From NCBI RefSeq assembly GCF_009914755.1, contig NC_060932.1: a stretch of 64,000 nt of DNA, one strand, 5' to 3'. This document shows, piece after piece, positions 1-64,000 of the stretch. Both the position numbers and the translations under genes were made by a program. Each line of letters opens with the position of its first letter. Within the stretch, counting starts at the first letter, position 1. The notes below the pieces were generated by a model. It searched no databases. It was not told the origin of the DNA and saw only the letters and a program-made list of their open reading frames with translations. The DNA is from the human T2T-CHM13v2.0 reference genome, Homo sapiens.

Positions 1-121
1 TAAAATATTTTTTCTTATTCTAAAATATTTTTAATTTTAATAAAAATTATTTCAATCTAAGCTTTAAAAATTTCTTGAATTATTTAAAGCACAGGCTTAC
101 AATTTTAAAAAAGTAGTTTAA

Positions 122-427
<306 letters not shown>

Positions 428-1481
428 CATTTTAAACTTTTCTTTCACATGTTTCAGATGATCTCTTCAAATGACTGGACAAAACCCCAGAAACCAAGTA
501 TAGCATATAAGTAAGTAAGGTTGACTTTTTAGTTAGAGAAAATTGAATTGGCCTACAAAAGACAGTGAGAAACAATGAAATTATTATATGAGAGATGTAT
601 GCATTTATATTGGTTGCCTGCATGCTCTCCTCCATGAAACTTCTTTCAAAGAGAAGGAAAGGTAAATGCTAGGAACAGGTGGCATCACCAGATACTTTTA
701 GGAGCCAGCTCACGTGATGTCTTGGCCTTTATGTTATAGGTAGGTAAACAAACTATATTGGAGGAAATGAGTTGAGAGAAGGAAAACAAAGATAAGTAAA
801 TCTTGATACCATATTTTTTCAGTTTCAGTGATAAATTTATGGGGATAAATATATAAGTTGAGAAGAAATCAAAACACTTCCAACTGGTTTTCAAATTAGA
901 ATTCATCATGAAGCCCAGTTCTTCAGAAGTGCTTCTGAAATGAGAAAAAAAATGACAAAATTATTCATTTTGTAGTAGAGAATGGATAAACCATGGATCA
1001 TCTGTGCATATATCAAATGGTGTATATATTACATTGTCTGTATATTATAAGAACACAAAATATAAATTGATATGAGAGTTTTTCTGAAAATTGGCTAACC
1101 ATGTTAATGGATCTCTGAACTCTTATTATTACTATATTTAACAATTTACCCTATATTATTATATTTGGACAAAGTAAGTTCAAAGCAGTAGAACTGACTG
1201 TCAGAATTCTAACATTTTATACAGTGTGTCACAATTGCTCTCAGGAAAGCAATGCAGGGTTTTGACAATATGACTTAAATTTACCTGCCCTTTTCCCCAT
1301 CAATATCACACATGTGAAGGTCAAGGAAGCCCAGGAGCTCCAGGGGGGTTATAAAATTGTCCACAGCAACTCAAATATATGAAGATTAAAATGATGAGGA
1401 AACTAATATGATTTCCATGTGAAAGAGTAAGTGGGATAACATGAAAAATCAAAAGACCCCAAAATGTTGAGGATGAGAGTA

Positions 1482-2283
1482 CAGGTTAAGTGTCATTTAT
1501 CTGAAATGCTTGGGCTCAGAAGTGTTTCAAATTATTGATTTTTTTCTTCAGATTCTGGAATATTTGCACCTATATAATGAAATATCTTGGAGGTGGGACC
1601 CAAGTCTGAACACAAAATTTATTAGTTTTACATACACATCATACACATAGCCTGAAGGTAAAATTATACGACATTTTAAAATAATTTGGTGCATGAAACA
1701 AAGTTTTTATGCTTTAAACCACCAGAAAGCAACGGTGTCACTATCTCAGGGCCCCATGTGGACAATGTGTGTTTATTCAACACCACCATCATTCTTGACT
1801 CTAAATTTACATACTACCCATAAGAAATCATTTTCTTGCGCTTATTCACTCAAAATTACTTAACAGTGAAAAATAGGACACACCATTAAAACAGTGAAGA
1901 AATAATGTGTTTAGGGTAACCAGGCCACACAATAACATGACCAGAATACCTGGATCAACTGTTAAACTGCAGCAACAAACAATGGCAGGTTTTCAGTCTC
2001 TACCTACGGCACTGTGTTTTGATGAAAAGGTTACCATACACTGGATTTTAACTTTTAGGTGAGAAGACACATAGAAGCAATTAAAGGACCAAAAAGTGGG
2101 TCTTCTAGCAATGGGGAGGCATTCTGAATAGCTGTGAATTGTGCACCTGTGTTTCCACCAGGACCCTGCCACATGAGATGAGGTGTGGGATTTTCCACTT
2201 GTGGTGTCATGCCGGCACTTGAACATTTTCAAATTTTGAACCATTTCAGATTTCGAATGTTTGGATTAGAGATGCTCAACCTG
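1482..2283 (-). mobile_element. Tigger4/MER46 (Zombi) non-autonomous TcMar-Tigger DNA transposon
   Basis: Ends CAGGTTAAGTG... and ...GATGCTCAACCTG are inverted termini, flanked by TA at 1480-1481 and 2284-2285. The reverse strand matches the remembered Tigger4/MER46 start (CAGGTTGAGCATC...GTGGAAAAT.CCACACCT). Confidence 0.85.
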
Positions 2284-2327
2284 TATACAATATTGGAGAA
2301 AAAAATAAAATTAGATTATAGATCATT

Positions 2328-3279
2328 AATAATGATTTTCATTATATTTTAGACCTGCTTGTAAGCCTTTACTGTCAATTAAGATGAGGTAAAAATCCAC
2401 TTTAAATTGAAAACGTGCAAAATTGGTGATTTCTATTATGAAAAGTATCTGTTATAAAATTATATGTGATTCTTACAATCCTATTTAATCACATACACCT
2501 TATAGTTATTTATAATATGTGAAATATATGCCAAACTATACCTTATTATTTCAATGACACATATTAGTCATAATTCAAAGGGACAGGCATCCCCTCAAGT
2601 CTTATAGAAATAAGGATTTTGCATATAAAGATGCATATGTACACAGGTTAAACATCTTTGCCAAGCATTTTTGCATAGAAACAACTATCTAGTACTTTGT
2701 AAATAATATTGCATCATTTTACTTTATATATGTTTCCTTTTTTTTGCCTAGCATTTATGAAATGGCAAAATTTTAAAGCAAGGAAATAATTATTTGCATA
2801 AACTAAAACTCAAAACATACACTTATCAATTTAATACTAATAGAAAAGTAGTAACAAATTATCATTAAAATTTTGTAAATTAATACCGATGCTTAAATAA
2901 GTATAGCCAAATTTCCTCCACCTGCTTTACATGCTGAAAAGCACTAACTCCCTTGAGAGGCCTGTAACTAATTTACCCAACAAATATTTTTTGTATCGAT
3001 TCACAAACAATTTGTCTTTACATATTTTAAATTTGTCTTTAATAGTTTAAAAGCTTACAGATTTGACGGTGAACACAGGAACATTTGTCTTTTTAAAAAG
3101 AACACTTTCCCTCTTTAATAGCTGGAGCATCATGTTGTTTAGAGATAAACATAACAATTTTAATTTTTCCATAGAGCAATTTTTATACTAGGTTCACAAG
3201 TTTCATGGCATTGTATTTTTATAATATTCGAATGCTGTAACTTAAAATAGTTTTTAAAAGAGGAAAAGATAAATCTTTT
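2328..3279 (+). repeat. Left arm of a ~950-bp long inverted repeat (partner 20267-21219)
   Basis: Colinear by hand with the reverse complement of 20267-21219. Perfect blocks include 2415-2453 = rc(21092-21130), 39 bp, and 3115-3152 = rc(20394-20431), 38 bp. Confidence 0.97.
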
Positions 3280-4811
3280 AGATTATAAAATACAGCATCT
3301 AACTGCAAAGTTGGAAATCTCCCCTAAGCTGATTTATGGAAAAGGTAAGTTTATCTTGAGGTGCACAGTCTATTACATAGGGCTATGCATACTGAGAAAA
3401 GACGTTCATCAATGGACATTGTATGAGGCTTTGTTAGCATTATAATATTTTGGAACATTGGATGTAAAGTAACTTTAATGGGTTTTCCTAGCAGATTTTT
3501 GCTTGCAACTTTGTACTTGGCTTTAAGATGATTATTTAGGCATTAATGAATGCTTACAAACAGCCAATTTCTTTTCTCCTTTGAAATACCAAAAACACAT
3601 GGAGTATAATGAATGTCTAGATTGTAACCCACGTTATTCCACATACAGAAAAGGATATCAAATAGTGATCTCAGATAGTGTTCCATTGTTTTTATATACT
3701 GTGGGAAAAAATATGACTTAAACTCAGTAATTTGTAATTATAAATCACACTTCCAAATGAAAATGTTTTAATTTTATTTTTAGTTTTTCAGTTGTATAGA
3801 TAAAATATGGTCTTTTATTAATAACAACTTATGTTTTATATTTTAGAATTTGCTAAAATTCAATATAATAAAACTCAATTTAGAAAAATTCAATCTTCTT
3901 GCATTCTTTTAATTCTCCATTTTAAACAGCTTTTGTAATCCAGGTTAGATAAACTCATTTGATATATAGTTACTTAGTTCCTATTTTGTTAAAGGCATGC
4001 AGAAAAATAATTGCTAACTAGAAATTTTACTAATTCTTTAAAAAATTATATTAGCTTAGCAAAAAAATTAGAAAGTTTCATGATTCAATTCAAAAGAAGA
4101 AAACCACATTAATGGCATCCATGAGTTTTTCACTTATTTTAGAATCAAAATATATTGTGGTTATGACTTAATACTTAAAATGATACTGAAACATATTAGC
4201 ATTGAAATTTTCTCAGAGTAAACCAGTGTTATTGCCTGTGAATAATGTTGTGATTTCAGGTATAAGAAGAATATGATATGACACAGACCATCTGAGCCTA
4301 ACCTTTCTTGACTCATCCTTGCCAAAAAAAAAAAAAAAAAAAAAGTCAGGAAAACACAGAAGCTGCTTTTAAAAATCTTTTTAGTCACAATTTACCCTCC
4401 CGCTAAGCTCATCTTTTAAAATAATAGTTTCTACATCTTATTTTTGTTTTTATGTCATCTCAGCATTTTGTATTGCATAGCTTTGTCTACCTGCTTTTGA
4501 CAAAAAAACAATTGAGAGGGATCGTTAATGGATTTACTCATACACAAATAGTACTAATGATTTGTATTTGAAAAATAATTTGAATTAGTCACAAAACTTA
4601 AATGTCATTATTCTTTAAAAAAGAATGGAGACAAAAGGCAAGAGATGTTCTAATTGATAATTACAATTACATTAAACTTTGTTTATGGACAGGAACAGGA
4701 AAAAATATAAAACATAAAAGCGGATGCAAGTTTGGTAGAAGCTTGGGTAAAGTTTGTGCTTAATTTGGATTAAAAATTATATTTATGTAATAAAACATCT
4801 TACCAACATTA

Positions 4812-5148
<337 letters not shown>

Positions 5149-5194
5149 TTAAACTCTAACAATTCATAAAGGCTTGTCTTTTAAATTTTCCTTA

Positions 5195-6200
5195 TAATTT
5201 TAGTAAGGTACATTTCACACACTATAAAATTAATCAATTTTAAGTATGTAGTTCAGCGGCTTATAGTATAGTCACAGAGTTGTGCAACCATCCCCATAAT
5301 CTAATTTTAGAACGTTTTCATCACCCTAAAAGAAAATTCTATGGGCATTAGGAGTCATTCTCCGTTCCCACTCTTCTTTACCTTTCCTCCCGTGACAATA
5401 ACTGATCTATTTTCTGTAGATTTGCAATTAAAATTAGGTATTTCACTTATAAAGGGAATCATATAATACATGTTTTTTTTTTTGGTGAGTGTCTTTTTTA
5501 CTTAGCTTAATGCCTTATAAGTTTATCTGTGTTATAGCATGCAGCGGTACTTCTATTTATTACTAAATAATATGTCATCGTATTAATATACTATACCTTG
5601 TTTATTAATTCACCAGTAGAGAAAGCATGGGTTATCTCTACTTTTTGGCTAAAATGAACAATGCTGCTATGAAAATTCATGCACAAGTTTTCCATAGACA
5701 TATGCTTTCATTTCTCTTGGGCACTTGGAGTGAAATTGCTGAGTCATATGTAACGCTATATTTAACATTTTGATGGACTAAAAAACCCTTTTCCAAAGCA
5801 GTAGCACCATTTTCTATTCCTACCAACAATGTATGTGGGCTCCAATTTCTCTGCTTTGTAAACACTTGTTATTATCTTATTTTATCCTTCTTAGTATGTG
5901 GGAAATGGTATTTCATTGTGGTTTTGATTTGCATTTCATGATGACTAATGAGTTAGGCATCCTTTCATGTATTTACTGATAATTTGTATACCTTTGTTAA
6001 AGTATAAATTCAAATTCTTTGCCTATTTTTAATTGGGTTATTTGTCTTTCCATTGTTGAGTTGGAAGTGTTGTTGACATATTCGCGTGCTAATCCTCTCT
6101 CAGATAAATGATTGACAGATATTTGTTCCCATTTTGTAGGTTGTATTTCACTATTGTTTTATTTGCCAGACAAACATTTTTAATTTTAATAAAGTCTAAC
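5195..6200 (-). mobile_element. Old L1 (L1MB-like) 3' fragment
   Basis: Typical antisense L1M 3'UTR/ORF2-end motifs (TTGTGCAACCATC...TTTTCATCACCC; CATTGTGGTTTTGATTTGCATTTC). Boundaries approximate. Confidence 0.85.
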
Positions 6201-8044
6201 TGAATGTTTAGATATTAGGATCACAGTTTAAATTGGAATGATATTTTCCAATAAATAAACTAAGATTTTAAAGAATTTTCTCTTAGTATTCTTTTGTAGG
6301 AAGTTAATTACAAATGTTAGGCCTTTGCACACACTTCTAAATTGTACCATCATAATTATTATTTTCTTCAGATTAGGAGACTTGTATTCAGAATCTAATA
6401 AAAGCCACAAAAATAAATTCCCGAAAAAATGCATGCATAATCGTGCATACAAAATGGTGCCTATGTTATGACACCCCCTAATAAGAGTTTTTAGAACAGA
6501 AGATGGAACTCTGGCTGCATGGAAGCTATTGCTGCCAGATCCCATCTTCTTCTCTATAGATGATGAAATCAATTTTGAAAAGCTTCCGGATCATTGAATA
6601 GATATATTCTGCTGAATTGCAGAGAAAGTACTTTATGCAGTGAAAATTTAGCTACTTTTACCATAGGCGCCTTGCCTTTTAGTTGTACTTCTTGTTTACA
6701 CTTTCGTTTTGATTCCCTGACACTTCTGCATAATTACATTAATGCCTTTGTTTCATATAGAACTAAACGTCTTGCCATCTCAATGCCAAAAACTTGAAAT
6801 TCTTCGTCTAGAGAATGTTTGTCAAAATGAGATTGGACCCTGGTAATACTTTGTTGCCTGTGCATTTTGCTGTGCCTCTTAGATTTAAAAATATTTTTTT
6901 CTTGAAAAGAGCAGTATACAAATATCAGGTTAATGGAAATTCACATCACTGGGGACCATCAGGATCAATAAAGAAGGAGAGTGACAAAAACAAAGGCCTT
7001 GGGAATCACAGTTTACCTTGGTAATAATTGCAGAGTGTTGATAGAATGATCATGATGAACTGAAACAATCATTGACATAAAAGTGAAAACTATCAATCAA
7101 ATGTTAGCGCGTTAGCAAGTTTTTTATCGAGTTCCTATGTTGTCAGTGTTCTCATAGGTAATTTTCCTTGATGATAGTCAGAATCTTACAGCTCTCTGAA
7201 ATGTATGGAGAAATCCAAATTCTGAAGCACCATAATAATATAAACCTGCTTTTTATTAGGACTTTGCATTATAGATATAGATATTTGTAATATGAATTTT
7301 TCTCACTTTACTTAATCTTATTCTGGGACCATACTTGAATGATTAATTGAGAAACAGAGGCAGGAGATTGTAGAATTAATGAAGACAAGAACCTCAATAA
7401 ATATATGTATAGTGTATATATATATATATTTATATAAATTTAAAGGCTTTCAATAATTTTTATTTTGTAATCACTGTAATGTAAGTTTTTAAACTTGAGA
7501 AGAAAGACTCAGTGAACATGAAAACAGGTCCATGTAAAGCATAGAATATAACAAACTCAACAGAATCTGAATGACCCCTGAAACAATATGCTAGCATAAT
7601 TGGAGCTCCAGAGGGAAAGGGGAGAAGCAATAGGAAGGAATATAGGCCTATTTCTTAAAGAAAAGATCGACACTACCAACCCCTATTTCCAAGAAGCACA
7701 AAGCGTACCAACAGGATAAACCCAGAGAAAAATACACCTAAGCACATCATACTCAAACAGCTGGCAACAAAAAAAGAGAATATATTAAATACAGCCGGAA
7801 AGAAAACACCCATTATATGCTGGAGAAAAGATGATTCGAATGAAGGCTGACTTCTCAGAAGAGACCAGAGACAACAGAATATTGTTTAAAATACTGAAAG
7901 AAAAAAAATCAGCCTTTAAATATGTAGCCAATAAAAAAACTGAGTGAATGTATTGCAAGCAGGCATGTAATATGAAAAATACTATACTAGGAAAAGTTCT
8001 TCAAGATGGAAGAGAATGGTAGTAGCTGGAAACTGAGAATCACC

Positions 8045-8650
8045 CTCAAAGACCTAAAGACAGAAATACCTACTCATCCCAGCCATCTCATTACTGTATA
8101 TATAACCAAAGGATATAAATTGTTCCATTATAAAGACACATGCACACGTATGTTCGTTGAAGCACTACTCACAATAGCAAAGACATGGAATCCACCTAAA
8201 TGCCCATTAAAATAGATTGAATAAAGAAATTATGGTACATATACACTATGGAATACTACGCAGCCATAAAAAGGAATGAGATAATATCCTTTGCAGTGAA
8301 AATGGAGCTGGAGGCCATTATCCTTAGCAAACTTATGGAGAAACAGAAAACCAAGGACTGCATGTTCTCACTTATAAGTGAAAACTAAATAATGAAAACA
8401 CATGGACACATAGAGGGGAACAGTACACACTGGGGCCTACAGGGGTGGCGAGTGGAAGGAAGGAAAGGATCAAGAAAAATAACTAATGGGTACTAGGCTT
8501 AATATTTGGGTACTAGGCTTAATATTTGGGTACTAGGCTTAATATTTGGGTGATGAAATAATCTGTACAATTAACCCCTAGGACACAAGTTTACCTATGT
8601 AACAAGCCTGCACATGACTTAAAATTAAAAAATAAAAATAAAAAAAGAAA
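8045..8650 (+). mobile_element. L1PA13-16-like 3' end
   Basis: AAAGACACATGCACACGTATGTTC...GGGTACTAGGCTTAATA..GGGTGATGAAATAATCTGTACA followed by an A-tail; short AATCAC duplication at both flanks. Confidence 0.85.
8487..8551 (+). repeat. Perfect 20-bp tandem triplication (TGGGTACTAGGCTTAATATT)x3
   Basis: Read directly from the sequence, inside the L1PA 3'UTR. Confidence 0.97.
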
Positions 8651-10479
8651 AATCACATGAAGGAAAGAGTAGCATCAAAAATTAAAGATATGTGAGTAAA
8701 TATAAAAAGCTGTTATTTTCTCTTAAATATATATATTTCTTAAAATTGAATTAACTGTTAATAGCATAAATATTAATACATTGTAAGGGTTATAACAAAT
8801 GTAGAAGTGAAATATATGATAACAATTGACAAAAGATGGAGTAAATAGACCTATTCTCTTGTAAGTTTCATATATTACATGTGACTTAATAAAATATTAA
8901 TTCTAAATAGTCTGCCATATGTTGTTAGCATATTTAAAGTCATTAAGAAAACAATGTAACTGAGAAGTATAGCTAAAAATACAAAAAATAGATGTAATAA
9001 GCTACTAAAAGGTAAAAGTTAAGAAAAGAATAAGAGAACAAACAAGAAATAGAACAAATTTAAAAACAAATAGCAGGTTAGTAGATTTACATTCAATCAC
9101 ATTAATAGTTATATTAAATGTGAATGAATGAAACACTCAGGCTAAAACAGATTGTGTCAGACTGGATAAAGAGCAGCTTCAAATTATATACTGTCTTAAA
9201 AAGACTCATGTTAAATATAAAAACAAATCTAGACTAAATTTAAAAGATGGAAAACAATATACAATACAAAAATCTTATGGAAATCAGACACATAAAACTA
9301 CAAGTCTTTATAGTTTTATTTATATGGATTTTAAAAATAAGGAAAACAAATTATTTTGATAGAACAACTGTTGTCTCTGGTAGGAGTGGGGGACTTACTG
9401 TAAAGCAACACAGGAAACTTTCTTGGACAACTCAAGGATATTCTATACATTGATGGAAGTTGTGGCTACACAGATATACACATTTGTCAAAATTCACAGA
9501 AGTGCACATTTAGGATCTGTGCTATTACTGCAGATAAATGCACTTCAATTAGTAAAAGTATAAGAGCATAAACAAGGAATTGTATGCAATGAATGCAATA
9601 AAAAGAGCAGCAATATTTTCTTAAAATCCACAATAAATTTACATGTTTCTGAAAACAGAAATATTAATAGAAAAGTGTGAGGCAATCATCAAAGGACATA
9701 AATTAAATTAGGTATGAATCAAGAATCAGAGAAGTGTCTCTTCTACCTTATTTTTTTAAGTAAATATAAGTTAGATGAAACCACAAGAAATTCATAATAG
9801 AGGAAATCTGTTAGGAAAAACCTAAAGTGAGAAAAAATATAAATAAATTCAATTACAAATTATCTGAAAATATGTTTCAATTCACATAAAATACCTGAAT
9901 ATTAACTACATTTAGTTGTCCAAACATGTGAAAAGCATAGCCTATAATAGAAGATCAAAAATTGATAAGGAATATCTCTTAATTCTAAAATTATTTTAAA
10001 ATAGTGTCTAAGTAAATAATTACTGTAATTGGGCAGGTCACAAATTATACATTTCTAAAATAACTAGAAGTAAAAGCTAATATATTACTGAATGCTAATT
10101 ACTAATATGTAGTACTAATATTTCTGATAACTGTTAGCAAGTTGCTATTCCTTTTTATATTCTTCTTTGAATAAATGAAGTACGGAAGTAATATATTTCA
10201 TGAAAGACAATTTAAAAATATCAGCAATGCAAATATCATAAAACAAAATTACCCTTTATCATATCTTTTGAATGTATATTTTTTAGATTTGTAAAAGTAA
10301 CAAAAATTTAATTGCAAAATAATTGCAATTAAGTTTTTAGATTTTTTCAAATCTAAAAAATATACTTTCGAAATATGCTTATATCTCACAGAATTCATCT
10401 CACACTTTTTAATCCTCGTTCTTCAGTAAATGAAAACTTAACCTCTGTATTTTTTAGAGGACAGTGATTACCCCCTTTT

Positions 10480-10905
10480 TACTCCACATGACTCCAGTGG
10501 ATAAAATCCCATCCCTTTGGCCTCAAGGGCTGACACATGATTAAAACTATGAATTGAAAATTTCCCTAGATACTCCCTGGGGAATATTTTTAACCTTCCA
10601 TGGGATATGACTCCAGGGAAGAAAATTCTTGCCTTGATGTTTGCTAAGCCAGCTGATATAAACTTGGAGTTTCTGTGAACATCCCTGGACTGCCTGGAAA
10701 AAATGCCATCTGCCAACATGCCAAGCAAAACAGCTGAGAGAAGGGCAAAGGGTAGAAAGAATCTTGATGATGTTTAGTAAGTTCTGAACTCATCCCTATG
10801 TTTTCTATTCTATGAATCCTTCATCTCATTTTTTTGTTACTGTTTAATTAGGCATATTTGAATTGGGTTCCTATCATTTGCCACTGGAAGAGTCCTGACT
10901 GCCAC
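10480..10905 (+). mobile_element. MaLR LTR (MLT1J/K-like)
   Basis: The 3' end TTTGAATTGGGTTCCTATCATTTGCCACTGGAAGAGTCCTGACT resembles the MLT1J/K terminus. Confidence 0.65.
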
Positions 10906-10913
10906 AATATCAC

Positions 10914-11110
10914 TGGAAAGAATCAGGTGACCTGAGTTCAATGTCAGTCTATCTCTCCCTCCTAGCAGAGCAACAGGGGAGGACAATTCAGTCAAATTTG
11001 CTACTTCTATTTTCCTTTCTGCTATAGTGGATTAATGTGAGGATTAATATAATGCTTAGCACAGTGCTGGAAAAATAGTAAATACCCAATAAATGTTCAT
11101 TTATATTATT
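10914..11110 (+). mobile_element. MIR SINE
   Basis: GACCTGAGTTCAA...GTGAGGATTAA...GCTTAGCACAGTGCTGG...TAGTAAATACCCAATAAATGTT. Confidence 0.8.
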
Positions 11111-12591
11111 AACTTTATCATACCAGTATCTTACCATTATTTCAGGCATGATGTAGTATTTTAAAAGTTAATTCGACCATAATTTGAACAAGTGTTGTGC
11201 TTCATGATAATAAATACACATGTTTTAGACGATACATGTTACTGCCTCTTATTTTAAACTTTCCTCTCTATTCATCATATAAACATTCTAGGAATCTTGA
11301 AATCTACTATTCTAGACATGAAGAGACATCCTCTACCCTCTCCTTGTTGATATTTTGTACATTTATGTACCCACATATATCCACATATATCCATATCTGT
11401 CAATGCATCAAAACTACAAATATGAATACAGTAACTATTAACATTTAAATTAAAGCCCTTACTCTAGTCTGTAGCTCTGGAATTTTATGTTTTAAAAACT
11501 GATGTTAAAATACACAGGTTCCATTTTCTTAGATATTTGATATTGTGTAAATATCAAATTTTATATTGCATAAATATCAGATTACTGTATCTTAAAAATT
11601 AGATAAGTATTGTATAAAACAAGGCCACTACTAAAACAAATGTATCATTGGCAATTTACATGTAATTATGAAACCACAAACTCATTGTAAAAGGATATAA
11701 AATTATGATCAATGACCTAAAAACTTTGTCTTTAAAGTTATCATGCTTCTAAAACTACCTGATCTTAATTATTTAAGGCAATAAACTTGCTAGTTGACTA
11801 TTGAAAGTGTACACATGTAAGTAGCACAATATATGCAACATTTATACCAAAAGAAATATGAGCAATTTCATTTAATTACAATTCTGATTTTTGCATTTCC
11901 ATCTGTTGTCTTATAGTAAATAAATTACTACTTACAGTAATTTATTTTTTTAACCAATGATGTAACTTAGTACAGTCTCTTCAGTATAAATTGCAAGACT
12001 CAAATTTTGGACATATCTGTGAAATATGAAATCATTCTATGTGCTCTTAGGCACTAATGGTGCCATATTATTTGTGTGAAATGTATTTTCTAAGCATTTT
12101 GTTAAATATGATACTCTTTTGATATGCAAATGGAAGAAGTGAGAACTCCATATGGAAATTAATGATGAACAAGTGGTATTCTTGTTTGCACTGTATTCTG
12201 AGGCTATGGTAAGGCACACTTTATTTTTGGATATGGAAAAATTGTGTTTTACCAATGTCAAAATGAGATCCCATAGATCAAGACTATTACAGAATAGGGT
12301 ATACTAGAAAGCAACCAGGATTAATGTAAAGATCAAATCGGAGGAAAGAATATACAATGACTGTTTTCAACATGAGAATGAATGTAGAACATTTTGCCTC
12401 ATCTTTTGAAAATTCTGAGAGAACTATTTTATGGAAAAAAATGTATTGAAGGACACAGCAAGCACTTCAAGTTGTCCCCCCAAAAAAGACATAGTTGGAT
12501 TTTGTAATGGTAAAAGACTACCTTCAATGACTAATTTCTGAGCTGTCTTGTTAGTTTTCTTTGTTTACTTGATCATTTATTTTTAAATAGA

Positions 12592-12805
12592 AACTAGCAT
12601 TCAGTGAGTAGCTACTATGTGTGAGCTTCTACATGAGCAGGGATACCAGCATGCCTCACAAATTATTACATCCAATTCACTCAGGTATGGGAATACTTTT
12701 ACTCCCCCTATTTTGCAGATGGACAAGTTTTGAGAAGTCAAGAAATGTGTCCAAAATCAGATATCTGGTTAAATGACAGACACATGGCAAATATGAATAA
12801 CTTCA
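12592..12805 (-). mobile_element. MIR SINE
   Basis: Reverse MIR core CCCCTATTTTGCAGATGGACAAG...GTCCAAAATC. Confidence 0.65.
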
Positions 12806-12817
12806 GTTTCTGTGGGC

Positions 12818-13122
12818 TTTTTTGTTTGTTTGAGGCAAGGTCTTCCTCTGTAGCCCAGGTTGGAGTGTAGTAACACAATCACTGCACAGTGTAGTCTCAA
12901 CCTCCTGGGCTCAGGTGACCCTCCCGCTTCAGCCTCCTGACTAGCTGAGACTGCAGGCACGCGTCACCATGCCTGGCTAAGTTTTTTTTGTTTTGTTTTG
13001 TTTTGTTTTTTTATAGTGACAGGGTCTCACTATGTTGCCCAAGTTGGTCTCAAACTCCTGGTGATAAGTGATCCTCTTGCCTCAGCCTCCCAAAGTGCTG
13101 GTGTGAGCCACTGTGCCAAGCC
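12818..13122 (-). mobile_element. AluJ SINE
   Basis: Divergent reverse Alu with J-type features (CTCCTGGGCTCAGGTGA, GGGTCTCACTATGTTGCCC). Confidence 0.95.
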
Positions 13123-13679
13123 TTCAGTATAAATTTTAACTACAAGAAGCTGTTCCTGCTTATCCAGGAATGTTTATGTATATGTGTTTATAAGAAAAGC
13201 AGTCTTTTAGATTTTTCAAAGAAACAAAAGTTGCAAATTATTTTAAGGGAGCATCCTTAATTAAATTAAATTTATATAATATGATATTAAATTGGACAAA
13301 ATATCTTTAATTATCATTTTCAGCTCAGATATGTGCATAAAAATCTGGGTCTGTTGTCTACATCATTAGTTTGGATTATTCCTTTTAACCTTATATTTTC
13401 AAGTATACATGAATTTCATTTTGCATTGTCTTTCATACATTAAAAATTAATAATAAATGATTCATTTATTATTTTAAAAAAGCTCATTCAATGATATGGT
13501 TTAACTCTCATTTGATTATCAAATTTCTTAATCTAAAATCTTTATTCTGATTATTATTGGGCAGTTTCATAATTCTAATGAAACATATTATTGAACTATG
13601 CTAATAAATAATACTACTTTGAAAATGATGTCTAAAACATCAATTTGAATTGTGGAACTCTTCCTAGGCCTATAGTGAG

Positions 13680-13830
13680 TAGTAAGTATTATATAGCACT
13701 GAATAGTATAAATTCTGGAATCAGAAAGATTATAACATAGAAATAGGAGTGACCTTCTGTAAATGACTGAACCATCTTTGACTCTTGGTTCTTTCATCTG
13801 CAAATGGCACAATACCTTTTGCGAGGAGTA
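13680..13830 (+). mobile_element. MIR fragment
   Basis: TCTGGAATCAGA...GTGACCTT...TTTCATCTGCAAATGG core. Confidence 0.6.
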
Positions 13831-13879
13831 ATCAAGTAGCATGAGATTGGCAGAACCTTCTTGTTTTTCAACAACTATC

Positions 13880-14490
13880 ATATCTCAGACTTTCTAACTT
13901 AGTAATACAATGTCCAGATTTAACCAGCCACATAGACACATAGTCAATGCCTCCTTTGCAGTCATGCATGGCCACGCTACTATGGTCTACGCAATGAAAT
14001 ATCTATAGTTGTAATGTATACAGCTTCAGGTCTTGTCATAATAGAAAGTAGAGTGCCCTCCCCTTCTCTTGTTCCCTTTTCTGCTTGTAGGGACTGCAGG
14101 TCTTGGATCATAAAGTAGAATCTCTGGATTGGGAACAGAAGCAAAGAGCTAGTAACTTGGAGCCCTCCCTCTATAAAGACACCATATCCACACAGAGTAT
14201 TATGTAAGTCAAGAAAAATTCTCAAATTTTAAATTGTGTACAACTTATCTGAGTATCTTGTAGAAATTCAAAATTTGATTCGAAAGATCTTGGTGGGAAC
14301 TGAATACTGCATTTCTAAGAAGCTCTCAGAAAGTGCTTATGTTGCTGATCCAAGGACTCAACATTGAATATTAAGAATGTAAGACATTTACTCACAGTCT
14401 GTTATACATGTGAGAGAGAAAAAGCTATCTTGCCTAAATCATTTTTATTTTGGTCTTTGTTATAGTGGAGAACTTGAATACCAAACACTA
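13880..14490 (+). mobile_element. MaLR LTR (MLT1G/H-like) with an inserted MER5 (~14212-14372)
   Basis: MLT1 end GTGAGAGAGAAAAAGCTATCTTG...TTTTGGTCTTTGTTATAG. MER5 motif CTGCATTTCTAAGAAGCTCTCAG...TGTTGCTGATCCAAGGACTCAAC. Confidence 0.6.
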
Positions 14491-28532: not shown

Positions 28533-28709
28533 CCAATTGCTGGACTTTAGCTGCTATGTGCTCCCCATTTAAGGGCAGCTTAAATTAGAAGTCACTCTTA
28601 ATGAAATGGATTGTCATTGAAGGCACTATGCAGTGAATAGTTTTTCACATCTTATTTTTTTCCATGGTAACTCATTTCTGAAAGTGTAATGAACAAATTG
28701 AAAACATTT

Positions 28710-28845
28710 TTATTCATTCATTTCAAAATTATGTAATGAGTATTTACTCTGTGCTAGTGACTGTGCCAGGGTACTAGACAAGTAATGATGAGAAAGGCAG
28801 TCCCAATTCTTAAGAGTGTGAAATCTTGCAGGGAAGGCAAATATT
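28710..28845 (-). mobile_element. L2 3' fragment
   Basis: ATTCATTCATT...GAGTATTTACTCTGTGCTAG..ACTGTGCCAGG, a typical reversed L2 tail. Confidence 0.7.
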
Positions 28846-29570
28846 TTATTTAAAAAATTTATAAACATCAATTTTTGAAAAGTATTAACCGTATAACATA
28901 ATTGTTTTCTGGAGCTTTCTTGATAATTCTGAATGTGTAACCATCTGCAAAATTTCTAATTCCTAATTGTGACATTCATACCTAAGTTTTTAATTGACAC
29001 CAAAGATATACAGAAAAGCCACAATCTAAATCACTTAAATCAACCTAAATTTCATAGCTTTAAAGAGCAAACATTGTTGTCCGGAACAGAAAGCATCTAA
29101 TCCAATGTGGGGCCATGGTGACTACTTACTGAGATGCCACAATTTGTCATATTATTAAGGAGAATGACTCTCCTTTTACATACTTCACTCCTGGTGTGAT
29201 TACCCACTTCTGTACATAAAAATGAAAAAGGAACCAAGATTAAATCATAAGAAAACAAACCATGTATCTCATCAGAGACACCACTGACAAATAAACATTG
29301 CAAAAGAAAAAAGAGTTTGGCTTTTTCCCTTTGCTGTTGTGACAAAAAACAATAATTCTGCCCCAAATTGCTCATGTTTCAAACCAGGAGGCTAAGGAAT
29401 CAGTCTGCAGCTGCCTGGATTTCAGAAAATCTAGAAAAGTGACAGATATTTGTTTTACACCATACTTTTAGATTTTAAGTCTTGTACTTCCTGACCCTAT
29501 AGGTTAGGGAATATCTGTATCTATATTTCAATAGATGTGTAGTTATAGAGATATAGAAGTAGATGTAAAT

Positions 29571-29593
29571 ACACACACACACACACACACACA
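29571..29593. repeat. (AC)n microsatellite
   Basis: Direct reading. Confidence 0.9.
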
Positions 29594-30059
29594 AACTTAA
29601 GTGTCATAATACCCTAGAGTTTTTACTTGTGAAAATATGTGCCCTTGACCGTAACATTCACTAAGTCTATAATTAATTCATTCAGTTTTTTTTTTAAAAC
29701 CAGGGGTGGAGAACATAACTAGTTCACTACCTAGTTCAATAACTGGTCAAGTAAAATGGATTCTAATTAAACAATCAGTTTATGTATTAATAATTAGTAA
29801 GCAATTCATGTATCAACTTGTGTTTTTAAAGAAAGACCAAATCTCTCTAGACTTTTACCCCATCCTCCAAAAAGTATTACAATATGGTAGATTTAGCTAG
29901 TGTAGACGACTGTCCCATCCAACACACATAAATGTTGAAGAGTATATTGTAAGAATATCTGATATTTATGAAGTACTTTCTATATGACAGGTAGGCTTCC
30001 CAATACTTTGCATGTGTTAACTCATTTGATGTTGTCAATAACCCTTTGAGGTAGTGTAT

Positions 30060-31690
30060 TAGTAAGGGCAAAATAATCCACAACCCCCAAATCACGGTGG
30101 CTTAACATAATATTCATTTGTCACTCATGTCATGATCTATTAAATTTCAGATGGCTCTTCTCCATATAGCAAAAGAACTCAGACATCTTCCATCTTGGGA
30201 GGTCGCCATTGTCAATATGTGGCGTCAGGTCACTCGGGGATGGGGAAAGAATATGGAAGGTTGTAAATGGGATTTTTTATGGGGTAGGGATAGAAATTAT
30301 ATCCATAATTTCCACCCACAATTGGTTGGCTAGAGTTCAGTCTTAGCCCAACTTCAAACTGGCTGAGAAATGAATGTGCCAAGTAAGAATAACAAAAACT
30401 AAGCAGGATGAGCATAGATTTAGTCTTTACTAATATCTGACCCCCTGCTCACCACATACCGATTTTCTCTGTTTTCCCTAGAAGGAGCCGAAGTCCCATC
30501 CAGTCCTTGCCTCCAGCTCAAAGTCTATTATCTTTAGGTGATGTTCATTCTATTTCTGGATGTGGCTCCCAGTTCAGCTACTGTAACTAAAGAGGCAAAA
30601 TATCTTCTCCATCACCTCTGCACTCTTCCCCCACTCCAACACATATATACCCAGGATACAATAGTGTAGCAGGGGTGGGATAACCACAATAATAAATCCC
30701 ATTGAGGAAAGACAGATTGATATATACACAGTAGACTTGTCTAAAGCAATTTTGAAATCTTGCTGGGCAGCCATTGTGAAGGGTTTTAACCCCATCAGTG
30801 GGTGAAATTCCTTGATTAGGTTCTGATTCTGCTCTCCTGAAAGATTCCCTTGTTATTTTGCTTCATAGTTTCAGGCTTTGCCCTCTAAGAAGCTATTCAA
30901 GGCTATCATGCTTGAGTGAAAAGACCACATTTAACCTGGTCTTTGCTGCAAACTTCATTCTTAATGGAACTTTATTACTCAAATCCTTTTTCAGTTTTAA
31001 CCCCTACTGATTGGGATCTAGAAGCAGTCCTCTTTTCAAAAGTCTGTATTTCCAGACTCCCTTTTATTACCCCTTTCATTTTTGCTGTCAAACCTGGCAA
31101 TTTTCACCAGAGATCATTTTGGTTTTGGAATGCCTTGTCAAACACAGACTGATGTAGACAATTACATGCTAAAATTTTGATTCACTCTAGTTACTCCCTC
31201 TAAAACTGTCTTGCATATTATCACAGGTAACATTTTCCTAAGCTTTTTGTCACTGAATATCATGGATTAACATTTTTCTCATCCCCAATATCAGTTTCCA
31301 CTTTGAGTGCTATGCCACAACCTACTGTTTTGGATATTTGCCATGGCAGCACCTGTAACAAACTATCCAACACCAATTAAAAGGTATACATTTCTCAATT
31401 GAAAGTGTAACATCCAAATCTCTAGTTTAACACCATAAATTATACTTCTTGCTCCTCTCACAATTTAATAATGATCACACAGTTCTCAAAGTAGTGATTC
31501 ACAGACTAACACGCCTTCTTTCTTCTGGTGGTTAAATCTTCAACCACTGGCCTCTAATGAACTTATGGAATGGAGATTTATGTATGTGATATTTCTATGG
31601 ATCAGATGTGAAGTGGCCCATATTATTTCCTCTCCTATTTCATTTGCCAGAAATCAGCCACAAAGCCATGAGCAACTCTCTACTTTTCAT
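30060..31690 (-). mobile_element. Old MaLR element (MLT1J/K-like LTR-internal-LTR) inserted in a MIR (MIR halves ~29960-30060 and ~31720-31850)
   Basis: Two similar LTR-like segments (CCCCAAATCACGGTGGCTTAACA at ~30085; TCCAAATCTCTAGTTTAACA at ~31413) flank an internal region. Boundaries approximate. Confidence 0.55.
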
Positions 31691-31989
31691 ATCTCAATCG
31701 CTAGCATTTTTTTATATCTCTGATCTATTTCCTGATGAAGAAACTGAATCATAGGTGGGTTAAGAAATGTATCCAATTTCATCCTACTTGAAAGCAGCAA
31801 TAACTCTAAATCCAGGGTATTGAACTCTGGATCCAGATTCTAATTATTCAGAAATATATTTTAAAAGGATGATTCAGAAAGGGAATCACCAGGTGTCAAA
31901 AGCAAATAAGAATCTCAAAATTCAAACATTTAAAGGAAGAAACAAAATCACAGATGCCTATCAGATCCAGATTGAGATCTTAGGGACTG

Positions 31990-33360
31990 GGAACTGGGGT
32001 TTCAATGTTCATGTGACAAAACGGCACCATTGGGGCAACACAAAGTGAAAGAAACTGGCACTTTTATCCTTGCATAGTGGTGGAACTCTCTTAAGGTGAC
32101 CACTTCTGCCACAAGAAGACTATAAAAAACCTTGGATGCTGAGCTACTAAAAAAGTAAGGTAAATTTGGTGAGAAAAATTATGATCTGTTGAAAAATGTA
32201 AGAAGGCCAAATCTGGGCCACACATGAGTGTTGGGGAAAAAAATAAACCTATCTGCAAGGTGCAGAAAGCCCAAGATAAGAAATTAATGTAAGAACTTGT
32301 CCCAGATAGTAAAACCATAGGTATCCCACCACACGGTCACATGTCAAAACCACAATATAAAAATACTTTCACAACTCAGGGCACAAGAGACTTCTTCAAG
32401 GAAAAAGAAAAAAAAAAAAAAGTAAAAGAAAATAATTGTCCACCGCATAAAATGGATTAATGTGGAGACTCAAAACACACACACACACACAAACAGTATT
32501 ATTAATACCCCTAGGAACTTGAGATACTGGGACAATAAGAAGAAAATTAAAAAATATTAACGAATAAAATTTTTAAGACAAAAAATTAAATAGAAACAAA
32601 TTATCAAAATATACTATACAAAAACAATCAAAATTAAAACTTTCCTAAAAATTAAAAATATTGTTCAAAATTTACTGAATTAATAAAAAAGCAAAATAAA
32701 CTCAATTGAAAAGGGAATTAATGAACAAGAAGGATTATTGTGGAAATAATCTAGAATGTGATACAGAGATGAAAGATAAAAAAAAGAGAAACCGAATGAA
32801 ACATATCATAAAATGATAAAAGTCTGTGATATTTCAAGGGGAAAGAAACATCAATAGAAAGAATGCAAAGGGACAATAATTGAAATGACAATATCTAGAG
32901 GGTTTTCAAAACCAAATAAAAATATACATCCTTTTTAAGAAAAACATGAACTAGTCCTAAAACAAAATCGACATTTAGAGATAAATTACTGAAACCACAG
33001 AACTATTAGACACAGAAAAATAATCTTAGAAACACCAAGTTTGAAGGGCAAATTATCCTCAAATAATAAAAAGTACATGAATGGGGAATTTCTCATCAGG
33101 GATACATAAAATATTAGGTATAAATTTAGCCAAAAAAAATACAAGCCATTTACACTGAAAACTGCAAAACATTGCTAAGACAAATTAAAGAAAACATAGA
33201 GAAGTATACCATTCCTGGATCAAACAACTTAATGGTGTTAAAAGGCAATATTTTCCAACTTGATCTATGATTCAATTAAAATGCAATCAAAAGCCATGAC
33301 AGCTTTTTTTTTTTCAAAAACAGCCAGATAGATTCCAAAATTCATATTTTTATAATTAAA
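31990..33360 (+). mobile_element. Degenerate L1M fragments (5' region/ORF1 and ORF2)
   Basis: A-rich L1 motifs (ACACTGAAAACTGCAAAACATTGCTAAGA, GATTCCAAAATTCATAT). Confidence 0.7.
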
Positions 33361-33364
33361 CTCA

Positions 33365-33917
33365 GTAGTCCCCAAAGATGGGATCTTTCCCTGTTTGATA
33401 TTGCAGAGCCAATACATGAAACCAAAAGTGAGCATCAAGCAGAAGCTTTATTCCATGGCCAAAGAATGGAGAAGCAGGAGCATGGCTCGCAAACCAACCT
33501 CTCCACTAGAAAGGGATGAGGTGATTACAATATAGGGTTTCTCTAATAACAGGGACATTAAAAGTGAGGACATTGGAAGTGAGGGGAGAAATATTCATGT
33601 GTATTTTGGAAATGGGCAGTGAACTCAGAACCAGAGTGTCACCTTTCTTTTTGTCCATTATGGGTTCTTCTGGTCATTTTCATGGCAATTGTCAGCTGTC
33701 ATGATGCTGATGGGAATGTCATTTAGCATGGAAATAAGATTATAATAAAGCCTGAGATATTTTTGACGTCATGTGGTTGGCTCTCTTGGCTGTAACCAGT
33801 CTCAGCTGGTCTAGTTATAAAGGGAAATTTTACTGCAGGCATCTTGTTTCTTAGATAAGTAGAGTTAGAATGGGGTAGAAATTCAGCTACGTCATGGAGG
33901 CATTATAATGGGTGACA
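33365..33917 (-). mobile_element. Solo ERV1 LTR (MER67-like)
   Basis: Reverse strand starts TGTCACCCATTATAATGCCTCCATGACGTAGCTGAATTTC, resembling the remembered MER67 5' end; AATAAA is present on the LTR strand. Confidence 0.6.
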
Positions 33918-34891
33918 ATGTAGGAATGCAAAGGAGTTATTTTGTTTATAGTGAAAATCTTTTTGTCCTCAACTGAAACTAATCTTCTAGGACAAGTCTT
34001 AGATTTCAGAGGCTTTCTAAGGGTAGTTAGTTAATCTCTGTGATTATCATTTTATTCCCATAGGAAGAACTCTGTGACTCCCCTAAAACTTCCAAGAAGT
34101 GAGCAATTGCCACAAAAGGCTGCTTACTTTATGCATCTCATTTTCTGGATGCAGTAATATGACGAGTTTCCATTGGTTGCCTGAGGGTCAGTTTCCTGAG
34201 GAAGGAATTCAGGTAAGACAAATGTAAGTTTCAAGTTTTAAGACCAGGGAGGGTCAAATTATATGTTTATTCAAAAATTTAAATGTGGGAAAATTGGGCC
34301 AATTTCAGCCCCCCTTTTCCATTGACCAGTTCCTCAATCATGAGGAATCTAGTCATCCATCCTCTGGCTCCTTTATGCTGAAGAGGGGCAACATGGGATA
34401 ATGATGAAAAATGAAAATGTCACACCTGTAATTAGAAGTACTCATGAATACCTAGTTGGCCCTGGCATGTTGGAACACCATGATCTGTATACATTTATTT
34501 TGGTTTTAGAACAACCTTTTAAGCCATATTGAACTAGGGGATTAATAACACAGGCAAGCCAAATTTTAAAATACCAGAGACTATGAAGTGGATCCTCCAG
34601 GGAATCCAAGAGAACAATCCTAAGCCTACCAAAAATTATTCCTGATTCATCACATCCCAAATGGAAAAAAAAAAAAACATGGTTGTGAGGAGAACAATAA
34701 CAACCTGAAAAGTGCATGTTTCTTTTATGATTTCTTATCTAGGGTCTTTTGCTGGTCTTTGAATATTAACTTAAGGTCATACGAAGGTTCACAAGACCAT
34801 GACTATTTCCACTGGAAGGATGACAGAGGGACTGGTTTTGCCCAAATATGGTGAATCCACAGCTTAACATAAGCTAACTTGACAGATATAA

Positions 34892-34956
34892 ACTATAAAA
34901 AACCTTGGATGCTAAGCTACTAAAAAAATAAGGTCAATTTGGTGAGAAAAATTATG
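34892..34956 (+). repeat. 65-bp direct copy of 32119-32183 inside the ERV
   Basis: 62/65 identical to ACTATAAAAAACCTTGGATGCTGAGCTACTAAAAAAGTAAGGTAAATTTGGTGAGAAAAATTATG. Confidence 0.95.
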
Positions 34957-34980
34957 GGTTAGGGTTAGGGTTAGGGTCAG
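34956..34980 (+). repeat. Short interstitial telomeric sequence GGG(TTAGGG)3TCAG
   Basis: Direct reading; 34956-34976 is the canonical 21-nt human telomeric G-quadruplex sequence. Confidence 0.95.
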
Positions 34981-35741
34981 AAAAACCTCAAAAAGGCATA
35001 CTTATTGTGTTGCAGTTGATCTTCAGCAGGGTATGATTTTCAAGTCTTCATCAGGACTCAGTTCTCCAGTTCCAGTCCCCCATTTCTGACATAGACAAAT
35101 CATAAAAGGACCAAATTATTTACAAAATAAGTTTCAGTCTTAGTATACTCGGCCTGGTTATTTGCATAAAGCACAACAAGAATTCTTATCCATAGAGGCT
35201 TTTTAAAATGAAATTTGTTGGGACTTTTTCCCTAAAGAATCTCAGATTTAACTTTTAAAGACCTCTTGAGCCCAGCCAAGGATTTACCTGTGTCTGCAGA
35301 TACCTGTATAAATTGGGTGAACAACTTGAGATTCTTGGGCCAGTAGAAAGTAACATGTTTTTCTTATCACACTTCAGGAACCCTGCAAAGATATCTTGTA
35401 GACAAGGTAAAAGGCCAGTCTTTCCAAAGAAGCTTTTATCAGCGGTATAGAGTAAATCTAAGTTCCTCATAGCAGTCTGTTCATATGTGAAAATATGTCG
35501 TTCAGTTAAAGCCTTTGTAAAATAACTAGTGCCTCCAATTGGGTCCTGTTATAAAAGAAAACAGACTCTTATTGAACTTATGCAAATAACTATATTGCCA
35601 TAAATAAAAAATACTTACAAATAGTTTCCAAATTCTGAAGAAATCAAGTAGAGAGAGAGAAATATGCTTCAAATTTTGTATACAAGAATATATACTCTAC
35701 CCAATTGCTAAAGGCTGCAAGTAACTCAAAAGGAAAAAAGT

Positions 35742-36190
35742 GACCAGGTGGTGGCTCATGCCTGTAATCTCAGCACTTTCAGAGGCTGAAGTGGGAAGAT
35801 TGCTTAAGTTCAGGAGTTTGAGACCAGCCTGAGCAACATGGTGAGACCCTGTCTCTACTAAAAGAAAGAACAAAAAATTAGCCAGGCATGGTGGCACATG
35901 CTTGTAGTCCCAGCTACTTGGTAGGCTGAGGTGGGAGGATGATGAGGTTGGGAGGTTGAGGCTGCAGTGAGCCCTGATTGTGCCACTGCACTCCAGCCTT
36001 GAAAGCAGAGTTAGATCATGTCTCAAAAAAAAAAGAAGAAGAAGAAAATAAAGAAAGAGAGAGAGAGACAGAGAGACAGAGAGAAAGAAGAAAGAAAAAG
36101 AAAGAGAGAGAGGAAGGAAGGAAGGAGAGAGAGGAAGGAAGGAAGGAGAGAGGAAGGAAGGAAGGAAGGAATGGAGGGAGAAAGAAAAAT
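35742..36190 (+). mobile_element. AluJ with an expanded GA/GAA/GGAA microsatellite tail (~36030-36190)
   Basis: Divergent Alu body followed by a purine-rich simple repeat; this explains the cluster of low-complexity ORFs here. Confidence 0.95.
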
Positions 36191-38551
36191 ATTTTCTTGA
36201 CTCTGAAAAACAAAACAAAACAAAAAACTTCTATTAGTACAGCCCATGCAATTAATCCCTGTTCTGCTCAATATGGGGACTCATGAACACATTAGCTCTC
36301 TAATGACAGTCCTAGGATTTTTCTCTCTTGTCAAAATGTCACGACCTCCAAAGTTATTGGAAATCTTCATTTAATAGTCCTTTTCATGAATTCCTGTAAA
36401 GAAGCAAGTTTTGGCTGTAGCCGATTAAAAAACACTTTTTGAGAAGAATCAAAGTAAAACAGCAACACAGCCATGGTTAAAGACACAATAGACAAAGAAA
36501 TTTAGTTATTTCTGGGGCATACAACAATTTAATAATCGTAATTATTTTTGATAGCATATACTAAGACATATCAGAATTTTAGGAATTTTATACAATTTTG
36601 AAACACGTATTAATAACACACACACATGCACACACACACACACACATATATATAAAATCCAAAGAAAGTTAAACATCATTTCATATTTGACAATGCTTTC
36701 CTGTATAATTTTAACATACTAAATAACACTAACATGGTACTCTTAGACTTCCAAGGCCCCTAAAGTTAATTTTAATATAACTTTCTAAAGAATCTCATCA
36801 AATTTTAATCAATTTGACCATCAGATAAAATTTCCATAAATTTTTTATAACATTTTACAATTTTCAACTAAAGAGTAGATGAATGCTTCAAGAATACCCT
36901 GTTATTCCAGCACAGGTGCCCAGATGCATCAGTGTGCTTTTGAAATTAATGTTTCATTTATAGAAAAACTCTGAATTATTCTTATCCCTAAAAATCAGCT
37001 CTTACAATCTCACATGCCCACCTCTTTTCCAATAGTCTCTGGGCCTAGAAGGATTGAATAGTTTTAATTTCTGACCCTGTGTCTCACAAAGTGATTTATT
37101 TTGATTGTAGCCTTCTTCCCATTCAGAAGATGAGGCTTTGACTGGAACCAATGTTCAAGATTTAACAGGAGTTGATTCCTTTTTCATATCCAGGAGTGAA
37201 AGCTCTGACTTAACAGCACAAAGACATTAAAAGCAATAAAAAATTACACGCATATAAAAACCCTAATTCTTTTCAATCTCAGTTTTTTGAAGCAATTAAA
37301 AAACCAATAGGAATTATCTTGATAAAATGTAAAATGTTTCTTATACCAGTTACCAAAAAGCAAAGAAATACCTTCTGTAATGTGATGATTTCTCCTTATG
37401 GCTAGCTTCTTTAGATTTGCCATAAGTCAAACCTGATGAACAACTTAGACATAAATTGAAAGTTAAACCTGATGAACATTTTAGCCATACCAAGAAAAGT
37501 CAAGAGTATAGAATCAAGTTATACCTAAGGAAAACACAGCTTTCCTAGACCTTCAAGATAGACAGTTTAGTATCAGGCCACAATAGCAGTTAGAACCAGC
37601 GGAATAAAGTTACAGGAGGTGAGAAAAAAATTGAATGACTCAGGCCTTTTCAAGGGGAGAAAAAAAAGGCCAAAGCAGCAAGACACAATAGAGATGCACT
37701 TCTGAAATATAAATCAGAGAAGTTTTCAGAAAGAGATTATAGAATCAAAATGAAAACCTTTTGTAATTTTATTAAGAACAATAAAAATTTTAGGTAAACC
37801 TTGTTTTAACATAGGGGAAGAATCTTAGAAAGACTATTATAAATAATTCCTCTTAAATTATACCCAAGTTAATCACATACAAAATTTATTTTACAAATTC
37901 TTTTTTCACCAACTTCATTATTATGTACACAGACCATCTATGACATGCTTGGACCTTCTGATTTGGCACATTTTATATGAAGAATTATATGTTAACTAGA
38001 ATTCTTACTTTTAGTAACTTTAAATTTTAGTGAAAAATCTAGGAAGCAAGAAATCCTGAACTGCCTGTGAGATATTGGCATTTTATAGATGAAAGTACTT
38101 CACAGATTTTTAGAAACATGTTTTCTCATATCATAACCCATTCTTAATTGGAACTGACCGAGACATTCAATGAGCATCTGTTACTGAATTTAAAATAATT
38201 TTGAGATTTTAAATTACACAAAAAGTTTACCTACAAGCATTTAATACCATTTATATGTACTCCATTTATTCATTTTTATCAGTTTATTTAGATTACTTCT
38301 GGAAACTGAGATATTAGAAAAAGCTAGTCATCACTTCAAGTTATTTCCTTGTTAACCATTTTTTATAGTCTCTAATTATCAGATATCTATCAGATTTTTA
38401 CCAATTTATCAGATTTTATCAGATATTTACCAAATTTTAACTTAAAGTTAAGCATGTGGGTATACTTATTAAAACTTAGAATATTCAGCTGTTTTCATTA
38501 AACCAACATTATTAAATTAGTTATATTTATTTTTAAAAAGTTACACATATT

Positions 38552-38847
<296 letters not shown>

Positions 38848-40254
38848 AAAGTACACATATAATGATCTCATTTTGTTCTTAGCTGAATTTATAGTCTTAT
38901 AAACGTTTGCTGAACCTTGACACTTTAAAATATCCAGCAGAGGTAAATGTAAAATAATCAGTAAAGCCAGACAAAACATGCTGACAAATTCTGAAGACAC
39001 TTCTATTTCTATTTTACCGGTAATATTACAGTCAGCTTGTTTATTAAAGATTTACTTAAGTCAGGTAAACCTGAAAAATGCTTGGAATTATTTAGTTAAT
39101 ATATGAGTGCTCTTTTATTTATGAGCCCATTTGGTACCCTGTAAACACAACACATAACATGGACACACACACACACACACACCAAGATCCAGTAGCTTTT
39201 AGCTCAGAATTTCAGCCATGAGATAATAGTTAAACTCACTGGTTTACAAACATGTTAATATGGCTGACCTTTGCCCTGATTAGTCATCCAGTGAAGGTTG
39301 TGAACTAAAATTTTGGGTAAAGCAGTTTTCATGGCAGTTCAATTTTTAGACTAAACCTTCCCAGACTCCCAAGAATGCTGGGGCCAAATAACACCACAGA
39401 AGACCATCATGTACTTAGTGGGCCCAACCCTGCTTAAAAAAGCAGCATAAAAGCCTGGACACATGAAATACCATCCTGGTTTTCCTTTCAACTGGAAAAT
39501 GAATCCAATTGTAAGACAGCACTACAATTCATAAACCTTTCAAGATCAGACAAAAAAGGGCACGTCCAGAGTAGTGTGGTCATAGACTTTCCCTTGCTCC
39601 ATCAGCCTACAACTACATTCAGATCAACCATGAAAAATGGATGCAAGCAGGCTGCACTCTGAGATCAAATCCCAACCCCCATGACTACATCGACATACAC
39701 ACAATCACCAAAACATAATGCAACCACTGCAGCAACCAACAAGCTCCAAGAATATCCAAACTGAAACAGTTGAAGGGCTTCCTCTTTCCATCAGCTGGTC
39801 TTGTTCAATCTGCAACAGAAATTCCTTCAGGATCTCTCAAATTGAGAGGAGCCAATCCCACTGTCTGGACTCACAAAGGATACTCACTTGTCTCCACACC
39901 TATAAACAATTACTAACAAGCCCCAGGAGTGTGCAAACTGAAGCATTTAGGGTGCTTCCTTCATCAGATGGGCTGATTCAACCTGCAGATGGAAATGCCT
40001 CCAGAATTTGCCAAATTGAAAAGAGTCATTCTGGCTGTCTGGTATTCACAAAAGACAATCACCTATCCAGAGCTAAATGTCACATTTCAAAGGATGTTCT
40101 TCCTAGGCACTCAGGAACACAGTTGGGGCTGGCAGTGGCAGGGCCAAATAGAGAGAGACTGAAATCCACCTCAGGCCAAAAATGGGCTGGCAGCTGCTTA
40201 GGAGGGCTTCCAAGATTGTCCTGACCCATGGGGTAGCCAAGCCATGATCAATGC

Positions 40255-40273
40255 ATTCCTGGTCAGGGTACCA
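40255..40273 (-). other. Retroviral primer-binding site, tRNA-Glu type
   Basis: Plus strand ATTCCTGGTCAGGGTACCA matches the tRNA-Glu(CTC) 3' end ATTCCCGGTCAGGGAACCA at 17/19, immediately inside the 5' LTR. Confidence 0.8.
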
Positions 40274-40719
40274 AAATCTAAGGGTTTAGGTCCTGTTGTT
40301 TCCCTCACAGCCAGCCAATCACTGAGACAATGAGCACTGCCAGCAAAAAAAGGCTTTTAAGTTGGGTGATGTCAGTGAGAGAGATAGATGCCAAATCACA
40401 AATCTATCTTTCCCAACTGACTAAAATTGAGGGTTTATATAGTGGAGAAGGAATATATGTGGAAGAAAACAGAAATTTGGGGAAACTAATGTAGAAATCA
40501 TGAGAGATGAGGGGTCTGGCATCTAATTGTCTGGGTGTGGAGTTTCAGTTTCTTGCCTAAGGGGGAAACTCAGGTAAGACAAATGTAAATTTCAAGTTTT
40601 AATACCAGGGAGGGTCAGTTTCTATGTTTATTCATAACACCATGAATATTAGTTCTATGGGACAATTCGGCCAGTTTCAGAAGGATCAAGTTTGCGAAGA
40701 CAAAAGGAATGCTCTAAAG

Positions 40720-41056
40720 CAAGATTTAATAAACTATTGCTGACAAGCAAAATCCCATCTGCCATGTGTTTTTGCGTAGTTCATGAGCTAAGAATGGTTT
40801 TCATGTTTTTAAATTGTTGGGAAAAATCAGAAGAAGAACAATAAGTTGTGACACACAAAAATTATATGAAATTAATATCTCAGTGTCCATAAAAAAAGTT
40901 TTATTAAAACACAGCTATACACATTTATTTACATATTATCTAGGATTGTTTTATGCTGTGATGATAGAGTTGAGTAGTTTCGACAGAGACTGTATGGCCT
41001 GCAAAACCTAAAATATGTACCATCTGGTCATTTTCAAAAATAGATTCCAACTCCTG
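40720..41056. mobile_element. MER58B hAT-Charlie DNA transposon
   Basis: ATGAGCTAAGAATGGTTTT...GAGTTGAGTAGTT..GACAGAGACTGTATGGCCTGCAAAACCTAAAATAT; about 340 bp. Confidence 0.85.
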
Positions 41057-41110
41057 CTTTCAGGAAAACTAACTCTGATAGGGAGACAGAATCACCAGTT
41101 TAGACTCAAC

Positions 41111-41132
41111 TGTGTGTGTGTGTGTGTGTGTG
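41111..41132. repeat. (TG)11 microsatellite
   Basis: Direct reading. Confidence 0.9.
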
Positions 41133-41399
41133 TAAGTGTAATGAGGCTAGCCAGTGAGAATGCCTGAGGACACTATAGTTCTTTAGAGATGTTTTAAACA
41201 TTTCTAAACATTATGCAAACAGATTAGAGTCTTGATTCCTTTCTCCAGGACATTCTAAGATTCTAGTGCAAGTTTTTTCACTATCACTCCGGTGGGTTTT
41301 TTATGTGCCATATACTAAGAAGCCCGTGATTGCTAAACTTTGTTAGGCTAAAAAAAAATTTGCAAGAAAAAAAGTTGGCCATCTGGTTGCCTTTCATAA

Positions 41400-41590
41400 T
41401 AATAATAATTGTTAACATTTAATGAGCAATCACTATGTTAGTATCTTCCTCATAAAGACTCTCTGAAGTAATACTACTGTTTTCTTTATTTTACTGATGA
41501 AAGCACAGAGAAGTTAGGAATTTAAGCAATGTAATTTGTAAATGACTGAGCCAGGATTCGAACTCAAGCTGTCTAAATGTATGTCCACCA
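41400..41590 (-). mobile_element. MIR SINE
   Basis: TTTTACTGATGAAAGCACAGAGAAGTTA...GAGCCAGGATTCGAACTCAAG. Confidence 0.8.
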
Positions 41591-42612
41591 ATGTTAATGG
41601 TCTATTTCTTGTTTTATAGTGATATCACTAAATGGGATATGCAGATGTGTCTTCCTTAATGACTATGTCTAGAGCTAGTTCTCTTTCCTTAAACGTCTGA
41701 ACATGAGACTGGCCTCCTGGGCCAGACACTTGTCCCAACTCCCAACCCCTAAAGTTTTTTTTAATTCCAGTTTGGTCATGTATGGAGAGCAGTGGCTGTC
41801 AAGGACTGCACTTGAGTGCATACCAACTTTACTCATAATTATTATTTACAGATTTTCCACAATGCTCTTAAATCAGAAGTAAAACATTGTGTTTACAGAC
41901 AAGAATAAGCCAAAAATTTTTAAAGAACACTTAAAATCTAAGCTTTTTTTGCTACCTTAAGGAAATAACAATACTCTTTATATTTTGTTGTATTCCATGT
42001 ATTATATAGTCAAAGAAAGGACACTTTGCTTTAACAATTTAGATAGAAAATTATGAAAATACAGATAGTATGAGAGAGCTTTGAGAAAACACAAAATTTG
42101 CAAAGTAAGGATTTTGTATTTAAGTGACCCAAAAAGCAAAGTCAGAAGGAAGAGCTCAGCATGTCAGAGGAAACACCAGACTCCACACAAGTTTAGACTT
42201 GTAAACATTTTCAGAGGGCACAGTGAATAATGCCTTTTTTCCCTGCCTGAATGTAAAACCTATTGAGAGACAGAGAGAGGAGAGTCAGGCACAGACCATT
42301 TTTACGAAGGTGATATTGAAAAATAGGCTCTTTGTGTTGGCAGTATTTCCTAACAATGATTCCTAAAATTATATGAATGTACACACCCAGTTACAGTCAC
42401 TACTGAACAAACACAGACCTTCCCAGGTCTCCCTGTAAAATTAACAGCATGGATTAGTGAGGACAGAACCTCTACTTTTTGGTGGTCCCTTGGCTATCTG
42501 GGGGAAACCTGCAGGGAGAAATGTGGCAGGGAGCTGGGAGGATTTTCTTTCCCCAGTTCGTGAATTACCTAACTCATTTCACCTCCTTCTGTGTGAGACA
42601 CATAACTGGTGG

Positions 42613-43412
42613 TGAGAGGTGAAGCTGGCTGGGCTTCGGTGTGGGGTGGGGACTTGGAGAACTTTTCTGTCTAGCTAAAGGATTGTAAACGCACCAATCA
42701 GCACTCTGTGTCTAGCTAAAGGTTGGTAAATGCACCAATCAATCAGTGCTCTGTGTCTAGCTAATTGGGTGGGGACTTGGAGAACTTTTCTGTCTAGCTA
42801 AAGGATTGTAAATGCACCAATCAGTGCTCTCTGTGTCTAGCTAAAGGTTTGTAAATGCACCAATCAGTACTCTGCCAAAACAGACCAATCAGCACTCTAT
42901 AAAATGGACCAATCAGCACTCTGTAAAATGGACCAATCAGCAGGATGTGGGTGGGGCCAAATAAGGGAATAAAAGCAGGCCACCAGCGCAGGCAGCAGCA
43001 ACTGGCTTTGGTCACCTTCTGCAACGTGGAAGCTTTTTTCTTTTGCTCTTCACAATAAGTCTTGCTGCTGCTCACTCGTTGGGTCCGCATTGCCTTTATG
43101 AGCTGTAACCCTCACTGTGAAGGTCTGCAGCTTCACTCCTGAAGTCAGCGAGACTATGAACCCACTGGGAGGAAGGAACAACTCCAGATGTGCTGCCTGG
43201 AAGCTCTGTGACAGTCAGCGGGAAGGTCTGCAGCTTCACTCCTGAAGACAGCGAGACCACGAACCCACCAGAAAGAAGAAACTCCAGACATGTCCAGACA
43301 TCAGAAGGAACAAACTCTGGACACACCATCTTTAAGAACTGGTAACACGGTGAGGGTCCGCAGCTTTATTGTTGAAGTCAGCGAGACTAAGAGCCCACCA
43401 ATTCCGGACACA
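42613..43412 (+). mobile_element. Solo LTR12 (HERV9/ERV9 LTR)
   Basis: TGAGAGGTGAAGCTGGCTGGG...CCAATTCCGGACACA; 4-bp TSD GTGG (42609-42612, 43413-43416); seven CCAATC boxes in U3. Confidence 0.95.
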
Positions 43413-44994
43413 GTGGGACAAGATGCTAAGAATTAAAAAGAATCTCTGATAATGAGCAAAAAATAGCCCATAGTTCTCTTTCTCCCCTATTTTCAACAGC
43501 ACTTATTGGAATATAGAGTTCTGAAAGAAAAATTTAAAAAAAAACGGACTGCTGCTATATATCATTTGGAGGTTGTAGTTGAGTTAGAAATTTGAAATAA
43601 TGAAAAGAAATTCACTATCGTAAAGTAAAAGAAAATAAAAATGAAGCAAAATCTATATGTTCCATAAGCTCCAAAGAAAGTCTGTTCTTCATGTAAAAGA
43701 AAAAGAGGTGATTGGTGGCTTCAGGCTTTGTTATAACAGGGCACATCTCTGTGGTCTTACTCCAGCAAGGACAAGAGTTATGTCTGTTTTCGCTATACTG
43801 TTTACACATAGTAGGAAACTGAAGAATACTTACTGGATTAATGAGTATAACCTGGGACTGTGGATATACTGCTCTAAGGCTTTGAATCAGCAAAAATCAT
43901 AACATGTCAAATTAACTAAAATGTAATTGTGTGTGCTCAGTGGAATGAAAAGGCACCTAGACTTCTATTTCTATTACTTTTATTGACTAAGTATTCATAA
44001 GGTCCTTTCCACATTCAAGGTTCTACATTAGGCATTGAAAGGGATATTATTATGACCAAGACATAGTGCCCTGTTCCTCACAAAAAGACTTACTGAGTTA
44101 TAGGGATTTAAGAAAAGAATACAAGGATCAACTAATTATAAGGAGGAAATCACCAAGAAAAGTATACAAAAGAAGATATTCAAAACTAGAAAAAAAAAGA
44201 GGACATCTACTTACATTTTATATTATCTATCTTTTCACAAGGTGTTAGAATAAAAGTGGATAAAAATATCTTTTTTCAAAAAGAGTCATTTCTGCTATTT
44301 GTAAAATTGTCTATCAAAATGAATTAAAGTAGTTCAAGAAGTTCTGATTTAAGGGCAATATACCGCAGTGTTATAGCAAATGGAACACAATTCATATGCA
44401 TTCTTCAAAGTATGAATAAATCATACAGCTTAACTATATCTGTACTCCTATTTTCAAGTGTGTGTTGTTAAACAAAAGTTCCTTCAAAAGCATTACTTAG
44501 GTAAGGGTATATTATCTTTTATCAGTGATCTAATACTAGATAGACAACTACCATTAAAATAACTTCTGTACAGTCATTTGACTTAAAAAAAATAAGTCCT
44601 CAGATTCACATAAATATTGGAAAGCTCGACCATTATGACTCTGACAGTCGTGAATGTTCTCCGTGATACTAAATCTAAAGGATATTTTTATAGTTTTCAT
44701 GTTCCTGTGTCTCAGCAGCATTTAACATTGTAGGCTGTCCCTGCCTTACTGAAAAACTGTTTTTCCTTGATATTTTGACACCATACTCTCCTGTCCCTCT
44801 TTCTAGCAGACTACTCATGGTGCCTTCGTTGCCTTCTCATCTCCTTCCACCTTGTCTTTCCCCATTAGTGTTTTTCAACCTTGGTCCTAGGCCTGCTCTA
44901 CTATCACCAATGGGCTCTCTCCCTAGAAAAACTTACTTATACTCATGACTTCAATGACCCTCTGTACCGTTGATATCTCTCCTGAGTTCGTATG

Positions 44995-45861
44995 TGGTCA
45001 CCTCTTGATATCCATGGGGGTTTGGTTCCAAGATCTCTGTGGATACAAAAATCCAAGGATGTTCAATTATCTCATATAAAATGGTGCAGTATTTCCAAAC
45101 AGCCTACCCATGTACTTAATAAATCATCTCTAGATTTCTTATAACAGCCATTCCAACCTGTTTGGCACCAAGGACCGGTTTTATGGAAGACAGATTTTTG
45201 ACAGATGGAAGGGGGGGTGGTTTCTGGAAGCGGGGGTAGTTTCAGGATGATTCAAGTGCATTACATTTATTGTGCACTTTATTTCTATTATTATTACATT
45301 GTAATATATAATTAAATAATCATACAACTCACTGTAATCTGGTATCAGTGGAAGCCTGACCTTGTTTTCCTGCAACTAGATGGTCCCATCTGCGGGTGAT
45401 GGGAGACAGTGACAGATCATTAGGCATTAGATTCTCAGAAGGAGCGTGCAACCTAGATCCCTCACATGAGCAATTCACAATAGGGTTTACGCTGCTATGA
45501 GAATCTAATGCTGCTGTTGACCTGACAGGAGGCAGAGCTCAGGCAGTAATCCGAGTGGTGGGGAGAAGCTGTAAATAACAAATGAAGCCACACTCACTAC
45601 CCTGCTGCTCACCTGCTGCTGTGCATCCCGGTACAGTCTGTGGCCTGGGGTTGGGGCTTCTTGTCTTATGATACCAAATACAATGCACAATGCCTACACA
45701 TCAAATCACTCACATGGATTCAACATAGTAATTGGCAGCCAAAAATTCAAGTTTCGCTTTTGGTAAGTATGTGTAAGTATCTTTGCCCCCAGTACTACAT
45801 TTTTGATCCACAGTTGGTTGAATCCATGAATGCAAAACTCATGGATACAGACAGCCAACTG
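44995..45861 (+). mobile_element. MER2B (TcMar-Tigger) split by MER1A
   Basis: GATATCCATGGGGGTTTGGTTCCAAGA...AAATCATCTCTAGATT and end GGTTGAATCCATG...GGATACAGACAGCCAACTG followed by TA. Confidence 0.8.
45145..45663. mobile_element. MER1A hAT-Charlie DNA transposon
   Basis: CCAACCTGTTTGGCACCAAGGACCGGTTTT...CATTAGATTCTC...; 8-bp TSD TCTTATAA/TCTTATGA (45137-45144, 45664-45671). Confidence 0.9.
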
Positions 45862-47479
45862 TATGTATAATCACCTGCATAATTGAAATATCATTTGTAA
45901 ATTCTAAACTCATCTCAAACCCAACATGTCAAAATTAAATGCATAGTATTCTACACTAACCTGTTTTTCTTCTAGTTGTTTCTGTCGCAGTGAATGGACC
46001 GTCCATCCACATCGGTTTATAAGTAAAAAACCTAGAAGTCATACATACCAGTTCCTCTGCATTATCTGTGATATAAAATCAGTTAAAAAGGCCTTATTCT
46101 CCTTAAAAGAGCACAAAATTAAAAGTAGTTATTTTAAAAGTTAACGAAGATAAGGATAAAACATAGGATATTCCTAGAGAAATGGCTGTATACTGAAAGT
46201 TGGTGAGAACAACATACAAGTTTTTCCCTCATTATTATTCAATTATTTTATACCCATTTGTAACAATGGATAGACAGAATCAAACATATGTGGCTCTCTG
46301 AAAGAGAAATATCCCCCCAACTCCATTTAGGGTTTCTCTGAAAAAGTGGCATAGTACTTACCAGGACGTGCCTTTAAAAAGAGACACTGTTTCTCTCAAT
46401 GCCAATGGATAGGTCTGCTTTGAATCATCACTTATTATCAAAAATGCATTTGGACATTAGTGTTTAGAATGCTCTTCTAACTTCAGCCTGTTCCCCAAAT
46501 AGGGTGGGTGTGCTAGCTCTGGGAACAAATTAAAAGGTTTTAGCTTGTTTGTGTTCTTTTCCAGAGAACAGGCTTCTGAAAAAGATACATTTTCAATTCT
46601 TTGTAAACTACGAGATAATGCATCTAGAGTAACTATTCTGGTACTTTTAGAATTAGCTGGGCAAGCCTTGTTGGTGCCTTAAGAGATTTTTAATTATATA
46701 GTTTATTCCAGTAATTGCTTTATTTTATAGAGCACTTACTTCCTGTAAGTGCACTTTGTGTATGTGGCAACTGTTGTTCCTTTAATTATAAGGTTAAGTA
46801 CCATATAATTACAGGGTAAATACACAGTTATTTCTGCCTTGTGTGCCAAAGTGTTTAGGTAACTTAGTATTTGTACAAAGGAACCAAATGGTGCTTAGGA
46901 GTCTATCCTTTGATTCCCATATAAAATAGTCTTCAGCACAAAATTCTGCCATGCACTGTATTATTTTTCCTTTTGAATCACTTGCAAGTGCCAGACCAAA
47001 GTACATTTTTATGAAATAAGTTACATTACAATGGGAGCTGACGTCACTGGCTTTTTAAAATACATACTTCAGGAAAACTTACTTCCATAATTATCAAGAA
47101 AAACATTTATTATGGTGCATTTTATTCAGTGTTTCCAAATTTCAAGTTTTATATTTTGTTGTTGCTATCAACTCTTAGCTTAAATCTAATACATTTATAT
47201 GAAAAGCAGAATAAAATGAATCCACAATTTAGAGCATATTCAAATACTAGTAAGTTCCCAGATGAAAACAGTAAAATTGAAAACAATATTCAAATTTCTC
47301 TCAGCTTCTTTAACTACTACTATAATTATTAAATATTTTTGGTGATTTGTATATGTAGAAAAAATTTTAACTTTGCATTAACTTCTGTAGTGATTCTAGA
47401 ATTTAAAGGTTCTTTAAAAAGATATGTTTTATACTTTAACATTTCTCATTAATCATTCCTAATAACAAAATAGACGCAA

Positions 47480-47800
47480 TACATTAATCAATTCATTCTA
47501 TAGACATTTATTTGGTGCTTACTATATTCTAGGCACAGAGTATACTGTATTCAATGAGCTCAAAATGAGCACATTATTTGGTATAAGAAGTAAACAGATA
47601 CACCAATAATTCTAATTAATGTTAAAAGTTCCCCAATATTGCTATATGGAAGGTTCAAACGCTGTACAGAGGAAAGAGTCGTCAGCTATAATGAGGGCAG
47701 ATGAAGGAGGGTACAGGATGGAAAATAATTAGATCTTAAAAGGTGAAAATATGTCCTCCACACAGGCAAGATGGATTTTCAGAGACGATGTGTACTTGCC
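47480..47800 (-). mobile_element. L2 fragment
   Basis: ATTCATTC...ACATTTATTTGGTGCTTACTATATTCTAGGCAC. Confidence 0.6.
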
Positions 47801-50800
47801 TACATTTCAGAAATTACAACAGTGACCACTAGCTATTTAAGCTAAATAGAAAAAAATAATAATTCCATTTTGTAGCAAGTCAAACAGTCACATAATTTTA
47901 TTAAGCGAAAGATTCTAATAGTTTAGAGCCTGATAGTTTATTATTCATAAATGATAAGATTATTAAATGGCAAAGAGAACTGAAAGTAAGATGTTCTGTT
48001 GATCAAAGACTGTGATCCTTATAGAAGTGGAATGAATTGTTCAGTGATCTTGCCATAGAACAGGGACCACAAAGGGCTAACCATAGCACATTACTCTTCA
48101 GCATGTATATGAATCCACTGCTTCCAAATAAAAGAGAAGAGCCACCTCTATGGCTAAGCTAGGACACACACTGCAACAAGCTAGGTTCACTGATGATTTG
48201 ATGTTGAATAAAGAGTTGCACTGTATTATGGAGGCATTATAATAACTGTTCTGCTGTTTAATGCGTTGCCTAATATCTATTTTTTCTTCTTTTGCTTCTC
48301 AGACTAATTGCTACCTTTTCTGGTTCATACTAAATTTGAGACACTAATGCCAACTGGTAATTCATTCAGAAATCTGGCCTCTTGGACTACTCCTCTGTAG
48401 TTGTCATTGTTATTCTTTTTAAGTCATTCCTAGAAGAACAAGATCCTCCAGTGTAGATTAGCATAGGAGTAAATCTATTGAAACACGATGGTCATAAGAA
48501 ATACTTTAAGGACTTTTTGAATCACATCCCAACATGTGGTATGTAGGAAGGGTTACCAGACCACAAATGTTGTGGGATGCTCATGCTGATGCGAAGCATT
48601 TACATCAAGAGAAAAGATGGCAAGTGAAAGCTACTGTACAAATGATCATGTTAGTATACACTAGAGGGACTTTGTCTTTACCCAACATTGAGAAAACATC
48701 TTTGAATCATATTTTCCCAGAAAATATTATTTCAGGTACAACTAAGCATATCTTCTAGCATAAAAACTGTAAGTTATGAAATCCTCTCATGTCTTAATAT
48801 AGTAAACATCAATTACTTCTAAAAACAATTATACTTTTATTTAAAGTACCACAAGGGGCACTTTTTCTTATATAAACCACAAAATCATAGTGTAAAATGA
48901 GTTGAGAAATGGTTAAGAATAAAAAATTACTTGTCAATAAAAGAAAAAGACATATGAGCTTGTACTTATCAACATTTCAAAACTAAGCAAGATGGCTTTA
49001 TGCATATATCAGCTTAAGATTCATTTCATGCTCAGTTTACTGGGGAAATGAAATATTACAAAAGGAAGAAAAAGACAGATAACTCGGTAATTTCTGCAGT
49101 AAACATGTGAATTGGAAAGCAGAGTGTTTTTTCATGACTTTCTGTGTAATAGGACTCTAGGTTAAAAATAAGGTATAGTCTCTGCAGATTTGATTTGTCA
49201 AATGGTAACTTCTGTACTTTTATTCAAAAATTTATTTTAAATAAAGTTTATTTTCTATGAAATCTCTTAAACAATTGTGTAATATTGAGGTTATGACTTG
49301 GGTCTGACAAGTTTACCTTAGTAAAACTACTACACATTCTCTAAAATTTCTTTTAATTTTAAAACTTTATTTATAATCTTTAGTCTCTTAAGAATTAAAA
49401 AATACAGACCATAACTACAACATGTATAAGGAACCAGCACATAGTATTATGAGTCTATTTCTTAGTAGCATTTTCTTAATTTTGTTTCAAATCAAACCTT
49501 CCTTTTATGTCGTTTGAATAATACTTTAATAACGAATGTAAAAATATATACACATACACTCACACACACACTCTTAGGAAAAACCTTGTTCAAAAATAAA
49601 CGGGTTAAGGATGGTTCACAAATCTTTATGCTTTCCATTTGTCTAAGTGACTCCTATAGATGGCATAATCACAATAGCCTACATTTTATCATCGACCAGG
49701 AATTATGTTTGGCTATAACCTCACCCTTAAACAGATGTAAAATAATGTCCATTGTATTTTTCTGTCAATTGTGTATTCCCATAATGTTCCTGGTTTCCAA
49801 CTGTGCTAGTGACAACAATATTTAATTTTAAGAACAATGGATAACCACGTTTTGCATGATGAGATCTCAGCATCTGACACAATGTTTTCCCAATATGTTT
49901 GCACATATGAATTCCATGTCCTTAAACACTGTGTTTGGTTCCTGACATAAAGGAGTTTGAAGATCAGAGATTTTTTGGGGGGCAACTGTCAACACTGTCC
50001 AGATGTTTTTCTTATGTTTGCAGTGTTACCAACATTCGCTCCTCATAATAACATCGATGTGAAGAATAGTCCTGAAAGATATACTCTAGTCATATATTTA
50101 TTTTTCATGTTCACATTATTCCATATCAAATCTCATGATAACTCATTTTCAGAGTACATAAATAAACAAGATTTTTTTTTCTTGGAAAGTTAAATTAAAA
50201 AAAAAAATACTTGGAATTGGGCAAACAAAAAAGTTACAGGTTTTTTTCCTCCTAAAGCAAAGTAACTCAGGACAGGACAACACAAAGGTTTCATTTTGCT
50301 TCTCCCAAATTTTTAAGTCTTAATTACGCCATGGAGGAGATACATATTAAGAGCTTGTTTGCCTTGAAAATCTTTCCTTAATTTGCTAACCTCTTCTTTA
50401 ACACATAGCTTGTATAACCAGCCTAGGACCGTTTGTATGACTATACCAGTCAAGAAAATGCAGCAAACAAATGGGGCTGAAGCAACCCAGAGGAACATCA
50501 ATCAACCTAACACATGTCATGTTGATGATAAATACTGAACACTGGAAATCTTTAGTCCACAAACCCAGAGGGCTTCCTGTATTTCATTTGGTCATTGTGG
50601 TTGCACTGGCCTTTTCATCTGAATTACCTAGGCAAACATGACCTTAGCCTCAATAATTTTGTATGAAGCTCACAACAGGAAAATATCCTCATTTCATAGA
50701 TACATTCCCATAGGTACATACATATTCCTTAAAAAATTTGCAAACTTTTCTACTGTGACAATTCCACTGGATGCATGCATTTCTCTACTTTATGGCAGTA

Positions 50801-51626
50801 AATGTAGAAAAGAGATTATACAAGCAGCACCTGATATAAATAGCTTTCTTTCTCCCCTCTATTCCTTGTGTAGACATAATTCTTGTCCTCAATACTTTCC
50901 CAAACAACAAATGGAATTTTTCTGAAACACCAGGATTTCTTGTGTAGTAAACTTGGTGAGAAACTTCAGCAGCTTTAGAATATTTGAAGCTACATTTGCT
51001 GTGAAGGAAATTCCTCTTTTAAATATTTGCTAAACTCTTAGTAGAGCTAGTTGGCACAGGGCGGTAATGGCAATATGAATAAAAAAATGGTATCTGACAT
51101 CAAATAACTCAATCTAGTGGGTGAAATAGAAACTAATGTATCACCAGCACCTATGACAATGGCTGCCGCATTGTCTCCTTTCATTATATATTTGGAAGAA
51201 GTTAACACATAGTTTGAGAAGATTAAGATACAAATACATATGGGGCATAGGCACAGAGATGTGAAAGAGTAACCCTATTTCAGTGATGATGTAAGGTAGG
51301 CAGGAGATGTGGAATACCTTGCACATGGTATATAGTTATTAAGTGCCAAAACTAATATATCTAATGTCTGTCTCTAGAACTTCGTATTTTTGTAACTTTA
51401 TTATGCTGTATGGTCTAGTCAAAGGGGGATAAGTCTCTATAGGCAGGACTTAATGGAGCTGAATTGTCCAGATCAATGTCCTTGGGTCTGCTAGCCACCT
51501 GTGGTTGCTATCTTGTGAGGTTTACTTGTTTAATTATTGAGCAGACTTGACTCGGGCCTGTGCCTCCATGTCTTCTTATTGCATCTGTGGTGTGGTGTTT
51601 GCAACAAACCTCTTTACAATAGTGAG

Positions 51627-51993
51627 TGTCATAGTCTTAATGGTTTTGTCCCCTCAAAAATCTATGTGTTGGAAACTTGATCCCCAAAGCAACAGTATTG
51701 GGAGTCAGGCGTTAGGGAGGACTGGAGCCCTCATAAATGAATTAATGCTGTTATCCCAAGGTCTTGTGGGACTGGATTGACTCTCCTTTTGCAATTCTGC
51801 CATGTGAGGATACATTGTCCTTTTTTGTCCTTTCACCTTCCCCCATGTGAGAAGGCAGAAAGAAGGCTCACATCAGATGCCAGCACTTTGATCTTGGACT
51901 TTCCAGCCTCCAGAACTGTGACAGAATAAATTTTTCTTCTTTGTAAATTGCCCTTTCTTAGGTATTTTGTTTAGCAGCACAAATAGACTAAAC
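51627..51993 (+). mobile_element. MaLR LTR (MSTC/MSTD-like)
   Basis: ATGTGTTGGAAACTTGATCCCCAA...CTTGGACTTTCCAGCCTCCAGAACTGTGA...AATAAATT...GCAGCACAAATAGACTAA. Confidence 0.85.
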
Positions 51994-52319
51994 AGTGAGG
52001 CAAGACTCTTCTCATCTTTTGCACATTTTGAACACCCACACACTTGGATATGTTCTTTGTGGGGAGTAAAGAGGACAAAGAGGAAGAAAAGAGCGAATCT
52101 CAAGAAACTTTATTGGCTCAGTGATCTTGTGCTTTTTACTGAGATTTTCTGGTTTATATTCAACCCCTGAAAACAATAATTATGTAATTGTTTAGGTGGG
52201 TGGTTCATTAGCTTTCATTATCATAATATTCACCTGTAGCCCAGTGAATTGTGTGTTTGAAATATTTATTAAATGAATATAAACTGCAACAAAAAACACA
52301 AAATAATAGTCTCAATACA

Positions 52320-53300
52320 CTTTTTATATTGGAATAATTTTACATTCACAGAGAAGTTGCAAATACAGATAGGAGTTTCCATAAACACTTCATCCAGCTT
52401 TCTAATGTTAACATTTTATGTGACCATGGTATACTTATCAAAACGAAGAAACTAATTTTGTTCAGGACTTTAAACACTTTACTTAAAGCCATAAAAGGTG
52501 CATAGATAACTGAGAATACATTCTGTATCGTTGTTCGGAAGACTTAGTATTTTAACGATGTCATTTCTTTCATAATTAACACGTAATTTTAATATAATCT
52601 TTATAAAATGCCAGTAAAATTTTCTCTACAACTTGATGGAATGATTTTTTTTTTGTATTTTAGAACAGTAAAATAATAAGAAAGTTTATCCTCATAAGTA
52701 TTCAAATGTTACTTACTTAAGATAACTTGGTGTTGATGTAATAGTATAGAGGCAAAATAAATGCATCAGGAAAGAAACTTCAGGAATAGATATCAGTAAA
52801 TACAAAAATATAAATGCTGCCATTCAAATCTGTAGAAAAGAACAAATTATTTTATAACATTTTTTGTTAAAAATAACCAAAATATTATTTTGATTTTGAA
52901 AACCATAAATCAAAAATTTCCTAAAATAGTAAAATTGTCAAACAGAATGAGAGTACTAAAATATGCATACATATATAATTTTATGGTGAAAAAAGATGTT
53001 AAAATGTTACAGTAAAGGAAGAAATCATACATTTAAATACTAATTTGATTACATATATTTTTAATATATTTCCATATGAAACAGAAAGAAAAATTATATT
53101 CCAAACATATTAAAATTTCATATTGAAAAATTACAGATTCAACATAGATCAAAAATCCAAACATAAAGTTAATATCCCTAAACTTATGATCAAGACAAAA
53201 AAATGAGCTATGCAGAAGATATAAAATAGCTAATAACATATTAATAAACATAATGATTCAGAAAGACATTCAGTTTTCAAGAAGATATCATGTATTGTTC
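52320..53300. mobile_element. Degenerate L1M fragments (short minus-strand piece, then plus-strand piece)
   Basis: TTTACATTCACAGAGAAGTTGCAAAT (reverse L1MC end) followed by A-rich ORF2-like remnants. Confidence 0.55.
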
Positions 53301-53384
53301 AGCAATTACAAATGACTACACCCCATGTTGTCTTGGAACGAGGAGACTGACTTTGAACAAGTGAATTCATTAGAATTCATAAAA

Positions 53385-53730
53385 CCATAAAAAATGATGA
53401 GTTCATGTCCTTTGTAGGGACATGGATGAAGCTGGAAACCATCATTCTCAGCAAACTATCACAAGGACAAAAAAACAAACACCGCATGTTCTCACTCATA
53501 GCTGGGAATTGAACAATGAGAACACCCGGACACAGGAAGGGGAGCATCACACACTGGGTCCTGTTGTGGGGTGGGGGGAGGGGGGAAGGATAGCATTAGG
53601 AGATATACCTAATGTTAAATGACGAGTTATTGGGTGCAGCACACCAACATGGCACATGTATACATATGTAACTAACCTGCACGTTGTGCACATGTACCCT
53701 AAAACTTAAAGTATAATAATAATTAAAAAA
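53385..53730 (+). mobile_element. L1PA (L1PA3-5-like) 3'UTR, 5'-truncated
   Basis: Near-consensus ATGAGTTCATGTCCTTTGTAGGGACATGGATGAAGCTGG...CACATGTACCCTAAAACTTAAAGTATAATAA. Confidence 0.95.
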
Positions 53731-53742
53731 ATTCTCTGATTA

Positions 53743-53772
53743 ATAGATAGATAGATAGATAAATAGATAGAT
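53743..53772. repeat. (GATA)n microsatellite
   Basis: Direct reading. Confidence 0.85.
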
Positions 53773-55189
53773 GGTTACATATATAAAACCTTGAAAATTC
53801 TGCAATTCCCTTTTTAATAACCTGTTCCAAAATAACAATAAAACTGAAATATCAAGGTGAATATTTAAACAAATATAATTATTGTTGAATCACTTAATAA
53901 ATAAATAAAGTGGTATCTAAAGGTCCTTCAGTAGAGAGTGATTGAGACAACTGTGTTTTGTTTACATTTTGAAATCTTAAAGATTAATAAAAAAGATTTT
54001 GAAGAAATGTATTGATTTGAGAAATGTTTACAATATATTGTTTAGTAAGGAAGCATACTCTAAAACATGACTGTTTAAAACATGAGTAAAAAATCTGAAA
54101 ATATATACATCAATGTGCAATTTTAATATAATGACTCATTTTCTTGGTGTTGCTTATTGAAATTATTCTTTCTCTATGTCTATTTCTTACGCATTTCAAA
54201 TCTTACATTAAAAGTAAAATAGATAAAAAATTGTCACTATTCTAATCAAGTAAATTAAGAAAGCAAACAAAGGCCACACAGATTTCTTTGTACTAAAAAT
54301 TGCTACCAGTGGCTACTGAGCAATCATTTCCCAAAGCAGTGGTATGAAAGCACCCTGCAAATTTACAGGAAATGAGAATGTGTTCCATCATTAACATCAT
54401 TGAGTTAAGCTAAAAAGTCAGATAAGGCCCTAAGGTCACATGGAGATTTTAATGGAGCATATGTTTGATTCAATAGAAATGTTATAGACAAAACATTTGC
54501 ATCAATGAACTACGCATGAATTAAAGATAAGTGAATCAAAAGCCTTAATGTACTGATTTGGAGTCACAAAATCTGTATAATTGTTAAATGTTTCATTAAT
54601 TTACCAAATGGTTCCTACTTCATGTCTATTTCTATTTGCAAATTAGAGATAGTACAATATATAATCAGTCTGTGTATCATACAAAATGCTAAGCTAATAC
54701 TTAGAGATCTTTTGAAGAAAGTAAAATGTATTTCAATAGAAAGCATATCTAACGAGAGGTTTATTACTGCAGATAATTTTTGAAAAGGTATTAAATTTTG
54801 AATGCAACCATTCTTATAATATCAATAGTAGTACACAAAATATAGCATTGTGTAATTACAATGTTTCAACATGTAATTTCATTTGAAATTCACACTAACT
54901 GTGAAATAGATAATTAAAATCTCTATATATCTAGTGGCAGAAAATCGAAGCCCAGGGATGTTAAGATGTGAGTTATATTTCTCTGCTGGTCAGAAAAAAA
55001 GTGGTCAGTTATTAATGTCTGTCTTTAAAGAGCTAGAGACACATCTTCACAATGAAATAGCCAGACATGTGAAGAAATAATATTATTTCATATGAGCATC
55101 AGTTAAGAGAACTAAAGAAATCTAGCTTTCAGGAGAGACACTGCTGCATATAGATGAGAACTGGGTTCAAATGTTACCATGCTGGCTTG

Positions 55190-55340
55190 GATAACGAAAT
55201 CTCAGACATATTTTGGTTGTGTTTTGAATCAAAAGAAACCTAGGTTTACAGTTTGGCTCGGCCACTTTGTAACTATGAGAGCTGAGGAGTCTTGGGTTCT
55301 TCATCTTTAAAATGAATATATTGATATTTACCTCCATCTT
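55190..55340 (+). mobile_element. MIR fragment
   Basis: ACCTAGGTTTACAGTTTGGCTCGGCCACTT...TTCTTCATCTTTAAAATG. Confidence 0.6.
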
Positions 55341-55666
55341 AATGGGTAAAATATGGATTTGTTTCTGAATCTGAGAAAGGATTACAGAAGGTCCCTCATT
55401 TAGATGAGAGAACGTTTTGGAAACAATATCAGCCAATTTGTGAAAATCAAACTCACCAGCCATAGTGTGGGGATAATTTTTTTAAAATAATTTCAGTCAT
55501 TGGGACAATGCCTTCTATGTACTAGATGCTCCAACATTTAGTTAATATTAATATCATTTTGTTGCCTTTGGTGTCCTATGAAGCCACCACATCCCTGATT
55601 GTTGAGTTAGATTTTGATGAATTGGTTATTACTTCAATGCCTGTATCTTAGGTTAAGAGTCAAACC

Positions 55667-56037
<371 letters not shown>

Positions 56038-57229
56038 CTAAGTGCTCTGGGTAATTTAAAATGTTCACCTTCATTTCCAACTATTCCACACTGTTTTTCT
56101 CAATATGTTTTGAGAAACATCTTTTCTTCCTTTTTGAATTGGATAATTCTTATTTTACTCTTCAGATATTAGCATTCTAAATGCTTAAGGCTGAGATAGA
56201 ATTTGGTCATGGAGCTGCAGTCTTTGGAATTTCTAGTAACCGGTTAAACTCTATAGAGTTTAATGGCAACTCTATTTCCACAAAATTTAATTCTAGGCAT
56301 CACTAAGACTCCAGTGCTGCATGGGCAAACTCAAAATCTTTGGAAGCACTAGAAGACTATTAACCTAGTGGTAGCACTCACAGCCTCTAGAATGAATCAT
56401 TTACATGATCCCAAGAACATAAATATTGAGGAAATGTTTGCTATTAATACTTACTAAGCTGGCTACCATAGTACACTGTAAGCACAATGCCCCTTGAAAA
56501 ATTCTGGGGCAACAGAGTTTGAACATCTGTTTCAGGATTATCTTGGTTGAGGTTTTGTCCTCTCAAATAAATCCTGGAGAGCTTTGAGTACCTGTTGGGA
56601 AGTGTCTGACTGGTAGAAGTCCTACTGATGGTAGCTTTCTAAGCATCAGTTTGTTCAGGTTAGGTCAACGTTGCATTGATTTTAGATCTTTGGCATTGTG
56701 GAAAGAAGAGGCAGTCCAGTTTAATATTTAAAACATTAAAATGAACAATATTAGGGAAGGAAAGGGAATAAACTGGAAGAAAAGAATGAGAAATATGGCA
56801 GACATCGAATGCAGTGAGTATGTTGAAGTTCTCAAATCCTAGGGTGCTTTAGTTGAGAAGGATGGAGTCCAGGAGGTTTGTGGAATAGTTTCCTTGGGTT
56901 TGCAGGTAGGAATAAAAGACTCACATAGGTGAGAACTGCTAGTGGTTACATAAGCCAAACTGCACATATGACACATTCCTTCTTGGTTCTATAATTTTGT
57001 TTGTCATAGTGTCCAAAAATATAAAAAAAAATTAGAAAACACATGTAACGAGAGATGAAACAGGTGACAAAAATTATTCAAAGTATTTCTGTTTTAAAAG
57101 TAGATATAGTCATTCTTAATTTGTATATCAATTCATTGTTTGGAATGCAAAGTATTTTCCCCTAGAAAGACTTTTAAATTATGTTCACATTCTACAACAG
57201 ACACTAAATATCTGTAACTCAAAATACAA

Positions 57230-59960
57230 CTGTAGAGTCCTGTTGAAATTATCATTTATATCATTATGTAAAAGGCTCTTGATAAGATTTACCAAAATTC
57301 TTGATAAAAGAAAAATATACATTTATTAAGCCATGAATCGAAGATAATTTCCTTAAAAGATAATCTATCTGAACTCACTAGCAAAATAAGCATTAAGATG
57401 AAATTTGACATTCTCACTTAATATTGAAACTAGTCGAGGATGCCTGATGTTGATATTCTGGAAGTTTTAGACATTGCAATCAGAATAAGAATAAATTATA
57501 AATATAAGAACTTAATAGGCAGAGACACATTTTATTTGTATATAATATCTGGAACATCCTAGAGAATGAACTGAAAAATTTTCAGAAATACTAACTTCTT
57601 AACAACAAACATATGAAATCCACTTTCCTATACAATGGAAAGAATCACTTGGAAAATATAATAGATGTATATTACATTCACAATAGCAACACAAATATAA
57701 AATTATTGACACTAAATACATCTTGAGAATCTATATAAAAACTATAAAATTTTATTGAGTACCATTAATAGATATAAAACTTTGCTTTATGAATATGAAT
57801 TATCTCAGTTAATTTATGTAAGTTTATGTAATTTTAATCAAAATTTTAAATGGATTTTTAAGTGGTAGGATGACAATTAAGCAGTAATTCCAAATTATAT
57901 TTAGAGTAATTAACAATAAAAAATAGCCTTTAAATTTGTATGAATAAATGATGAGATAAGACATTCAATCAGAGACATTGCAGACAATTCAATGCAGAAA
58001 GTCAGTTCTTTAAAAATGATGCTGAAACACAAGGACATCCGTATAGAAAAAATGAACTTCAACCTATACCTCACATTGTATGTAAAATTTAACCTAAAAT
58101 AGATCAAAATGTAAAAATATATAAAATTTGAAGGAAAAAATATAAGAGAACATTTCTGTGACTTTAAGTCAGGGAAATTGTTCTTGGATATGACATCAAG
58201 ACATAATCTATAAATGAAAAAATAGATAAAATACACTTTATTAAAATCTTGTGCTCTGGAAATAATATTGTTCAGAGAATTAAAAAACAGTATTTTCTCC
58301 CAAGATTGGGAGAAAATATTTTCAAATCACGTATCAGGCAATGAACTTGTTCCTCAAATGTTAAAAAAAAAAAAAAAAACTCTCAAAACACAAAAATAAG
58401 AAAATAACCAAATATGTAAAAATAACTAGAAGATTGGAACAGATTCTTCGCCAAAGAAGATACACGAATGGCAAATGAGCACAGAAAAAGAAACTCAACA
58501 CCATTAAACATTAGGGAAATGCAAATTAAACATACAAACGACAGCATAAGGAAATTCTTTGAAATGGAATTGTTCTCTTTCTGGCTGTGGTGGTGGCTTC
58601 CAGATATGTATGTCTATATCTCACAGAACTACAATAAAAACTCAAATTTATTTTACTTATTTTAAAGTTTTAATGATAATAAATGAATTAAATTCCATCC
58701 AAAATATTGTGGCACAGAAATAAACACATTATTTGAAAAAGCTAACCTCTGGAAACAGACCTAAATATCCATCAGAATTAAATATATAACAAAGAGAAAT
58801 TTTCAAATAAGTGGGAAAATATGGATGAATGGTTGAATGAATGATGTTGAGACAATTGGCTAACAATGTGGGGAAAATATCTCATACCTAACATAAAAAT
58901 GAATTCCATCTAAGCTCGATTTTTAGGCCAAAAATAATTCTAGGAGAATATTTTATATTATTAAGAAAGATAATTACTTTCTAAGCATGACACCACAGGT
59001 GTAACTCATATAATAAAATAAATTTGAATAAACATAAACAGAGAAATGATAAGCAGGGAAAAAATGTATCAGCTTGTAGACAGCATTAGTTTTCATTGCC
59101 AGCATAAAATCTGTTACCTTTCTTTTGGGAAACAATACCTCTTTTTCATTCAAAAACTTCCCTACCCAACTGCTAGCCTTAATGTTTTAGGACATGCAGA
59201 CATAACTACCTCTTTCCCCACAGTTCCAAGGTGGGGCAAATCTAGCAAATTGGGAGTAATTCCCAAAAATGAATCTGGATTATCAGGAAAAAAAAAAAAA
59301 AAAGAGTTCTTTCTCCTAGAATAAGTAAGCTGGTAGAATGTAAACCTAAGGCTACTGTTACCATAAAACCTCATGAGACCACATAGAGAGAGTATGAATG
59401 AGGATGTCTACTAGAGATGGGAAAACAGTGTCTGGGCTATGTCATTTGATGCCTGGATACACGTATATTTGATATCCACTCTGGACTTATCAGTTGTATG
59501 GACCAATATATCTGTACTGAGATATCAAAGATAAAGGATGAATATCCATTTTAAAAAGTGTTTACAAACGAATTAGAAAATAACAGGCACCTTAAGAGAA
59601 AATGGGCAAAAGATATATTGAAGGGTTATTCAATCAAGTACAAATAGTCAGTCAAGTGAAATAATACAAAATAAATGAAAATTGTATAGTCTGTGATTTT
59701 TTTGCATTGCATTGCTTTGGGCCTTCAATATTAACAAACATAAAAAAGAATTTTTAAGTGCAGACATGGAGAGTGTTTAGGAAAACAGCATCCTTATACT
59801 ATGTTGGAGGATATGTGGGTTAATTTGCCCTTCCTTGAGTATAGTTTCTCAGCGTGTACTAAAATCTAACATGTCCATAGAATTATCCAAAGGAAATAAG
59901 TGTTTATGTATGTAAAAATGTATATACAAATGTGATTGTCACAGACAGCATAATAATAAA
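57230..59960 (+). mobile_element. Patchwork of old L1M ORF2/3' fragments with an MLT1-like LTR (~59075-59515)
   Basis: L1 motifs TGGGAGAAAATATTTTCAAATCAC and CATTAGGGAAATGCAAATTAAA; MLT1 motif GATGCCTGGATAC...CTGGACTTATCAGTT. Confidence 0.65.
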
Positions 59961-60333
59961 ATATTTGAAGTACTTTTTTTGGGAGTATATTATAAGTTCT
60001 AATAGGAAGAAGAAAAATGAATATAACACCTACTTATATGTGTGTTTTAGGAACAACATACCTGGCCTATTCAATATTATTTGCCTTCTTCTCTCTCCTA
60101 AAAGTCAAATATCATTTGGCCTGCTAAAACTCTCACTAATGGCTTCATTTTTGCATCTTAAGTGTATCAAAAGATAGTAAGTATTTAACCTTTATACAAT
60201 AAACATCAAAATTCTGCCCTTCGCACATTATTATATTACTACAAAAGACATGTCTATAATTTTTTTAAAAGAATTTGTGCTCTTTGCTGAAGGCATTTGG
60301 AGTTAGGCTGATTGTGGTTGACACAACCATGTA

Positions 60334-60972
60334 CAGTCCAGTCAATCCTCATTCACAGCAGTTACATTCTGTAAAGTCACCAGGAACACTGACTTAGTGA
60401 ATACTGAACCACTGCTCCTAGAGGAAACACAGGGTTAGGTTCCTGCAAGCCTCTGGTCACAACATTTTCATTAAGCAATCATTACATAGCCCTGTTTTAT
60501 GTGTGTTTCTGAGGAAGAACATCTCATTGATATATATTGCTAATTCATTGACATTGAACTCCTGACCAATAGCACAATAACTCATGCTACAGCAAAACTT
60601 ATATAACACATATATTTTCTTCATAAGGCACATTACAGGATTGTGTTTAGGAACAATAAACAGCACTTCAGCACTGTGCTTGGGAACATTTTAAACTGTG
60701 AAATCACCAAGAAAAAGCACAAAACTGAGAAAAACATGACATTCAATACACAAAGGACACTTGTTTACAGTGTGACAGCTGATACAAGAAGGCCAAGCAT
60801 GGCATTATTTGACCTTAGCTGGGAATGTGCACACTGGGGAGTTAAAATTTGTTCCTGCTCTGAGCATGTCTAAAAATGACCCCTATAGTATCTATGTATT
60901 GATTTGGCCTGACAAATTTTCACAAGTCAGTGAATTCACAAATATGGAATCCATGAATAATGTGGACAACTG
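60334..60972 (+). mobile_element. MER82 (TcMar-Tigger) DNA transposon
   Basis: GAATACTGAACCACTGCTCCTAGAGGAAACACAGGGTTAGGTTCCTGC; about 640 bp with TA flanks. Confidence 0.85.
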
Positions 60973-61926
60973 TATATTTAATTTAAATGTTTTTGATGAC
61001 ACAGCAGGAATAATAGGTAACTTCTAAGTTTCACCATCTAGGTGAAAACCGTGGTCATGCAAATGGAGCCATGGTATTAACTAACCAAACCCAGACTCTG
61101 CAGGGACATGGGTACTTGGATACTTAGATGGTAAGTGGCTACATTTAGAGCAGGCATAAGCAAATTCACATTTTGAATAAACAAATTAATATATCTACAA
61201 TATAGTTACAACAGGGCAAAAAGACCATCAGGACACACTTAAAGTCACTAGCTTTTATTACAATTTCTATTTCAAAGCAGAAATAATGTTTATCATTGAT
61301 TTAAAACAAGACCTGGATGTGATTTTCTCTTCTTTGATTTACAAACAGAGCGATGATGGGCAAACAAATAACTTGTGTCTGATTGAGTATCTGTAAAATC
61401 TGAAATAATAGTAAATATTGAAAGATATAATGTATAGGAGAGGTAGTTTTAAAGTACTACACAAGTACCAGATACTATCATTATTAATCAGGTAATGAAT
61501 TTATTTATACAAGTATGCCCATTTTATTGTGCTTCATTTCTTTTATGCTTTGCAATTCCTTCATTTTTTACAAATTGAAGGTTTGTGGCAAACTTACGTC
61601 TAGCAAGTCTATTGGCACCATTTTTTCAACAGCATGTGCTCACTTCATTTCTCTCTGTCACATTTTGGTAATTCTTGCAATATTTCAAACTTTTTCATTA
61701 TTACTGTATCTGTTATAGGGATCTATGATCTTTGATGTTATTATTGTAATTATTTTGGGGCACCACAAACTATTCCCATATAAGAGGGCACACTTAATCA
61801 ATCCATGCTGTGTGTGTTCTGACTGCTCCACCAACCGGCCATTCCCCCATCTCTCTTTCTCTCTTCAGCCTTCCCTGTTCCTTGAGACAAAATAATATTA
61901 AAGTTAGGCCAATTAGTAACCCTATA

Positions 61927-63600
<1,674 letters not shown>

Positions 63601-64000
63601 TCAATCCTATGTGAAAACTTGAGTGGAAAAACAGTTACTTCTTATGGATGGGCAAAGAAAGTGGTTTCTTGACATGGAATCTACTCCTGGTGAAGACTCT
63701 GTGAACATTTTTGAAATGACAGCAAAGAATTTAGAATAGTCCCATAAATTTCATTTATAAGGCGGTGGCAGAGTTTGCGAAGATTGACTCCAATTTTGAA
63801 AGTTTTGCTGTGGGTAAAATGCTATCAAATAACATCATATGCTACAGAAAAAACTTTTGTGAAAGGAAAGAGTCAATCAATGTGGCCAAATTTACTGTTC
63901 TCTTACTTTAAGAAATTGCCACAGCCACCTCAATCTTCAGCAAGCAGCACCCTCATCAGTCAGCCACCAACATGGAGACAAGATCCTCTGCCAGCAAAAG

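What the first reader, a model, noticed from the sequence alone, without database searches (positions are those of the whole stretch)
32119..34980. Repair scar: locally templated 65-bp insertion fused to telomeric repeats inside an ERV
Seen: 34892-34956 is a 62/65 identical direct copy of 32119-32183, which lies 2773 bp upstream in what looks like an old L1 and outside the provirus. The last G of the copy runs straight into GGG(TTAGGG)3TCAG, after which ERV-like sequence resumes. Established: short interstitial telomeric repeats in mammals are attributed to TTAGGG insertion during double-strand-break repair, and short locally templated insertions are typical of polymerase-theta or template-switch repair. 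Inference: one germline event in which the broken end copied a nearby template, was extended by telomerase from its 3' ATG/G end, and was then re-joined. Both signatures at one junction is unusual. The ~5% divergence, from only 3 differences, loosely suggests an ape or catarrhine age.
Basis: partly seen in the sequence, partly recalled or inferred. Interest (0 to 1): 0.7.

Follow-up and report, generated by a model that had tools for sequence, protein, structure and literature searches.

The report
Old DNA-break scar with telomere repeats
An 87-base insertion in an old retrovirus-like repeat on human chromosome 8 consists of a copy of DNA from 2.8 kb away followed directly by three telomere repeats; it is likely the scar of one germline break repair, and it joins two already known kinds of scar at one spot.

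Summary
Observation confirmed. 34892-34956 is a 62/65 direct copy of 32119-32183 and runs into GGG(TTAGGG)3T. Seven of seven paralogous copies of the host LTR element carry only 8-10 nt where this locus has 87 nt (34888-34974). So the copy and the telomeric run are both insertions, and 32119-32183 is the donor. Anatomy: 4-nt filler + 65-bp copy + (GGTTAG)x3, then the host resumes at GGTCAG. Both halves are known classes: repair-mediated duplication (Pace 2009; donor <5 kb) and short interstitial telomeric sequence (ITS). The ITS very likely is the 8q21 entry in two published catalogues, where it is shared with chimpanzee. I did not find the attached duplication in those tables or in Pace's list. 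0 of 30 other ITS tested had such a 5'-side copy; 1 of 30 had a 3'-side one. Most likely one event: local strand invasion, then telomerase, then end joining (0.5). Copying from telomere DNA/TERRA (0.25) and two separate events (0.17) remain open; no primate orthologs were available. A polymerase-theta label fits poorly (donor too far). No sign of function. New variant of a known kind, modest interest.

The parts
32119..32183 (+). Donor of the 65-bp copy; in old, probably L1-derived sequence (family recalled, not shown)
   Evidence: donor direction from empty paralogs
34700..34887 (-). Host LTR-element internal sequence left of the break (element on minus strand); 15-20% diverged from 7 paralogs
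34888..34891 (+). 4-nt filler ATAA (first A may be host); 34887-34892 TATAAA repeats donor 32121-32126, a possible aborted first priming
   Evidence: this 6-mer falls in the first 12 nt of 0.9% of random window positions; noticed after the fact
34892..34956 (+). 65-bp templated copy (acceptor), 62/65 identical to donor, ending TTATG
34957..34974 (+). Inserted telomeric DNA, three whole GGTTAG units; with G34956 and host GG(T) it reads GGG(TTAGGG)3T, four G3 runs, the minimal telomeric G-quadruplex motif (motif recalled)
34975..35075 (-). Host element resumes at GGTCAG (5 of 6 matches to the telomeric unit in register; GGT shared); paralogs carry 8-10 nt between the two flanks
34133..34308 (-). 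Start of the 3' LTR-like copy, preceded by a purine tract
40277..40680 (-). 5' LTR-like copy (inner boundary approximate), followed by a primer-binding-site-like stretch

Best explanation
The 87 nt at 34888-34974 is an insertion made of a 4-nt filler, a 65-bp copy of 32119-32183 and three GGTTAG units, and it likely arose in one germline double-strand-break repair in which the broken end first copied the nearby template and was then likely extended by telomerase. Shown: composition, donor, empty paralogous sites, loss of about 7-10 host nt, polarity. Inferred steps: (1) break in the old LTR element; (2) the left 3' end primed on DNA 2.77 kb upstream (sister chromatid or loop-back; SDSA/template-switch type), perhaps twice, leaving the filler; (3) the nascent strand was released ending TTATG; (4) telomerase used it as an imperfect TTAG primer and added GGTTAG three times; (5) it was joined to the right end at GGTCAG, bluntly or through GGT. 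The scar is then fixed and most likely neutral.
For: 7 of 7 fetched paralogs lack copy and TTAGGG run. Size, donor distance, filler and small deletion match repair-mediated duplications (824 of 1,136 donors within 5 kb; filler 1-68 nt, deletion 1-15 nt). G-rich strand lies directly 3' of the copy with no spacer and one shared G, the same order as TERC-ITS (templated fragment, then repeats). Insert is three whole GGTTAG units after TTA(T)G, the register in which human telomerase adds and pauses (recalled). In-register bases at ITS break ends are reported in 75-80% of mouse, rat and human loci. Reversed-pattern controls gave 0, 0, 3, 2, 3, 1 matches, so chance or slippage rarely makes such runs. 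A two-copy duplicate abuts a random point in only 1.6% of 14,111 control positions, so two unrelated events at one junction are unlikely a priori. Telomerase adds repeats at Cas9 breaks in human cells and the authors expect end joining to leave interstitial insertions.
Against: No orthologs could be read, so simultaneity is untested. Only one base of the primer end (G) pairs without a bulge. The right flank matches the telomeric unit at 5 of 6, which equally fits priming of the right end on telomeric DNA/RNA. Telomere insertions at breaks can depend on TERRA, BLM and POLD3 and multi-donor insertions are 8.7% in that assay; most cancer neotelomeres lacked the 2-4 nt complementarity signal. Resection and ATR repress telomerase at breaks, and strand invasion implies resection. 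Enrichment of duplicates beside ITS in my sample is not significant (2 of 30, p 0.085; 1 of 30 without the known target-site duplication, p 0.39).
Confidence: 0.5

Rival explanations
1. One event, but no telomerase: the telomeric bases were copied from telomere DNA or TERRA, either by a second template switch of the left end or by the right end priming on the G-strand through its 5-of-6 match, the two new strands then annealing at TTATG/G. This is a two-donor repair duplication whose second donor is a telomere.
For: Two-donor acceptors exist (20 of 1,136, one donor always within 5 kb, 15 with the second on another chromosome). Telomere insertions rose with TERRA and fell with BLM loss. GGTCAG/GGTTAG match at the right junction.
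Against: Only 18-22 nt, perfect, whole GGTTAG units; no variant repeats or subtelomeric bases that would mark a DNA donor. No local telomeric template in 64 kb.
Confidence: 0.25
2. Two successive events at one site: an ITS insertion and a repair duplication on different branches, the first perhaps making the site fragile.
For: No ortholog seen; chimpanzee sharing is reported for the ITS only. 3/65 allows 1.0-12.9%.
Against: The two pieces abut with a shared G and no spacer; chance adjacency is 1.6% per position; the authors of the ITS papers regard ITS as scars at fragile sites rather than causes.
Confidence: 0.17
3. Ordinary repair duplication plus microsatellite slippage: the host's GGTCAG unit mutated to GGTTAG and was amplified, so the telomere likeness is accidental.
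For: The host site is telomere-like: GGTCAG in 5 of 7 paralogs, GGGT in the lost stretch in 5 of 7. The run is only about 3 units of new sequence.
Against: The last unit keeps the C seen in 7 of 7 paralogs while the three new units all have T; the reversed 21-mer never occurs in the genome; s-ITS appear in one step in comparative studies.
Confidence: 0.08

Closest known systems
Repair-mediated duplications (RD; Pace et al. 2009, PMC2671141)
   Same: Insertion >=50 bp interrupting a transposable element, single donor within 5 kb, filler, small deletion, no poly(A), no target-site duplication.
   Different: The 3' 'filler' is telomeric DNA. 'telomer' occurs once in that paper's main text, in another sense, and 0 times in 4 supplements. 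No Table S1 coordinate starts 7705-7707 (expected hg18 place about 77.06 Mb, offset recalled).
Short interstitial telomeric sequences (s-ITS; Nergadze 2007 PMC2246262, Santagostino 2020 PMC7215372)
   Same: Short near-perfect TTAGGG run inserted at a break with deletion, added sequence and in-register bases. Very likely the listed locus: hg19 chr8:76901542-76901570, 29 bp, 2 mismatches (row 93; window 34952-34980 is 29 nt with 2 departures) and HSA8q21 26(1), chimpanzee 26(1).
   Different: The added sequence is not 'random' but a traceable local copy. This locus is not in the table of ITS with a defined mechanism; 'addition and deletion' was 0 of 25 in primates there. Horse ITS with inverted local duplications are described.
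TERC-ITS (Nergadze 2007; PMC8537989)
   Same: Same order: break end, templated fragment of tens of bases, telomeric repeats, rejoin.
   Different: Here the fragment comes from nearby chromosomal DNA, not telomerase RNA (no Rfam match at E<=1).
Polymerase-theta templated insertions (10.1101/2019.12.20.882852)
   Same: Templated insertion with possible aborted priming and 2-3 nt microhomology.
   Different: Defined as 3-30 bp with template within 50 bp; here 65 bp from 2,773 bp away.

Membership tests
Repair-mediated duplication | Insertion >=50 bp interrupting a repeat whose two halves are colinear in family members | tested here: met
   87 nt versus 8-10 nt in 7 of 7 paralogs
Repair-mediated duplication | One donor, >50 bp and <5 kb away | tested here: met
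   2773 bp; only other match (searches are lower bounds)
Repair-mediated duplication | Filler, deletion or microhomology; no poly(A), no target-site duplication | tested here: met
   4-nt filler, 7-10 nt lost, no tail, no flanking direct repeat
Repair-mediated duplication | Empty orthologous site in an outgroup species | not testable with these tools
   The genome search holds no relatives of this genome; paralogs used instead
Short ITS | >=4 TTAGGG units with <1 mismatch per unit, interstitial | tested here: met
   34956-34980, 25 nt, 1 mismatch; 29 nt with 2 departures
Short ITS | Absent from the pre-insertion sequence | tested here: met
   no TTAGGGTTAG in 7 of 7 paralog loci
Short ITS | Inserted in one step rather than grown by slippage | tested here: inconclusive
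   only indirect: reversed-pattern control 0; needs orthologs
Short ITS | Bases in register with the repeat at the 3' end that was extended | tested here: inconclusive
   1 nt (G), or TTA-G with a bulge; 1 nt is expected by chance in up to 25%
TERC-ITS | Added fragment derived from telomerase RNA | tested here: not met
   fragment is 95% identical to local DNA; no Rfam match
Polymerase-theta templated insertion | 3-30 bp, template within 50 bp of the break | tested here: not met
   65 bp, 2773 bp away
Endogenous retrovirus (host) | Paired LTRs, purine tract, primer site, dispersed copies | tested here: met
   primer-site identity recalled only
Endogenous retrovirus (host) | gag/pol/env homology or named family match | tested here: inconclusive
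   no Pfam retroviral hit in 34310-35700 and 38860-40250; 36240-38480 not scanned; no Dfam here

The most novel reading that the evidence does not exclude
Telomerase can act on the released nascent strand of a strand-invasion (SDSA-type) intermediate in the primate germline, so some of the 'random' additions beside ITS are really local templated copies, and RD-ITS chimeras form a small unrecognised class; this locus and chr3:35.966 Mb (L019) would be its first two members.
Probability: 0.25. Interest if true: 0.55.

Novelty: new variant of a known kind. Interest (0 to 1): 0.33.

Why it matters
If the best reading holds, the locus is a clean fossil of two repair activities acting in turn on one broken end, and it suggests that 'random' sequence beside ITS should be searched against the local few kb. 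That is testable genome-wide with primate alignments. It would refine, not overturn, the ITS-as-scar model. No gene or RefSeq element lies at the site (hub annotation) and nothing here indicates function; the G4 motif and short TRF-site array are only possibilities.

Tried and rejected
Insert as part of the host family: rejected. TERC-derived fragment: rejected. Local telomeric template: none in 64 kb. Hairpin at the junction: none (z 0.40). Larger tandem duplication or target-site duplication: rejected, flanks are colinear and only the 65 bp is shared. Pfam confirmation of L1 (0 families in 6 frames) and of retroviral genes (1 weak unrelated DUF hit in 6 frames): nothing. Family paralogs of the donor stretch itself: none found. 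LTR-LTR dating: only 85 bp aligns well (86%); a forced longer alignment gave 28% mismatch and is unreliable. ITS survey: 30 loci tested, taken in list order out of about 85 interstitial candidates listed (my tally); sites near chromosome ends and the chr2 fusion were left out by eye; the test saw only +-3 kb (+-5 kb for the first 20), duplicates of 22-400 bp at >=78%. Nergadze 2004 was not held. Literature searches for the combination listed no paper on it; one search listed 25 of 35, 15 of 1,344. Earlier scan notes were closed.

Full report
Observation. The two 65-bp stretches, 32119-32183 and 34892-34956, match at 62 of 65 bases without gaps, 2773 bp apart. The copy's last G begins GGG(TTAGGG)3T, 34956-34977. 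This is the only telomeric site in the window, and the 21-mer read backwards has no match in the genome.

Which is the copy. A whole-genome search with 34700-35200 returned 41 matches; family matches cover the left flank up to query base 189 or the right flank from 276, and bases 193-257 match only the upstream donor. All 7 paralog loci fetched have 8-10 nt between the flanks where this locus has 87 nt, 34888-34974, and none contains the copy or TTAGGGTTAG. So both pieces are inserted and 32119-32183 is the donor. The insert reads: ATAA, the 65-bp copy, GGTTAG three times; the host resumes at GGTCAG. Boundaries are uncertain by 1 nt on the left, 1 nt between copy and repeats, and 3 nt (GGT) on the right.

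Host and donor. The host lies on the minus strand between LTR-like copies (86% over 85 bp), with a purine tract and a primer-site-like stretch in the expected places and two Alu-like inserts (masked in the hub table). I could not name the family; an ERV1/MER4-group label would be recall only. Pfam found no retroviral domain. The donor's L1 origin is plausible by eye but not shown.

Age. Flank divergence from paralogs is 15-20% against 4.6% between donor and copy (95% interval 1.0-12.9%), so the scar is much younger than the host. At 2.2e-9 per year (rate from Pace 2009) this is about 10 Myr, range 2-29. Nergadze 2007 lists an HSA8q21 ITS of 26 bp, 1 mismatch, also in chimpanzee; Santagostino 2020 lists hg19 chr8:76901542-76901570, 29 bp, 2 mismatches. 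Window 34952-34980 is 29 nt with two departures, and my pattern searches showed no other chr8 ITS between 35.9 and 123 Mb (these are partial lists). I take it as the same locus, by band, length and mismatch, not by liftover. That gives over 6 Myr for the ITS; no ITS-less allele was seen in 1000 Genomes for any of the 229 loci.

How unusual. I tested 30 other ITS for a two-copy duplicate of 22 bp or more within 3 kb ending within 12 bp of the run. Hits: L018, the published 2q31 flanking duplication, and L019, a 75-bp, 83% copy 573 bp away on the 3' side. None of the 30 had a non-tandem 5'-side copy. The control rate was 229 of 14,111 random positions (1.6%); 2 of 30 gives p 0.085 and 1 of 30 gives p 0.39. 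So the pairing is uncommon, and I found no significant class enrichment. The sample is small and not random.

Mechanism. Shown: parts, order, polarity, small loss of host bases. Inferred: a break; the left 3' end copied upstream DNA; TATAAA at the left junction repeats the donor's start, which hints at a first aborted priming (0.9% by a post hoc control); the released end TTATG was extended with three GGTTAG units, the register telomerase produces (recalled); the ends were joined. The main rival keeps one event but takes the repeats from telomere DNA or TERRA: two-donor repair duplications are known, telomere insertions can depend on TERRA and BLM, and the right end matches the telomeric unit at 5 of 6. 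Two separate events and slippage from the host's GGTCAG are less likely but not excluded without orthologs.

Comparison. The copy meets every testable feature of a repair-mediated duplication and fails the size and distance definition of polymerase-theta insertions. The run meets the s-ITS definition. ITS with added sequence, deletions and duplications are described in rodents, primates and horse, and TERC-ITS have the same order of parts with a different template. I did not find this locus in Pace's Table S1 (30 of 151 chr8 places also read; hg18 offset recalled) or among ITS with a defined mechanism, and six searches listed no paper on the pairing; subscription papers are mostly not searched.

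What I saw of each paper. PMC2246262: passages, supplement search, supplement 5 whole. PMC7215372: passages, section 5, supplement part 1 of 3 and a search. PMC2671141: parts 1-3 of 8, passages, supplement searches. PMC8537989, PMC5110952, PMC11293586, PMC5388398, 10.1101/2022.10.31.514589, 10.1101/2022.09.30.509517, 10.1101/2019.12.20.882852: passages only; preprint supplements not seen. Nergadze 2004: not held.

Verdict. A real, well-resolved composite repair scar; each half is a known class and the ITS is very likely catalogued; the traced local donor is the new detail. New variant of a known kind, interest 0.33.

Noticed in passing
L019 (G000:C3:35965720-35965750 ITS; copy adjacent, partner 573 bp away): Second ITS (20 perfect nt) abutting a 75-bp, 62/75 direct duplicate of nearby sequence, on the 3' side of the G-strand; no other genomic copy of that segment listed. 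Direction unknown without an empty site.
   Followed up: partly
L034 (G000:C20:36186598-36186625): ITS flanked by a 15-bp direct repeat with 10 extra bases before the run; below my 22-bp threshold.
   Followed up: no
L018 (G000:C2:181765981): 67-bp perfect ITS between 41-bp direct repeats; the published 2q31 duplication case.
   Followed up: yes
L039 (G000:C3:50800698): ITS ends GGTTAG followed by ACAAA, which resembles read-through past the telomerase RNA template boundary (recalled, unchecked).
   Followed up: no
G000:C16:14.73 Mb and 28.73-30.60 Mb: Eight places share the same ITS end and flank, probably copies in a segmental duplication.
   Followed up: no
window 2328-3279 and 20267-21219: 979-bp inverted pair at 85% identity, one end touching the RefSeq enhancer 21152-21747; probably two copies of one LTR family.
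   Followed up: no
window 8487-8551: Perfect 20-bp unit x3.2, a young tandem duplication in a repeat.
   Followed up: no
window 39735-39887 / 39912-40062: 155-bp internal direct repeat at 72% in the host element's 5' region.
   Followed up: no
window 42644-43400: 41-43-bp and 24-bp tandem units, LTR12-like by recall.
   Followed up: no
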